Shown here: positions 1 through 64,000 of the stretch, one piece after another | How the letters are laid out: each line of letters starts with the position of its first letter | How positions within the stretch are numbered: position 1 is the first letter of the stretch | NCBI GenBank assembly: GCA_900770165.1 | Contig: CAAGJJ010000037.1 | Location: 3,113-67,112, forward strand | From: Clostridia bacterium | GTDB taxonomy: Bacteria > Bacillota > Clostridia > Oscillospirales > Acutalibacteraceae | DNA length: 64,000 bases | Direction of reading: 5' to 3' | Translations under genes and position numbers: made by a program | The notes under the pieces: generated by a model | Told to the model about the DNA's origin: nothing | What the model saw: the letters and a program-made list of their open reading frames with translations, nothing else | The model's database searches: none

Positions 1-90
1 GACAAATAATACATAAAAATGTTTTTATGCTGGTAGAATAAAGCTTTTATATTTACTTGTATTGTGGTATAATATTCCTGCTAAAAATGC

Positions 91-2208
91 TTGAATAAAA
101 AAATGAAAGAGGTGTATTTTATGGATTTAATGCTATGGGCCCCTTTGGGTTCATTGCTAGCGCTAGTTTTTGCGGCTTACCTATCTTGGAAAGTCTTAAA
201 AGAAGATGAAGGAAAAGATGAGGTAAAAAGAATAGCACTTTCCATAAGAACTGGTGCAAGCGCGTATTTAAGTCGTCAGTACAAGGGAGTTTCAATATTT
301 TTTGCAGCGATGTTCGTTATTTTAGGAATTTTAGCTTTTGCAGGATTTGTTAATCCGTTTATTCCAGTAGCTTTTGTTACAGGTGGATTTTTCTCTGCTC
401 TGTCAGGATTTATTGGAATGAAAATTGCTACGCAAGCTAATTCAAGAACAGCAACAGCAACACAAAAGAGCCTTAATAGTGGTTTAAAAGTTGCTTTTTC
501 TGCTGGTGCAGTAATGGGATTTACAGTTGTTGGATTAGGTATGTTGGATATGTCTATATGGTATTATATTTTAAGATTTTTCTATAGAGGCCTATCCGTT
601 GAGCAACAAGCTCAAAGTATTTCATCAGCAATGCTTACTTTCGGTATGGGTGCCTCTGCTATGGCGCTTTTTGCTAGAGTAGGTGGAGGAATCTTTACAA
701 AGGCAGCAGACGTAGGTGCTGATTTGGTTGGAAAAGTGGAAAATTCTATTCCTGAAGATGATCCTAGAAACCCTGCCGTAATTGCTGACAATGTTGGCGA
801 TAACGTTGGCGATGTTGCTGGTATGGGTGCAGATTTATATGAATCTTATGTTGGTGCAAGAATATCTGCTTGTGCTTTAGCAGTGTCTGCAGGGTTTGGA
901 CTTAAAGGTATGGCTGTTCCAATGATATTAGCAACAATTGGAATTATAGCTTCTATTATTGGTACATTTTTTGTTAGAACAAAAGAAAATGCTTCCCAAA
1001 AAAGTTTACTTTCTGCATTGAGAAGAGGTACTTATATTAGTGGTATATTAGTTGCGATAGGTGCTTTCTTATTAATTTATTTTGTATTTGGAATGGATAA
1101 AATAGGATTCTTTTACGCAATTATTTCTGGTCTTTTAGCAGGAGTATTAATAGGTTATTTTACAGAGTATTTTACGTCTGATAATTACAAACCAACTCAA
1201 GATTTATCTAAAACTTCAGAAACAGGTCCAGCCACTATAATTATAGGAGGACTTTCTTTAGGAATGATTTCAACAGCTATTCCGGTAGTTATAATAGCTA
1301 TAGCAATTTTAGCAAGTTTCTATCTTTCTGGAGGTATGGCATCATTTAATTCTGGCTTATATGGAATAAGTCTTGCAGCTGTTGGAATGCTTTCTACTTT
1401 AGGAATTACTTTAGCTACAGATGCTTATGGTCCTGTTGCAGATAATGCAGGCGGTATTGCAGAAATGTCTGGTATGGGCGAAGAAGTAAGAAATAGAACA
1501 GATGCTTTGGATTCACTTGGTAATACAACTGCAGCAACAGGAAAAGGATTTGCTATTGGTTCTGCAGCTCTTACTGCCTTAGCATTAATTGCATCATACA
1601 TAGAGCAGATTAAGGTAATAAAACCAGGGTTTGTGTTTAATCTTGAAATAACTAGTCCACCAGTTCTTATTGGATTGTTTATTGGAGCTATGTTACCATT
1701 CATATTTGCAGCCTTAACTATGGATGCAGTTGGACGAGCTGCAACAAGTGTTGTTGTAGAAGTTAGACGCCAATTTAAAGAAATAAAAGGATTATTAACA
1801 GGCGATGCTCAACCAAACTATGCACGATGTGTAGATTTATGTACTAAATCTTCTTTGAAAGAAATGATTATGCCTTCTATTTTAGGTGTGATTTCTCCTA
1901 TTATTGTAGGTCTTATATTAGGCGTAAATGGTGTAGCAGGTTTATTAGCTGGAGCAACTGTATCAGGATTTGTTCTTGCAATTATGATGGCAAATGCTGG
2001 CGGTGCTTGGGATAATGCTAAAAAATATATAGAATCTGGCCATAATGGAGGAAAAGGTTCCGATTGTCACAAGGCAGCAGTTGTAGGTGATACAGTAGGA
2101 GATCCATTTAAAGATACTAGTGGACCAGCGATAAATATTTTAATTAAACTTTTATCAATAGTTTCAATAGTATTTGCTGCTATTATTTCAAATTATTCTT
2201 TATTTTAA
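91..2208 (+). CDS. hppA: Membrane-bound ion-translocating pyrophosphatase (V-type PPase)
   Basis: 705-aa polytopic membrane protein; the N-terminus and the conserved GDNVGD and DNAGG motifs are typical of H+/Na+-PPases. Confidence 0.9.
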
Positions 2209-2227
2209 GAATTAAATTTATAAAAAA

Positions 2228-2270
2228 ACACAATCTACGTGGTTAAATAACGGTAGATTGTGTTTTTCTT
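2228..2270 (+). terminator. Intrinsic terminator of hppA
   Basis: Inverted repeat acacaatctacg...cgtagattgtgt followed by a T-run. Confidence 0.75.
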
Positions 2271-2308
2271 TATCAAAAATATATATTATAGGTATATAAG
2301 TAAAAAAA

Positions 2309-2341
2309 TAAGATCTCTGATTATTTCAGAGATCTTATTTT
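2309..2341 (+). terminator. Second hairpin with T-tract
   Basis: aagatctctga-ttatt-tcagagatctt followed by atttt. Confidence 0.6.
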
Positions 2342-2448
2342 AAAAGTATGTGAAGGCGATACTATTATAATAATCGCACGCTATGTATACATGAGATTAA
2401 AATTAACGAAGTTTAAGTCATCGAAATAAAATGAAGGTGTTGTTTATA

Positions 2449-3024
2449 GCATAAAGTTTATCACATAGTAAATAGATATGCAAAAAAAGGCTCAAATGAT
2501 AACACAGTTGATGGCTTTAATGAAAAAATCGAAAAAATAATTAAGATGTTCAGAGATGGAACATTCCAGCTGACACTTGTCTTACCGACAAACTCGTACA
2601 AGAAGTTTTTTGTATGATATTGGAATCGGTGTATGAACTAATATTTTTACCGCAATACTATGGTTTTAGACCAAATAGGAGTTGTCATACGGCTTTGAAA
2701 GATTTAAAACACTAGTTTTATGGTATACGGTGGTTTGTTGAAGGTGATATAAAAGCTTGTTTCGATAATATGGAATCACAAAGCTTTGGTAAACATTATC
2801 AACAATAAAGTTAAGGACGCTCGGTTAATACAACTAATTTATAAATTTCTAAAAGCAGGATATTTAAAAAACCGGCAATATCATAAAACATGCAGAGGTA
2901 CACCATAAGGTGATATAATATCACCATTACTCGCCAACATCTGTTTACATGAATCAGATAAATTCATAATGCAGTTGAAAACCGAATTTGATAAACTCAA
3001 AAAGAAACACTTTACCTATGTATA
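2449..3024 (+). pseudogene. Group II intron reverse transcriptase/maturase remnant, truncated at both ends and disrupted by stops and frameshifts
   Basis: Conceptual translation across three frames gives TVDGFNEKIEKIIKMFRDGTFQ, YGFRPNRSCHTALKDLK, RWFVEGDIKACFDNMES, LVNIINNKVKDARLIQLIYKFLKAGY and GTP*GDIISPLLANICLHESDKF, which correspond to group II RT motifs 0-5. There is no start codon, there are in-frame stops, and the YADD region is absent because the tRNA gene intervenes. Confidence 0.7.
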
Positions 3025-3099
<75 letters not shown>

Positions 3100-3216
3100 A
3101 TATAGGTAATTTTTAATAAAAAATAATCTATAAATATACATTTATATATAGCATATATATTGGTATTTGTCAATATTTATTGGTGTCGGTTTAACTAGTT
3201 GAAATGTTAGCTTGGG

Positions 3217-3245
3217 TTTACAAATTTAGTAATATAATGTATAAT
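3217..3245 (+). promoter_or_regulatory. Sigma-A type promoter of feoAB (tttaca-17-tataat)
   Basis: -35 tttaca at 3217-3222, a 17-nt spacer, and -10 tataat at 3240-3245, about 45 nt upstream of feoA. Confidence 0.55.
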
Positions 3246-3266
3246 GTTAACATAGACTAACATTAT
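3241..3266 (+). promoter_or_regulatory. Palindromic operator overlapping the feoA -10 element, a candidate binding site for a metal-dependent repressor
   Basis: Inverted repeat ATAATGTTAAC-atag-ACTAACATTAT, matching in 9 of 11 positions, overlapping the -10 box and the transcription start. Confidence 0.5.
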
Positions 3267-3290
3267 AATGTAATTATTTTTTGGAAGGAT

Positions 3291-3524
3291 ATGAAAAAGG
3301 TGAAAACAGTTAATGATTTAAAGATGAATGAGTCGGGAGTAGTTTTAAGAATAGGTGGATGCGGAGCACTTAGAAGAAGGATAATAGATATGGGCATTAC
3401 ACCAGGAGCAGTTATAATAATGCGAAAGGTTGCGCCTTTTGGAGATCCTATAGAAATAAACGTAAGAGGTTATGAACTTAGTATTAGAAAATCGGACGCA
3501 AAAGAAATAGTAATAAAAGATTAA
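3291..3524 (+). CDS. feoA: Ferrous iron transport protein A
   Basis: 77-aa FeoA/SH3-like domain directly upstream of feoB. Confidence 0.85.
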   Translation: MKKVKTVNDLKMNESGVVLRIGGCGALRRRIIDMGITPGAVIIMRKVAPFGDPIEINVRGYELSIRKSDAKEIVIKD

Positions 3525-3546
3525 TAATAAAAAGGAGGTGCATTTA

Positions 3547-5784
3547 ATGGCGAGTTTAATAAGAGATAGTATAAGAAATTTTTCAGCTGATAGTGTAACA
3601 AATAAGAAAACTATTAAGTTTGCATTGGCTGGAAACCCTAATTGTGGGAAAACCACGTTGTTTAATAAATTGACAGGAAGTAAACAGTATGTAGGAAATT
3701 GGCCTGGTGTAACTGTGGAAAAAAAGGAAGGTAGAGCTAAGTTTTATGGAAAAAATATTAGCATTTTAGACTTACCAGGGATATATTCATTATCTCCGTA
3801 TTCACCTGAAGAAGTAGTTACTAGAAATTGCATAATAGATGAGGATCTACAGCTGATTATTAATATTGTAGATGCAACAAACATAGAAAGAAATTTATAT
3901 CTTACAACGCAAATAGCAGAGCTTGGGAAGCCTATGGTAATTGCACTTAATATGATAGATCTACTTGAAAAAAGAGGAGATCGTATTGATTATAAAAGAT
4001 TAGAAAGAAAATTAGGAATTCCGGTTGTACCAATTTCTGCAGGTAAGGGTACTGGTATAGATGAATTAATGAAACTTGCTATTAGCTACGCAGAAAAGAA
4101 TCAAATTGTAAATATAAAAAATACATATTCTCCAGATGTTGATGAGGTATTATGCGAGATTGAGAAAGTTTTGGATTCTACAGGTAAAAGTACAAATGCT
4201 AACCAGAGATGGAATGCTGTTAAAGTTTTTGAAGGAGATAGAATAACATTAGAAAAATTTAAATTCACAGAAGCTCGATCTCAAAAAATAAATACTATAA
4301 AAAAGAAAATACCAACCACTAAATATTTAGATAGGGAAATGATAATTGCAGACCAAAGATATAAGTATATATGCAACATTTGCTCTTTAGTGGTGAAAAA
4401 AAGTTTTGGACAAGGACATTTGACAACATCCGATAAAGTAGATAAGATTATTACTAATAGGTTTTTGGCTATACCACTGTTTTTAAGTATGATGCTGCTA
4501 GTCTTCTTTATAACATTTGGACCTATTGGAAACTCTTTAAGGGATAGTGCAGAATTTTTAATAAAAGATGTTTTTGCAGGCATGATTAACAATATACTTA
4601 ATTCTGCAGGGGCTTCACAATGGACTGTAAGCCTAGTAATAGGTGGAATAATAGAAGGTGTTGGTTCTGTTATATCATTTTTCCCACAAATATTAATTTT
4701 GTTCACACTGTTATCAATATTGGAAGACAGTGGCTATATGGCAAGGGCTGCTTTTATAATGGACCAATTATTAAGAAAGATAGGTTTATCGGGTAGAGCA
4801 TTTGTTCCAATGCTAATGGGGTTTGGCTGTACGGTACCAGCAGTTTTAGGAACCAGGACTTTAGAGAGCGAGAAAGACAAAAGATTGACTATTTTAATTA
4901 CACCATTTATGTCTTGTAGCGCAAAGATGCCTGTGTATGCTCTGTTTATTTCAGCTTTTTTTGTTAGTAACCAGGCACTGATAATTTTTTCTATATATTT
5001 GTTAGGAATTATTATAGCAGTTTTATCAGCTTTGCTGTTTAAAAATACGTTATTAAAAGGGGAGCCTGCTCCATTTGTTATGGAACTCCCACCATATAGG
5101 CTACCAACGCCAAGAAGCTTGTGGATACATGTTTGGGAAAGACTTAAAGATTTTTTAACAAAAGCAGGAACTGTATTACTTGCAGCTACAATTGTTATTT
5201 GGTTTTTACAATCATTTGATTTTAAAATGAGAATGGTAGATGATAGTGCAAATAGTATGCTTGCAAGTATTGGAACATTTATAGCTCCAGCATTTACTTT
5301 GTGTGGCTTTGGAGATTGGAGAGCCTCTGTCTCACTAGTAACTGGACTTGTTGCAAAAGAGTCTGTTGTTAGTACAATGGCGATTTTATATAATTCTGGT
5401 GTAGATGCGAACTTGGCTTCAACTTTAGGACAAACGTTTACTCCATTAAGTGCATATTCGTTTATGGTTTTTGTTTTGCTGTATACTCCATGTGTTGCAG
5501 CTTTATCGGCAATACATAAAGAGATGGCCAGTTTAAAATGGACCTCTATAACAATATTGTATCAGCTAGCTGTTGCGTTTTTAGTATCGGCATTTGTATA
5601 TCAAACAGGTTCTTTTATGTCATACATTTTTTCCGGAGGCAGTGTTAAGATTATAGATGTAATTATAGCGATTTTATCTATCTCAATTGTTGCTTGTGTT
5701 ATTTGGATAGAGGTAGGAAAAAGGAAAGATAGTAAAAATATGTGCAGCTCTTGTTCAGGGTGTGCAAATAAATGTAATAGATGA
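3547..5784 (+). CDS. feoB: Ferrous iron transporter B; the tabulated GTG start at 3538 is probably replaced by the ATG at 3547
   Basis: N-terminal G-domain (GNPNCGKTTLFN), polytopic permease, Cys-rich C-tail CSSCSGCANKCNR; RBS aggagg 7 nt before the ATG at 3547. Confidence 0.9.
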   Translation: MASLIRDSIRNFSADSVTNKKTIKFALAGNPNCGKTTLFNKLTGSKQYVGNWPGVTVEKKEGRAKFYGKNISILDLPGIYSLSPYSPEEVVTRNCIIDEDLQLIINIVDATNIERNLYLTTQIAELGKPMVIALNMIDLLEKRGDRIDYKRLERKLGIPVVPISAGKGTGIDELMKLAISYAEKNQIVNIKNTYSPDVDEVLCEIEKVLDSTGKSTNANQRWNAVKVFEGDRITLEKFKFTEARSQKINTIKKKIPTTKYLDREMIIADQRYKYICNICSLVVKKSFGQGHLTTSDKVDKIITNRFLAIPLFLSMMLLVFFITFGPIGNSLRDSAEFLIKDVFAGMINNILNSAGASQWTVSLVIGGIIEGVGSVISFFPQILILFTLLSILEDSGYMARAAFIMDQLLRKIGLSGRAFVPMLMGFGCTVPAVLGTRTLESEKDKRLTILITPFMSCSAKMPVYALFISAFFVSNQALIIFSIYLLGIIIAVLSALLFKNTLLKGEPAPFVMELPPYRLPTPRSLWIHVWERLKDFLTKAGTVLLAATIVIWFLQSFDFKMRMVDDSANSMLASIGTFIAPAFTLCGFGDWRASVSLVTGLVAKESVVSTMAILYNSGVDANLASTLGQTFTPLSAYSFMVFVLLYTPCVAALSAIHKEMASLKWTSITILYQLAVAFLVSAFVYQTGSFMSYIFSGGSVKIIDVIIAILSISIVACVIWIEVGKRKDSKNMCSSCSGCANKCNR

Positions 5785-5809
5785 AGTATTTTAGGAGATA
5801 GGTTGTGAT

Positions 5810-6199
5810 TTGTTGGAAAATAAACTCACGGGTTCACTAGAAGACTATTTAGAGGCAATTTATATGCTTGAAAAAAGCAATGAAAGAGTAAGAATAACAG
5901 ATATAGCAGTTAAACTTAAGCTTTCAAAACCTAGTGCTAATAAAGCTATAAATTTACTAAAAAATTCAGAATTAGTGAATCATGAAAAGTATGGCAATAT
6001 AGTTCTTACTGAAAAAGGAAGAACTATAGCAAAAGAAATTTACTATATGCATGAAACATTGAAAAAATTTTTGATTAATGAATTAGAAATAGATCCAGAA
6101 GTTGCTGAGCATGAGGCATGTGGCATAGAGCATGTAATAAGTAAGGATTCTTTAAATAAACTTGTTATGTATTCTAAGCGAAAAAATAAAAGTAATTAG
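5810..6199 (+). CDS. DtxR/MntR-family metal-dependent transcriptional repressor
   Basis: N-terminal wHTH (LEDYLEAIYML...ITDIAVKLKLSKPSANKAINLL) and a metal-binding/dimerisation region; last gene of the feo operon. Confidence 0.8.
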   Translation: MLENKLTGSLEDYLEAIYMLEKSNERVRITDIAVKLKLSKPSANKAINLLKNSELVNHEKYGNIVLTEKGRTIAKEIYYMHETLKKFLINELEIDPEVAEHEACGIEHVISKDSLNKLVMYSKRKNKSN

Positions 6200-6220
6200 C
6201 GCTTATGCTATATTATTTGG

Positions 6221-6249
6221 TTGACATTTCTAATACATTGTTATATAAT
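6221..6249 (+). promoter_or_regulatory. Consensus sigma-A promoter (ttgaca-17-tataat) upstream of alaS
   Basis: Perfect -35 and -10 hexamers separated by 17 nt. Confidence 0.6.
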
Positions 6250-6314
6250 TTTTGTGTTAATGTAGACTTATTATTTGCATTTTATGTGCAAATAATTTGA
6301 AATTCGGTAAACTG

Positions 6315-6362
6315 TAGATTCTTCCGTCCGTCGTATGGACGACGGTAGAATCTTTATTTTTG
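6315..6362 (+). terminator. Intrinsic terminator-like hairpin in the alaS leader; also the candidate terminator of the feo operon
   Basis: Two-segment stem: agattct pairing with agaatct (written 5' to 3' on the same strand; that arm's reverse complement is agattct), and ccgtcgt pairing with acgacgg, followed by ttatttttg. The element ends about 22 nt before the alaS ATG. Confidence 0.6.
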
Positions 6363-6383
6363 TTTATAGATGGAAGTGTTTTT

Positions 6384-9020
6384 ATGGAATGGACAGGGCT
6401 AAATGAGTTAAGAGAAAAATATCTCAATTTTTTTGAATCTAAAGGCCATTTAAAACTAAAAAGTTTTTCGCTAATACCTAATAATGATAATAGTCTTTTA
6501 CTTATCAATTCTGGTATGGCACCTATGAAAAAATATTTTACTGGAGAAGTGGTTCCGCCGCAGAAAAGAGTTACTACTTGTCAAAAATGTATTAGAACAC
6601 CAGATATTGAAAGAGTAGGTATTACAGATAGACATGGCACTTTTTTTGAAATGCTTGGCAACTTTTCATTTGGTGATTACTTTAAAAAAGATGCTATAGC
6701 ATGGTGCTGGGAATTTTGTGTTGATGTTTTAAAAATGCCTATAGATAGATTATGGATTTCAATTTATGAAGATGACGATGAAACATTTGACATATGGACT
6801 AAAGATATAGGTGTAGATCCATCTCATATTGTTAGACTTGGTAAAGAAGATAATTTCTGGGAACATGGATCAGGACCGTGTGGACCTTGTTCGGAAATAT
6901 ACTTCGATAGAGGCAAGGAATATGGATGTTCTAATGAAAACTGTTCTGTTGGCTGTGAATGCGATAGATATATTGAATTTTGGAATCTAGTTTTTACTCA
7001 GTTTAGTAATGATGGAAATGGAAATTATACACCATTACAGCATCCTAATATAGATACAGGTATGGGACTAGAAAGACTTGCATGTATTATGCAGGGAGTA
7101 GATAATTTATTTTTGGTGGATACAGTAAAAGCTATTATAGATAAGGTCTGCAAAATTGCAGGTGTTAAATATGGTGAAAATAAAAAGCTGGATGTGTCTA
7201 TAAGAGTTATAACAGACCATATTAGAAGTACTACATTTATGATTGGCGATGGTATTATGCCATCGAATGAAGGAAGAGGTTATGTACTTAGACGTTTGTT
7301 AAGACGTGCAGCAAGACATGGAAAACTTTTAGGAATAAAAGGTACATTTTTAACAGATATTTGCGATACAGTCATAAAAGAAAATGAAAAATCTTACCCT
7401 GAGCTTACAGAAAAAAAAGAGATAATAAAAAAGGTAATTGGTGTTGAGGAAGAAGCCTTCTTTAAAACGCTAGATCAAGGTATGCAGATTTTGACGAATA
7501 TAATTGATAATGCAGATTTTGATGTACTTTCTGGTGAAGATGCATTTAAGCTAAATGATACATTCGGATTTCCTCTTGATTTAACAAAGGAAATAATAGC
7601 AGAAAAAGGCATGACCGTAGATGAAGAGAAATTTAAAATTTTGTTATCACAACAAAAAGAGAGAGCTAGGAATGCTAGAAAAAAGTCCGATACAGATGCT
7701 TGGATAAGTAACAATATAGATTTTAACAATATCTTACCCACTGAGTTTTATGGGTATAATGATTTATCTATTAATGCTGAAGTTAAAGCGATAGTTAAGA
7801 ATGGTAAAATAGTGGAATATGCTTCAGAAGGAGATAAAGTAATAGTTGTTCTCGATAAAACACCTTTTTATGCAGAAAGCGGAGGACAAGTAGGAGATAG
7901 TGGGGAAATAGAAAGCTCTAATGTCAATGTAAGTGTAATAGATACCATAAAAAATTCTTCTGAAATTTATATGCATAGCTGTATTGTGAATACAGGCATA
8001 ATATCTTGTGGAGATACAATAAGAGCAAATGTTGACATTTTAAAAAGGCAAGCTATTATGAGAAATCATACAGCAGCTCATATGCTCCAGGCAGCACTTA
8101 GAGAAGTTTTAGGTACACACGTAGAGCAAGCGGGACAATTAGTAAATGATAAGCATTTAAGATTTGACTTTACTCATTTTTCAGCTATGACAGCTGAGCA
8201 AATAGAAAAAGTTGAAAATATTGTTAACAGTGCTATATTGAGTTCTAAAAGTGTAGTTGTTAAAGAAATGCCAATAGTAGAAGCACAAAAGTTAGGGGCT
8301 ATGGCTCTTTTTGGTGAAAAATATGGTGATGTAGTTAGAGTTGTAAATATAAAGGACTTTTCAATTGAATTTTGTGCAGGTACACATGTTGATAATACTT
8401 CTAAACTTGGCTTGTTTAAAATAATATCAGAAGGCTCAGTGGCTTCTGGAATAAGGAGAATAGAGGCAGTAACTGGTGAGGGTGTACTTAATGTAGTTAA
8501 TTCTTCTTTAACAACAATACGTAATTGTGCAGAAATACTAAAAATAAAAAATCCTAATGATATTTTAAATAGATGTATATCTATTAATAATGAATTAAAA
8601 GAAAAAGATAAAAAAATAGAGGTTCTTACATCTAAACTTTCTTCTATGAAAGTAGATGGAATGTTAGAGGTTTCTAAAATAATAGAGGGAGTTAGGATTG
8701 TAACTGCAAATTTTCTAGATGAGGAAATGCATTCTGACGATTTGAGAAAATTATGCAATAAATTAAAAGACAAAGGACCTAAATGTGTTGCAGTTATAGT
8801 ATCTAAAAATAAAGGAAAGATTACATTTGCTGTTTCAGTTGGTAAAGAAGCAATTTTCAAGGGCTTAAATGCAGGCAAAATTATTAAAGAAGTTGCTGAA
8901 ATAGCAGGAGGAAAAGGCGGAGGTAAACCAGACTTTGCCATGGCTGGGGCTAAAGATGAGGCAAAAATATCTGAAGCTTTAGACTCTGTTCAAAATATAG
9001 TTCTTAATATGTTAAAATAA
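6384..9020 (+). CDS. alaS: Alanine--tRNA ligase; start taken at the internal Met MEWTGLNEL
   Basis: Class II aaRS motifs, the HxxxH editing motif (HTAAHMLQ), and the C-terminal DHHA1-like CAGTHV region. Confidence 0.92.
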   Translation: MEWTGLNELREKYLNFFESKGHLKLKSFSLIPNNDNSLLLINSGMAPMKKYFTGEVVPPQKRVTTCQKCIRTPDIERVGITDRHGTFFEMLGNFSFGDYFKKDAIAWCWEFCVDVLKMPIDRLWISIYEDDDETFDIWTKDIGVDPSHIVRLGKEDNFWEHGSGPCGPCSEIYFDRGKEYGCSNENCSVGCECDRYIEFWNLVFTQFSNDGNGNYTPLQHPNIDTGMGLERLACIMQGVDNLFLVDTVKAIIDKVCKIAGVKYGENKKLDVSIRVITDHIRSTTFMIGDGIMPSNEGRGYVLRRLLRRAARHGKLLGIKGTFLTDICDTVIKENEKSYPELTEKKEIIKKVIGVEEEAFFKTLDQGMQILTNIIDNADFDVLSGEDAFKLNDTFGFPLDLTKEIIAEKGMTVDEEKFKILLSQQKERARNARKKSDTDAWISNNIDFNNILPTEFYGYNDLSINAEVKAIVKNGKIVEYASEGDKVIVVLDKTPFYAESGGQVGDSGEIESSNVNVSVIDTIKNSSEIYMHSCIVNTGIISCGDTIRANVDILKRQAIMRNHTAAHMLQAALREVLGTHVEQAGQLVNDKHLRFDFTHFSAMTAEQIEKVENIVNSAILSSKSVVVKEMPIVEAQKLGAMALFGEKYGDVVRVVNIKDFSIEFCAGTHVDNTSKLGLFKIISEGSVASGIRRIEAVTGEGVLNVVNSSLTTIRNCAEILKIKNPNDILNRCISINNELKEKDKKIEVLTSKLSSMKVDGMLEVSKIIEGVRIVTANFLDEEMHSDDLRKLCNKLKDKGPKCVAVIVSKNKGKITFAVSVGKEAIFKGLNAGKIIKEVAEIAGGKGGGKPDFAMAGAKDEAKISEALDSVQNIVLNMLK

Positions 9021-9042
9021 CATTTAAAAACTGGAGGAAAAT

Positions 9043-9381
9043 ATGGATTGTATTTTTTGTAAGATTATTAACTCTCAAATACCTTGTAACAAAGTTTATG
9101 AGGATGATAAAGTGTTGGCATTTTATGATTTAGAGCCACAAGCGCCAAAACATGTTTTGGTAATTCCCAAAGAACATATATCTTCCTTAAATGATGTGAA
9201 TTCTGAAAATAGCTCCATAATTTCACATATTTTTGAAGTGATAAAAATAATTGCAGAAAAGTTGGAACTTTCAAATGGTTATAGGGTTGTAACGAACTGT
9301 GGTGAAGATGGAGGACAAACGGTTGGGCATATTCATTTTCATGTTTTAGGAGGAAGATCTATGGAGTGGCCTCCAGGTTGA
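9043..9381 (+). CDS. HIT-family (histidine triad) nucleotide hydrolase
   Basis: Histidine-triad motif HIHFHVLGG; 112 aa. Confidence 0.85.
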   Translation: MDCIFCKIINSQIPCNKVYEDDKVLAFYDLEPQAPKHVLVIPKEHISSLNDVNSENSSIISHIFEVIKIIAEKLELSNGYRVVTNCGEDGGQTVGHIHFHVLGGRSMEWPPG

Positions 9382-9414
9382 TAATTATATTTTATTTTTG
9401 TAAATAAAGCATAT

Positions 9415-9975
9415 GTGAAAGGTAGTGTTAAAAAAATGAGTGAGGTTTATAATATTAATGTTGCAGGATGTGAGAGGGATCTACCAATATGTAATGCAGG
9501 GGAACATTTAGATATAGCAGCATTTATTATGTTTGGCGATGTTGAGTTAACAGTTAAAGCTGCAGAGGCAATATTGAAAAAATGTCCTGAATATGATGTG
9601 CTTATTACAGCGGAAGCAAAGGGTATTCCGCTATGTTATGAAATGGCAAGGCAGTCAGGAAAGAAATATATAGTTGCAAGAAAAAGCGAAAAACTTTATA
9701 TGAGAAATCCTATTCATGTTGAAGTTAAATCTATAACTACAGTTAGGCTTCAAAATTTATATCTTTCTCAAGAGGATTATGAATATTTAAAAGATAAAAA
9801 GGTTTTAATTGTTGATGATGTAATAAGTACAGGTGAATCGCTTACAGCTATTGAAACATTGGTTAAAAAAGCCGGAGGTAATATTGTAGGTAAAACTTGT
9901 GTTTTAGCCGAAGGCGATGCTGCAAAGAGAGATGATATTATTTTCTTAGAACCTCTTCCTTTATTCAAAAAATAA
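9415..9975 (+). CDS. Type I phosphoribosyltransferase-family protein (xanthine/adenine PRT-like)
   Basis: PRPP-binding motif VLIVDDVISTGESL; domain order resembles Xpt. Confidence 0.6.
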   Translation: MKGSVKKMSEVYNINVAGCERDLPICNAGEHLDIAAFIMFGDVELTVKAAEAILKKCPEYDVLITAEAKGIPLCYEMARQSGKKYIVARKSEKLYMRNPIHVEVKSITTVRLQNLYLSQEDYEYLKDKKVLIVDDVISTGESLTAIETLVKKAGGNIVGKTCVLAEGDAAKRDDIIFLEPLPLFKK

Positions 9976-10033
9976 TATAAAAATATATCTTACTAAAATG
10001 ATGCTGTAATTTTGCAGGAAAAGGAGAATTTAT

Positions 10034-12274
10034 ATGGTGAGGTCTTTTGCGTTAATTGGATTTTCTTATTTAATTGCGCTTATGGCCTCTGTATATTTTG
10101 GGGCAACGGTGGCTATCAAACTGTCGATAGTTTTCCTTTGCCTTTTTATAATTTCATTATTTTTTAGAAAATGCAGAAGCAAAAAAGTTATTCCAATTGT
10201 ACTTATAACGATGTCAATTGCATTTATAAATTATGGCATTTCTTATATTTATAAAGTTGTACCTATTGAGAAACTTGATAAGACTACAGTAAACATTTCT
10301 GGTGTAATTTGCGATACACCTTATAAATCTTATAATAAATATTATTACATATTAAAAACTGATAGCGTTGGGTTAGATGGTGCTCCGCAAAATATTAAGA
10401 TAAGAGTTTCATCAAATACATCATTAGATGCAGATATATATGACAAAGTTACAGCACAAGTAAATATGTTTTTACCAAATGATAATAATGGATTTTCATC
10501 TAAAGCGTATTATGCATCTAAAAATATTCATATGTTTGCATATTTTAATAATTATGAGTCTGTTAAAATAGATGAAAATAGTAATAAATCTATAAACTAT
10601 TATATACTTAAGTTTAGATCAGAATTAATATCGAGAATTAAAATATTATTAGGCCAAGAAGAATCATCAATAGCAATAGGGATGCTGTTAGGTTATAAAT
10701 TTGATATTAATAGCGATGTAAAGACAGATTTTAATCGTGTGGGTATATCCCATTTATTAGCAGTGTCAGGCTATCATATGGCCGTTATAGTTAGTTTTAT
10801 GTTTACGCTATTTGGTTTTCTGAAGTGCCCTAAAAAACTTTCGAATGTGTTAACTATATTTGTAGTTATATTATTTATGGCATTAACAGGTTTTTCTTCA
10901 TCAATCGTAAGATCTGGTATAATGTATATTGTATATTTATTTGGAAGTATTATAAGCCGAAGAACAGATTCTTTAAATTCGCTTGGCCTGGCAACGTTTT
11001 TAATTTGTGTACTAAATCCATTTTCAGCAGGAGATATAGGACTTTTGTTATCTGTTTCTGCAACGCTTGGAATAATTATATTATCTCCGATAATTTCATT
11101 ATGGTTCAAAAATAAAATAACTAATGTAACGTTTGGGAAAAGTTATTTGTATTTAATTATTGATATCCTGGCAGTTACTTTATCTGCAAATTTATTTACT
11201 ATGCCAATAACTATGTTATCTTTTAAATATTTTTATATAATATCTCCGTTAGCAAATATTTTAATTATATTTGCATTTTCTGCAATGATGTTTTGCTTAA
11301 TAATAGCTATTGTCTTGTCTTATTTAGGATTTTTAAGTATAATGGCTATACCATTTTCAATTGCATCAACACTGTTGATAAAATATGTGGTTACTTGTGC
11401 TAAGGTCCTTGCAGATTTACCATATGCTTATTTATCAGCAAATTATAAATTTTTACTGTTGTGGTTAGCGGGTACTTTTCTATTATTAGCAGTGGCAATT
11501 TTTCTTAGAAAAGATTTGAAATTAATTAAGATTACAGCTATCCTTTCTGTAATGATATTAATGATTGGTACTTTGTCATATCAAATTCTAAAAAGGAACA
11601 TTACAACTGTTGCAATTCTTAATACAGGCACAGGAATTTCAGCAGTAGCTTCTAAAAATGGACATGCAGCAGTGATATCATGTGGTGGGGAGGATTTCTA
11701 TTCTGATAGTATTTATGAGTATTTAGAATCTAGAAATATAAAGAAATTAGACTTCGTTTTAGCGTCAGATGATAATTCTAAAACATCTGGGTTTATTGAA
11801 AATATTATTAATAAGTATAATCCTGCATCTGTTGTAGTTCATGATAAAGTTTTAGATGATAATAAAGAGCTATTTAAAAGCAAACTGAATTCTAGAAATA
11901 ATTTAATAACTTTTGAGACTTCTGCTGATGTTGACATTTGGAATAATATTAGTATTTCTGCTATTAACGAAAGTAGTGAAAGCTTTATATATTTAACTGT
12001 TAATGATGTCAAATTTCTATTTTGTCCATCTGGAGGAGATGCATATAATTTGCCAATTGATTGGAAAACACCGGCATTTGCTATTTATGGAAATATTCCA
12101 GATAATGATAATATGATTAAATCAAATTATATTATATTAACAATGAGCAAAGATGATTTGAAGGGAAAAACAAAGCCTGTAGTTGTTAACAATAAAAATG
12201 TTTTTACTACATCAATGAATGATATGATTTTAATAGATTGCATAGGAAATAATGAAATAAGTATACATAGATAA
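10034..12274 (+). CDS. comEC: DNA internalisation competence protein ComEC/Rec2, with a degenerate C-terminal MBL motif
   Basis: Competence-domain signature LLAVSGYHMAVIVSF in a polytopic membrane protein. The C-terminal lactamase-like domain has LASDDNSKTSG where HxHxDH is expected. Confidence 0.85.
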   Translation: MVRSFALIGFSYLIALMASVYFGATVAIKLSIVFLCLFIISLFFRKCRSKKVIPIVLITMSIAFINYGISYIYKVVPIEKLDKTTVNISGVICDTPYKSYNKYYYILKTDSVGLDGAPQNIKIRVSSNTSLDADIYDKVTAQVNMFLPNDNNGFSSKAYYASKNIHMFAYFNNYESVKIDENSNKSINYYILKFRSELISRIKILLGQEESSIAIGMLLGYKFDINSDVKTDFNRVGISHLLAVSGYHMAVIVSFMFTLFGFLKCPKKLSNVLTIFVVILFMALTGFSSSIVRSGIMYIVYLFGSIISRRTDSLNSLGLATFLICVLNPFSAGDIGLLLSVSATLGIIILSPIISLWFKNKITNVTFGKSYLYLIIDILAVTLSANLFTMPITMLSFKYFYIISPLANILIIFAFSAMMFCLIIAIVLSYLGFLSIMAIPFSIASTLLIKYVVTCAKVLADLPYAYLSANYKFLLLWLAGTFLLLAVAIFLRKDLKLIKITAILSVMILMIGTLSYQILKRNITTVAILNTGTGISAVASKNGHAAVISCGGEDFYSDSIYEYLESRNIKKLDFVLASDDNSKTSGFIENIINKYNPASVVVHDKVLDDNKELFKSKLNSRNNLITFETSADVDIWNNISISAINESSESFIYLTVNDVKFLFCPSGGDAYNLPIDWKTPAFAIYGNIPDNDNMIKSNYIILTMSKDDLKGKTKPVVVNNKNVFTTSMNDMILIDCIGNNEISIHR

Positions 12275-12300
12275 TTATATATTTCTTTAGAGGTGGGGTA

Positions 12301-13335
12301 ATGTCTAAAATTACAGAAAATGAATTAAAAAAGAAAATTGGAGATCAAAATTTTTCTGGATTTTACCTTTTATATGGTGATGAAAAGTATTTGGTGAGTT
12401 ATTATACAAAAAAAATTGTTGAATCAATTGTAGGTACTAAGTATAATGATTTTAATTTTCAAGTTTTCAATAAAGATAAGATTGATATAAATGATATTTT
12501 GTCATCTGTAGAATCAGTACCACTTATGTCAAATAAAAAATGTGTATTAATAAACGATTTAGATTTATCGTTGCTAAATGATAATGACAGAAATAGTTTT
12601 ATTAAATTAATTTCAGATTTGCCTGAGACAACTGTATTAATTATGAGTTATCCAACACTTGAAATTGATTTGAAAAAAAATACTAAATGGAAGAAATTTA
12701 TTTCTAGTGCTGATGAGTTTGGAACAATTTTGGAGTTTGAAAAGAGAGGATTACAAGCTTTAGAAAGGCAGCTAGTTAGTTGGGCTAAAAAAAGAGGAAC
12801 TGTTTTATCGTTGATTAATGCTTCTAAGATAATAATGTTGTGTGGTGACGATCTTCATACATTAAGCTTAGAGATTGAAAAATTGTGTGCATATGTAGAC
12901 TATAAAGAAATAACTGAAGATGATATTGAAACTATTGTTGCTAAAAATTTGGAAACTACTGTATTTGCATTGTCTAATGCTTTAGCGAGAAGAGATTATG
13001 AAAAGGCTTTTAGACAATTAGATCTACTTTTTTATCAAAGAGAGGAACCTATATCGGTATTAGCTGTTTTATCTTCTGTGTTTATAGATATGTACAGGGT
13101 ACGTGTGTCTTTAGAGAGCGGTAAAGATCCTTGTGAATTAACTAAGTATTTTGACTATAAAAATAAAGCATTTAAATTGAAAAATGCGCAAAGAGATAGT
13201 AAAAAAATTACTACCGATAATATTAAAAAATGTCTTAATATTTTATCTGAAATAGATATGTTATTAAAAAACACAAGAGCTGACAAAAGAGTAGTTATGG
13301 AAGAATTAATTTCGAAAATTATGTTAACATTATAA
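12301..13335 (+). CDS. holA: DNA polymerase III delta subunit
   Basis: 344 aa; N-terminus and length are typical of HolA; lies downstream of comEC as in other Firmicutes. Confidence 0.8.
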   Translation: MSKITENELKKKIGDQNFSGFYLLYGDEKYLVSYYTKKIVESIVGTKYNDFNFQVFNKDKIDINDILSSVESVPLMSNKKCVLINDLDLSLLNDNDRNSFIKLISDLPETTVLIMSYPTLEIDLKKNTKWKKFISSADEFGTILEFEKRGLQALERQLVSWAKKRGTVLSLINASKIIMLCGDDLHTLSLEIEKLCAYVDYKEITEDDIETIVAKNLETTVFALSNALARRDYEKAFRQLDLLFYQREEPISVLAVLSSVFIDMYRVRVSLESGKDPCELTKYFDYKNKAFKLKNAQRDSKKITTDNIKKCLNILSEIDMLLKNTRADKRVVMEELISKIMLTL

Positions 13336-13347
13336 AATGAGGAGATT

Positions 13348-13956
13348 TTGTTGATTAAAATAAATGAAGCAATTGTAGTAGAAGGAAAATATGATAAAAT
13401 TAAATTATCTTCAATTGTAGATGGATTAATTATAGAGACAAATGGATTTCGTATATTTAAAGATAAAGAAAAAATTAATTTATTAAGAAATTTAGCGAAA
13501 AAAAGAGGAATTTTAATATTTACAGATAGTGATTCTGCTGGCTTTTTAATAAGAAATTATATTAGTTCTATAATACCTAAAGAAAATATTAAGCATGCAT
13601 ATATTCCAGATATATATGGAAAAGAAAAAAGAAAGTATAATTACTCTAAGGAAGGCAAATTAGGAGTAGAGGGTATACCCAAAAAGATTATAGAAAAATC
13701 ATTAAAAGATGCGGGTGTAATATTTAAAGAAACTGAATTAGTAAAAAAAAATAAACGGGAAATTACAAAAATTGATTTATATGATTATGGATTATCCGGC
13801 AGAGACAATAGTTCTGAGCTAAGAAAAGCTTTTTTAAAACAACTTAATCTTCCAGAGCATTTATCAGTTAATTCTTTGGTTAAGGTTTTGAATTGTTCTT
13901 TAACATATGAAGAATTTGAAATAGAGATAAAAAAATTATTAAAGTTATATTTATAA
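13348..13956 (+). CDS. Toprim-domain protein, ribonuclease M5 (RnmV)-like; TTG start
   Basis: IVVEGKYDKIKL...IETNG...ILIFTDSDSAGFLIR...KHAYIP follows the RNase M5 / DUF4093 Toprim pattern. Confidence 0.55.
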   Translation: MLIKINEAIVVEGKYDKIKLSSIVDGLIIETNGFRIFKDKEKINLLRNLAKKRGILIFTDSDSAGFLIRNYISSIIPKENIKHAYIPDIYGKEKRKYNYSKEGKLGVEGIPKKIIEKSLKDAGVIFKETELVKKNKREITKIDLYDYGLSGRDNSSELRKAFLKQLNLPEHLSVNSLVKVLNCSLTYEEFEIEIKKLLKLYL

Positions 13957-13963
13957 ATTTGCA

Positions 13964-14000
13964 AAAGGATCCAGGAGTATATATTCCTGGATCCTTTTGT
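13964..14000. terminator. Bidirectional intrinsic terminator between convergent genes
   Basis: aaaggatccaggag-tatatat-tcctggatcctttt with T-runs on both strands. Confidence 0.75.
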
Positions 14001-14936
14001 TTATTTTTCTGTAAATACATTTATATTATCTCCATCTGAAGTAAATATAATAGTACCACTTTTATCTGTGCGATAAGTTTTTATATTATTATTTTTTAAG
14101 CGATTTATTATAGAGTCTTTTGGTAAATTATTGCTATCTGGTCCTACAGATATTACAGAATATTCCGGGTTTACTGCGTTTAAAAATTTTTGAGTTGTTG
14201 ATGTTTTACTGCCATGATGTCCAACTTTTAAAACTGTAGATTTTAAATTTGCACCAGATGATATTAAATCGGTTTCTGCTTCTTTTTCTGCATCTCCTAC
14301 AAATAAAAAGCTAGTATTTTTGTAAGCTAATTTTGCAATTACAGAATTATTATTTAAATTGTCATATTCTTTAATTGGGCCTAATATATCAATATTTATT
14401 TCACCTATTTTAAAATTATCTCCAACTACAGGACTTTCAACTGTTATATTATTATCTTTAAGTGAATTAATCATTGAATTATACGTTTTAGTTGTAGGAA
14501 TAATAGTTTCAGACAATTTTGGCATAATAAATCTATTAATAGAGAATGTATTAATTATATTATCCATGCCCGCAATATGATCTTTATGAGGATGAGTTGC
14601 AATAATTAAGTCAAATTGTTGTATTTTGTTATTATTGAGATATTGAATTACTTGATCTTTTGTGTCAGTGTCACCTGAATCGATTAAAATATTCTTATCG
14701 TTAGATTTTATATATATTGCATCAGCTTTACCAACATTCAGTATATGGACAGATAAAGGATAATCTTCATAATTTACATCAACAGTGCCTTTTGATATAT
14801 TTAAGTAATTGTAAATTTTATTCCATGTTGGAATATTAAGATTATTTGAGTAAGAAAGTATTATGGTGCCACAAATTAATAGTATTGAAATTGATATAAT
14901 AAGTTTTTTATGCCTAAACCTTTTCTTTTTTGCCAT
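14001..14936 (-). CDS. Standalone MBL-fold hydrolase of the ComEC C-terminal type, with an N-terminal membrane anchor or signal sequence
   Basis: N-terminal basic stretch plus a hydrophobic helix; intact HPHKDHIAGM motif; downstream GDAE and HHGS motifs. Confidence 0.75.
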   Translation of the reverse strand: MAKKKRFRHKKLIISISILLICGTIILSYSNNLNIPTWNKIYNYLNISKGTVDVNYEDYPLSVHILNVGKADAIYIKSNDKNILIDSGDTDTKDQVIQYLNNNKIQQFDLIIATHPHKDHIAGMDNIINTFSINRFIMPKLSETIIPTTKTYNSMINSLKDNNITVESPVVGDNFKIGEINIDILGPIKEYDNLNNNSVIAKLAYKNTSFLFVGDAEKEAETDLISSGANLKSTVLKVGHHGSKTSTTQKFLNAVNPEYSVISVGPDSNNLPKDSIINRLKNNNIKTYRTDKSGTIIFTSDGDNINVFTEK

Positions 14937-14946
14937 ATAGTTGCCT

Positions 14947-17412
14947 CTATTCAGTATCAGATTTTTGCATATTCATTTCTAAAAATTGTTGATATGTAAT
15001 AAGTAATTGTCTGGGCTTCGACCCTTCATGGGGGCCTACAATTCCCATTTTTTCCATTTCATCGATTAATCTTCCAGCTCTAGCATAGCCTAATCTCAAG
15101 CGCCTTTGTAAAAGAGAAGTAGAGGCTTGACCAGCTTCAACAACACATTTAATTGCTTCATTTAACATAGGGTCAGCATTTGTATTTTCGCTTGGTTCTG
15201 ATTCTTTTTCAGGCACAGCATTTTTTTCTATTTCTTCAATAATGTTTTCATCGTAATCTGTTTCTTGAGAGTTTTTAATAAAATCTATAACAGATGAAAT
15301 TTCTTTGTCTGTTACATAACATCCCTGTATACGTACTGGCTTTTGAGCACCAACAGGAGAAAATAACATATCTCCTCGGCCTAAAAGCTTTTCAGCTCCA
15401 GACATATCTAATATTGTTCTAGAGTCAACTTGAGATGATACCGCTAGTGCAATACGGCTGGGAATATTTGCTTTTATAATTCCAGTAATAACATCAACCG
15501 ATGGCCTTTGTGTAGCTATAACTAAATGCATCCCTGCTGCACGAGCCATTTGTGCAAGCCTGCAAATAGAATCTTCTACTTCATGAGGAGCTGCCATCAT
15601 TAAGTCAGCAAGTTCGTCAATAATTATTACAATTTGAGGCATAGTTTCTAGTTCATTTCCATCTTTATCTAAACATGGCTCATTGGCCTTCTTTTTTTGA
15701 CTTACCATGCTATTATAAGATGTTAAATCTCTAACGTTGTTATCGGCAAATATTTTATATCTTTTAAGCATCTCTGTAACAGCCCAATTTAAAGAACCTG
15801 CTGCTTTTCTTGGATCTGTAACAACAGGGACCAAAAGGTGAGGTATACCATTGTATATACCCAGTTCAACTACTTTAGGATCAATCATTAAAAGTCTAAC
15901 ATCATCTGGAGAAGATTTATATAGTAAGCTTATTATAAATGAGTTAATACAAACTGATTTACCAGATCCTGTAGAACCTGCTATTAATAAATGAGGCATT
16001 TTGCTAAGATCTGCAATAGAAACATTACCTGCAATATCGCGCCCTAATATAACGGTTAATTTGCCGTTAGAATTATAAAATTCATGTGAACTAATTAGTT
16101 CACGCATACGTACAACATTAACAACCTTGTTAGGAACCTCTACTCCAACGGCTGCTTTTCCGGGAATAGGAGCTTCAATGCGAACACCAGATGCAGCTAA
16201 ATTTAACGATATATCATCGGCTAAATTTGTGATTTTACTTATTTTAACTCCTGCAGCCGGTTGAAGTTCATACCTTGTAACCGCAGGACCTCTGCTTATG
16301 TCAATAATTTTTGTTGATACATTAAAACTTTTTAATGTGTCAACCAACATTTGTCCACTTGTTTTAAGCTCATTTTGTATATCATCTTTTTTCGCATTTT
16401 TAGATTTTTCTAAAAGTGTGATAGGAGGAAAGAGATATTTATTATTAGTGACATCATTATTGGTATATTCATTAGTATTTAGATTTGCTTCAGATTCATT
16501 GATAAGATTGTTCTCTATTTCGCTATTTTTTTTCATAAATGTTTCAGCAGCAATATCTGCAGAATTATCATTGCTTTTGTTCGTTTTTGATAAAACATTT
16601 TTCAGCTTTTCTAATTTATCATTTTTGGCAGTTTCTTTATCATTAGGGATTGATCTTACAGGATGATTTGGCATATCATCAATAGGAATATCAATTTTTA
16701 CATTTTTAGCTTTAGCCTTTTTAATAGGCTTATTAGGCCTTTCCTTTTCAGTTATTTCAGTATTATATTCGTTTTTCTTTTTAATAGGTTTAAATACAAA
16801 TCTAAAGAATTGTAAAAGAGTTACTCCTGTAAGAAGCATAATTGAGCCAAATAAAAGTATTATAGTTACAATACATGCGCCGACATTTCCTAATGCATAA
16901 ACTAAAGGTATTCCTAATAAGCCACTAAAGAATCCTGCACCTTTATGAACTAAAGGTATAGTTTCATCTGAACCTATTAGATATAATTCACGCAATTGTG
17001 ACCAATATGAATTATTTAAATTATGCCTATTAGAACTAAATACATAGAAGGATGTACATACAAGAATAATTACGATAATGGATAGCCAAATTTTTATACT
17101 AGCATTATCGTTTAAATCTTCTTTAGAGATTATAAAAGATACGTACATTAATAGAAAAGGCCAGAATATTGCAGCGTTAGCGAAAACACCCCAAATAAAA
17201 GTATGTATTGTGTTCCATATATTTTCACCAGGAACTATAATTAGACATAAAAGTAAAATTGAAAAAGAGAATAACAGGATAGCAACACTTTGATTATGAG
17301 ATTTTATTTTAATTTTATTATTAGCCTTTTGTGTTTTCGGTGTACTTTTTTTAGTACGAGATGCAGGCCTGCCTCTTTTTTTAGAGGTAGGCCTTGAATT
17401 TTTATATGGCAT
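14947..17412 (-). CDS. ftsK: DNA translocase FtsK/SpoIIIE
   Basis: N-terminal TM segments, a low-complexity linker, Walker A GSTGSGKS, and a C-terminal gamma domain. Confidence 0.92.
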   Translation of the reverse strand: MPYKNSRPTSKKRGRPASRTKKSTPKTQKANNKIKIKSHNQSVAILLFSFSILLLCLIIVPGENIWNTIHTFIWGVFANAAIFWPFLLMYVSFIISKEDLNDNASIKIWLSIIVIILVCTSFYVFSSNRHNLNNSYWSQLRELYLIGSDETIPLVHKGAGFFSGLLGIPLVYALGNVGACIVTIILLFGSIMLLTGVTLLQFFRFVFKPIKKKNEYNTEITEKERPNKPIKKAKAKNVKIDIPIDDMPNHPVRSIPNDKETAKNDKLEKLKNVLSKTNKSNDNSADIAAETFMKKNSEIENNLINESEANLNTNEYTNNDVTNNKYLFPPITLLEKSKNAKKDDIQNELKTSGQMLVDTLKSFNVSTKIIDISRGPAVTRYELQPAAGVKISKITNLADDISLNLAASGVRIEAPIPGKAAVGVEVPNKVVNVVRMRELISSHEFYNSNGKLTVILGRDIAGNVSIADLSKMPHLLIAGSTGSGKSVCINSFIISLLYKSSPDDVRLLMIDPKVVELGIYNGIPHLLVPVVTDPRKAAGSLNWAVTEMLKRYKIFADNNVRDLTSYNSMVSQKKKANEPCLDKDGNELETMPQIVIIIDELADLMMAAPHEVEDSICRLAQMARAAGMHLVIATQRPSVDVITGIIKANIPSRIALAVSSQVDSRTILDMSGAEKLLGRGDMLFSPVGAQKPVRIQGCYVTDKEISSVIDFIKNSQETDYDENIIEEIEKNAVPEKESEPSENTNADPMLNEAIKCVVEAGQASTSLLQRRLRLGYARAGRLIDEMEKMGIVGPHEGSKPRQLLITYQQFLEMNMQKSDTE

Positions 17413-17438
17413 GATAAATCACCTTATTGGAAATTAAA

Positions 17439-18392
17439 TTATACAGGAAGACCTGTAAATATGTTTATATTATTAGATTTTTCAATTAAATATACAATAA
17501 TTGTTGCTGTACCGCAAACAGCAGTATATAGTATAAATATCCACATTTTGTCTGTTGCTAATAACCATTTAAAAAGCTTTATTGCTAAGAATCCAACAAT
17601 AGCGGAAACTACAACACCAACAATTACTGGCATTATTCCTAAATCAAAATCGCCAGATTCTGCAACATCTTTAAATTCAAGTAAAGCAGCAGCTAATATA
17701 GATGGAATACCTAGTACAAAAGAGTAATCTAATGCAGTTTGTTTGCTAATTCCTCTGAGAAGGCCAACAGATAAAGTTGATCCTGAACGTGATAATCCTG
17801 GGAATATGGCAGCTAAACATTGCATTATACCTACTAGAATAGCGTCAACGGGATTGTAGTATTTTCTACCGTAGTTTTTAGATGCACAATTTTCTTTATT
17901 TTTGTATTTTTGGGAAACTTTTTTATTTGCCAATACTCCAAGAGTTAACAAAACGCTGGTGGCTAAAAGTGATAGTCCTACAACCATTAAATTTCCTTCA
18001 TTTGCCCATTCTTCCGAAAGATCTTTAAACGATAGATCAGTGCCAGGAACAGGTAAAAATAAAAGGAATAATGGAACTAGACCTATTATTAACATTATAA
18101 CTAATCTTTTATCATGGTTAAGATTTTTCCACTTGAAATTTCCTTTAAAAATATCAGCGATCATAGAAAAAAATGCCTTTAATAGCCTTATTACTAGCTT
18201 ATAATATACAGCTAGTACAGCAATAAGTGTTCCAAGATGCAACATAACATCAAAAAATAAGTTATTACCGTTTACACCTAAAACATGTTGTGAAAGTACT
18301 AGATGCCCACTACTAGATACGGGCAAAAATTCTGTTAAGCCTTGTACAATTCCTTGAATAATTGCTTCAAAAATACTCATAAAATCCTCCAA
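17439..18392 (-). CDS. uppP: Undecaprenyl-diphosphate phosphatase
   Basis: The N-terminus MSIFEAIIQGIVQGLTEFLPVSSSGHLVL is the BacA/UppP signature; it carries a roughly 40-aa insertion. Confidence 0.88.
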   Translation of the reverse strand: MEDFMSIFEAIIQGIVQGLTEFLPVSSSGHLVLSQHVLGVNGNNLFFDVMLHLGTLIAVLAVYYKLVIRLLKAFFSMIADIFKGNFKWKNLNHDKRLVIMLIIGLVPLFLLFLPVPGTDLSFKDLSEEWANEGNLMVVGLSLLATSVLLTLGVLANKKVSQKYKNKENCASKNYGRKYYNPVDAILVGIMQCLAAIFPGLSRSGSTLSVGLLRGISKQTALDYSFVLGIPSILAAALLEFKDVAESGDFDLGIMPVIVGVVVSAIVGFLAIKLFKWLLATDKMWIFILYTAVCGTATIIVYLIEKSNNINIFTGLPV

Positions 18393-18421
18393 TTATGTAA
18401 ATAAAATAATTTTATATGTAA

Positions 18422-18450
18422 TTCCGAAAATCTTATTTGAGATTTTCGGA
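18422..18450 (-). terminator. Hairpin terminator downstream of the TepA-like gene
   Basis: ttccgaaaatct-tatttg-agattttcggaa. Confidence 0.55.
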
Positions 18451-18456
18451 AATATA

Positions 18457-19290
18457 CTACTTTTTATTTGATGCTTTTCTATTAATTTTTTCTTTCTTTT
18501 TTGTAGTACTTTTGCTATCATTTTTTGAATTAATATTTTTTTGCTTTTTTTCTTTATTACCTTTAATATCATCTATTATACCATATAAACACGAAAGTGC
18601 ATCAGAAAGATTTCCAAGATAATCAATAAGTCCTTCATCAACGGCATCTTTTCCATCTAGAACTGTTCCAATATCCATAACAAGTTCGCCTGTGTTCATT
18701 GCAAGTTCGTAGAATCTTTCAGGTGATATATTTGAATTTTGAGATACAAAGTTGGTTATGCGTTCTTGCATACGCTGAAAGTATTCAAATGTTTGTGGAA
18801 CGCCTAACATAAGTCCATTCATTCTTACAGGATGAATAGTCATAGTAGCAGATTCAGCAATGAACGATTTGTTGGCTGCAACAGCTAAAGGAACACCTAT
18901 TGAATGTCCTCCTCCAATGACCATGGACACAGTTGGCTTTTTCATTCCGGCAACTAACTCAGCTATTGCAAGTCCTGCTTCAACATCTCCACCAACAGTA
19001 TTTAATAGTATTAAAAGTCCGTCTATTTTCGGCTCTTCTTCTATAGCAACAAGTTGTGGTATTACATGTTCATACTTTGTTGTTTTATTTTGTGGAGATA
19101 AAATATAATGGCCCTCAATTTGTCCTATAATAGTTAAACAGTAGATTGTATATTTATTATGGCCGGTTATTATAGAACCGGTTTGAGTTATTTGTTCGGT
19201 TTGTTCAGGACTGCCCGGTTCGTAATCTTTTGGACTTTTATCATTGTTATTCGATGAATTTCCAGAATCTTGTGAAGATTTATTAATCAT
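18457..19290 (-). CDS. ClpP/S14-family serine peptidase paralog (TepA-like), with a low-complexity N-terminus and a Lys-rich C-tail
   Basis: The core [45 protein letters not shown] matches the ClpP/TepA fold; the flanking segments are compositionally biased. Confidence 0.7.
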
Positions 19291-19598
19291 ATTATCACAC
19301 CTCTCATAATAATAGTCTGGCGTGAAATATAATTATAATACATAGAATTATAGCATTTATAACTTATAGCTTCAATAAAATTAAAAGAATAATTATTTTA
19401 CAAATATTTCCATTGACAGTGAAGCTTTGTTGCATTTGTTAAAATTTTTTGAATTTTTTAAGAAAAAATGTGATATAAATTAATTATAAGCTTGGCAAAT
19501 AAGGTTTTTATATAAAAATTAATATATTATTTGTTAGAAATTACTGATTATATTTAATATAAATCTTGTAAAAAACTATGTTGAAAAATAGATTAGCA

Positions 19599-19627
19599 TT
19601 GACATATTATTAAAATTATTGCATAAT
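19599..19627 (+). promoter_or_regulatory. Candidate sigma-A promoter (ttgaca-17-cataat) in the long ptsH leader
   Basis: Near-consensus hexamers about 190 nt upstream of ptsH. Confidence 0.45.
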
Positions 19628-19815
19628 GCTATTAGTATTTATACCCAGTTATTATACCAATAATTGAGTGTTACTAATTTGTTCAGGCATAAGCATAAGT
19701 GAATAGAATTTTGTGTTATTTATGGCACGTATATGTTTTGTTTGTATGCTTGTGTCTTTTTTGTTAACATTATTATAATATATTAATATTTTTAATTGAA
19801 AGGGTTAGGATAAAC

Positions 19816-20073
19816 ATGAAAGAATTTAATTATGTATTAAAAGATGATAATGGTATACATGCTAGACCAGCTGGAATATTAGTTAAAGAAGTAGCTAAGT
19901 TTAAATCTGAAGTTAAAGTTACACTAAGAGAAAAAGTTGCAGATGCAAGGCGTATTTTTGCTTTGATGGGATTAGGTGCTAAAAAAGGAGACGAATTGCT
20001 TATAAGCATTTCTGGAGAAGATGAGGATGAAGTTACTGAAAAACTAAAGGAATTTTTCTCAGAAAATTTTTAA
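19816..20073 (+). CDS. ptsH: Phosphocarrier protein HPr
   Basis: GIHARPA motif around the active His15, and a Ser46 region. Confidence 0.92.
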   Translation: MKEFNYVLKDDNGIHARPAGILVKEVAKFKSEVKVTLREKVADARRIFALMGLGAKKGDELLISISGEDEDEVTEKLKEFFSENF

Positions 20074-20091
20074 TGTCAGGAGATAGTATCT

Positions 20092-21753
20092 ATGACTATT
20101 TTAAAAGGAAAAGGTGTTTTCGGAGGCATCGCCTTTGGTAAGATTAGTATATATAATAGAGAAGAATTTGAAATAAAAAGATATAGGGTTGAAGATACTG
20201 ATTCAGAAATAAGAAGATATGAGAGTGCTAAAAAAATAGCTATTGTCCAATTACAGTCGCTTTACGAAAAAGCATTGCAAGAAGTTGGAGAAACAAATGC
20301 AATGATATTTCAAATTCATCAGATGATGCTTGAAGATCTTGACTATTGTGAATCAATAATAAATATTATAAAAAACCAAAATGTTAACGCTGAGTATGCA
20401 GTCGGAACAACATCAGATAATTTTTCTGAAATGTTTTCATCTATGGATGACAGCTATATGAAAGAAAGGGCGGCGGATGTTAGAGATGTTTCTAAACGCT
20501 TATTGAAAATTCTTGCAGATTCATTAGAAAATGTGGTTTCTTTTAATGAACCGTCTATAATTGCGGCAGATGATCTTGCACCTAGCGAAACGGTTCAGCT
20601 TGATAAAAATAAAGTTTTAGGATTTGTTACAATGAGAGGCTCTTCAAGTTCTCATACAGCTATATTAGCGAGAACCATGAATATACCTGCAATTATAGGT
20701 GTTGGAAGTCAGCTAAAAGATGAATTTGATGGCTGTGAAGCAATAATAGATGGATATGCGGGAGACGTTTATATAAATCCTGATCATGACACTATTCAAA
20801 AGATGCGAGAAAAGCAAGAAGCAAAAGAGAGGCAAGCAGCATTGCTACTGGAACTAAAAGGCAGAGAGAATATTACGCTAGATGGTAAACACATTGAAAT
20901 ATTTGCTAATATTGGTAATTCATCTGATGTAGGCGCAGTATTGCAAAATGATGCTGGTGGAATTGGTTTATTTAGAAGTGAGTTTTTATATCTTGAAAAT
21001 GATGATTATCCATCAGAGGATCAACAATTTGCTGTTTATAAAGATGTTGCAGAAAAAATGAGCGGTAAAAAAGTTATAATAAGAACTTTAGACATTGGTG
21101 CAGATAAACAAGTAGATTATTTTGAAATGCCACATGAGGAAAATCCTGCTATGGGGTATAGAGCTATAAGAATGTGTTTAGATAGGTTAGATATATTTAA
21201 AACACAGTTGAGAGCATTATATAGAGCGTCGGCATTTGGAAAAATAGCTATAATGTTTCCTATGATTATATCGGTTGATGAAGTCAAGAAAATAAAAGAA
21301 ATTATAAAAGTTGTAAAAAAAGAATTAGAAGAAGACGAAATACAATTTTCTAATGATGTTGAGTTAGGTATAATGATAGAAACACCTGCTGCGGCCATAA
21401 TTAGTGATGATTTAGCAAAAGAAGTGGACTTCTTTAGCATAGGTACAAATGATTTATCACAGTATACTTTGGCTATTGATAGACAGAACGATAAACTTAC
21501 CAGTATATTTGATTCACATCATAAAGCAATACTTAGACTGATTAAATTTGTCGCAGATAATGCACATAAAAATGGCATTTGGGTAGGCATTTGTGGTGAG
21601 CTAGGTGCTGATGAATCACTTACTGAAACGTTTTTGTCTATGGGGATTGATGAGTTGTCTGTCTCTCCTCCTTATGTTTTAGGAATTAGGAAAAAAGTAA
21701 TAGAGACAGATGTATCGAAAGTTAAGGAAAAAATTCTCGAAGCAATAAAATAG
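20092..21753 (+). CDS. ptsI: PTS enzyme I (phosphoenolpyruvate-protein phosphotransferase)
   Basis: SSHTAILAR phospho-His motif and a PEP-utilising TIM-barrel domain. Confidence 0.92.
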   Translation: MTILKGKGVFGGIAFGKISIYNREEFEIKRYRVEDTDSEIRRYESAKKIAIVQLQSLYEKALQEVGETNAMIFQIHQMMLEDLDYCESIINIIKNQNVNAEYAVGTTSDNFSEMFSSMDDSYMKERAADVRDVSKRLLKILADSLENVVSFNEPSIIAADDLAPSETVQLDKNKVLGFVTMRGSSSSHTAILARTMNIPAIIGVGSQLKDEFDGCEAIIDGYAGDVYINPDHDTIQKMREKQEAKERQAALLLELKGRENITLDGKHIEIFANIGNSSDVGAVLQNDAGGIGLFRSEFLYLENDDYPSEDQQFAVYKDVAEKMSGKKVIIRTLDIGADKQVDYFEMPHEENPAMGYRAIRMCLDRLDIFKTQLRALYRASAFGKIAIMFPMIISVDEVKKIKEIIKVVKKELEEDEIQFSNDVELGIMIETPAAAIISDDLAKEVDFFSIGTNDLSQYTLAIDRQNDKLTSIFDSHHKAILRLIKFVADNAHKNGIWVGICGELGADESLTETFLSMGIDELSVSPPYVLGIRKKVIETDVSKVKEKILEAIK

Positions 21754-21831
21754 GTACATTCATTAATAATTGTTTATCTTTTATAATAAAAGTTTTGAAC
21801 AAAAGTTTATTTAATATAATAGGGGGCAGTT

Positions 21832-22311
21832 ATGTTTGGATTTAAAAAGAAAGAAGAGGAGAAAAAAGTCCTAGCAACTCAAAATGGCAAAGTTGTAAAT
21901 TTAGAGGAAGTACCAGACGAAGTATTTGCTCAAAAAATGTTAGGCGATGGTGTAGCAATAATTCCAGAAAGTGATGATATACATTCACCTGTAGATGGTA
22001 CTATAGTGCAAGTTTCAGATACTCTTCATGCTTATGGTATACAAACAGACGATGGATTAGATATATTAGTTCATATAGGTGTTAATACTGTTGAACTAAA
22101 AGGAGAAGGCTTTGAAAGTCTTGTAAAAGAAGGCGATAAAGTAAAAACTGGAGATATAATTGCAAAAGCAGATTTAGACTTTATAAAAAGTAAGAATTAT
22201 GAAACATACACTCCAATATTAATTACAAATTTTGATGAAGTTAAATCGTTTTCTAAAAATTTAGGATTAGCTAAAGCTGGAGAAACAGTAGTATTCACTT
22301 ATAAGAAATAG
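21832..22311 (+). CDS. crr: PTS glucose-family EIIA component
   Basis: The HAYGIQTDDGLDILVHIGVNTV motif is the EIIA-Glc signature. Confidence 0.88.
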   Translation: MFGFKKKEEEKKVLATQNGKVVNLEEVPDEVFAQKMLGDGVAIIPESDDIHSPVDGTIVQVSDTLHAYGIQTDDGLDILVHIGVNTVELKGEGFESLVKEGDKVKTGDIIAKADLDFIKSKNYETYTPILITNFDEVKSFSKNLGLAKAGETVVFTYKK

Positions 22312-22401
22312 TTATTTTATGTATATAGTTGAATAAATTGTGTAATATATGAAATATAGTAGGAATAATTGTTACAATTTAAATATAATTAGAGACAAAG
22401 G

Positions 22402-24015
22402 ATGGGAGTAAATTTGAAAAAGGAAAACAAAGTTTTCAGCGTTCTTCAACGTATAGGACGTTCGTTTATGTTTCCAATAGCATTATTACCTGTAGCAGGA
22501 TTATTATTAGGGATAGGATCTTCATTTACTAATGAGACTATGATTATGTCTTATGGACTACAAAATTTTCTTGGTGCAGGCACATTTATGAATAAGGTTC
22601 TTACAGTTATGTCAGACACCGGCAATATAATTTTTGCAAATCTTCCAATAATATTTGCAATGGGTGTAGCATTGGGCATGGCGGAAAAAGAAAAAGCAAC
22701 TGCAACATTATCTTCGGCAATTGCATTTTTTGTTATGCATCAGACTATTAATTCATTATTAAAAATAAATGGTAAGCTCGAAGAAGGAATGATGCTTGAA
22801 GGTACTACTGGAGATGTTTGTGGAATAACATCTCTGCAAATGGGTGTTTTCGGCGGAATAATAGTAGGACTGGGTGTAGCAGCACTGCATAATAGGTTTT
22901 ATAAGATTAAATTACCTACAGTTATATCATTTTTTGGTGGGACAAGGTTTATTCCAATAATTTCCACATTAGCATATATTATTGTTGGAGCAATAATGTA
23001 TTTTGTATGGCCATTTATTCAAGATGGAATATATTTATTAGGTGGTATTGTAACAAATTCTGGATATGCAGGAACATTTGTATATGGAATTATAGAAAGA
23101 GCATTAATACCATTTGGTTTACATCATGTATTTTATATGCCATTCTGGCAAACTGGCTTAGGTGGAACAATGGTTATAGATGGAGTAACTGTACAGGGAG
23201 CACAAAATATTTTCTTTGCACAGCTTGCATCTCCTAATGTAGCTCAGTTTAGTGTCGATGCAACTCGATTTATGGCAGGAAAATTCCCATTTATGATGTT
23301 TGGTTTGCCTGGTGCTGCATTAGCTATGTATACAACTGCAAAACCATCTAAAAAGAAAATAGTTTATGGACTATTATTTTCTGCAGCTTTAACTTCATTT
23401 CTAACCGGTATTACAGAGCCTTTAGAGTTTACTTTCTTATTTGTTGCACCATTAATGTATGCAATACATTGTGCTCTTGCAGGATTATCTTTTATGTTAA
23501 TGCATATTTTCAATGTTGGTGTAGGAATGACGTTTTCAGGAGGATTTATAGATTTTGTACTATTTGGTGTTCTTCAAGGAAATGGTAAAACCAATTGGAT
23601 TTGGATTGTAATAGTCGGAGCAGCATACTTCTTTATTTATTTCTTTATGTTTAGATTCCTAATTCGCAAGTTTAATTATACAACTCCTGGAAGAGAGGAA
23701 GACGATGAAGAAACTAAACTATATACAAGGAAAGACTATAATAAGAAAAAAGAGGGAAATGGCTCTTCAAATGAAGTTTCATCGCTCATTTTAGAGGGCC
23801 TTGGAGGAATAAACAATATAAAAGATCTTGACTGTTGTGCTACTAGATTAAGAATATCAGTTCATGATTCTTCTAAAGTTGATGATGCATTATTAAAGAA
23901 GAGTGGTGCATCTGGTGTTATAAAGAAGGGCGAGGGAATACAAGTTATATATGGCCCAAGGGTAACAGTTATAAAAAGTGAGTTAGAAGATTATATTGAC
24001 ACGATAAAAAAATAA
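22402..24015 (+). CDS. PTS glucose/GlcNAc-family EIICB component
   Basis: Polytopic EIIC domain plus a C-terminal EIIB domain with the CATRLR motif. Confidence 0.85.
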   Translation: MGVNLKKENKVFSVLQRIGRSFMFPIALLPVAGLLLGIGSSFTNETMIMSYGLQNFLGAGTFMNKVLTVMSDTGNIIFANLPIIFAMGVALGMAEKEKATATLSSAIAFFVMHQTINSLLKINGKLEEGMMLEGTTGDVCGITSLQMGVFGGIIVGLGVAALHNRFYKIKLPTVISFFGGTRFIPIISTLAYIIVGAIMYFVWPFIQDGIYLLGGIVTNSGYAGTFVYGIIERALIPFGLHHVFYMPFWQTGLGGTMVIDGVTVQGAQNIFFAQLASPNVAQFSVDATRFMAGKFPFMMFGLPGAALAMYTTAKPSKKKIVYGLLFSAALTSFLTGITEPLEFTFLFVAPLMYAIHCALAGLSFMLMHIFNVGVGMTFSGGFIDFVLFGVLQGNGKTNWIWIVIVGAAYFFIYFFMFRFLIRKFNYTTPGREEDDEETKLYTRKDYNKKKEGNGSSNEVSSLILEGLGGINNIKDLDCCATRLRISVHDSSKVDDALLKKSGASGVIKKGEGIQVIYGPRVTVIKSELEDYIDTIKK

Positions 24016-24025
24016 ATATTATAAA

Positions 24026-24062
24026 AAGCCAAGTAAATTTACTGTTTGCTTGGCTTTTTATA
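24026..24062 (+). terminator. Intrinsic terminator of the pts operon
   Basis: aaagccaag-...-cttggcttttta. Confidence 0.8.
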
Positions 24063-24065
24063 TAC

Positions 24066-24105
24066 AAAAAAACCGCTGACTTTGTGCATATAGCATGTTC
24101 AGCGG
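24066..24105 (-). terminator. Intrinsic terminator on the minus strand, for the 24229..25110 gene
   Basis: ccgctgaac...gtcagcgg followed by a T-run on the minus strand. Confidence 0.6.
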
Positions 24106-24228
24106 GATAGGACTCTCGGATATTAAGTTTGAAAAATAAGCGTATAAATCTGAATCTATCTGGTTTTGACATGTATACTTTTAGCTATGGGGAAAGGTTG
24201 ATACATACCGTTTTTGCTTTTTATTACT

Positions 24229-25110
24229 TTATTCCACGGGAGTTAATTCATAGGTATCTTTTTTAATTGTGAGATTATACACGGTATCTTTTCCCTCCGG
24301 AGATCTTAAGATTAACTTTGTCGTTCCAAGCCTTTTGAAATCGGCGTGGATTTTATAGCTATCCAATTTATCTGAATAAACAATAGAAACTTTTCCATAA
24401 GCTTCGTTTTCCAAAGAAGCTGTATAAGAATCATCAAAAAAGACTTCTCCGCTTTCACTGCTTGGAAGGATATCTGTGCTGTAAAATTCGTGTTTGTATA
24501 TCACGCCGGCAACTGACGCTGCAGCAAGAATTACAACAGCAATCAATAATCCTACGCGTTTGATATTTTTATTTTCAAACGCAACAGCCGGGTATAGCAA
24601 CACTGTCACAGCGCAAAATACAGTACTCAGCAAATAATACGGGAAATATGTAATTACGTTGCTCAAGAAACCTGCATAATAAAAACCTACTATTCCCATC
24701 ATTGGAGTCAAGACAAGAAGTCCCCACCACTTATCTTTTTTTATATAATAGCCGATAAATCCCATAGGGAAAGTACACAGTGTCATTTTGAACCAATACT
24801 TATAATAGGTAAATATCAACCAGCCTCCTTCGTAAAACGGTACTTGAACAAGATATACCAATGGTTGACTGATCAGGAAAAAAACAAAGCACTTTAACCC
24901 AGAATCAAGAGGAGATTTGCTGTTTAAGATGATAAAAATACCAAACAGAATCCAACGCTCAGGCGAAATAGATATATCAGCAAAAGAAGTATCTTTTACA
25001 AACGGTAATAATGCTATAATACCAGTATATACGCCGGCAACGATTGCAAAAATGATAATCTTACTCCATGTGAGGTTTGTTTCTCTAAATAACTTCTTTA
25101 TTTTTAACAT
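24229..25110 (-). CDS. Hypothetical polytopic membrane protein with a C-terminal soluble domain; local GC is higher than the flanks
   Basis: 293 aa with several predicted TM helices; no family recognised; the region is noticeably GC-richer than the surrounding sequence. Confidence 0.6.
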   Translation of the reverse strand: MLKIKKLFRETNLTWSKIIIFAIVAGVYTGIIALLPFVKDTSFADISISPERWILFGIFIILNSKSPLDSGLKCFVFFLISQPLVYLVQVPFYEGGWLIFTYYKYWFKMTLCTFPMGFIGYYIKKDKWWGLLVLTPMMGIVGFYYAGFLSNVITYFPYYLLSTVFCAVTVLLYPAVAFENKNIKRVGLLIAVVILAAASVAGVIYKHEFYSTDILPSSESGEVFFDDSYTASLENEAYGKVSIVYSDKLDSYKIHADFKRLGTTKLILRSPEGKDTVYNLTIKKDTYELTPVE

Positions 25111-25158
25111 GAGTTTGGCTCCTTTGAAAATTATTATTTACATGTTTAGATTTTATAA

Positions 25159-25187
25159 ATTATACCATATAGAACATCGCGTATCAA
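25159..25187 (-). promoter_or_regulatory. Consensus extended -10 sigma-A promoter (ttgata-17-TGgtataat) for the membrane-protein gene
   Basis: Minus-strand sequence ttgatacgcgatgttctatatggtataat, about 45 nt upstream of the start. Confidence 0.6.
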
Positions 25188-25472
25188 CGTCCATTTTCGA
25201 ACAAATCAGTAAACTTTTTATAAATTTCGTTTTGTTTTGCTGCGTTATTCGCCGACATACGCCATTTTTCACTGTGTAGCGAAATCAGATGAAAGTTTAA
25301 ATTTCACTTCTTAATTTCAAATGTCAGTCTGCATTGTGTTTATCATCACTCTGGCGGTAGCATTGCGAGTACTTCACTGTGAAAGCTGTTAATTGCTATG
25401 CTATTTTTATTAAAATGTGGTATAAAAAAGAGTAAATTAGTTATAATAAATGTTAATAAAGGGGGAGAAACA

Positions 25473-27044
25473 ATGTCTGATATGTTTTGTTTTCAATGTC
25501 AACAAACTGCTGGTAATGTTGGTTGTGTTCGAACAGGTGTTTGCGGCAAACAACCTATAACAGCGAATTTGCAAGATGATTTGATATGTGAATTAATTAA
25601 ATTGGCTGAAGCTGCAAAAGAGAAAGATTATTATTCAAATGAAGCAACACGCCTTATTATTGATGGTCTGTTTACAACACTTACAAATGTGAACTTTGAT
25701 AATCGTTCAATTAAAGAATTTACAGATCGAGTAATAGCAGAAAGAAAATCTATTTCTTCCGAGGAATACAGTGTGGTAGAGTTATGGAAAGGAAATACAG
25801 ATATAGTATCTTTACGTTCAACTCTTTTATTTGGCATGAAAGGGATGGCGGCATATGCACATCACGCAATGAATTTAGGTTATATTGATAATGACGTTTC
25901 GAAATGGTTTTTTAAGGGACTTTGCGCAATAAACCAGGAGCATACTGTAGAGGAATGGCTGAATTTAATTATGGAGTTTGGTCAAACCAATTTTAAATGT
26001 ATGGAACTTTTAGATAAGGCAAATACTGAATCTTTTGGCTCTCCTGTTCCTACACGTGTAAATATCGATATAAAAAAAGGACCATTTATTGTTGTATCTG
26101 GCCATGATTTAAAAGATCTATCACAATTGTTAGAGCAAACAGATGGGAAAGGGATTAATGTATATACTCATTGTGAAATGCTACCAGCTCATGGATATCC
26201 GGAATTAAAGAAGTATTCTCATTTGGTAGGAAATTTTGGAACAGCATGGCAAAGCCAACAGAAAGAATTTGATAACATTCCTGCACCAATACTATTTACA
26301 ACTAACTGTTTAATGCCTCAACGTCCAAGTTATAAAGATAGGGTGTATACTACATCTGTTGTTGGATATGATGGACTATATCATATAGTAGCAGATAAAG
26401 ACGGAAATAAAGATTTTACACCGATTATTGAACAATCTCTTAAACTTGGCGGATATAAACATGACCGTAGTATGAGCGGAATTAATGGAGGGCATATGCT
26501 GACTACCGGTTATGCTCATAATGCAGTTTTATCGAATGCAGAAAAGATAATAGAATTAATTAGAGATGGTTCTGTTAAACGAATTTTTTTAGTTGGTGGG
26601 TGCGACGGAGCACATCCAGGAAGAAATTATTATACCGAATTTGTAAAACAAACTCCTATGGATTCTTTGATTCTTACATTAGCTTGTGGAAAATATAGAT
26701 TTAATGACCTTGATTTGGGAGAAATAGATGGGTTACCACGAATATTAGATATGGGACAATGTAATGATTCATATAGTGCGATTAGAGTTGCACTTGCATT
26801 AGCAGATGCTTTTGATTGTACAGTGAATGATTTACCATTAACTCTGGTATTATCTTGGTATGAGCAAAAGGCGGTTTGTATTTTATTAACGCTTTTATCA
26901 CTTGGAATAAAAGATATATATCTTGGCCCAACATTACCAGCATTTTTATCAGAAACAGTTGTTAAAACTTTAGTAGATACATTTGGTTTGCAGCCTATTA
27001 CTGCACCTGAGCAGGATATGGATGCAATCCTTAGTAGAGTTTAA
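25473..27044 (+). CDS. hcp: Hydroxylamine reductase (hybrid-cluster protein); start taken at MSDMFCFQCQQT
   Basis: N-terminal Cys cluster CFQCQQT...CVRTGVCGK; RBS agggggag upstream. Confidence 0.9.
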   Translation: MSDMFCFQCQQTAGNVGCVRTGVCGKQPITANLQDDLICELIKLAEAAKEKDYYSNEATRLIIDGLFTTLTNVNFDNRSIKEFTDRVIAERKSISSEEYSVVELWKGNTDIVSLRSTLLFGMKGMAAYAHHAMNLGYIDNDVSKWFFKGLCAINQEHTVEEWLNLIMEFGQTNFKCMELLDKANTESFGSPVPTRVNIDIKKGPFIVVSGHDLKDLSQLLEQTDGKGINVYTHCEMLPAHGYPELKKYSHLVGNFGTAWQSQQKEFDNIPAPILFTTNCLMPQRPSYKDRVYTTSVVGYDGLYHIVADKDGNKDFTPIIEQSLKLGGYKHDRSMSGINGGHMLTTGYAHNAVLSNAEKIIELIRDGSVKRIFLVGGCDGAHPGRNYYTEFVKQTPMDSLILTLACGKYRFNDLDLGEIDGLPRILDMGQCNDSYSAIRVALALADAFDCTVNDLPLTLVLSWYEQKAVCILLTLLSLGIKDIYLGPTLPAFLSETVVKTLVDTFGLQPITAPEQDMDAILSRV

Positions 27045-27107
27045 TAGTAAGATTTTTTAATATGCATTTATTAAAATAATAACTAGCTGAAATATTTAAA
27101 TAAAAAA

Positions 27108-27142
27108 CCTACACTTCGATAAAAAGTGTAGGTATTTATTTG
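27108..27142 (+). terminator. Intrinsic terminator of hcp
   Basis: cctacactt-cgataaaa-aagtgtagg followed by tatttatttg. Confidence 0.8.
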
Positions 27143-27362
27143 TATTTAATTTTTGGTATTTCATATGTATACTTATAATTTTTTAAAATTTAACTTTCAT
27201 AAAATCCTCCTTAAATAAAATGAAAGAGTTTAATTTAATATCGATAAATCAGATAAACTTTGCTAGAAAGTGACATAAAATTACAGATAATTCACAAAAA
27301 ACAGCCTTCAAATATTGGGCAGAAATCTAACTTTTGAGGTGTAGTTTATAAGAGGTGCCTTT

Positions 27363-27437
27363 ATGATTTGTGATGCTGCATCTTGTTTAGAACTTGTTTA
27401 TTCTTGTTTGAAAAGTGTAGGATTTATGTGGGGTTAA
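27363..27437 (+). CDS. Candidate small ORF encoding a 24-aa Cys-containing peptide, MICDAASCLELVYSCLKSVGFMWG
   Basis: RBS aagaggtg 5 nt upstream of the ATG; three Cys residues; lies in a 490-bp intergenic region; not in the ORF track. Confidence 0.3.
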   Translation: MICDAASCLELVYSCLKSVGFMWG

Positions 27438-27627
27438 GGATATTAAAGGAGAAAGCTTTTAAGTATTTATACTAAAAATCTATATTTTGAAATACCTAAG
27501 GTAATATTGAATAAATCTCTTTTTGTGGAATGTTTGGTTATTTTGTCAATAGAAAGAAATTGATATTCTTTTTATACTTATAGTAACGAGATATTTTCAC
27601 ATGATTTTTAGAAAGGAAATATTTTAA

Positions 27628-28422
27628 ATGATTAAAAACAAAGTAAAAAAACTAACAAGTATTTGTCTAGCAGTTATTTTATTGTCAAGCGTATCTTTAA
27701 ATGCATATGCTGGAGGTTCGGTATCTATGGTAAATAATATTGTAGTTATTAAAAATGATAAAAATAACATAAAAGAAAATGCATTTAGAGGATGTAAAAA
27801 CTTAGAACAAGTAATAATTGAAGATGGAATAACAAAGATTAATGACGGTGCATTTAGAGATTGCATAAATTTAACTTCTATTACTATTCCAAACAGCGTA
27901 ACAGAGATTGGTACAAGTGCATTTGAAAGTTGCACGAGTTTAACTGATGTATCTATTGGTAACGGTGTAAAAGAGATTGGTGTATCTGCATTTAATGGTT
28001 GCAAAAGATTAACATCTATAACTATCCCAAGTAGTATAACAAAGATTAATGGATGGGCATTTCAAGGTTGCACGAGTTTAACTGATGTAGCTATTGATAA
28101 TGGTGTAGAAGAGATTGGTTCATCTGCATTTAATGGTTGTAAGAGATTAACATCTATAACTATCCCAGGTAGTGTGACAAAGATTAATGACTATGCGTTT
28201 TATAAATGCAGTAATTTGAGATCAGTTACTTATTTGGGTGTAAGTGATCCTGGTAAAGCAACTTATTATAAAGGAATATTAAGGGTAAATAAAAATATAT
28301 TTGATTATACTGAATATAATGCTGGCTCCCATTTTTTAAAGCGTAGCTATGAACCGGTTAAAGTACCTAGTGGTTATAGCGATGACTTATTTTGTGGAAG
28401 AAAGACAATTCCTATGGAATAA
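27628..28422 (+). CDS. Secreted BspA-type leucine-rich-repeat protein
   Basis: Signal peptide MIKNKVKKLTSICLAVILLSSVSLNAYA; repeated AFxGCxxLTSITIPxSVTxIGxxAF units typical of the LRR_5 family. Confidence 0.8.
   Translation: MIKNKVKKLTSICLAVILLSSVSLNAYAGGSVSMVNNIVVIKNDKNNIKENAFRGCKNLEQVIIEDGITKINDGAFRDCINLTSITIPNSVTEIGTSAFESCTSLTDVSIGNGVKEIGVSAFNGCKRLTSITIPSSITKINGWAFQGCTSLTDVAIDNGVEEIGSSAFNGCKRLTSITIPGSVTKINDYAFYKCSNLRSVTYLGVSDPGKATYYKGILRVNKNIFDYTEYNAGSHFLKRSYEPVKVPSGYSDDLFCGRKTIPME
27850..28210 (+). repeat. Near-identical 138-bp tandem repeats inside the LRR gene
   Basis: Copies starting at 27931 and 28069, and at 27987 and 28125, are more than 90% identical at the nucleotide level. Confidence 0.8.
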
Positions 28423-28553
28423 ATTACGCAAAAAACAAAATAGAAAAATGATTTAGATAATGATTTTTAAGATTATATGCAAAAGTTCAGTTGAATTTAA
28501 GTCTGTTTATTATATTAGTAGCATAGTTTAATTAGTATTTTTATGGATAAATA

Positions 28554-30773
28554 ATGTACGAAAGGTTGGACTTTATGTATGCTAGTAAGATAAAAAAAGA
28601 AAAAATTTTTTCTAAGGCTAAAAAAGGAGAAGTTTTCCCTCATATTAAAATAGAAAAAGATTTTTCTAAGGCTATAGATGAGGGTTATAATCCTGTAGAG
28701 GAAAAACTTAATGCTAATGCTAAGTGCTATACGTTTGATGATATGTACTCAATAGAAAAAGTATTAGACAGCTATTTTACTGGAAAAGAGAAAAAAATGT
28801 CTCAATATGAGGCAGTGAAATTATACAGGATACTTATGTTTGTCTATTATGGTATAAAAAGTATAGCACTATCATATAAAAAAAATGAGCCAAAAAATAT
28901 TACACCTGATAATCGTATTTTTTTCAAATATATTGCAAATGGAAAATACAGATATATTAAGAATAAATTAGCATACTTTTACACTGAATTATTGCCAAAT
29001 TTAGAAGTAGAAAGTGAGAGTCCGTTCAAAGATAACTTGAAAATAACAGAAAAAACTGAAAAAAAAATTAAAGAAAAGTATGATGCGTATAATGAAGAAG
29101 AAAGTAAAGTATCAGCTAATTTGAAAGAAAAAGATATAAAAAAATATGCTAAAACTATAAAAAAGATGCTTTCAACAACATTTATGCCAAAGTACAGTGT
29201 TAACAAAGTTATAGATAAAGAAAAAATTAAAGATTACGAATTAATTTATGACAAAGAATTTTATAGAAAACTCGAAAAAGAAAATATTGGCAAATATATA
29301 AACAACCCAATATTTATGAATCTTTTATCATCTGAAGAACGAATAAAATTGATTAGAACCTATAAAGTAATATTAAAAAGAAATGGAAAATCAAATATAA
29401 ATGAAGATCCAAAATATAAAATACAATTACCAAAACAAGAGGATAATGAAACCAATCTGCCAGAGGCAACCGAACAACAAGAAAATAATGAAACAAATCC
29501 GCCAGAAGCAATTACGTTTGACCCTGATTATAAAAATAAAAAGAACGTAACTTATATAAAGTCTGGCGTAATAAAGAATTCAGATGGCAATTTTACTTTA
29601 CACAAGATAGGAAAACCAACAACAGAAGGTGATAAGCCAGAAGACAAACCAGTTTTTGAGGCTCATAGTGCGTCAAATGGTACAGGTGCTAAAGCAGAAA
29701 TAACGCATTGTTTTATACGTTTTAGAGCAACAGAATACGATCCAGATGAAGCATCAAGTTCTAGCTCAGATAAAAAATCAAAGCATAATCCATATAAGAG
29801 AAAGGTATATTCATTAGGTTTTTATCCTGCGCATTATTATGGATATGAAAGCAGTTCTGAGATTAAAGAGACAGATCTTTTTAAGAGGCTTACTAATAAG
29901 GTAATGGGTGGCCAGCCTTCTGTAAGAGGATTAATAATGGATGATAGCGAACACTATTCTCAAATAGCCATTACAAGGAAGTGTGATAATAAAAAAATTT
30001 CAAAATTAGATGAATGTATACATAATTTTGCGGATAAAGAACATTACAATTTGGCGTTAAATAACTGTACAGCATTTGTTTCGAAGATTTCTAAAGATAT
30101 TGGATATAGAGATATTTCTGGCTTGTTTAAAAATTTTGTATTGTATTCTCCTAATTTAGCAGCTGGAAAATTAGTAGATGCTATGATGTCAGGCAAATAT
30201 ACAAAAGATAAAGATACAAGTTTCAAAACTGAGGATTTTGTGAATAAATTATATGATGGTTATAATAATGAATCCAAAGAAAGACTATTAGCCGCACAAG
30301 GTGAGGATTTTTTTTCTAAGAAAAGTTCACATGGCATCTTATATGAAATGATGCATCAAGAACTTGGTTACACTTCATCAGATACAGATATAGAAAAGAA
30401 GGATGTAGCAGGGTTAGATGAAAAAGCTTACAAGGCATTTTGTGACACTTATAAAATTTATATAGAGCCTTTTTATGGACTTAGCAAATCATCTCAGAAA
30501 GATAAATACGAAATTTTAAGATTTTTTGTTGTAGCTGCAAGCAATTTTAGACTTTTAAAACAAAACAAAAATAATTTTGAAAATCTACCTAAGGATGCAA
30601 AGAGGAAAGCAGTAGAAAAGAAACGTAAAAAATATTTTGAAAGTTTAAGTAGTACACAAAAAGCAATGGAAAGGTTAAGGAAAATTGCTTTGAAACACAA
30701 GAACATACGTGCTTTCTTAATGACTAACTGTTTTGTAGATAGAATTGTTGCTGAAAAGGAAAAAACAATTTAG
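28554..30773 (+). CDS. Large Lys-rich hypothetical protein with a putative permuted papain-like His...Cys domain
   Basis: 739 aa, no signal peptide or TM helices. An internal EDNETNLPEA / ENNETNPPEA repeat. The central region (HCFIRF ... YNLALNNCTAFVSKISKDIGY) resembles the PPPDE/DeSI (peptidase C97) or LRAT-like His/Cys arrangement. Confidence 0.55.
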   Translation: MYERLDFMYASKIKKEKIFSKAKKGEVFPHIKIEKDFSKAIDEGYNPVEEKLNANAKCYTFDDMYSIEKVLDSYFTGKEKKMSQYEAVKLYRILMFVYYGIKSIALSYKKNEPKNITPDNRIFFKYIANGKYRYIKNKLAYFYTELLPNLEVESESPFKDNLKITEKTEKKIKEKYDAYNEEESKVSANLKEKDIKKYAKTIKKMLSTTFMPKYSVNKVIDKEKIKDYELIYDKEFYRKLEKENIGKYINNPIFMNLLSSEERIKLIRTYKVILKRNGKSNINEDPKYKIQLPKQEDNETNLPEATEQQENNETNPPEAITFDPDYKNKKNVTYIKSGVIKNSDGNFTLHKIGKPTTEGDKPEDKPVFEAHSASNGTGAKAEITHCFIRFRATEYDPDEASSSSSDKKSKHNPYKRKVYSLGFYPAHYYGYESSSEIKETDLFKRLTNKVMGGQPSVRGLIMDDSEHYSQIAITRKCDNKKISKLDECIHNFADKEHYNLALNNCTAFVSKISKDIGYRDISGLFKNFVLYSPNLAAGKLVDAMMSGKYTKDKDTSFKTEDFVNKLYDGYNNESKERLLAAQGEDFFSKKSSHGILYEMMHQELGYTSSDTDIEKKDVAGLDEKAYKAFCDTYKIYIEPFYGLSKSSQKDKYEILRFFVVAASNFRLLKQNKNNFENLPKDAKRKAVEKKRKKYFESLSSTQKAMERLRKIALKHKNIRAFLMTNCFVDRIVAEKEKTI

Positions 30774-31294
30774 ACATGAAAAGTTCAGACAAATAGTTCA
30801 AATTCATAGTTAACCAAAAGAATATAAAGTATATTCGATTTCTAAAAAGCGATGCACTAATTTGGTAATGCTAAATAACATTGAAAAATAAATTGTATAA
30901 AATTTATAATGCTATAAATGCAAATTTGAGATTCATTAGATGTTTACTCATTGTGTCTACAGAAAAAATTAGTATTATATTTATAATATAAAAATGCAAT
31001 TAATAGTATAAGAGAGTTAATTCATGTGTAATTGAAAGAAAATCAAAGAGATTAAAATTATCAAAGCTCGTACATATGAAAATGATGCATTAGAGAAGTT
31101 AAAGAAAGAATACAAAAAGCCTACGTATTAAATTCAAACAAGAATGTTTTTTAAATTTTCAATTAAGCATCGGTGAGGGTGTTGGGTTATTAGGAAATAT
31201 CAATCTTTTATTTATAGGTGTGCAACTTATTATCAATCGAGGTGTAAACGTTGATGTATTTATGCAACCGATAGGGGTAGATTAATTACTAGAA

Positions 31295-31335
31295 TTAGAG
31301 CAAAAAAGCCGCCAAGACAAGTCTGCGTATTGTCT
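31295..31335 (-). terminator. Orphan intrinsic terminator on the minus strand, in a region with no ORFs
   Basis: Minus-strand gccaagacaa-tacgcagac-ttgtcttggc followed by ggctttttt. Confidence 0.6.
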
Positions 31336-32070
31336 TGGCTATGTGATTATAGGAAAATGAAATTATAAATGTATATTTAAAAATTGGATTAATTTTATTA
31401 AGCTTAGCTTCATTTGTGTGTGATCTAATAAAAAGGATACAAAACAATATAAGACAAAATACGAATTAATATATAGAACAATAGAAACTTATCTAATCTT
31501 TTATTACTGATTGGTATAATAGTAGATTTAATTAAATAATAATTTGAAATAAATTTGTATAATGGATATTATAGGTATAATTACTCTTCATGTTTGCAAT
31601 ATACTTAGGAGTAATGGATTAGTGAATACAATAATTGAGCAATTGTTGTTGTAATTTTTAGAATAGAAAGTCAAGTATAAAGATTTGAAATTATATCTAT
31701 TTTCTTTATACAATAAATATCCCCACGCACAGCATGGGGACATTTATTTATATTATATTTTAACTGAAAAGTGCGATAGTGATATTTTAAAGGCACGCAA
31801 ATTTAAAGTATAAATTTAGAAATAAACACTTCTGGGAGGAAGAATATTACGTTAGTGCAGTATGATTAAATACTGCAACAATACAAAAATATATTAGGGA
31901 GCAAGAAAAAGAAGATAGGATTATAGACAAATTTAAAACTAAGGAATACGTAAACTATTTTAAGAGTGGCAAATAATCAGTCCTCTTAGGCTTGAACATA
32001 GTGAAAGTAAGCACGCCTTGAGATGGTTGGCACTCTCATACCATTTATAGAGCTTTTCATACCGTGTCTT

Positions 32071-34440
32071 TTAGATGTGGTTATGATTTATTAATTTTCC
32101 TAAAGATTTTAGAGTACATATAAATATAGCAGTAGATAATATAAGTAAGAATATTAGTATAAATAAAGATTTAGCATTTAATAGTGCAAGTGAAAATATT
32201 TCTCTACCAAATATAATTCCTGCTGCGAACCCACTAGACATTAATATTATAAGTACTTTTCTTATGTTGTTTAATGGTAGAGATATTTTAAAGAGTAAGA
32301 GTAAACCTGTATATCCAGTTAAAATTACCGAAATAGTTAAAAATTCTTCTATGCTTAATTTAAAAATGTTTGTTGCTAATATGACTGATAAAATGTTAAG
32401 TACAACACTTATTGCTGCAGGAATAGACTTACTAATTATATTTATAAAAAAGTTACCTTTTATTCTTTCATTATTAGGCTCTAAAGCTAAGATGAAAGAT
32501 GGTATACCAATTGTAAACATACTTATTAATGTCATTTGTATTGGCATAAATGGGTAAGGCATATTTATAAATATGAATAGAATAGATAATAATAAAGAAT
32601 ACAATGTTTTAACAAGGAATAGTGAAGCAGACCTTTGAATATTATTTATAGATCGACGTCCTTCTGCAACAACTTTTGGCATGGAATCAAAACAGGAGTT
32701 TAAAAGAACAAGTTGAGATACATTTCTAGCGGCGTCGCTTCCAGATGCCATTGCAACACTACAATCTGCTTCTTTTAAGGCTAATACATCATTAACACCG
32801 TCACCTGTCATAGCTACCGTACGCCCTTGATCTTTTAGAGCAACAATTAATTTTTTCTTTTGCTGCGGTGTTACTCTTCCAAATACGGAATATTTTTGAG
32901 CTGCTTGTTTTAAGTCTTCGTCATTCTCAAGAGTTGTAGCATCAATATAATTATCTGCATTGTCTAATCCAGCAGCTTTTGCAACATTTGAAACAGTTAA
33001 TACATTGTCTCCAGATATTATTTTTATATTTACTCCTTGCTCTTTAAAGTATTTTAAAGTTTCTTTTGCTTGTTTTCTTATTTTATCGTTAATAATTATA
33101 AATGCTATTGGATAAGTATCTTTTGGAATATCTTCTCCATTAAAATCGTTGTTAGAATGAGCTAATATTAAAACTCTATTTTTAGATGTATACTCTTTTA
33201 ATTCATCTTCTATTTCCGATATATTATTATTTAATATAAATTCTGCAGCACCTAAGATAAAGCTACCTTCATTTTTAAAATATACTCCGGACCATTTTTT
33301 CTCAGATGAGAATGGGACGGATTTAATTGCATCGTAAACTTTTTTGTTTCCAAATTTATCTCTAATAGCATTAAATGTTGGATTGTTATCATTTAATGCG
33401 TAAACCATAGAAGACATAATTTCGTTTATCTTGTGCGAGAAAGACTTATCAATTTCAACAGTGTTAATAACTTCCATATTACCATCTGTTATAGTACCGG
33501 TTTTATCGAGACATAATGTGTCTACTCTAGCTAATGTTTCTATGCAGTATAATTCTTGGACTAAAACTTTTTGCTTCGATAATCTTATAACACCAACTGC
33601 AAGAACAGTGCTTGTTAAAAGGATAAGACCCTCGGGAATCATTCCTATTAAAGCAGCAACAGTATGTACAACGGCATTCTGATATGTATTAGACTCAACA
33701 ATATTAAACTGTTTATAAAATAACATTATACCTAATGGTATTATTATGAAAGAAATAATTTTAATAATTAAATTTAATGTGTACATTATTTCTGAGTTTA
33801 CTTTTTTTATATATTTTGCATCATTAGAAATTTTAGCTGCGTAGTTTTGATTACCTATATGTTCTATTTTAGCCTTGCAACTTCCGCTTACAATAAAGCT
33901 GCCAGATAAAAGCATATCTCCTTTCTTTTTTGTAATAGGATCAGATTCACCGGTTAATAAAGACTCATTAACTTCGCATTTTCCGTCGACAACAATACAA
34001 TCTGAAACGATTTGATTTCCATTTTTTAAATATACAATATCATCAAGAACTAATTCTTTTATTGGAATATGCTCTATTTTACTATTTCTTACAACGTTTA
34101 CTTTTGTTGAAGATATTAATGAAAGTTTATCTACAGCTTTTTTGGCTCGTATTTCTTGAAATGTACCTATTAGTGTATTGCAAATTATAACTCCAATAAA
34201 TAATAAATTTTTATAAGATCCTACACATAATATTGCAATAGCTAATAATATATTTAATATATTGAAAAGTGTAACGATATTTTCAAAAAATATTCTTGGT
34301 ATTGTTTTTGTAGGTACAGTTGTATCATTATTTACTAGATTGTCTTTTTTTCTTTGATTAATTTGATCAGTTGAAAGTCCTGAATTGCAATCTGGATTGT
34401 ACCTTACTATTTCATCCGTAGTTTTTAGAGCTTTTTTCAT
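32071..34440 (-). CDS. P2-type cation-transporting P-type ATPase (Ca2+/Mg2+ family)
   Basis: DKTGTIT phosphorylation motif, the IPEGL motif, and the TGDGVNDVLALKEADCSVAM hinge. Confidence 0.88.
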   Translation of the reverse strand: MKKALKTTDEIVRYNPDCNSGLSTDQINQRKKDNLVNNDTTVPTKTIPRIFFENIVTLFNILNILLAIAILCVGSYKNLLFIGVIICNTLIGTFQEIRAKKAVDKLSLISSTKVNVVRNSKIEHIPIKELVLDDIVYLKNGNQIVSDCIVVDGKCEVNESLLTGESDPITKKKGDMLLSGSFIVSGSCKAKIEHIGNQNYAAKISNDAKYIKKVNSEIMYTLNLIIKIISFIIIPLGIMLFYKQFNIVESNTYQNAVVHTVAALIGMIPEGLILLTSTVLAVGVIRLSKQKVLVQELYCIETLARVDTLCLDKTGTITDGNMEVINTVEIDKSFSHKINEIMSSMVYALNDNNPTFNAIRDKFGNKKVYDAIKSVPFSSEKKWSGVYFKNEGSFILGAAEFILNNNISEIEDELKEYTSKNRVLILAHSNNDFNGEDIPKDTYPIAFIIINDKIRKQAKETLKYFKEQGVNIKIISGDNVLTVSNVAKAAGLDNADNYIDATTLENDEDLKQAAQKYSVFGRVTPQQKKKLIVALKDQGRTVAMTGDGVNDVLALKEADCSVAMASGSDAARNVSQLVLLNSCFDSMPKVVAEGRRSINNIQRSASLFLVKTLYSLLLSILFIFINMPYPFMPIQMTLISMFTIGIPSFILALEPNNERIKGNFFINIISKSIPAAISVVLNILSVILATNIFKLSIEEFLTISVILTGYTGLLLLFKISLPLNNIRKVLIILMSSGFAAGIIFGREIFSLALLNAKSLFILIFLLILSTAIFICTLKSLGKLINHNHI

Positions 34441-34584
34441 TTTATACTCCTAATATTATTATTTAATTCATAAATGTAAATACAAAAGTATTATTTACTT
34501 TAATGTACATTATATAAGTATATTTTCTTATTGTCAATTGCTATAGATATAAAGCGATATAATATAGTTTCAGGAGGGAATTGT

Positions 34585-34875
34585 ATGCATTGTAGGATTG
34601 TAGACATAAAAAATAAAGAAGTAATAAATATAAAAGATGGCTCCAGATTAGGATGTATAAATGAATTAGAAATAGATATGAATTGTGCAAAAATAGTAGC
34701 AATTGTAATTTTCGGTAGACCTAAATGTTTTGGAATTTTTGGACGCGAGGAAGACATTATAATAAGGTGGGATCAAATTGAGATAATAGGTGATGATGCT
34801 ATACTAGTGTCATTTAACTGTAGAGCAAGGCAAAAGAGACGTACAGGATTTTTTAGAAAAATGTTTCCAAAATAA
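34585..34875 (+). CDS. ylmC: YlmC/YmxH-family sporulation protein (PRC-barrel); start taken at MHCRIVDIK
   Basis: The KEVINIKDGSRLGCI...IIGDDAILV pattern is typical of the family; RBS aggaggg. Confidence 0.7.
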   Translation: MHCRIVDIKNKEVINIKDGSRLGCINELEIDMNCAKIVAIVIFGRPKCFGIFGREEDIIIRWDQIEIIGDDAILVSFNCRARQKRRTGFFRKMFPK

Positions 34876-34917
34876 TAATATCTATTTATAATTTAAAAGC
34901 TTTTCTGGGGTGAGGCA

Positions 34918-35622
34918 GTGAAAAGAAGATTTTTTTATATTTCAGCTGGATTAATTATAATATTAACTGTTTTTTTTATGTATATGGCATATCACTCATT
35001 ATATAAACAAGTTTCAGGTAAAGTAAACAATTGTACATATAATATTATATTAGATGCAGGCCATGGAGGTGAAGATGGGGGAGCAGTAGGTGCAGACGGT
35101 ACTATGGAAAAGGATATCAATTTGTCTATAACTAAAAAACTTCAACAATTATTTTTAACATCAGGGTTTAATGTTAAAATGATAAGAGATTCAGATATAT
35201 CAGTTTATAGCGATGAAATGAATACTATAAAAGAAAAGAAAGTTTCTGATTTAAAAAATAGATTAAATATTGCAAATGAAAACGAAAACAACATATTAAT
35301 AAGTATACATCAAAATAAATTTCCGAAAAGTAAGTATAATGGCACTCAAGTTTTTTATTCTGAAAATAACCCTAAAAGTAAAGAATTAGCCAATAATATA
35401 AAAGAATCTGTTATAGGTTTTTTACAATCAGATAATAAAAGAGAAATAAAACCTGCTACTAAGGATATATATATTCTTTATAATTGCAAAAATGTTGCTG
35501 TAATGGTTGAATGTGGTTTTTTATCTAACGATTTAGAATTACAAAAGCTAAAAGATGAGAAATATCAAAATAAAATTGCTTTTAGTATTTATTGTGGCTT
35601 TTTAGAATATCTTAAAAATTAA
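34918..35622 (+). CDS. cwlD: N-acetylmuramoyl-L-alanine amidase, CwlD-like (GTG start)
   Basis: Amidase_3 motif ILDAGHGGEDGGAVG, a single N-terminal TM helix, 234 aa. Confidence 0.75.
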   Translation: MKRRFFYISAGLIIILTVFFMYMAYHSLYKQVSGKVNNCTYNIILDAGHGGEDGGAVGADGTMEKDINLSITKKLQQLFLTSGFNVKMIRDSDISVYSDEMNTIKEKKVSDLKNRLNIANENENNILISIHQNKFPKSKYNGTQVFYSENNPKSKELANNIKESVIGFLQSDNKREIKPATKDIYILYNCKNVAVMVECGFLSNDLELQKLKDEKYQNKIAFSIYCGFLEYLKN

Positions 35623-35624
35623 AA

Positions 35625-35652
35625 AGGATGAATCAAATATTTGATTCATCCT
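35625..35652. terminator. Bidirectional terminator between cwlD and rpmB
   Basis: aggatgaatcaaatatttgattcatcct. Confidence 0.7.
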
Positions 35653-35672
35653 AGAAATTTCCTATTATATTT

Positions 35673-35861
35673 TTACACTGCACGTGTAACTTTGCCAGAA
35701 CGAAGACAACGGGTACAAGCATGTATACGCTTAGGTGTACCGTTTACAACTGCTCTAACACGTCTAATATTAGGCTTCCAAGTTCTGTTGGAACGTCTAT
35801 GTGAATGAGAAACTCTAATACCAAAGGAAACATCTTTACCACAAATATCGCACTTTGCCAT
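35673..35861 (-). CDS. rpmB: 50S ribosomal protein L28
   Basis: MAKCDICGK...RRSNRTWKPN matches L28. Confidence 0.92.
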   Translation of the reverse strand: MAKCDICGKDVSFGIRVSHSHRRSNRTWKPNIRRVRAVVNGTPKRIHACTRCLRSGKVTRAV

Positions 35862-36035
35862 TATATTCGAACCTCCTTAAATCCCAGATAAATAGATAAC
35901 ATTAATATCTTATCAGATTTAATTTGTAATTGCAAGGATTTTTTAATGTTATAAAAATATTGATTTGTTTTACTTTGAAATTTTTATACATTGTGATAAA
36001 ATGAAAAATATAAATTTTGAAGGGAAAAAGTCGTT

Positions 36036-36524
36036 ATGAATCGTAAAGATAAAGAAAATTATTATTTAGATATTGCAAAAACAGTGCTAGAAAGAGGTAC
36101 ATGTTTAAGGCGAAACTATGGAGCGATAATTGTTAAAAATGATCAAATAGTATCATCTGGGTATAGTGGTGCACCAAGAGGACGTAAAAATTGTTCAGAT
36201 TTAGGTTCTTGTATTCGTGAATCTATGAAAATACCTCGAGGTGAAAGATATGAAATTTGCAGATCAGTTCATGCAGAAGCCAATGCTATTATACATGCAT
36301 CTAGGGCAGATATGATTGGTGCGACGTTATACTTAGTTGGAAAAGATGTTATATCTGGTGAATATGTAAAAAATGCATCATCTTGCTCTATGTGCAAAAG
36401 GCTTATAATAAATTCAGGAATTAAAAAGGTTATTATAAGAAATAATGAAACTGATTATAGTGTTGTAGATGTAAATGATTGGATACTAAATGATGAGTCT
36501 TTAACAGGTAGGTTTGGTTATTAA
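36036..36524 (+). CDS. comEB: dCMP deaminase (ComEB-type)
   Basis: HAEANAI zinc-binding motif and a CSMC motif. Confidence 0.85.
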   Translation: MNRKDKENYYLDIAKTVLERGTCLRRNYGAIIVKNDQIVSSGYSGAPRGRKNCSDLGSCIRESMKIPRGERYEICRSVHAEANAIIHASRADMIGATLYLVGKDVISGEYVKNASSCSMCKRLIINSGIKKVIIRNNETDYSVVDVNDWILNDESLTGRFGY

Positions 36525-36561
36525 AAAATTTTTAAAGTTTTTGTTTTTGGGGAGACTAGTT

Positions 36562-37155
36562 ATGAAAATTAATAAAAACTATAAAATAGGGTTACGTGCA
36601 GTTAAAACTGCAATTGCAGTATCTTTATGTATGTTAATGACTTATATATTTAAAATTGATGAAGCATTTATAGCTGCATTTGCTGCAATAATATGTATGC
36701 AACCAACTTATAACCAAACGTTTAAATCTGGCCTTAATAGAATGTTTGGAACTGTTTTAGGTGGAGTTATTGGTTATGCTCTTCTTGAACTGGCTACATT
36801 TATACCGTTATATCAATCTTGGTGGAATGTAATACTTGCACCTGTATGTCTTTTAATTGTTATTTATTTATGTAACATGTTTAATAAACAACCATCTGTT
36901 TCTATTGCATGCATTGTTTTACTTTGTTGTATAGCGCAGCCTGCGGAAACAATAAATGATACCTTTATATATGTTGTAAATAGAGTGTTAACAACTACTA
37001 TTGGAATAGTAATTGCTATGTTAGTTAATAAATTTTTGTGGCCAAAAAGATCTAAACAAGAATATGACAAGGCTATTAATAATTTGGTAGAAAATTCAAA
37101 AAAAGATGAAGATTCTAATAGTTCGAAAGATGAAATGGAAGATCAAGAAAAATAA
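36562..37155 (+). CDS. Integral membrane protein (FUSC/aromatic-acid-exporter-like fragment family)
   Basis: Four to five predicted TM helices and an acidic C-tail; the ATG at 36562 is preceded by ggggag. Confidence 0.5.
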   Translation: MKINKNYKIGLRAVKTAIAVSLCMLMTYIFKIDEAFIAAFAAIICMQPTYNQTFKSGLNRMFGTVLGGVIGYALLELATFIPLYQSWWNVILAPVCLLIVIYLCNMFNKQPSVSIACIVLLCCIAQPAETINDTFIYVVNRVLTTTIGIVIAMLVNKFLWPKRSKQEYDKAINNLVENSKKDEDSNSSKDEMEDQEK

Positions 37156-37283
37156 GTTAAAAATCTTACTTTGTAAGTATTTATTTAAATTTAATTAGTA
37201 ATATTATTCTGAATAACCTAAAATAAAAAATAATCTTCTTTTTATGTGGAAAAGTATTTATATAGGAAAAAGGAGATGAAAAA

Positions 37284-38528
37284 ATGAAAAGGTTTTTTAG
37301 AATATTTGCTTCCTTTGCTACTTTATTATGCACAATAATAATGGGCTTTATTATATATGTTTGTAATCATGTGCCTACAGAATATCAATCTGTTACAGAT
37401 ACAGATGTCGAGATTAAATGCTACATGCCTTTAAAAGCGAAAAAAGTTTATACAGTAGATTCAGTGAATACGACGTCAAGTAATATATCAGGTAAAGCTT
37501 CATATAATGCCAATTTAATGCTAATGGGATCTATTCCTGTAAAAAACGTTAATGTGGAAACGGTGGAAGAGACAAAAGTAACTCCATGTGGGACACCTTT
37601 TGGAATTAAAATTTTTACAAAAGGTGTTATTGTTATTGGAATGACCAACGTACAAACATCTAACGGAATGCTAAATCCGGCTCTAGAAGCCGGCCTTAGA
37701 GAAGGTGACGTTATAGTTGAAGTTAATGATCAACAAGTAAATAGCAATGAGGAGTTTGCCAATATTATACAAAATAATGGAGAGTCTGAGATTAAGTTAT
37801 CTGTTTTAAGAGATAATGTTACTATTGAAACATTATTAACTCCTGTGAAATCTTGTTTAGATAGCACATATAAAATAGGCCTATGGGTAAGAGACAGTTC
37901 GGCGGGAATTGGTTCATTAACGTTTTACAATGAAGATACGGGAGACTTTGCAGGTTTAGGACATGGAATATGTGATGTGGATACTGGAGAATTAATGCCA
38001 TTAATGCATGGTGATATAGTTAAAGCACATATTGCAGGAATTACAAAAGGTGAAAGAGGTAATCCAGGGGAGCTTAAAGGGTACTTTAGTGATTATAATC
38101 CTATAGGAACATTATCAGCGAATACTAATACAGGTATTTATGGAACATTGAATTCGGCTCCTATTGATAATGAAAAGATAGCTGTAGCAATGAAACAGCA
38201 AGTAAAAACAGGAAGTGCTAAAGTTTTAACTACTATATCTGGTGAAACACCAGATTACTATGAAATAGAAATTACAAATGTAAATTACAACGAAAATTGT
38301 CCAACAAAGAATATGGTAATAACAATAAAAGATGAAAGACTTTTAGAAGCTACAGGAGGAATAGTTCAAGGAATGAGTGGAAGTCCAATTATACAAGATG
38401 GAAAATTAGTTGGAGCGGTTACGCATGTATTTATAAATGATTCTAAAAAGGGATATGGTATATTTGCAGAAACAATGTTAAAAAATTCACAAGACTATCA
38501 TATTAAAGATCAACAAAAATCAGCATAA
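37284..38528 (+). CDS. spoIVB: SpoIVB peptidase (S55)
   Basis: PDZ domain (GLREGDVIVEVNDQ), catalytic GMSGSPI motif, and its position immediately upstream of spo0A. Confidence 0.88.
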   Translation: MKRFFRIFASFATLLCTIIMGFIIYVCNHVPTEYQSVTDTDVEIKCYMPLKAKKVYTVDSVNTTSSNISGKASYNANLMLMGSIPVKNVNVETVEETKVTPCGTPFGIKIFTKGVIVIGMTNVQTSNGMLNPALEAGLREGDVIVEVNDQQVNSNEEFANIIQNNGESEIKLSVLRDNVTIETLLTPVKSCLDSTYKIGLWVRDSSAGIGSLTFYNEDTGDFAGLGHGICDVDTGELMPLMHGDIVKAHIAGITKGERGNPGELKGYFSDYNPIGTLSANTNTGIYGTLNSAPIDNEKIAVAMKQQVKTGSAKVLTTISGETPDYYEIEITNVNYNENCPTKNMVITIKDERLLEATGGIVQGMSGSPIIQDGKLVGAVTHVFINDSKKGYGIFAETMLKNSQDYHIKDQQKSA

Positions 38529-38648
38529 TTTAAGAATTATAATTGTTATATCCTCCATTAAATAAAATATTTTCATACAATCTATTGCTAATAATTCCAA
38601 TATATGGTAATATTATTACATCATTAAACATTAACTGGAGGATAAAAT

Positions 38649-39437
38649 ATGGTAAATCATTTAAAAGTACTAATTGCAGAAGACTGTGTCGAGTTTAATC
38701 AAAATAATTCAAATGTTTTTGATGGATATGGATTTGAATCGTACTTTATATCCAAAGATGGCATTAGAGTGATTGAAATGATTGAAGAAAAAAATCCTGA
38801 TGTAGTAATTATGGATCTGTTTATGCCAAGAGCAGATGCTATAGCTGTAATTAAGAAAGTGGCTAGAAATAATAAGATTAAAACTCCTGTGTTTATAGTG
38901 TTATCTAATTTTGCAAGTCCAGTTTTAGAAAAGGAAACTATGAAAGTTGGGGCATCTTATTTTGTAATTAAACCATTTAATCCTAAGGATTTAGCAGAAA
39001 GAATTTTACAATTTGCATCTATAAAGAAAATTGGCAATACAACTCGAAACGACTTTTTTACAAATAGCTCTGATACTATTAAAGACTTAGAGATGCGAGT
39101 AACAGAAATGTTACATCAAATAGGAGTTCCAGCACACATTAAAGGGTATCATTATTTAAGAAATTCTATTATTATGTCTGTTGAAAATCCAGAGATTATC
39201 AATGCTGTTACTAAACAACTTTATCCTGCTGTGGCAAAAAGTTTTTCTACCACTCCTTCAAGAGTTGAGAGGGCAATAAGACATGCTATTGAGGTGGCGT
39301 GGGATAGAGGAGATGTTGATATTTTAAATTCATATTTTGGTTATACAATACACAATGGACGTGGAAAACCAACTAACTCTGAGTTTATAGCTATGATAAG
39401 TGATAAACTTAGATTACAAGTTAAATCAGCCAGTTAA
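38649..39437 (+). CDS. spo0A: Sporulation master regulator Spo0A, with a divergent receiver domain
   Basis: The C-terminal effector domain carries the Spo0A-specific SRVERAIRHAIEVAW helix; the N-terminal REC domain has AED...MD. Confidence 0.85.
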   Translation: MVNHLKVLIAEDCVEFNQNNSNVFDGYGFESYFISKDGIRVIEMIEEKNPDVVIMDLFMPRADAIAVIKKVARNNKIKTPVFIVLSNFASPVLEKETMKVGASYFVIKPFNPKDLAERILQFASIKKIGNTTRNDFFTNSSDTIKDLEMRVTEMLHQIGVPAHIKGYHYLRNSIIMSVENPEIINAVTKQLYPAVAKSFSTTPSRVERAIRHAIEVAWDRGDVDILNSYFGYTIHNGRGKPTNSEFIAMISDKLRLQVKSAS

Positions 39438-39450
39438 AACATAATCTATA

Positions 39451-39500
39451 AAATGTTTCGCTATTCTCCAATAAAGACTAGGGAAACATTTTATTTTTTT
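39451..39500 (+). terminator. Terminator after spo0A
   Basis: aaatgtttc...gaaacattt stem followed by ttattttttttac. Confidence 0.6.
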
Positions 39501-39584
39501 TACAATATTACTAAAAAAGATAAAAATTTAAGTTTATAATAAAAATACACTTGATTTTTTTCTTAATAGTGTATAAAATATTAA

Positions 39585-39611
39585 TTAGCACTCGGACGGT
39601 ATGAGTGCTAA
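39585..39611 (+). promoter_or_regulatory. CIRCE element (HrcA operator)
   Basis: TTAGCACTC-ggacggtat-GAGTGCTAA is a perfect match to the CIRCE consensus, about 35 nt upstream of groES. Confidence 0.92.
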
Positions 39612-39630
39612 TTAAAAAACAGTTGCTTAA

Positions 39631-39930
<300 letters not shown>

Positions 39931-39961
39931 TAACTTTTATTGTTATATATATTTATTTTAA

Positions 39962-41620
<1,659 letters not shown>

Positions 41621-41649
41621 TAAGAATTATTGAGAATGCTTTCAATAAA

Positions 41650-41690
41650 AAATTGGTATTTATATTTCATAAATACCAATTTTTTTATTT
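41650..41690 (+). terminator. groESL terminator
   Basis: aattggtatttat-atttc-ataaataccaatt followed by a T-run. Confidence 0.85.
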
Positions 41691-41692
41691 AT

Positions 41693-41727
41693 ATATTAAA
41701 AGCCCAAGACAGATATTTTGTCTTGGA
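41693..41727 (-). terminator. Terminator of the nifS-nifU operon (minus strand)
   Basis: Minus-strand ccaagacaaaatatctgtcttgg followed by gctttt. Confidence 0.65.
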
Positions 41728-41738
41728 CTTAGTATTCT

Positions 41739-42182
41739 TTATCTATGTTCACATTCACATGAACCTGAATGACAATTATCACAAACTTCGCCTACTATTG
41801 CTATAGGATCAATTCCTTTTCTTTTATAATAATCTGATATAGCAGACTTAATTGCTTGTTCAGCTAAAACAGAACAATGAACTTTTACAGGAGGAAGTCC
41901 GTCTAATGCTTCCATTACTGCTTTATTCGTTAATTTTAAAGCTTCTTCAATTGACTTTCCTTTAATCAATTCAGTGGCCATTGAGCTTGTTGCAATAGCT
42001 GCACCACACCCAAAAGTTTTAAATTTAACTTCGGTAATTATGTTATCTTTTACCTTTATATACATTTTCATTATATCGCCACATTTAGGATTTCCTACTT
42101 CTCCAATACCGTCAGCATCTTGTATTTCTCCAACATTTCTTGGATTTGCAAAATGATCCATTACCTTTTCACTATAAGCCAT
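41739..42182 (-). CDS. nifU: Fe-S cluster assembly scaffold NifU/IscU
   Basis: Conserved Cys residues in GDIMKMYIKV...GCGAAIA. Confidence 0.88.
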   Translation of the reverse strand: MAYSEKVMDHFANPRNVGEIQDADGIGEVGNPKCGDIMKMYIKVKDNIITEVKFKTFGCGAAIATSSMATELIKGKSIEEALKLTNKAVMEALDGLPPVKVHCSVLAEQAIKSAISDYYKRKGIDPIAIVGEVCDNCHSGSCECEHR

Positions 42183-42251
42183 AATTCAAAGCATATGCAA
42201 TCTATTTTAAAATAAGACTGTATATGCAAAACCACCTTTCTATTTATATAT

Positions 42252-43439
42252 TTATTTTTGTTTTATTATTTTTTCCCATAAAGGAGACATCTGCCGTAAT
42301 CTATTAACTATTTTAGGTAAAACTTCAAGTATATAATTAACATCTTCTTCAGAGTTTTCATCACTTAGAGATATTCTTAATGATCCATGAGCTATTTCAT
42401 GTGGGAGTCCGATTGCTAGCAAAACATGACTAGGATCTAGTGAACCTGAGGTACAAGCTGATCCAGATGAGGCACAAATACCTTGCATATCAAGCATTAA
42501 TAGTAACGATTCACCTTCAATACCTTCAAAACAGAGATTCACATTTCCTGGTAATCGATGTGTTGTATCACCATTTAATCTTGAACGTTCTATATTTAAA
42601 GCTCCACTTATTAATTTATCTCTTAAACGAGATATTTTTCTGGAACGTTCTTCAATATTAGAACATGCTATTTTCATTGCAGTACTTAATCCTACAATTC
42701 CCGGAACATTTTCTGTACCAGCTCGTCTACCACGTTCTTGAGCTCCACCTTCTATAAGATTTCTAAGCTTAATTCCTTTGCGTATATATAATGCACCAAT
42801 GCCTTTAGGACCGTGAATTTTATGAGCAGATAAAGATAAAAGATCGATATTTTCTTCTTTTACATTAATAGGAGTATTACCAATAGCTTGAACAGCATCA
42901 GTATGAAATAAAACAGAGTGTTTTTTGCATATTTTACCTATTTCAGAAATAGGTTGAATTGTACCTATTTCATTATTGGCATACATTATGGAAACTAAAG
43001 CAGTGTTATCTTTTATAGCATTTTCTAATTCTTCAGGCCTGACTAAACCATTTTCATGTACATCTAGGTATGTTATCTCAAATCCTTCTTTTTTTAAGGA
43101 TTCAACTGTATGCAAAACTGCATGGTGCTCAAAGGCTGTTGTAATAATATGTTTTTTCCCTTTTAAGGCTTGTTCATACGCAACTCCTTTTATGGCCCAG
43201 TTATCAGCTTCACTGCCTCCAGAAGTAAAAAAGATTTCTGCAGGTAATGCATTTAAACATTTAGCTATATCTTCTCTAGCGGTTTCAACTGCTTTTTTTG
43301 CTTCTCTTCCCATAGAATACAGGCTAGATGGATTTCCATATTTACTAGTATAATATGGAGTCATACTATCCAATACATCTTTAGAAACTGCAGTTGTAGC
43401 TGCATTATCAACATAAACAAAGCGAGACATATTTACCAC
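42252..43439 (-). CDS. nifS: Cysteine desulfurase NifS/IscS (PLP-dependent)
   Basis: [13 protein letters not shown]-lysine motif and the SSGSACTS active-site Cys loop. Confidence 0.9.
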
Positions 43440-43597
43440 CTTTATAATTTTATTTAAGATTAGATTTTGCTTAAGCTATCTTTAATATACACCAAAAGAG
43501 TATAATTTACAATAGATTTTTATTTTTGGTATGTAGTTTTTATATAACAAATATATTCTATGTGAAATAATATAAACTATTAGTGCAAATATAATAA

Positions 43598-44038
43598 TTA
43601 TGTTTTTAAACTTTTAGCTGCTTCAACAGCTAGAGCGTCACATCTTTCATTTTCTGGATGGCCAGCATGTCCCTTTACCCATACCAGCTCAACTTTGTGA
43701 TTTTCTATTAATGCTAAAAGTTTTTTCCATAAATCCGCATTCAAAGCAGGTTCTTTTTTATTTCTCATCCATCCTTTAGCTTCCCAACTTTTTGCCCAAC
43801 CTTTTGTTATTGCATTACACACATATTGAGAGTCGCTGTATATAGTTATGTCGCAAGGTTCTTTTAATAGTTTTAATGCTTCAATAACTGCGGTAATTTC
43901 CATTCTATTATTTGTAGTATTTTCATATCTGCCAGAAATTTCCTTTTTATGTCCATTATATTTTAAAATAGCACCGTATCCTCCTATTCCAGGGTTCCCG
44001 AGACAAGCGCCGTCTGTATATATTTCAACTTTCTTCAA
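43598..44038 (-). CDS. rnhA: Ribonuclease HI
   Basis: The [18 protein letters not shown]-terminus; 146 aa. Confidence 0.88.
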
Positions 44039-44169
44039 TTATATCCCTCCCAATAATTTACAAAACTATTATATCATACTTAAATGTGCGTAACAAATAA
44101 CAATTATGATAAAATGTAAAAAAAATATTGAAAGTTTCTTGAAAGTATGATAAAATATATAAGCATTTG

Positions 44170-44275
44170 GATACTATTGGCTTAACCGATGGGGTCTGAT
44201 GCCCGGTTGTACCGAGACATTAGAGCTGGCAGTCCTCTGTCACATATTTTTGTGGTATGAATGCCTGAATTTTAG
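44170..44275 (+). ncRNA. rplS (L19) leader RNA element
   Basis: A GC-rich structured segment (ccgatggggtctgatgcccggttgtaccgagacattagagctggcagtcctctgtcac) immediately upstream of rplS, as in the Firmicute L19 leader. Confidence 0.6.
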
Positions 44276-44284
44276 GAGGAAAAA

Positions 44285-44629
44285 ATGAACGCATTAAAAC
44301 TTATTGCTGAAGATTCTATTAAGAAAGAGTTACCAGAATTTAATATTGGTGATACTGTAAGAGTTCACGTAAATATTAGAGAAGGTGAAAGAGAAAGAAT
44401 CCAGATGTTCGAAGGAACAGTTATTGCACGAAAAGGAAGCGGAGTTGCTGAAACTTTTACAGTAAGACGTGTTTCTTATGGTGTAGGTGTTGAAAGAGTA
44501 TTTCCTATTCATTCTCCGAACGTACAAGGTGTTGACGTAATTAGAAAAGGTCGTGTACGTAGAAGTAAGCTATATTACTTACGTGGAAGAGTTGGAAAAG
44601 CAGCTAAAGTTAAAGAGCAAATTCGCTAA
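44285..44629 (+). CDS. rplS: 50S ribosomal protein L19
   Basis: 114 aa; conserved GDTVRVHV and FEGTVIA motifs. Confidence 0.95.
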
Positions 44630-44637
44630 GTAGTTAT

Positions 44638-44660
44638 AAGGGACGTTAGTCCCTTTTTTG
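44638..44660 (+). terminator. rplS terminator
   Basis: aagggacgttagtccctt followed by ttttg. Confidence 0.85.
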
Positions 44661-44689
44661 CTATTTAATGGGGTAACAGGAGTGTTCTT

Positions 44690-45262
44690 TTGAGATATTA
44701 TGAATATCATTTTACAGATAAAGTATATATACATAGATCAAGGTTTGTGAAAATTTTTTTCGAATGTTTTGAATCAACAATTATTGCATTAGTGTCATCT
44801 TTTTTAATTCTTACTTTTATAGTCAGGTCAGTAAGTGTTTCAGGAACTTCAATGCTCGATACTCTAAAAGATGGAGATAGATTAATTGTAACAAATTTAT
44901 TTTATACTCCTTCCAATGGAGATGTAGTTGTTATAAGTCATGGTCAGCATTATGATAAGCCAATTATAAAAAGAATAATTGCTACTGGGGGACAAACATT
45001 AAGTATAAATTTTAATAGTGGGGATGTATTTGTTGACGGAGAAAAAATATATGAACCATATATTAAAAATCTTACAACAAAACCTGGAGATACAGAAATA
45101 CCCAAAATTATTCCTAAAGGATATATATTTGTAATGGGAGATAATAGAGATGATTCGCATGATAGTAGATATTATGATGTTGGTTTAATTGATGAAGTAA
45201 ATATTTTGGGGAAAGCAGAATTTATTGTTTCACCATTTAATAGAATAAGGAGAATATATTAG
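44690..45262 (+). CDS. lepB: Signal peptidase I (paralog 1; TTG start)
   Basis: SGTSM catalytic Ser motif, KRIIA, and GDNRDDSHDSR boxes. Confidence 0.85.
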   Translation: MRYYEYHFTDKVYIHRSRFVKIFFECFESTIIALVSSFLILTFIVRSVSVSGTSMLDTLKDGDRLIVTNLFYTPSNGDVVVISHGQHYDKPIIKRIIATGGQTLSINFNSGDVFVDGEKIYEPYIKNLTTKPGDTEIPKIIPKGYIFVMGDNRDDSHDSRYYDVGLIDEVNILGKAEFIVSPFNRIRRIY

Positions 45263-45289
45263 ATAATATTTTTATAGGAGGTATGTGAA

Positions 45290-45859
45290 ATGGAAGATAA
45301 TAAAGACAAAGAGTTAGATGAGAAAATAGAAAGAACGGAGTTTACAAAGTCATGTTTTGAGTGGGTGGAATCTTTAATTCCAGCATTAATAGTATCAGTG
45401 TTAATACTTACGTTTGTATTTAGAATTGTAACTGTTAACGGCTCTTCCATGGAAAACACTCTTCTTCATGGAGATAAATTAATAGTTAGAAATCTTTTTT
45501 ATAAACCTTCTAATGGAGATATTGTTGTTGTGGGCCCTATGTGGGGATTAGATGAACATATAATTATTAAAAGAGTAATCGCAAAAGGTGGTCAAACATT
45601 CGATATTAATTTTGATACAGGTGAAGTTACAGTGGATGGCGTTGTTCTTGATGAACCATACATTAAGGAGATTACTAGACTGAAGGAAGGTGGAGAGATC
45701 CCTAGTGTTATTCCTGAAGGCTACTTCTTTGTTATGGGAGATAATAGAAATCATTCGAGTGACAGTAGATCTTATAAAGTAGGCTTAGTTTCAGAAGACC
45801 AGATAGTTGGAAAAGCTGAATTTATTCTCTTTCCTTTTAATAGAATCGGGAAAATTTAA
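45290..45859 (+). CDS. lepB: Signal peptidase I (paralog 2)
   Basis: NGSSM, KRVIA and GDNRNHSSDSR boxes. Confidence 0.88.
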   Translation: MEDNKDKELDEKIERTEFTKSCFEWVESLIPALIVSVLILTFVFRIVTVNGSSMENTLLHGDKLIVRNLFYKPSNGDIVVVGPMWGLDEHIIIKRVIAKGGQTFDINFDTGEVTVDGVVLDEPYIKEITRLKEGGEIPSVIPEGYFFVMGDNRNHSSDSRSYKVGLVSEDQIVGKAEFILFPFNRIGKI

Positions 45860-45944
45860 TAATTGTACTCGGTTTATAGCGTGAAAAGGAAGTGATTTTA
45901 TAAACGAGAATAATAGAGCAAATATTAATTGGTTTCCAGGTCAT

Positions 45945-46775
45945 ATGACAAAGGCAAAAAGAAAAATAGAACAAGATATAAAATTGGTTGATGCTGTTAC
46001 TGAAATTATTGATGCAAGAATACCAGTGAGCAGTAGAAATCCTATTTTAGATCAAATAATAAAATCAAAACCAAGAATTATATTGTTAAATAAATGTGAT
46101 ATGGCAGACCCAAACCAAACATTAAACTGGATAAAATATTATAAAAATGAAAATATAACAGCTATTGCTGTTGATTGTAAAACAGGAAAAGGATTAAATT
46201 TATTTTTACCTTCAGTTAATTCTGCTTTAAAAGATAAATTAGAAATATGGAAGTCTAAAGGTATAGTTAGAAAAAATGTTAGAATTATGGTTGTAGGAAT
46301 ACCTAATGTTGGTAAATCGTCGTTTATTAATAAAATGTCTAAAGGAACTAAGGCTAAAGTTGAGGACAGACCAGGTGTAACAAGGGGAAATCAATGGTTT
46401 TCTATAGGAAAAGGCTATGAATTATTAGATACCCCTGGTGTTTTATGGCCTAAATTTGATGATCCGACGGTTGGTGAAAAATTGGCATTTACAGGTGCAA
46501 TTAAAGACCAGGTTATTGATATTGAACTATTGGCAGTTAAAATTTTAGAATTGCTACGTGATGAGTATAAAAATGAATTGGTAGAAAGGTATAGACTTAA
46601 AAAAGAGGATATATCTAATTTTACAGGTTATGAATTACTTGAATTAATAGGTAAGAAAAGAGGCATGCTTATTTCCAGAGGCGAAATAGATACTGCAAGA
46701 GCTTCTACTATGATTTTAGATGAATTTAGAGCAGGAAAGTTGGGAAGAATAACTCTTGAAAGGGTTAAGGATTAA
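45945..46775 (+). CDS. rbgA: Ribosome biogenesis GTPase A (YlqF)
   Basis: Circularly permuted GTPase: NKCD precedes GIPNVGKSS. Confidence 0.88.
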   Translation: MTKAKRKIEQDIKLVDAVTEIIDARIPVSSRNPILDQIIKSKPRIILLNKCDMADPNQTLNWIKYYKNENITAIAVDCKTGKGLNLFLPSVNSALKDKLEIWKSKGIVRKNVRIMVVGIPNVGKSSFINKMSKGTKAKVEDRPGVTRGNQWFSIGKGYELLDTPGVLWPKFDDPTVGEKLAFTGAIKDQVIDIELLAVKILELLRDEYKNELVERYRLKKEDISNFTGYELLELIGKKRGMLISRGEIDTARASTMILDEFRAGKLGRITLERVKD

Positions 46776-47383
46776 TGGATTGGTTAATGTATGAAAATGA
46801 ATGTATAAATAATGGATATAATTTAGTATGTGGTGTTGATGAAGCAGGAAGGGGCCCCTTAGCGGGTCCTGTTTTTGCTGCATCGGTAATATTTCCAGTT
46901 AATACTATTATTGAAGGTATTAATGATTCTAAAAAAATTAGTGAAAAAAAGAGAGAAAGATTATTTGAAATAATAAAGCAAAAAGCCCTAGCTTATTCGA
47001 TTGCATATGCGACAGAAGAAGAAATTGATGAGATTAATATATTAAATGCTACTTTTCTTGCAATGTCAAGAGCTGTAGAAGGACTTAAAGTAAAGCCAGA
47101 TATTGCGTTAATAGATGGTAATAAATCACCTGAGCTTAATATTCCCACTATGTGTATTATAAAAGGCGATGCAAAATCACAATCTATTGCTGCAGCATCT
47201 ATTTTGGCAAAAGTTGGTAGAGATAGATTAATGAAAGAATTATCGCTAAAATATCCTGAATATCAGTTTGAAAAACATAAGGGATATGGTACAGCACTTC
47301 ACAGGGAATTAATAAAAAAATATGGATGCTGTCCTATTCATAGAAAAACATTTCTAAAAAAAATATTGAGTAATTGTGTATGA
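46775..47383 (+). CDS. rnhB: Ribonuclease HII
   Basis: VCGVDEAGRGPLAGPV N-terminal motif. Confidence 0.9.
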   Translation: MDWLMYENECINNGYNLVCGVDEAGRGPLAGPVFAASVIFPVNTIIEGINDSKKISEKKRERLFEIIKQKALAYSIAYATEEEIDEINILNATFLAMSRAVEGLKVKPDIALIDGNKSPELNIPTMCIIKGDAKSQSIAAASILAKVGRDRLMKELSLKYPEYQFEKHKGYGTALHRELIKKYGCCPIHRKTFLKKILSNCV

Positions 47384-47754
47384 ATACAAGAAAAGTAGGG
47401 TACATAGGGGAAAATATAGCAGAAAAGTATTTAAAATCAAAAGGATACAATACATTATGCGTGAACTATTATTGCAAGTATGGTGAAATAGACATAATTT
47501 CTTGTAAAGATAAATATATTATATTTGTTGAAGTAAAAATGAGGAAATCAAATTTATATTCAACACCTGCTCAGGCGGTTAACACGAAAAAACAAAAGAA
47601 AATAATAAATTCTGCTTTAGACTATATTGTTAATAATAACGTTGAACTCCAACCAAGATTTGATGTTATAGAGATAATTAAAAATGAGAAAGATGTTAAA
47701 ATTAACCATATTATTAATGCTTTTTGGCAGGAGGAAGATAATGCATCTTTTTGA
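47374..47754 (+). CDS. yraN: YraN-family (UPF0102) endonuclease
   Basis: 126 aa with the GEIDII...VEVK PD-(D/E)xK-like pattern. Confidence 0.8.
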   Translation: MCMNTRKVGYIGENIAEKYLKSKGYNTLCVNYYCKYGEIDIISCKDKYIIFVEVKMRKSNLYSTPAQAVNTKKQKKIINSALDYIVNNNVELQPRFDVIEIIKNEKDVKINHIINAFWQEEDNASF

Positions 47755-48667
47755 TTTACATTGTGATACCTTATATAGAAGTGTAATGGAAAATAAAGGC
47801 TTATTGAAAAATGATTTCCAAATTTCGTTACAAAAGGGCAAAAAATTTGATTCTTGGGTCGAATGTTTTGCTATTTGGATTTCTGATGATTTAACAGGAC
47901 AAGAAGCATCTGATTTTTTTGATAATGCAATTAGGAATTTTAAAGAAGAACAGAATTTAAATTCTGAATACATAAAACAACTTTATAATGTAAATGAATA
48001 TCAAAAAGAAAACAGTAATGGTAAATGTGCAGCTATACTTACGCTTGAAGGGTCGAAAGCTTTAAATGGCGATTTGAACAAAGTTAGTTATATGAAAGAG
48101 TGTAGCATTAAAGCTATTACGTTAACATGGAATGGAGATTGTGATATTGGAAGTGGCTGTAAGGTATTAAATCCTGTTGGCCTTACACAATTTGGAAAAG
48201 ATGTTATTTCTCTTATGAACGAATATTCTATAATTCCAGATGTTTCTCATGCTAGTGACAAACTTTTTTATGATGTTGTGAATTTTAGCAAAAAACCGAT
48301 AATTGCTACTCATTCAAATTCTAGAAAGATATGCAATAATGTACGAAATTTAACTGATGATCAATTTAAAATAATAAGATCAATGAATGGTATAGTTGGA
48401 ATTAATTTTTGTAAAGATTTTTTAAATAGTAACGATAATGCTAATTTTTTAGATATAAGAAAACATGTAGAGCATTTTTTATCTTTGTCTGGAGAAAAAA
48501 CATTATGTATTGGTAGTGATTTTGATGGTGCTGATATGCCAGAGTGCATAAAAGATATAGAATCTATTTTATCGCTTTATGATTATTTTTTAGATTGTGG
48601 ATATGAAAGATCACTTTTGGATGACATATTTTTTAATAATGCTTATAATTTTTTTATGAATTATTGA
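47741..48667 (+). CDS. Peptidase M19-family dipeptidase; start taken at MHLFDLHCDT
   Basis: FDLHCDT and THSNSRKICNNVRNLTDD resemble the M19 metal-binding motifs; RBS aggagg. Confidence 0.6.
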   Translation: MHLFDLHCDTLYRSVMENKGLLKNDFQISLQKGKKFDSWVECFAIWISDDLTGQEASDFFDNAIRNFKEEQNLNSEYIKQLYNVNEYQKENSNGKCAAILTLEGSKALNGDLNKVSYMKECSIKAITLTWNGDCDIGSGCKVLNPVGLTQFGKDVISLMNEYSIIPDVSHASDKLFYDVVNFSKKPIIATHSNSRKICNNVRNLTDDQFKIIRSMNGIVGINFCKDFLNSNDNANFLDIRKHVEHFLSLSGEKTLCIGSDFDGADMPECIKDIESILSLYDYFLDCGYERSLLDDIFFNNAYNFFMNY

Positions 48668-48703
48668 TTGTATTAATCTATATCAAATTAAGGGAGGTTG
48701 AAT

Positions 48704-50230
48704 ATGAAATATAAAAGTACTAGAGATAGTTCTATTAGCTTGAACTCGAAATATGCAATTGCTAAAGGAATATCTGAGGAAGGTGGCCTTTATGTACCTT
48801 GCAGTTTTCCAAAATATTCTCATGAGAATTTGGATAAAATGAAGATGCTTAATTATAAAAGTAGAGCAAAGTTTATATTAAAAGACTTTCTAACAGATTT
48901 TAGTGATGCCGAGTTGATAGATTGTATTGAAAGTGCTTATTCAGGGGAAAAGTTTGATTTAGATAATCCTGCACCTGTTTTTTTAGGACAGAATAGCAAT
49001 AAAAATATTTACATATTAGAGTTATGGCATGGACCGACATTGGCATTCAAAGATATTGCACTACAGATTTTACCACATCTCTTAACAAAATCATTTTCAG
49101 AAGTATATAAAGGCAAAAGGGCTATTATTCCTGTTGCAACGTCTGGAGATACAGGAAAAGCAGCTATGGAAGGTTTTAAGAATGTAGATGGTACAGATGT
49201 TATAGTATTTTATCCTGAAGATGGTGTGAGCTTTATTCAAAAAAAGCAAATGCTTACGCAGAAAGGAAAAAATGTATTCGTATGTGGAGTAAAAGGCAAT
49301 TTTGACGATGCTCAAAGCGCAATAAAAAATATTTTTACGAATAAAACGGTTAATGAAGCACTTTCTAATAAAGGCATGATATTTTCTAGTGCGAATTCTA
49401 TTAATTTAGGTCGGCTTCTTCCTCAGATCGTTTATTATTTTTCCGCGTACTGCGATCTTATGAATAATGGAAAAATTAATTTTAAAGGAGAAAAGGTTAA
49501 TATAGTTGTTCCAACAGGTAATTTTGGCAACATATTAGCAGCTTATTATGCAAAAAGAATGGGTCTTCCAATTAATAAGCTTATTTGTGCATCGAATTCT
49601 AATAATGTATTAGATGATTTTATAAGAACTGGAATTTATAACAGGAATCGTCATCTATATACAACAATATCTCCGTCTATGGATATACTTGTTTCTAGTA
49701 ACTTAGAAAGACTCTTGTACCATTTAACAGATGATAGTGATACTAAAACAAAACATTGGATGGAACAACTTAGACTTTATGGTAAGTATGAAATTGATCA
49801 ACAGACCAAAGGTAAAGTTCAGGATATATTTTATAGTGATTTTTGCAATGAAAATGAGACGAAAAATTATATTAGGATGATGTTTGAAAATGAGAATTAC
49901 CTTTGCGATCCACACACAGCAGTTGCTGTTGGGGTATATGATAAATATATTTCAGTTACCAACGATAAAGATACCCCTACTATAATAGTTTCAACAGCTA
50001 GTCCATATAAATTTGCAGAAAGTGTTTTATTATCAATTTCAAATAGAACACGCACTTATAACAATCAGTTTGAAGTAATACAATATTTAAGTACATTAAG
50101 TGGAACTAGAATACCAGTATCAATAGAAAATTTATTTGCTAAAAATATAATTTTTAAAAATATATGCAATAAAAATTCTATTCTTAATATGATATTAAAA
50201 TATTTGGAATTGGATATTGAAGAGGTGTAA
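48704..50230 (+). CDS. thrC: Threonine synthase (long form)
   Basis: KYKSTRD N-terminus; PLP-lysine region GPTLAFKD; about 508 aa. Confidence 0.85.
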   Translation: MKYKSTRDSSISLNSKYAIAKGISEEGGLYVPCSFPKYSHENLDKMKMLNYKSRAKFILKDFLTDFSDAELIDCIESAYSGEKFDLDNPAPVFLGQNSNKNIYILELWHGPTLAFKDIALQILPHLLTKSFSEVYKGKRAIIPVATSGDTGKAAMEGFKNVDGTDVIVFYPEDGVSFIQKKQMLTQKGKNVFVCGVKGNFDDAQSAIKNIFTNKTVNEALSNKGMIFSSANSINLGRLLPQIVYYFSAYCDLMNNGKINFKGEKVNIVVPTGNFGNILAAYYAKRMGLPINKLICASNSNNVLDDFIRTGIYNRNRHLYTTISPSMDILVSSNLERLLYHLTDDSDTKTKHWMEQLRLYGKYEIDQQTKGKVQDIFYSDFCNENETKNYIRMMFENENYLCDPHTAVAVGVYDKYISVTNDKDTPTIIVSTASPYKFAESVLLSISNRTRTYNNQFEVIQYLSTLSGTRIPVSIENLFAKNIIFKNICNKNSILNMILKYLELDIEEV

Positions 50231-50235
50231 AATCC

Positions 50236-50925
50236 ATGTCGCTGTTTACTATTGGAGATCTGCATCTTTCATTCGGTCACAGTAAACCAATGGATATATT
50301 CCCAGGTTGGAACAACTATACGGACAGATTAAAGAAAAATTGGGAAAGTATTGTTTCAGATAACGATACAGTTGTTATAGTGGGAGATATCTCCTGGGCA
50401 ATGAAATTAGAAGATGCAAAGGAAGATTTTAAATTTATTAATGAGCTTCCAGGAAAAAAGATAATTTTAAAGGGAAATCATGACTATTGGTGGACAACAA
50501 GAAAGAAAATGGATGAATTTTTAAGTCGTAATTCATTTGATTCTATAAATATATTGTTTAATTGTTCATATAAAGTAGATAAATTTGCTATTTGTGGGAC
50601 TAGAGGTTGGTTTTACGATGCAGAAACAGATGAGGACAGAAAAATATTAAATAGAGAAGTAGGAAGGCTTAGCACTTCTATAAATGAAGCAATTAAGTTA
50701 GGAGGAGAGGTGGTAGCATTTTTACATTATCCTCCAGTATATGCAGGCGATGAATGTTCTGAAATTATAAATTTGCTTCTTGATAAGAATATAAAAAAAT
50801 GTTACTATGGTCATATTCATGGAAATATTGCGCATAAAAGGGCAGTAACTGGAATATATAAAGGAATTGATTTTAAAATGGTTTCTGGCGATTTTATTAA
50901 TTTTATGCCTGTTTTGGTTAGATAA
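50236..50925 (+). CDS. Calcineurin-like metallophosphoesterase
   Basis: GDLHL, GDIS and GNHD motifs. Confidence 0.75.
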   Translation: MSLFTIGDLHLSFGHSKPMDIFPGWNNYTDRLKKNWESIVSDNDTVVIVGDISWAMKLEDAKEDFKFINELPGKKIILKGNHDYWWTTRKKMDEFLSRNSFDSINILFNCSYKVDKFAICGTRGWFYDAETDEDRKILNREVGRLSTSINEAIKLGGEVVAFLHYPPVYAGDECSEIINLLLDKNIKKCYYGHIHGNIAHKRAVTGIYKGIDFKMVSGDFINFMPVLVR

Positions 50926-51030
50926 ATTTTTTATATTAAATTTCAACTTTTTATAGAAAAATATTTGGTTATATGATATAATGAACCAAATATATATATT
51001 ATATATTGTATTTCAGGAGGTTAAAAACAA

Positions 51031-52311
51031 ATGAATCTAAAATCATCAAATAAGGTTGATACAAACAGATATCAGTTAGAAATAGCTGTAGAGCCTAAGG
51101 AATTTGAAAGTGCTGTGGAGAAAGCCTATAAAAAAGAAGCAGGAAAAATTACAATTCCTGGTTTTAGAAAAGGAAAGGCACCACGTGCTTTTATTGAAAA
51201 ATATTATGGAAAAGAAGTTTTTTACGATAGTGCCATTAATTCTATTTATCCAGATGCATTAGATGAAGCTGTAAAAGAGGCAAATATTGAGGTTATAGAT
51301 GATAAGATTGACTTTGATATAGTTGAAGTTGGAGAAAATGGATTAATCTTTAAAGCTACTTTGACAGTAAAACCTGAAGTGAAAATAGACAACTATAAGG
51401 GTATAGAGGTTAGTCCTGTTAACGTTGAGGTTACAGATGAAGATATAAATGACGAGATTGAAAGGGTTCGAGAAAGAAATTCAAGACTAATAACTGTTGA
51501 AGATAGAGAAGCTCAAAATGGAGACATTGCAGTTATAGACTTTGAAGGTTTCTGCGATGGTGTAGCATTTGAGGGTGGCAAAGCAGAAAAATATAGCCTA
51601 GGGTTAGGTGAAGGCCAATTTATTGCAGGTTTTGAAGATCAAGTAATTGGCCATAAACCTGGTGAAGAATTTGATATAGTAGTTACTTTCCCTGAGGAAT
51701 ATCAAGCAAAAGATCTTGCAGGAAAAGAAGCAGTATTTAAAATTAAACTTCATGAAATAAAGAAAAAGGAACTTCCTGAAGTTGATGATGAATTTGTAAA
51801 AGATGTAAGTGAATTTGATACATTAGATCAATATAAGGAAAGTTTAAAAAATCAGCTTACAGAGCAGTTTGAAAAAAAGGCAAAAGATGATGTTGAGAAT
51901 CAAATGATAGATAAGCTTATTGAACTAGTAGAAGCAGAAGTTCCTGAGGCAATGTATAACAATAAGATAAAAGAGATGGCTCGTGAATTCGAATATCGTT
52001 TGAAATCTCAAGGCTTAGATATAAATTCTTATATGAAATATACTGGCATGGATTCTCAAAAATTTAAAGAGAGCTTTAAACCTCAAGCAGAGCGTCAAGT
52101 AAAGCTAAGACTTGCACTTGAAAAAATTGCAGATCTTGAAAACCTTGAAGCAACAGAGGAAGATCTTGAAAATGAATATAAGAAAATTGCAGAAAGGTAT
52201 AGTATGGAAGTAGAAAAAATTAAAAATATTATACCAAAATCTGAACTTACAAAAGATATTGTAGTAGAAAAAGCAATTAATCTTGTACGTGATAATTCTG
52301 TTATTGCATAA
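51031..52311 (+). CDS. tig: Trigger factor
   Basis: 426 aa with the GFRKGKAP motif and an FKBP-type PPIase core. Confidence 0.92.
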   Translation: MNLKSSNKVDTNRYQLEIAVEPKEFESAVEKAYKKEAGKITIPGFRKGKAPRAFIEKYYGKEVFYDSAINSIYPDALDEAVKEANIEVIDDKIDFDIVEVGENGLIFKATLTVKPEVKIDNYKGIEVSPVNVEVTDEDINDEIERVRERNSRLITVEDREAQNGDIAVIDFEGFCDGVAFEGGKAEKYSLGLGEGQFIAGFEDQVIGHKPGEEFDIVVTFPEEYQAKDLAGKEAVFKIKLHEIKKKELPEVDDEFVKDVSEFDTLDQYKESLKNQLTEQFEKKAKDDVENQMIDKLIELVEAEVPEAMYNNKIKEMAREFEYRLKSQGLDINSYMKYTGMDSQKFKESFKPQAERQVKLRLALEKIADLENLEATEEDLENEYKKIAERYSMEVEKIKNIIPKSELTKDIVVEKAINLVRDNSVIA

Positions 52312-52392
52312 AATTTATTATTAAAATGTATAAAGTACTGACTTTTGGTCAAGTATGTTTTTGTTAAATTATTTTTTGTGGGGGTGTACCTG

Positions 52393-52971
52393 TTGAGTTT
52401 GGTACCTTATGTTGTAGAACAAACTAATAGAGGCGAACGTTCTTATGATATTTTTTCAAGATTATTAAATGATAGGATTATAATGTTACATGATGAAGTT
52501 AACAGTACAACAGCTAGTCTTGTAGTTGCACAATTGTTATATTTGGAAGGGCAAGATGCATCTAAGGATATAAGTCTTTATATAAATAGTCCTGGTGGAT
52601 CTGTAACTGATGGTATGTCTATATACGATACTATGCAGTATATTAAATGTGATGTATCTACTATTTGTATGGGCATGGCTGCAAGTATGGGAGCATTTTT
52701 GCTTGCTGCTGGAGCTAAAGGTAAGAGATATTCTCTTCCTAATAGTGATATAATGATTCACCAACCAAGTGGTGGAGCACAAGGTCAAGCTACAGATATA
52801 ATGATTCATGCAGATCATATTATTAGAACAAAGCAAAAATTGAATAAAATATTATCTGAAAAGACAGGTCAGCCGTTAGAAGTTATTGCTAGAGATACAG
52901 AAAGAGATAATTTTATGAGTGCTGAAGAAGCTTTGAAATATGGTCTAATAGATAAAGTAATTTATAAATAA
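52393..52971 (+). CDS. clpP: ATP-dependent Clp protease proteolytic subunit; TTG start at [11 protein letters not shown]
   Basis: Catalytic GMAASMG, the Ser-His-Asp triad, and the conserved N-terminus. Confidence 0.92.
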
Positions 52972-52988
52972 TAGGAATTGGTGATATA

Positions 52989-54308
52989 ATGTCTATAAAA
53001 GATGAAACAAGAGATAGAGATCTATGCTGCTCATTTTGTGGAAAACCTCAGGATCAAGCGGCTAGACTAATTGCGGGACCTGGTGTTTGTATATGTGATG
53101 AGTGTGTTGAACTCTGCCTATCTATTTTAAATGATGGGAAAAAATCATCTTTAGGGAAAAGCAAATGCATAGAATCTTCTATGGTATTACCAAAACCACA
53201 TGAAATAAAAGCAAAGCTTGATGAGTATGTTATTGGGCAAGAAGAAGCTAAGGTTGCTTTATCTGTTGCAGTGTATAACCACTATAAAAGAATATACTTT
53301 GGAGACATAGATGATGTTGAATTAACAAAAAGTAATATATTACTTATGGGTTCAACTGGAGTTGGAAAAACATTGCTAGCGCAGACTTTAGCTAAAATAT
53401 TAGATGTACCATTTGCAATTGCTGATGCAACGACACTTACAGAAGCAGGATACGTTGGAGAAGATGTAGAAAATATTCTTTTAAGACTTATTCAAGTTGC
53501 AGATTTTGATATTGAAAAAGCAGAACATGGAATAATATATGTAGATGAAATAGATAAAATTGCGAGAAAGTCTGAAAATCCATCTATAACTAGAGATGTA
53601 AGTGGAGAAGGAGTACAACAGTCTTTATTAAAAATACTAGAAGGAACTGTCTCAAATGTTCCACCTCAAGGCGGAAGGAAACATCCACAGCAAGAGTTTA
53701 TTCAAATAGATACATCGAATATTTTATTTATTTGTGGCGGAGCCTTTGATGGCCTTGAAAAAATTATTGAAAAAAGAAAAGGTACTTATTCTTTAGGCTT
53801 TGGTGCAGATATTAAAACAAGGCAAGAGCTCGATGAAGTAGCTTGGATGAAAGATGTAACTCCACACGATTTAGTAAAATATGGGCTTATACCTGAACTT
53901 GTTGGCAGGTTACCTGTAATTACACATTTAAATAGTTTAGATAAAGATTCTCTTGTTAGAATATTAACTGAACCTAAAAATGCGTTGATAAAACAGTATA
54001 AAAAGATTTTTGAACTTGACAGGGTGAAGCTAGAATTTGATAAATCTGCACTTGAAGCTATAGCTCAAAAAGCTTTAGATAGAAAAACAGGTGCAAGAGG
54101 AATTAGATCAATTATGGAAGAGTTACTTTCCGACTTAATGTATAAGGTTCCTTCAGATCATACTATAGATAAAGTTATTATCTCTGAGGAAACTGTTAAA
54201 AACGGTAAAGAAGCAGAACTTGTTTATGATACTAGTAGAAAACCGTTTAGCATTACTATTAACAATCATAAGTCTGACAAAAGGTCAAAAAATAGTAATG
54301 CATCTTAA
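52989..54308 (+). CDS. clpX: ATP-dependent Clp protease ATP-binding subunit ClpX
   Basis: N-terminal zinc finger CSFCGK...CICDEC and Walker A GSTGVGKT. Confidence 0.95.
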
Positions 54309-54465
54309 TATAAGCCGTATTATATAGGCTGTAATATTCGTTTGTATGTGGAGTTTTACTGCACTATGTGTTGGTTTATACTTAATATATTTTTTAGTTT
54401 TCCCATATATAAATGAGTATTGCAGCTTATTTTATTCTTATTTTAAAAGACAGGAGGCGATTGTT

Positions 54466-56880
54466 ATGAATGATAAGTTAAATAGAGAGAATGTTATATT
54501 ACCTGTAATGTCGCTTAGAGGATTGGTATTGTTTCCAGATATGATGCTCAACTTTGATATTGGTAGAAAGAAATCTATACTTGCTTTAAATGAAGCAATG
54601 AGTAAAGATCAAACAGTTTTTTTTGTTACTCAAAAGGACATGCGAGATGATGACCCGAGCGTTGACCATTTATATTCAATTGGAACTATAGCTAAAGTTA
54701 GACAAGTTTTAAGACAACCGGGTAATGTAGTAAGAGTTTTAGTTGAAGGTAAACATAGAGCGAAGATAAAAAACATGTTATCTGAAGATCCATTTTTAAT
54801 GGCAGAAATTGAACTTTGCAAACAAGATGCCTTAGATTCTTCTTTGAGAAGTGATGCCCTTATACGCAAAACAAGAGAATTATTTGAGGAGTATGTAAAA
54901 GTATCACCTCAGATGCCTCCCGATTTAATAATGGAAGTAAGATCTTGCAATAATCCAGGAGATTTAGCAGATTACATAGCCTCTAATATTGCTTTAGAAC
55001 ATCACGATAAACAATCTATATTGTCTGAAATTAATCCTATAAAACGTTTGGACAAGCTTACTGTACTTCTATCTAATGAACTTGGTATACTTTCTTTAGA
55101 AGAGGATATAAACACAAAATTAAAAGATAGAATTGATAAGAATCAGAAGGAATATTACCTAAGAGAACAGATGAAAGTTATATCTGAAGAATTAGGGGAA
55201 GGAGATAATCCTCAAGCAGAAGCAGAAGAACTCAGAAAAAAAATAAAATCTATGAAATTAGATGATAAAATATCTGAGTCTCTTTTAAAAGAGTGCGATA
55301 GATTATTTAAAATGCCATATGGTTCTCATGAAGCCAATGTAATAAGGAGCTATATTGATACATGTTTAGAATTACCTTGGAATAAAAAAAGCAAAGAAAA
55401 TATAAGTTTAGAAAAAGCTAAAAAAATATTAGATAAAGATCATTATGGTCTTGACGAAGTTAAAAATAGAATACTTGAATCGTTGGCGGTTAGAAAATTA
55501 GCTCCTGATATTAAAGGACAAATTATTTGTTTAGTTGGACCACCTGGGGTTGGTAAAACATCAATAGCTAAATCTATAGCAAGGTCTATAGGTAGAAGAT
55601 ATGTACGAGTAGCGCTTGGCGGCATAAAAGATGAGTCTGATATAAGAGGACATAGAAGAACTTATATTGGTGCAATGCCAGGAAGAATTATGGCATCTAT
55701 TAAGACTGTGGGAACAAAAAATCCATTAATGTTGCTCGATGAAATTGATAAGTTGAGTAATGATTTTCATGGAGATCCAACAGCAGCTTTGTTAGAAGTT
55801 TTAGATGCAGAACAGAACAATACATTTTTTGATCATTACATAGATTTGCCATTTGATTTAAGCGATGTATTTTTTATAACAACAGCAAACGATTATAATG
55901 CTATACCAGCTCCTTTAATGGATAGAATGGAAGTTATTACACTTTCAAGTTATACACATGAGGAAAAGTTTAATATTGCTAAAAAACATTTACTTCCTAA
56001 ACAATTAAAAAAGCATGGTATTAATGGTAAAATGTTAAGAATTACTGATAAAGCTTTACATGAAATTATTTCTGGATATACTAGGGAAGCAGGGGTAAGA
56101 ACTCTAGAAAGAACTATAGCATCTTTAATTAGAAAATCTGCTAAAATTTTAGTGTCGGGTGAGAAGAATAGGGTAGTAATTGATTTATGCGACCTTGAAC
56201 CTATGTTAGGTCCACAGAAATACAAAGATAGTATAGTTAATAAAAAAAGTGAAGTTGGGGTAACAAATGGCCTTGCATGGACATCTGTTGGTGGAGAAAC
56301 GATGCCAATTGAAGTAGCTTTAATGCCAGGTACTGGAAAAATTGAACTTACAGGTTCTCTCGGAGATGTTATGAAAGAATCTGCACATATAGCAATAAGC
56401 TATATAAGAAGCCATTGTGATGAGCTTATGGTGAAATCAGATTTCTATAAAAATTATGATATACATATACATGCGCCAGAAGGTGCAATACCTAAAGATG
56501 GGCCATCAGCAGGAGTAACTATGGCAACATCTATGCTATCATCATTACTTAATAAACCTGTAAGATGTGATGTTGCAATGACTGGAGAAATAACTTTAAG
56601 AGGAAAGGTTTTGCCTATTGGAGGTCTTAAAGAAAAAACTATGGCAGCATATAGAGCAGGGTTAAAAACAGTTATTATTCCTCAAGAAAATTCACCTGAT
56701 CTTGCTAATATTGATCCAGTAGTTAAAAATTCTTTGGAATTTATATTAGCAGACCGACTTGAAACAGTTTTTAAGAATGCATTGGTATCTGATGTAAGTG
56801 TTAATAAGAGAGCACAATCTATAACTCCTAGAATTAACGATGGAATATCAACAGAGAATAATATTCCTGTTTCACAATAA
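54466..56880 (+). CDS. lon: Lon protease; start taken at MNDKLNREN
   Basis: LON N-domain, Walker A GPPGVGKTS, and the protease motif DGPSAG...K. Confidence 0.93.
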   Translation: MNDKLNRENVILPVMSLRGLVLFPDMMLNFDIGRKKSILALNEAMSKDQTVFFVTQKDMRDDDPSVDHLYSIGTIAKVRQVLRQPGNVVRVLVEGKHRAKIKNMLSEDPFLMAEIELCKQDALDSSLRSDALIRKTRELFEEYVKVSPQMPPDLIMEVRSCNNPGDLADYIASNIALEHHDKQSILSEINPIKRLDKLTVLLSNELGILSLEEDINTKLKDRIDKNQKEYYLREQMKVISEELGEGDNPQAEAEELRKKIKSMKLDDKISESLLKECDRLFKMPYGSHEANVIRSYIDTCLELPWNKKSKENISLEKAKKILDKDHYGLDEVKNRILESLAVRKLAPDIKGQIICLVGPPGVGKTSIAKSIARSIGRRYVRVALGGIKDESDIRGHRRTYIGAMPGRIMASIKTVGTKNPLMLLDEIDKLSNDFHGDPTAALLEVLDAEQNNTFFDHYIDLPFDLSDVFFITTANDYNAIPAPLMDRMEVITLSSYTHEEKFNIAKKHLLPKQLKKHGINGKMLRITDKALHEIISGYTREAGVRTLERTIASLIRKSAKILVSGEKNRVVIDLCDLEPMLGPQKYKDSIVNKKSEVGVTNGLAWTSVGGETMPIEVALMPGTGKIELTGSLGDVMKESAHIAISYIRSHCDELMVKSDFYKNYDIHIHAPEGAIPKDGPSAGVTMATSMLSSLLNKPVRCDVAMTGEITLRGKVLPIGGLKEKTMAAYRAGLKTVIIPQENSPDLANIDPVVKNSLEFILADRLETVFKNALVSDVSVNKRAQSITPRINDGISTENNIPVSQ

Positions 56881-56925
56881 TAATGTTTAAGAAGGATCAG
56901 CTAATTTAGCTGTTTGGTTGTAGTT

Positions 56926-57516
56926 ATGAATTTAAGGTTTGACAATGCAGAATTCAGTTCGTCTTTTGGAAATGCTGGTCAACTGCCAAAATCTGATCTA
57001 CCGGAAATAGTATTTTCTGGTAGATCTAATGTTGGTAAGTCGTCTTTAATAAATAAGTTAGTTAATAGAAAATCGCTTGCTAGAGTTAGTGCAACTCCAG
57101 GTAAAACAGGAACAATTAATTTCTATAAATTGAATTTAGCAGTATTAGTTGATTTACCGGGCTATGGTTACGCAAAAGTACCTTTTTCTGAGAAAAAAAG
57201 GTGGGCAGAGCTTGTAGAAGGCTATTTTAATTCAGAAAGAAAAATTAAATTAATTTTACAAATTATTGACATAAGACATTCTCCAAGCAGAGACGATATA
57301 AATATGGTTAATTATTTATCGTCTTCTGGTTTTCCATTTGTAATAATATTAACAAAGAGTGATAAACTAAAAAAGATGGAAAAAGATAAAAGGATAGAAA
57401 AAATTAGAGCCGAATTAACAGAATTTGAAAATCTAAAACTTATCCCTTTTTCTTCTGTTTCATCGGAAGGGTTAGAAGATATAAAAAATGAAATAGTAAA
57501 ATATGTAGATATTTAG
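56926..57516 (+). CDS. engB: Ribosome biogenesis GTP-binding protein EngB/YsxC
   Basis: GRSNVGKSSLIN G1 motif and a DLPGYG motif. Confidence 0.88.
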   Translation: MNLRFDNAEFSSSFGNAGQLPKSDLPEIVFSGRSNVGKSSLINKLVNRKSLARVSATPGKTGTINFYKLNLAVLVDLPGYGYAKVPFSEKKRWAELVEGYFNSERKIKLILQIIDIRHSPSRDDINMVNYLSSSGFPFVIILTKSDKLKKMEKDKRIEKIRAELTEFENLKLIPFSSVSSEGLEDIKNEIVKYVDI

Positions 57517-57528
57517 TGGGGTAGTTGT

Positions 57529-58827
57529 ATGTTGGTTTCTGATTGCCTAAACGTAAACTCTTTAGGTCACCTTACAGTTGGAGAATGCGATACTATAGAC
57601 CTTGTTAAAGAATATGGTACACCATTATATATTTTAGATGAAAATGGTATTAGAATGGCTTGTAGGCTTTATAAAGAAGCTTTTGAAGAGTATTATGAAG
57701 GCAAAGGTTGTCCTTTATATGCAAGCAAAGCATTAAACTGTTTGGAAATATGCAGAATTATTAATAGTGAAAATATGGGATTGGATGTTGTTTCTGGAGG
57801 CGAATTATATACGGCTATACAAGCAGGATTCCCTATGTCGAAAATACATTTTCACGGTAATAATAAAACTTTTGAAGAAATTGAGATGGCTGTGAGTAAT
57901 AATGTTGGGACCATTGTAGTCGACAACTTTGAAGAGCTTAATATAATAAATAATATATCAATGAAGCATAATAAAAATACGTGTGTATCTATTAGGTTAA
58001 CTCCTGGGATAGATGCACATACTCACAAGTTTATAAAAACAGGGCAAATAGATTCAAAATTTGGATTTAATTTTGAAAATGGAGATGCGCTTAAAGCTGT
58101 TAAAATTGCTTTAGATTTACCAAATATTGAACTAAAAGAAGTGCATTGTCATATAGGTTCACAAATATTTGAGCTTGAGCCGTTTGAATTAGCCGCTGAA
58201 ATAACAATGAATTTTATAAAGCAAGTTTTCGATAGTTACAACTATGTTATAAATAATATGAATTTAGGTGGAGGTTTCGGTGTGAGGTATACTGAAGATG
58301 ATGATCCTCCTAAGTTCAAAGATTATGTAAAAAATGTGTCTGAGGTTGTTAAAAGGAAGTCATTAGAATACAAAATACCTGTACCTTATATGTATATTGA
58401 ACCTGGTAGATCAATAGTGGCGGAGGCTGGAATTACTTTATATAAAATTGGAGCTATAAAAGAAATACCTAATGTTAGAACATATGTATCGGTAGATGGA
58501 GGAATGTGTGATAATCCTAGATATGCACTTTATAAATCTAGTTATACTTGCTTAATAGCGAATAAAATGCATATTAATAAGACTAAAAAAGTTACAATTG
58601 CAGGAAAATGCTGTGAGAGTGGAGATTTAATTCAAGAAAATGTTTTGCTTCCAAATCCAGAAAGAGGGGATATTTTAGCAATACTTTCTACTGGAGCATA
58701 TAACTATTCTATGGCGTCTAATTATAATAGAATTCCTAAACCAGCTATAGTTATGGTAAATAATACACGTCATCGTGTAATAGTAAAAAGAGAAACATAC
58801 GAAGATTTAATAAGAAATGATATATAA
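57529..58827 (+). CDS. lysA: Diaminopimelate decarboxylase
   Basis: PLP-fold type III with the HIGSQ and EPGRS motifs. Confidence 0.9.
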   Translation: MLVSDCLNVNSLGHLTVGECDTIDLVKEYGTPLYILDENGIRMACRLYKEAFEEYYEGKGCPLYASKALNCLEICRIINSENMGLDVVSGGELYTAIQAGFPMSKIHFHGNNKTFEEIEMAVSNNVGTIVVDNFEELNIINNISMKHNKNTCVSIRLTPGIDAHTHKFIKTGQIDSKFGFNFENGDALKAVKIALDLPNIELKEVHCHIGSQIFELEPFELAAEITMNFIKQVFDSYNYVINNMNLGGGFGVRYTEDDDPPKFKDYVKNVSEVVKRKSLEYKIPVPYMYIEPGRSIVAEAGITLYKIGAIKEIPNVRTYVSVDGGMCDNPRYALYKSSYTCLIANKMHINKTKKVTIAGKCCESGDLIQENVLLPNPERGDILAILSTGAYNYSMASNYNRIPKPAIVMVNNTRHRVIVKRETYEDLIRNDI

Positions 58828-58829
58828 AA

Positions 58830-58885
58830 AATTCAGGATAAACAATCATTACTTTAACATGATTATATTATCCTGAATTTTTTAA
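58830..58885. terminator. Bidirectional terminator between lysA and the convergent membrane-protein gene
   Basis: Long imperfect hairpin aattcaggataaacaatcat...atgattatattatcctgaatt followed by a T-run. Confidence 0.65.
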
Positions 58886-59526
58886 AATTTAAATAATCCT
58901 GCAAATAATTCATTAAAAATCATATCTATAAAAGAAGCTATTGCAAGAATTATAAATACAAAGCCGCTTCGCATAAAATATATTTTAAAGTTTTTACATT
59001 TATTTGTTAAAATGGTATGCGGTGAGAATTGAGAAATAATTTTTGCAGATAAACTTATTGATTCTTTTGATTCTATTATTATTCCTATCGATGAAATAAA
59101 TACGCCAGGAAGAAGTACTAATATATGAAATATAATACCTTTTAATCCATAGTTTGAATATAAAAAACCTGCAATTAGTCCTAGCCCAAATCCTCTAAAA
59201 AAGGGGATAAATGGAATAAAAAGTATTCCCCATGCTGAAAGTCCCATTAATATTAAAATAGCAGTAAAAATAAAAGATGAAGTGAAAGAAGCTATAAATG
59301 TATCTGTCATAGCTTGTTCAGCTCTTATTTTAAAGTTACTGGCAAATAAAAAATCTAAGTTATCTATAAAGTTATCATCTGAAAATTTTGCACATATAGA
59401 ACCAGTTGTCATTCCAATTAATAAAAACAGCACTAGCAAAGAAACTAGCTTATTTTCTAATATTATTTTTAATATATTTTTACTTTTTCGGTTTAGATTT
59501 GACAATATCTTTTTTTTCATAAACAT
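58882..59526 (-). CDS. spoIIM: Stage II sporulation protein M-like (DUF95) membrane protein
   Basis: 214 aa with the same length and TM layout as SpoIIM; no other family fits. Confidence 0.5.
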   Translation of the reverse strand: MFMKKKILSNLNRKSKNILKIILENKLVSLLVLFLLIGMTTGSICAKFSDDNFIDNLDFLFASNFKIRAEQAMTDTFIASFTSSFIFTAILILMGLSAWGILFIPFIPFFRGFGLGLIAGFLYSNYGLKGIIFHILVLLPGVFISSIGIIIESKESISLSAKIISQFSPHTILTNKCKNFKIYFMRSGFVFIILAIASFIDMIFNELFAGLFKF

Positions 59527-59643
59527 CCTCCTAATATTACAAGAAGCACAAATATTAGCTTCTCATAGGATAATATGCTTTTATGAAAAAAAATATTACC
59601 ATATCTAAGATGATATGGTAACAAGAAGGATATATATGTATTT

Positions 59644-60453
59644 TTAATGTTTAGATAATTCTTTAGAACGTTTAGAACATTTTTCCATTGCAGAAATTAT
59701 ACCATTATAGAAGTTATTTTCTTCTAAAACTTTAAGTGCTTCTACGGTTGTACCTCCAGGAGATGATACCATTTTTATAAGTTCATCTGGAGAAAAACCA
59801 GAAGAGTTTAACATTTTTGCAGTCCCTTCAAGTGTTTTACATATCAAATTTAAAGAACTATTATAATCGATATTATGGATATTTGAAAATTCTAACATTG
59901 CTTTTGCGAGTAAAAATATATATGCAGGGCTGCTACCGTTAATTGCTACAATAGTATCCATATTACTTTCATCAATGATTTCACATACACCGCATGAGTT
60001 GAATATATTATATATTTTATTAAAATCATCGTTATTTACATTAGATGTTTTACAAATAGCAGATGCGCCTTCTCCTAGCAGTAGAGGTGTATTTGGCATT
60101 ACTCTTATTATAGGGCAATTTGAATTAATTTTATTAAGGATATAATCGGTTGTAATTCCAGCTGCTATAGATATTAAGATTTTTTCTTCTGTAATAAAAT
60201 CTTTTATTTCATCTAAGAGTTCTGGGAAGTTTTGTGGCTTAACAGCTAAAAATATATATTTACTTTCAGTTATAACTTGTTTAGAAGAATCTAAAACATT
60301 TAGCCCTAATTTTTTAGAGAATTGAGAACATTTGTTTATGTCTATATCAAAAATATTTATTTCATTTGGATTACATATATTGTTTGTTATAATTCCATTA
60401 ATAATTGCTTTTGCCATATTTCCTATACCGATGAATCCATATATATTATTCAA
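59644..60453 (-). CDS. proC: Pyrroline-5-carboxylate reductase
   Basis: N-terminal Rossmann GFIGIGNMA, 269 aa. Confidence 0.88.
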   Translation of the reverse strand: MNNIYGFIGIGNMAKAIINGIITNNICNPNEINIFDIDINKCSQFSKKLGLNVLDSSKQVITESKYIFLAVKPQNFPELLDEIKDFITEEKILISIAAGITTDYILNKINSNCPIIRVMPNTPLLLGEGASAICKTSNVNNDDFNKIYNIFNSCGVCEIIDESNMDTIVAINGSSPAYIFLLAKAMLEFSNIHNIDYNSSLNLICKTLEGTAKMLNSSGFSPDELIKMVSSPGGTTVEALKVLEENNFYNGIISAMEKCSKRSKELSKH

Positions 60454-60470
60454 TTTGATTTCACATCCTA

Positions 60471-61832
60471 TTAGTCTTCGTTAAGTGCAGCTTGTATCAT
60501 TATTGCACATTCTAAACGCTTTTTTTCAAGCTTGCAAGAAATAGAGTGGGGGATAAGAATACTATTTTCGTATTGCAGATTATTGGCATTACAACCTCCA
60601 CTGCAGTAGAATTTAGCCCAACAATTTTTACACTCTGATTTAGTATATACGTTTGCTTTTGAAAAAACAGATTTTAATTCTGTGTTAAATGTGTTGTCAA
60701 ACAAATTGCCCATTTTCCATTTATCATTACCAACGAACTGATGGCAAGGGAATATGTCTCCAGTTGGGGTTATTGCAATATATTCATTACCACAACCGCA
60801 GCCTCTAAGTCTTTTTATTGCACAAGGACCTTGATTTAAATCTATCATAAAATGAAAAAAGTTAAAAAATTCTTTATTTTTTCTTTTAGAAATAATCGTC
60901 TTTGCCAAATTTTCATATTCTTCAAAAACTCTTGGAAGATCATTTTCTTTTATTGAATAGTCTAGTTTTTCATCTGAAACAACAGGCTCTATAGAAAGTT
61001 GTTCAAAACCTAAATCTACCATATGTAAAACATCTTTTGTAAAGTCTAGATTATTCTTTGTAAAAGTACCTCTTACATAATAATCTTTATCACCTCTAGA
61101 TTCTACAAGCTTTTGATATTTAGGAACTATGGTATCATATGAACCTTTACCATTTGGCGTAATTCTGAGAGAATCGTTTATTTCTTTTCTGCCGTCTAAT
61201 GATAAAACAACATTAGACATTTCTTTATTAATATACTCAATTTTATCATCTGTTAAAAGCAAGCCATTTGTTGTTATTGTGAATCTAAACTTCTTATTAA
61301 ATTTATTTTCAATGCTTCTTGCATAGTTAACTATTTGCTTAACAACATCAAAATTCATGAGTGGTTCGCCACCAAAAAAATCGACTTCTAAATTATGCCT
61401 ATTTTCAGAATTTTCAATTAGAAAATCAATAGCTTTTTTACCAACTTCAAACGGCATTAACATTCTACCTTGTCCAAAATCTCCTTTTGCTGCAAAGCAG
61501 TATTCACATCTAAGGTTACAATCGTGTGCAACATTTAGACACATAGCTTTAATAGGGGAATTTTCCATCATTTTTGTAAACGGTTCATAGTCATCTTTAG
61601 AAAAAAGCTGATTATTTTCATAGAGATTATATAATTCATTGTATGATTCAATTATATCATCTTTGCTGTGTTTTGATTCAAGTATTTTTAAGATATTATC
61701 GTCAATTTCATTCTTTATACTGTCATTTAAAATTTCTAAAATATCATATGATATATCATCTAATATATGAACTGCGCCACTATTTACATCTAGTGCTATG
61801 TTATATCCATTAAGTTTGTATTTATGTATCAT
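60471..61832 (-). CDS. Radical SAM/SPASM thioether-forming maturase of the SCIFF peptide
   Basis: CLNVAHDCNLRCEYC radical-SAM triad, a C-terminal SPASM Cys cluster, and a position directly downstream of the SCIFF gene. Confidence 0.85.
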   Translation of the reverse strand: MIHKYKLNGYNIALDVNSGAVHILDDISYDILEILNDSIKNEIDDNILKILESKHSKDDIIESYNELYNLYENNQLFSKDDYEPFTKMMENSPIKAMCLNVAHDCNLRCEYCFAAKGDFGQGRMLMPFEVGKKAIDFLIENSENRHNLEVDFFGGEPLMNFDVVKQIVNYARSIENKFNKKFRFTITTNGLLLTDDKIEYINKEMSNVVLSLDGRKEINDSLRITPNGKGSYDTIVPKYQKLVESRGDKDYYVRGTFTKNNLDFTKDVLHMVDLGFEQLSIEPVVSDEKLDYSIKENDLPRVFEEYENLAKTIISKRKNKEFFNFFHFMIDLNQGPCAIKRLRGCGCGNEYIAITPTGDIFPCHQFVGNDKWKMGNLFDNTFNTELKSVFSKANVYTKSECKNCWAKFYCSGGCNANNLQYENSILIPHSISCKLEKKRLECAIMIQAALNED

Positions 61833-62007
61833 AAAGGACCTCCGTTAAAATAACAAAATTTAAGGGACAGTTTACTGCCCCTTTACAATTATACAAATTT
61901 AGCAAACAATAAAATATAAGTAAGTTTACAACTTTATGTTTTATAGAACTGCCACCTGCACTTAATTTTGTTGCAGGTGGCAATTTTGCAACCATATTAA
62001 CTAAAAA

Positions 62008-62151
62008 TTAGTTATTTTTCTCACATTTTTGGTTTGCAACAGTGCAAGAAGTTTTACAAGCAGATTGACAAGATGCTTGACATTCTCCGCAACCGCCTTT
62101 TATAGCGCTGTCTTTTAAGTTAGCTTTATTAATAGTTTTAATATGTTTCAA
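62008..62151 (-). CDS. SCIFF ribosomal peptide precursor (six cysteines in forty-five residues), 47 aa, TTG start
   Basis: The minus-strand translation MKHIKTINKANLKDSAIKGGCGECQASCQSACKTSCTVANQKCEKNN matches the SCIFF consensus almost residue for residue; RBS ggagg 7 nt upstream; absent from the ORF track. Confidence 0.88.
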   Translation of the reverse strand: MKHIKTINKANLKDSAIKGGCGECQASCQSACKTSCTVANQKCEKNN

Positions 62152-62226
62152 AACATTTCCTCCTTCGACTTAATATCTTTCTATTTATTATAATATATAA
62201 TTTAAAAAATTCCAATACCCAATAAA

Positions 62227-62628
62227 CTATCTTTTAGATTTTTTATTAACTCCAGCTATTCCTCCTATTGCACCCATCAATAACATTAATGTCAATTTTA
62301 CTAATACTAATGTTGAAATTTCTCCGTTAGAAATCATAAGTCCTGCAATAAATACAACTGAAAACATAACAAAACCTGCAATCATGCCCCAAAAAAGTCC
62401 ATTGCTTTTTATAATTCTTGCAGTTATATATCCGCTTATAAAAGCACCTAATGCTATGGCAAACATAGTAAGAGGGGTAATAACTGTTGCAGAAATATTT
62501 TGCGATTTTACAAATAAAAAAGATGATATTACTAAAGTTAATATAGAGAAAAATGTACCCATAATAGTACCCGATAAAATTGCTTTAACGGCTTTTGTTA
62601 AATTATTTTCTGATTTATCGTATCTCAA
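62227..62628 (-). CDS. Small four-TM membrane protein
   Basis: 133 aa, hydrophobic; sits between yajC and the SCIFF gene. Confidence 0.6.
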   Translation of the reverse strand: MRYDKSENNLTKAVKAILSGTIMGTFFSILTLVISSFLFVKSQNISATVITPLTMFAIALGAFISGYITARIIKSNGLFWGMIAGFVMFSVVFIAGLMISNGEISTLVLVKLTLMLLMGAIGGIAGVNKKSKR

Positions 62629-62687
62629 TTAATATACCCCCAAAGAATATGTTTGTAATAAATATTCCTTAGGGGATAAGATTATTC

Positions 62688-63020
62688 TTATTTTGTTTTT
62701 TCGTTTACATTAGCATTGTTTTTACCAGCAATAGCCCAATTTTTTATATGTAGTTTGCTTCTATCTATGCTAGTTTCAATAATAACAGAATCAGAATCAT
62801 TTTTTATGCTTACAATCTTACCAACAATTCCACCAATAGTAGTAATTTCATCGCCTATTTGTAAGCTTTTTCTCATTTCATCTTCTTGTTTTTTCTTTTT
62901 TTGCTGTGGTCTCATTAAAACAAAGTATAAACCACCGAATATAACTGCATATAATAATACTGTAATCCAAAGTTGATTTCCTTCCATACCTAAAGAGAAA
63001 GCTAATTGATTTAATGTCAT
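62688..63020 (-). CDS. yajC: Preprotein translocase subunit YajC
   Basis: Single TM helix followed by the YajC motif LQIGDEITTIGGIVGKIVSI. Confidence 0.88.
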   Translation of the reverse strand: MTLNQLAFSLGMEGNQLWITVLLYAVIFGGLYFVLMRPQQKKKKQEDEMRKSLQIGDEITTIGGIVGKIVSIKNDSDSVIIETSIDRSKLHIKNWAIAGKNNANVNEKTK

Positions 63021-63089
63021 CTGAAATTTGCACCTCCAAAACTAATAGTATATATTATATCAGTAAATTTTTAATTATGCAAGATATAT

Positions 63090-64000
63090 TTAAATTCTAA
63101 GGCCCAATATATCTTTATATTTGTTATAAAATGGCATGAAGTTGCCTTCATCCATTGAATTTCTAATTCTTTCAAGCAGAGTGTTGTAGAAGTAAATATT
63201 ATGCATTACACATAATCTCATTGCAAGCATTTCTCCACTCTTAAATAAATGCCTAATGTAAGCTCTTGAATATTGCTGACATACGGGACAATCACAATTT
63301 TCATCTAAAGGTTTGTCATCTAATTCATATTTTTTATTAAGCATATTTCTACAGCCTTCCCATGTGAATACATGGCCGTGCCTTGCATTTCTACTTGGCA
63401 TAACGCAATCGAATAGGTCAACACCTCTTAATACAGATTCTAATATATTAACAGGTGTACCTACACCCATTAGATATCTTATTTTATTGTATGGCATGTA
63501 AGGATCTACTGTTTCTATTATTCTGTACATTTCATCAGCAGGTTCACCTACGGCTAAACCTCCAATTGCGTATCCATCTAAATCAAGTTCTCTAATTTGT
63601 TTCATATGTTCAATTCGTATATCTTCAAATGTACTTCCTTGATTTATACCAAAAAGCATTTGTTGTTTATTTATTGTATCATCAAGGGAATTAAGTCTGT
63701 CCATCTCGGCCTTACATCTTTTTAACCATCTTACGGTTCTAGCGCAAGAATTTTTTGTATAGTTATATTCTGCAGGGTTTTCAATACATTCATCAAATGC
63801 CATAGCTATTGTTGAAGCAAGATTAGATTGTATTTGCATACTTTCTTCAGGTCCCATAAATATTTTTCGACCATCTATGTGAGAAGAAAAAGTGACTCCA
63901 CTTTCTTCTATATTTCTTAATTTAGATAGAGAAAATACTTGAAATCCGCCACTATCTGTTAAAATTGGACCATTAAAACCAGTGAATTTTTGTAAGCCAC
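63090..64000 (-). CDS. tgt: Queuine tRNA-ribosyltransferase (3' part; the gene continues past the window end)
   Basis: Zinc-site motif CDCPVCQQYSRAYIRHL, the LAVGEP motif, and an open frame running to position 64000. Confidence 0.88.
   Translation of the reverse strand, partial: GLQKFTGFNGPILTDSGGFQVFSLSKLRNIEESGVTFSSHIDGRKIFMGPEESMQIQSNLASTIAMAFDECIENPAEYNYTKNSCARTVRWLKRCKAEMDRLNSLDDTINKQQMLFGINQGSTFEDIRIEHMKQIRELDLDGYAIGGLAVGEPADEMYRIIETVDPYMPYNKIRYLMGVGTPVNILESVLRGVDLFDCVMPSRNARHGHVFTWEGCRNMLNKKYELDDKPLDENCDCPVCQQYSRAYIRHLFKSGEMLAMRLCVMHNIYFYNTLLERIRNSMDEGNFMPFYNKYKDILGLRI

Follow-up and report, generated by a model that had tools for sequence, protein, structure and literature searches.

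Does the short minus-strand reading frame beside a radical-SAM gene in this DNA encode a SCIFF (six-cysteine ranthipeptide) precursor, and how would such a precursor be expressed, matured and put to use? SCIFF genes with an adjoining cross-linking radical-SAM enzyme are found in most Clostridia, and SCIFF and its maturase ScfB are said to have been defined bioinformatically in 2011 by Haft and Basu. The window analysed here, by which we mean the whole stretch of 64,000 nucleotides, comes from a low-GC host (30.5%), an uncultured member of Clostridia, and its closest relatives among the matches listed are labelled Eubacteriales, Oscillospiraceae or Ruminococcus. Taking biosynthesis, attenuated expression and a regulatory role together, we consider it very probable that the locus is a canonical SCIFF pair.

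The SCIFF precursor and its predicted maturase

The two genes and their ribosome-binding sites are as follows.

62159..62163, minus strand: ribosome-binding site of scfA, GGAGG, with a 7-nt spacer to the TTG, as read from the sequence; almost every homologous locus has a GGAGG-like site there
62008..62151, minus strand: scfA, SCIFF precursor gene, 47 codons plus stop, TTG start (TIGR03973, PF13165)
61839..61843, minus strand: ribosome-binding site of scfB, GGAGG, separated by 6 nt from the ATG and conserved among the aligned relatives
60471..61832, minus strand: scfB, predicted SCIFF maturase, 453 aa (TIGR03974), with RRE, radical-SAM and SPASM regions

The sequence-only reading had proposed a 47-aa frame with a TTG start, a GGAGG 7 nt upstream and six cysteines in SCIFF spacing, and all of these features were verified in the sequence. 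Translation of the minus strand of 62008-62151 gives (L/M)KHIKTINKANLKDSAIKGGCGECQASCQSACKTSCTVANQKCEKNN followed by a stop, with the TTG at 62151-62149 and the stop codon at 62010-62008. The cysteines lie at residues 21, 24, 28, 32, 36 and 43, in the SCIFF pattern C-x2-C-x3-C-x3-C-x3-C-x6-C with a Gly-Gly pair (G19-G20) before the first of them, and threonines are found at 34 and 37. The peptide matches TIGR03973 at 85.3 bits, where the cut-off is 50 (E = 1.9e-24, model positions 1-43 of 43) and the Pfam SCIFF model PF13165 at 87.1 bits against a cut-off of 27 (E = 6.7e-25, model positions 1-44 of 44). In a comparison of 75 peptides, with the window peptide among them, 72 fit the core motif. 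The presumed donor Cys32 and the acceptor candidates Thr34 and Thr37 are all present in the window peptide, each being at least 97% conserved among the 75 homologues. By homology to CteA, whose leader and core numbering is given in PMC6231123, the leader would comprise residues ~1-18 and the core residues ~19-47. The SCIFF core is near-invariant, with a mean top-residue frequency of 0.94 and 20 distinct cores among 75 species, and the core found in the window is the same sequence in 18 other species.

The stop codon of scfA lies exactly 175 nt upstream of the scfB ATG (61832) on the same strand, in agreement with the earlier estimate of about 175 bp. ScfB scores 736.6 bits against TIGR03974, 312 bits above the cut-off of 425, contains the Pfam domains Radical_SAM, Fer4_12 and SPASM (27.4 bits; cut-off 21.5), and matches the crystallised maturase CteB (PDB 5WGG) over its full length (E = 4e-176 over residues 1-448, 56.5% identity). 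Using the list of CteB Fe-S ligands in PMC10177961, we found that 10 of 10 ligand cysteines align. The radical-SAM motif CX3CX2C reads C105-NLR-C109-EY-C112 and corresponds to CteB C104, C108 and C111; C345, C363 and C414, the ligands of auxiliary cluster I (AuxI) with its open fourth site, correspond to C344, C362 and C413; and the AuxII ligands C401, C404, C410 and C433 correspond to C400, C403, C409 and C432. Cys347 of the window enzyme is a serine in CteB and is not a cluster ligand. The N-terminal region is more diverged, and residues 1-90 nevertheless align unbroken, at 43% identity, to the RRE region of CteB, which points to a leader-binding RRE domain of the kind described in PMC6231123. 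The CX3CX2C motif and Cys-rich C-terminal SPASM domain noted earlier from the letters of the gene are real features of the enzyme. Together, both HMMs and the CteB match support the idea that a SCIFF gene adjoins a thioether-forming radical-SAM/SPASM maturase, and ScfB is predicted to form such cross-links.

Two other readings of the pair were weighed. The 47-codon frame could be a chance ORF or an untranslated, decayed pseudogene; it is short, its TTG start is rare (3 of the 75 homologues, and common to the closest clade), and it is missing from the metagenome gene calls of 9 out of 10 related contigs that were examined. Such omission arises because the gene is short, and this reading, to which we give practically no chance, is effectively refuted by the rest of the evidence: two independent SCIFF models are matched end to end at E ~1e-24, and a GGAGG stands at ideal spacing. 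Furthermore, the ORF, the TTG and the ribosome-binding site are all preserved at 83-90% ScfB identity, among relatives that show synonymous changes in the coding region, and the identity of the core across the 18 other species argues the same way. No frame-disrupting difference was found, the DNA of 61780-62260 being 100% identical to two independent public metagenome contigs. There is only a very slight likelihood that the enzyme is something other than a true SCIFF maturase (a ScfB-like orphan, a PapB-type multi-crosslink ranthipeptide synthase, or a QhpD-like enzyme or sactisynthase) that lies near the peptide by chance. Strong matches to the exception model for ScfB-like orphans, NF040492 'not_ScfB' (592.2 bits), and to the NCBIfam models of PapB (277 bits) and QhpD (274 bits), homologous radical-SAM/SPASM enzymes that likewise form non-alpha thioethers, would favour it, but all of them fall under the curated cut-offs (855, 340 and 453, respectively), whereas the TIGR03974 score is far above its own, and a cognate SCIFF adjoins the enzyme, as in 77 of the 80 best-matching homologous loci. 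PapA (freyrasin) carries six CX3D motifs that are cross-linked at the Asp C-beta; the window peptide, by contrast, has no PapA-type CX3D repeats. The identity of the two genes, their family membership and the conservation of the catalytic residues are thus established, and the locus is a genuine, entirely typical SCIFF copy.

Gene order, promoter and spacer hairpins

Further features around the pair bear on its expression.

62688..63020, minus strand: yajC, Sec translocon accessory subunit (TIGR00739, 68.8 bits; PF02699, 87.5 bits)
62227..62628, minus strand: small membrane protein of the TIGR04086/DUF3792 family (TIGR04086, 71 bits, cut-off 30; PF12670, 64.6 bits)
62187..62215, minus strand: putative sigma-70-type promoter of SCIFF (TTGGAA, 17 nt, TATAAT; 10 of 12 consensus matches)
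61949..61983, minus strand: hairpin 1, 12-bp stem UUGCCACCUGCA / UGCAGGUGGCAG closing an 11-nt loop, within ~110 nt of extra spacer
61847..61883, minus strand: hairpin 2, intrinsic-terminator-like (AAGGGGCAG uaaa CUGUCCCUU, then AAAUUUUGUUAUUUU), from the terminator scan
59594..60453, minus strand: proC (59644-60453; TIGR00112, 247.6 bits) and a 3' terminator-like hairpin from the terminator scan

Synteny was assessed in the best 80 of at least 598 matches, a sample biased toward the window's relatives. There, 77 of 80 related genomes or species have SCIFF immediately 5' to scfB, 39 of 72 sampled species have the DUF3792 gene immediately 5' to SCIFF, 27 of 65 have yajC no more than 1.7 kb upstream of it (24 of 65 have both yajC and the DUF3792 gene), and 15 of 61 have tgt near SCIFF. 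The order yajC, membrane protein, SCIFF, maturase, which had been taken as the conserved arrangement in Clostridia, is therefore present in the window and common (~37-54%) but not universal, and only the SCIFF-scfB pair is near-universal. The genes of the neighbourhood in the window (queA, tgt, yajC, the DUF3792 gene, proC, a SpoIIM-like gene, lysA and lon) are housekeeping genes, and the window's SCIFF neighbourhood holds no leader protease or exporter. The gene tgt, listed as a 255-aa ORF, was considered as a truncated gene or pseudogene and this was rejected, as its frame runs without a stop up to the window's edge, and the gene is intact, at 376 aa, in a public contig. On the other side of the pair, proC starts 17 nt past the scfB stop, and scfB and proC also abut in two related loci (L084 and L088). 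The strong terminator-like hairpin with a T8 tail that the scan placed downstream of proC, at 59623-59594, probably marks where the scfB transcription unit ends.

The −35 core and the TATAAT of the SCIFF promoter are kept in all five of the five diverged relatives aligned, and the rest of the intergenic region is variable. Across the family, a promoter of this type occurs in the 100 nt preceding SCIFF at 51 of 75 loci, compared with 11.3 expected from shuffles, suggesting that SCIFF usually has a promoter of its own.

The spacer between SCIFF and scfB contains two hairpins. The ~110 nt of extra spacer that holds hairpin 1 is found only in the window's species and in a sister lineage of 90% identity, and one compensatory change, A-U to G-C, is seen between the two. 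In the sister lineage hairpin 1 is followed by a U-tract, UAUAUUUUUU, and so looks like a terminator there, whereas the tail in the window is degraded and lacks a good U-tract. In nine distinct related loci, aligned or inspected, hairpin 2 has a variable loop and a stem that differs only by a single G-U/A-U variant, so that its structure is supported by conservation and not by covariation. Covariation support for the spacer hairpins is weak, consisting of the one compensatory pair of hairpin 1 in two lineages. Terminator-like hairpins recur in SCIFF-scfB spacers family-wide, on the sense strand in 44 of 73 and on the antisense strand in 6 of 73, against 1.9 in shuffles. A search of 58000-64000 against Rfam with E up to 1 matched no RNA family anywhere in that interval, the spacer included. 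The hairpins are not a dispersed repeat, with no further copies beyond chance in the 64-kb window, and a 57-aa ORF that crosses the spacer (61822-61995, minus strand) was rejected as spurious, as the sister lineage (90%) has ACG in place of its ATG as well as frame-breaking indels; it is also absent from relatives with spacers of 63-94 nt.

Transcription would most likely start at the promoter of SCIFF itself, most transcripts ending at the hairpin or hairpins of the 175-nt spacer and a minority reading through into scfB-proC. Such attenuation between SCIFF and scfB, which we infer from the conserved promoter and terminator-like sequences, would yield far more precursor message than enzyme message. 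The hairpins could act otherwise, either as full terminators with a separate scfB promoter within the spacer, or as stabilisers of the 3' end of a processed SCIFF mRNA or the 5' end of the scfB mRNA. In the window a TATAAT immediately precedes hairpin 2 and belongs to a conserved stretch that the sister lineage shares (GCTAAATT-TGTATAA), and the poor U-tract of hairpin 1 in the window would also fit a role other than attenuation. However, the sister lineage reads TATAAC at the putative −10, no acceptable −35 was found on inspection, and relatives with spacers of 63-64 nt hold only hairpin 2 and the ribosome-binding site, with no room for a promoter; an internal scfB promoter was not adopted on these grounds, although a weak one (TATAAT at ~61894-61889) is conceivable. 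The gap of ~18 nt between hairpin 2 and the scfB ribosome-binding site leaves no room for a separate promoter there. Furthermore, the strong preference of hairpin plus T-tail for the sense strand is consistent with termination. We regard these other roles of the hairpins as unlikely, and attenuation is the reading we retain.

An architecture of promoter, SCIFF, sense terminator and scfB would usually apply across the family, and it is the family-level feature that this analysis adds; no description of it for SCIFF was found in the literature cited here. In other RiPP operons, for example after lantibiotic structural genes, a leaky terminator follows the precursor gene. The SCIFF locus resembles such lantibiotic-type operons in having its own promoter, a short precursor gene, a hairpin and then enzyme genes with no separate promoter, and differs from them in the window lineage, where the ~110 nt of extra spacer gives two tandem hairpins.

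Maturation by analogy with known systems

The window pair resembles CteA/CteB (thermocellin, Clostridium thermocellum; PDB 5WGG and 5WHY), with the RRE, radical-SAM and SPASM regions aligned end to end and with Cys32, Thr34 and Thr37 of the peptide at the residue numbers reported for CteA. Relative to CteA, the window peptide reads QAS where QTS would follow the second Cys, contains a VAN...K variant and ends in an EKNN tail. Judged against the homologues, these differences between the peptides appear to be normal family variation, and nothing in them points to a different chemistry. Tte1186a/Tte1186 of Caldanaerobacter subterraneus was the first SCIFF pair to be reconstituted and gave one Cys32-Thr37 thioether in vitro (PMC8326336). 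As described, Tte1186 is alike at the level of the family and has the Cys ligand pattern of CteB (PMC10177961), although its source, unlike the window's host, is a thermophile, and of a different order. Se-EXAFS on Tte1186 revealed binding of the cross-linking residue to AuxI (PMC10177961). The position of the CteA cross-link is disputed, being Thr37 in vitro and Thr34 in E. coli (PMC8326336, PMC8172795).

By analogy with these homologues, the 47-aa precursor would be translated from the TTG, and its leader (residues ~1-18, MKHIKTIN...) would dock as a β-strand on the N-terminal RRE of ScfB. The [4Fe-4S] cluster at the CX3CX2C motif would then reductively cleave SAM to give a 5'-deoxyadenosyl radical, and the thiolate of Cys32, held at the open iron site of SPASM auxiliary cluster I, would be converted into a Cys-S-to-Thr-C-gamma thioether, with the second electron leaving through the auxiliary clusters. 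Both the chemistry and the site of the cross-link in the window pair are presumably those of the homologues.

Biological role and significance

To our knowledge, Clostridium beijerinckii and C. ljungdahlii have the only SCIFF systems with knock-out phenotypes. Both carry the same kind of precursor and radical-SAM pair as the window, but they belong to Clostridiales sensu stricto, a different order from the window lineage. As related in reviews (PMC8102284, PMC8326336), Chen et al. 2020 (Biotechnol J 15:e2000136) tied SCIFF to the regulation of quorum sensing and sporulation; according to the account in one of them, sporulation genes went down and the agr locus went up in the knock-out (PMC8102284). 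The view of the sequence-only reading that the native function is unknown is thus somewhat dated, going by these reviews (PMC8102284, PMC8326336), although it stands for the native mature structure and the receptor. By analogy with the two knock-outs, SCIFF is most likely a regulatory or signalling peptide that affects quorum-sensing and sporulation programmes, and an antibiotic role is unlikely.

The missing nearby protease or exporter in the window is awkward for a secreted signal. SCIFF might instead be cell-autonomous, intracellular or membrane-associated, as a redox or metal-binding peptide or as a partner of the DUF3792 protein or Sec, which we judge somewhat doubtful. The near-invariance of the core across orders is atypical of secreted RiPPs and pheromones, which diversify, and the housekeeping neighbours from queA to lon and the position of the DUF3792 gene immediately upstream of SCIFF in over half of the sampled species would also fit a cell-autonomous peptide. 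A comparative pangenomics preprint reports no more than one ranthipeptide cluster per species, which points in the same direction (bioRxiv 10.1101/2025.02.12.637840). Recent surveys also find such clusters consistently across clostridial orders. On the other hand, the only genetic data, as the reviews present them, indicate effects of the quorum-sensing type; the GG that closes the leader looks like a double-glycine cleavage site, on which a distal transporter could act; and synteny with housekeeping genes is no evidence of function. A more elaborate form of the cell-autonomous idea, in which the modified peptide would work with the DUF3792/TIGR04086 protein and possibly YajC/Sec, the ratio of precursor to enzyme would be set high by a conserved leaky terminator and the window lineage would have a second tandem terminator, seems to us quite improbable. 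The window tests the idea of a DUF3792 partner no better than thousands of other SCIFF loci. A regulatory peptide of the quorum-sensing and sporulation type remains the role we prefer.

This copy of SCIFF adds nothing new to knowledge of the family. An identical peptide already has entries in NCBI and ENA, and NCBI, whose pipeline names the family automatically, lists the other members of its cluster as 'six-cysteine ranthipeptide SCIFF', so the earlier concern that the gene would otherwise go unannotated holds for metagenome gene calls and does not extend to these databases. The frequency with which callers drop SCIFF justifies an HMM-guided rescue of small ORFs beside ScfB. Since the core is shared with 18 other species and the host is uncultured, the locus is a poor experimental entry point, and the question of how the mature peptide acts is better addressed in cultured relatives with the same core, of which Clostridium methylpentosum DSM 5476 is one; the core of Caproiciproducens is near-identical. 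For the family, the layout of promoter, SCIFF, sense terminator and scfB offers a testable model of how the levels of precursor and enzyme may be set.

The SCIFF precursor and its maturase

The SCIFF peptide gene (scfA) and its radical-SAM/SPASM maturase gene, scfB, are arranged with their neighbours and expression signals as follows.

62688-63020, minus strand: yajC, upstream of SCIFF
62227-62628, minus strand: membrane protein (DUF3792), 133 aa, upstream of SCIFF
62215-62187, minus strand: predicted SCIFF promoter, TTGGAA-17-TATAAT, within the 75-nt DUF3792-SCIFF gap
62163-62159, minus strand: SCIFF ribosome-binding site (RBS), GGAGG, 7 nt from the start codon
62151-62149, minus strand: SCIFF start codon, TTG
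62008-62151, minus strand: SCIFF ORF, 47 codons plus stop, product (M)KHIKTINKANLKDSAIKGGCGECQASCQSACKTSCTVANQKCEKNN
61983-61949, minus strand: hairpin 1 of the SCIFF-scfB spacer, 12 bp
61883-61862, minus strand: hairpin 2, AAGGGGCAG-uaaa-CUGUCCCUU, then AAAUUUUGUUAUUUU, terminator-like in the terminator scan
61843-61839, minus strand: scfB RBS, GGAGG
60471-61832, minus strand: scfB, 453-aa ORF with C105-x3-C109-x2-C112 and a Cys-rich C-terminus
59594-60453, minus strand: region of proC, which starts 17 nt past the scfB stop
59623-59594, minus strand: strong terminator after proC, 12-bp hairpin plus T8

The ORF, start codon, RBS and 175-nt gap described in the sequence-only reading were all read in the sequence, the distance from the SCIFF stop to the scfB ATG (61832) being exactly 175 nt, and so were the CX3CX2C motif and Cys-rich C-terminus of the maturase. 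The HMM searches proposed there bear it out: the peptide matches TIGR03973 at 85.3 bits (cut-off 50; model positions 1-43 of 43) and Pfam PF13165 (SCIFF) at 87.1 bits (cut-off 27), and the enzyme matches the SCIFF-maturase model TIGR03974 at 736.6 bits (cut-off 425). The enzyme falls under the cut-off (592 versus 855) of NF040492, the NCBI exception model setting ScfB-like orphans apart, and is sub-threshold for PapB, QhpD, nif11-type and other SPASM maturase models. Two independent public metagenome contigs carry the locus DNA at 100% identity over 481 nt with the frame intact, and therefore sequencing error causes no frame problem in the SCIFF region; a frame-disrupting difference in the real sequence is what the reading had named as refuting it.

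Among solved structures, the top match of the maturase is CteB of Clostridium thermocellum (5WGG/5WHY; E = 4e-176, residues 1-448), with 56.5% identity over the alignment. All ten [4Fe-4S]-ligating cysteines of CteB, in three clusters (PMC10177961), align to cysteines in the window ScfB: C105, C109 and C112 for the RS cluster (CteB C104, C108, C111), C345, C363 and C414 for AuxI (C344, C362, C413), and C401, C404, C410 and C433 for AuxII (C400, C403, C409, C432). Furthermore, its N-terminal 90 residues are 43% identical to the RRE domain of CteB.

For comparison, one genome per species was scanned with an ScfB alignment, and the best 80 of at least 598 matches, biased towards the window's relatives, were taken from Oscillospirales-type, Ruminococcus, Lachnospiraceae and other Clostridia. 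In 77 of these best 80 loci the gene directly preceding scfB, on the same strand, is SCIFF; the remaining three have little or no upstream DNA to inspect. In the 75 peptides of this best-80 sample, the core (residues 19-44) is nearly frozen, with a mean top-residue frequency of 0.94 and 20 distinct cores; the core of the window peptide recurs unchanged in 18 other species, among them Clostridium methylpentosum DSM 5476. Cys32, Thr34 and Thr37 are all present in the window peptide, and each is conserved in 97% or more of those compared. Start codons are ATG in 63, GTG in 4 and TTG in 3 of the 75; TTG, rare family-wide, is common to the window's closest clade (ScfB 83-99% identical). One locus, L064 (~3756-3899; uncultured Clostridia bacterium BRZ_N__bin59), has a degenerate SCIFF, MKHIETIKTVDLKKSAVYGGCGECQASCQTASKDTNTVTNQECEHNK, lacking the fourth and fifth cysteines, donor Cys32 included, next to an apparently intact ScfB (57% identity to the window's); this peptide may be decaying or cross-linked in another way. 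A pattern scan for Cys-rich peptides in the window surfaced a 755-aa ORF (3517-5781, plus strand) with a Cys-rich stretch, ...NMCSSCSGCANKCNR, that is unrelated to SCIFF.

Predicted promoter and spacer hairpins

The predicted promoter's -35 core and -10 element are conserved in five relatives in which the surrounding intergenic sequence has diverged, and 51 of 75 best-80 loci have such a promoter in the 100 nt before SCIFF, against 11.3 expected from shuffles. The window spacer folds far more stably than dinucleotide shuffles (z = -4.2), as do spacers family-wide (median z = -3.4; z < -2 in 66 of 73 best-80 loci). Hairpin 2 is kept in 9/9 distinct related loci examined, with an invariant stem and variable loop, and 44 of 73 best-80 spacers hold a hairpin followed by a T-rich tail in the sense direction (antisense 6; shuffled sets 1.9 ± 1.3). 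Only about 18 nt separate the hairpin 2 tail from the scfB RBS, and relatives with 63-64-nt spacers hold hairpin and RBS and nothing else; read-through is therefore the most likely source of scfB expression. In L031 and L036, SCIFF abuts scfB (spacers of 0 and 8 nt), which leaves no room for a terminator, and these loci are therefore exceptions to the promoter-SCIFF-terminator-scfB layout.

Between SCIFF and the conserved terminator, an extra ~110 nt (61884-61995, minus strand), restricted to the species of the window and its sister lineage at 90% identity (correspondingly in clade contigs L083, L087 and L089), contains hairpin 1 together with a GCTAAATT-TGTATAA block that is conserved. Between window and sister lineage, one base pair of hairpin 1 has changed in a compensatory way (A-U to G-C), and the hairpin has a clear U-tract in the latter. 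The segment has no second copy within the 64-kb window and no Rfam match. A separate locus, L065, has a 235-nt spacer from SCIFF (3625-3756) to scfB (4001) that is far more structured than all others sampled (predicted folding energy -114 kcal/mol, z = -11.8) and could be an inserted repeat or structured RNA.

Gene neighbourhood and annotation

The yajC-DUF3792-SCIFF-scfB order, put forward in the sequence-only reading as conserved, is present in the window, but iterated profiles over the best-80 sample place DUF3792 directly before SCIFF in 39 of 72 loci, yajC nearby in 27 of 65, and both in 24 of 65. The order is therefore frequent, and only the SCIFF-scfB pair is near-universal. With the same profiles and sample, tgt occurs in 15 of 61 loci, and the gene after scfB is proC in 10 and spoIIM-like in 15 of 68. 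In the window, proC lies so close to scfB (the two abut in L084 and L088), with a terminator following, that this housekeeping proline-biosynthesis gene appears to share the scfB transcript in the window's clade. After proC, the SpoIIM-like gene (58882-59526) is sub-threshold for TIGR02831 and above the Pfam SpoIIM cut-off. A pseudogene reading of tgt (63090-64000, 255-aa ORF) was rejected: its frame stays open as far as base 63998 and runs off the window end, and in the matching public contig tgt is 376 aa long and follows queA.

The claim that SCIFF would otherwise go unannotated holds for generic gene callers, not for HMM-aware pipelines. The metagenome gene tables of 9 of 10 clade contigs leave it uncalled with the ORF intact in the DNA (L081 5682-5825, L082 1192-1335, L083 2684-2827, L084 1735-1875, L086 2769-2906, L087 1184-1327, L088 1017-1157, L089 520-663, L090 1182-1325), the caller probably being defeated by short length and the TTG start; L085 alone lists it, with the start placed at a GTG one codon before the TTG. 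The exact peptide and maturase sequences are, however, already in NCBI and ENA, and NCBI names members of the peptide's 90%-identity cluster 'six-cysteine ranthipeptide SCIFF'. The sequence-only reading identified the locus correctly; it is an ordinary example, already known and catalogued, of a RiPP family that is itself well known.

Proposed mechanism and biological role

As read from the sequence, the promoter would drive SCIFF, followed by one or two leaky terminators, scfB-proC and the final terminator. By homology with CteB and the Caldanaerobacter subterraneus maturase Tte1186, the SCIFF leader would add as a β-strand to the ScfB RRE (PMC6231123), and the RS cluster would produce a 5'-deoxyadenosyl radical. 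The open iron of AuxI may bind the cross-linking cysteine, as Se-EXAFS shows for Tte1186 (PMC10177961), and a thioether would form from Cys32-S to a Thr C-γ. Cys32, Thr34 and Thr37 are implicated in the thioether of the precursors Tte1186a and CteA, the acceptor, Thr37 or Thr34, being disputed (PMC8326336, PMC8172795).

The earlier statement that the function is still unknown is partly dated. According to two reviews (PMC8102284, PMC8326336), which place SCIFF under quorum sensing, disruption of the C. beijerinckii pair lowered sporulation genes and raised agr (Chen et al., 2020). A 2026 preprint (bioRxiv 10.1101/2025.02.12.637840) reports that ranthipeptide clusters are conserved over clostridial orders, with at most one per species. 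The window neighbourhood consists of housekeeping genes (queA, tgt, yajC, DUF3792, proC, spoIIM-like, lysA, engB, lon) and holds no leader protease or exporter gene; together with a core frozen across the sampled species, this therefore keeps an intracellular or membrane-based role for SCIFF alive as a rival.
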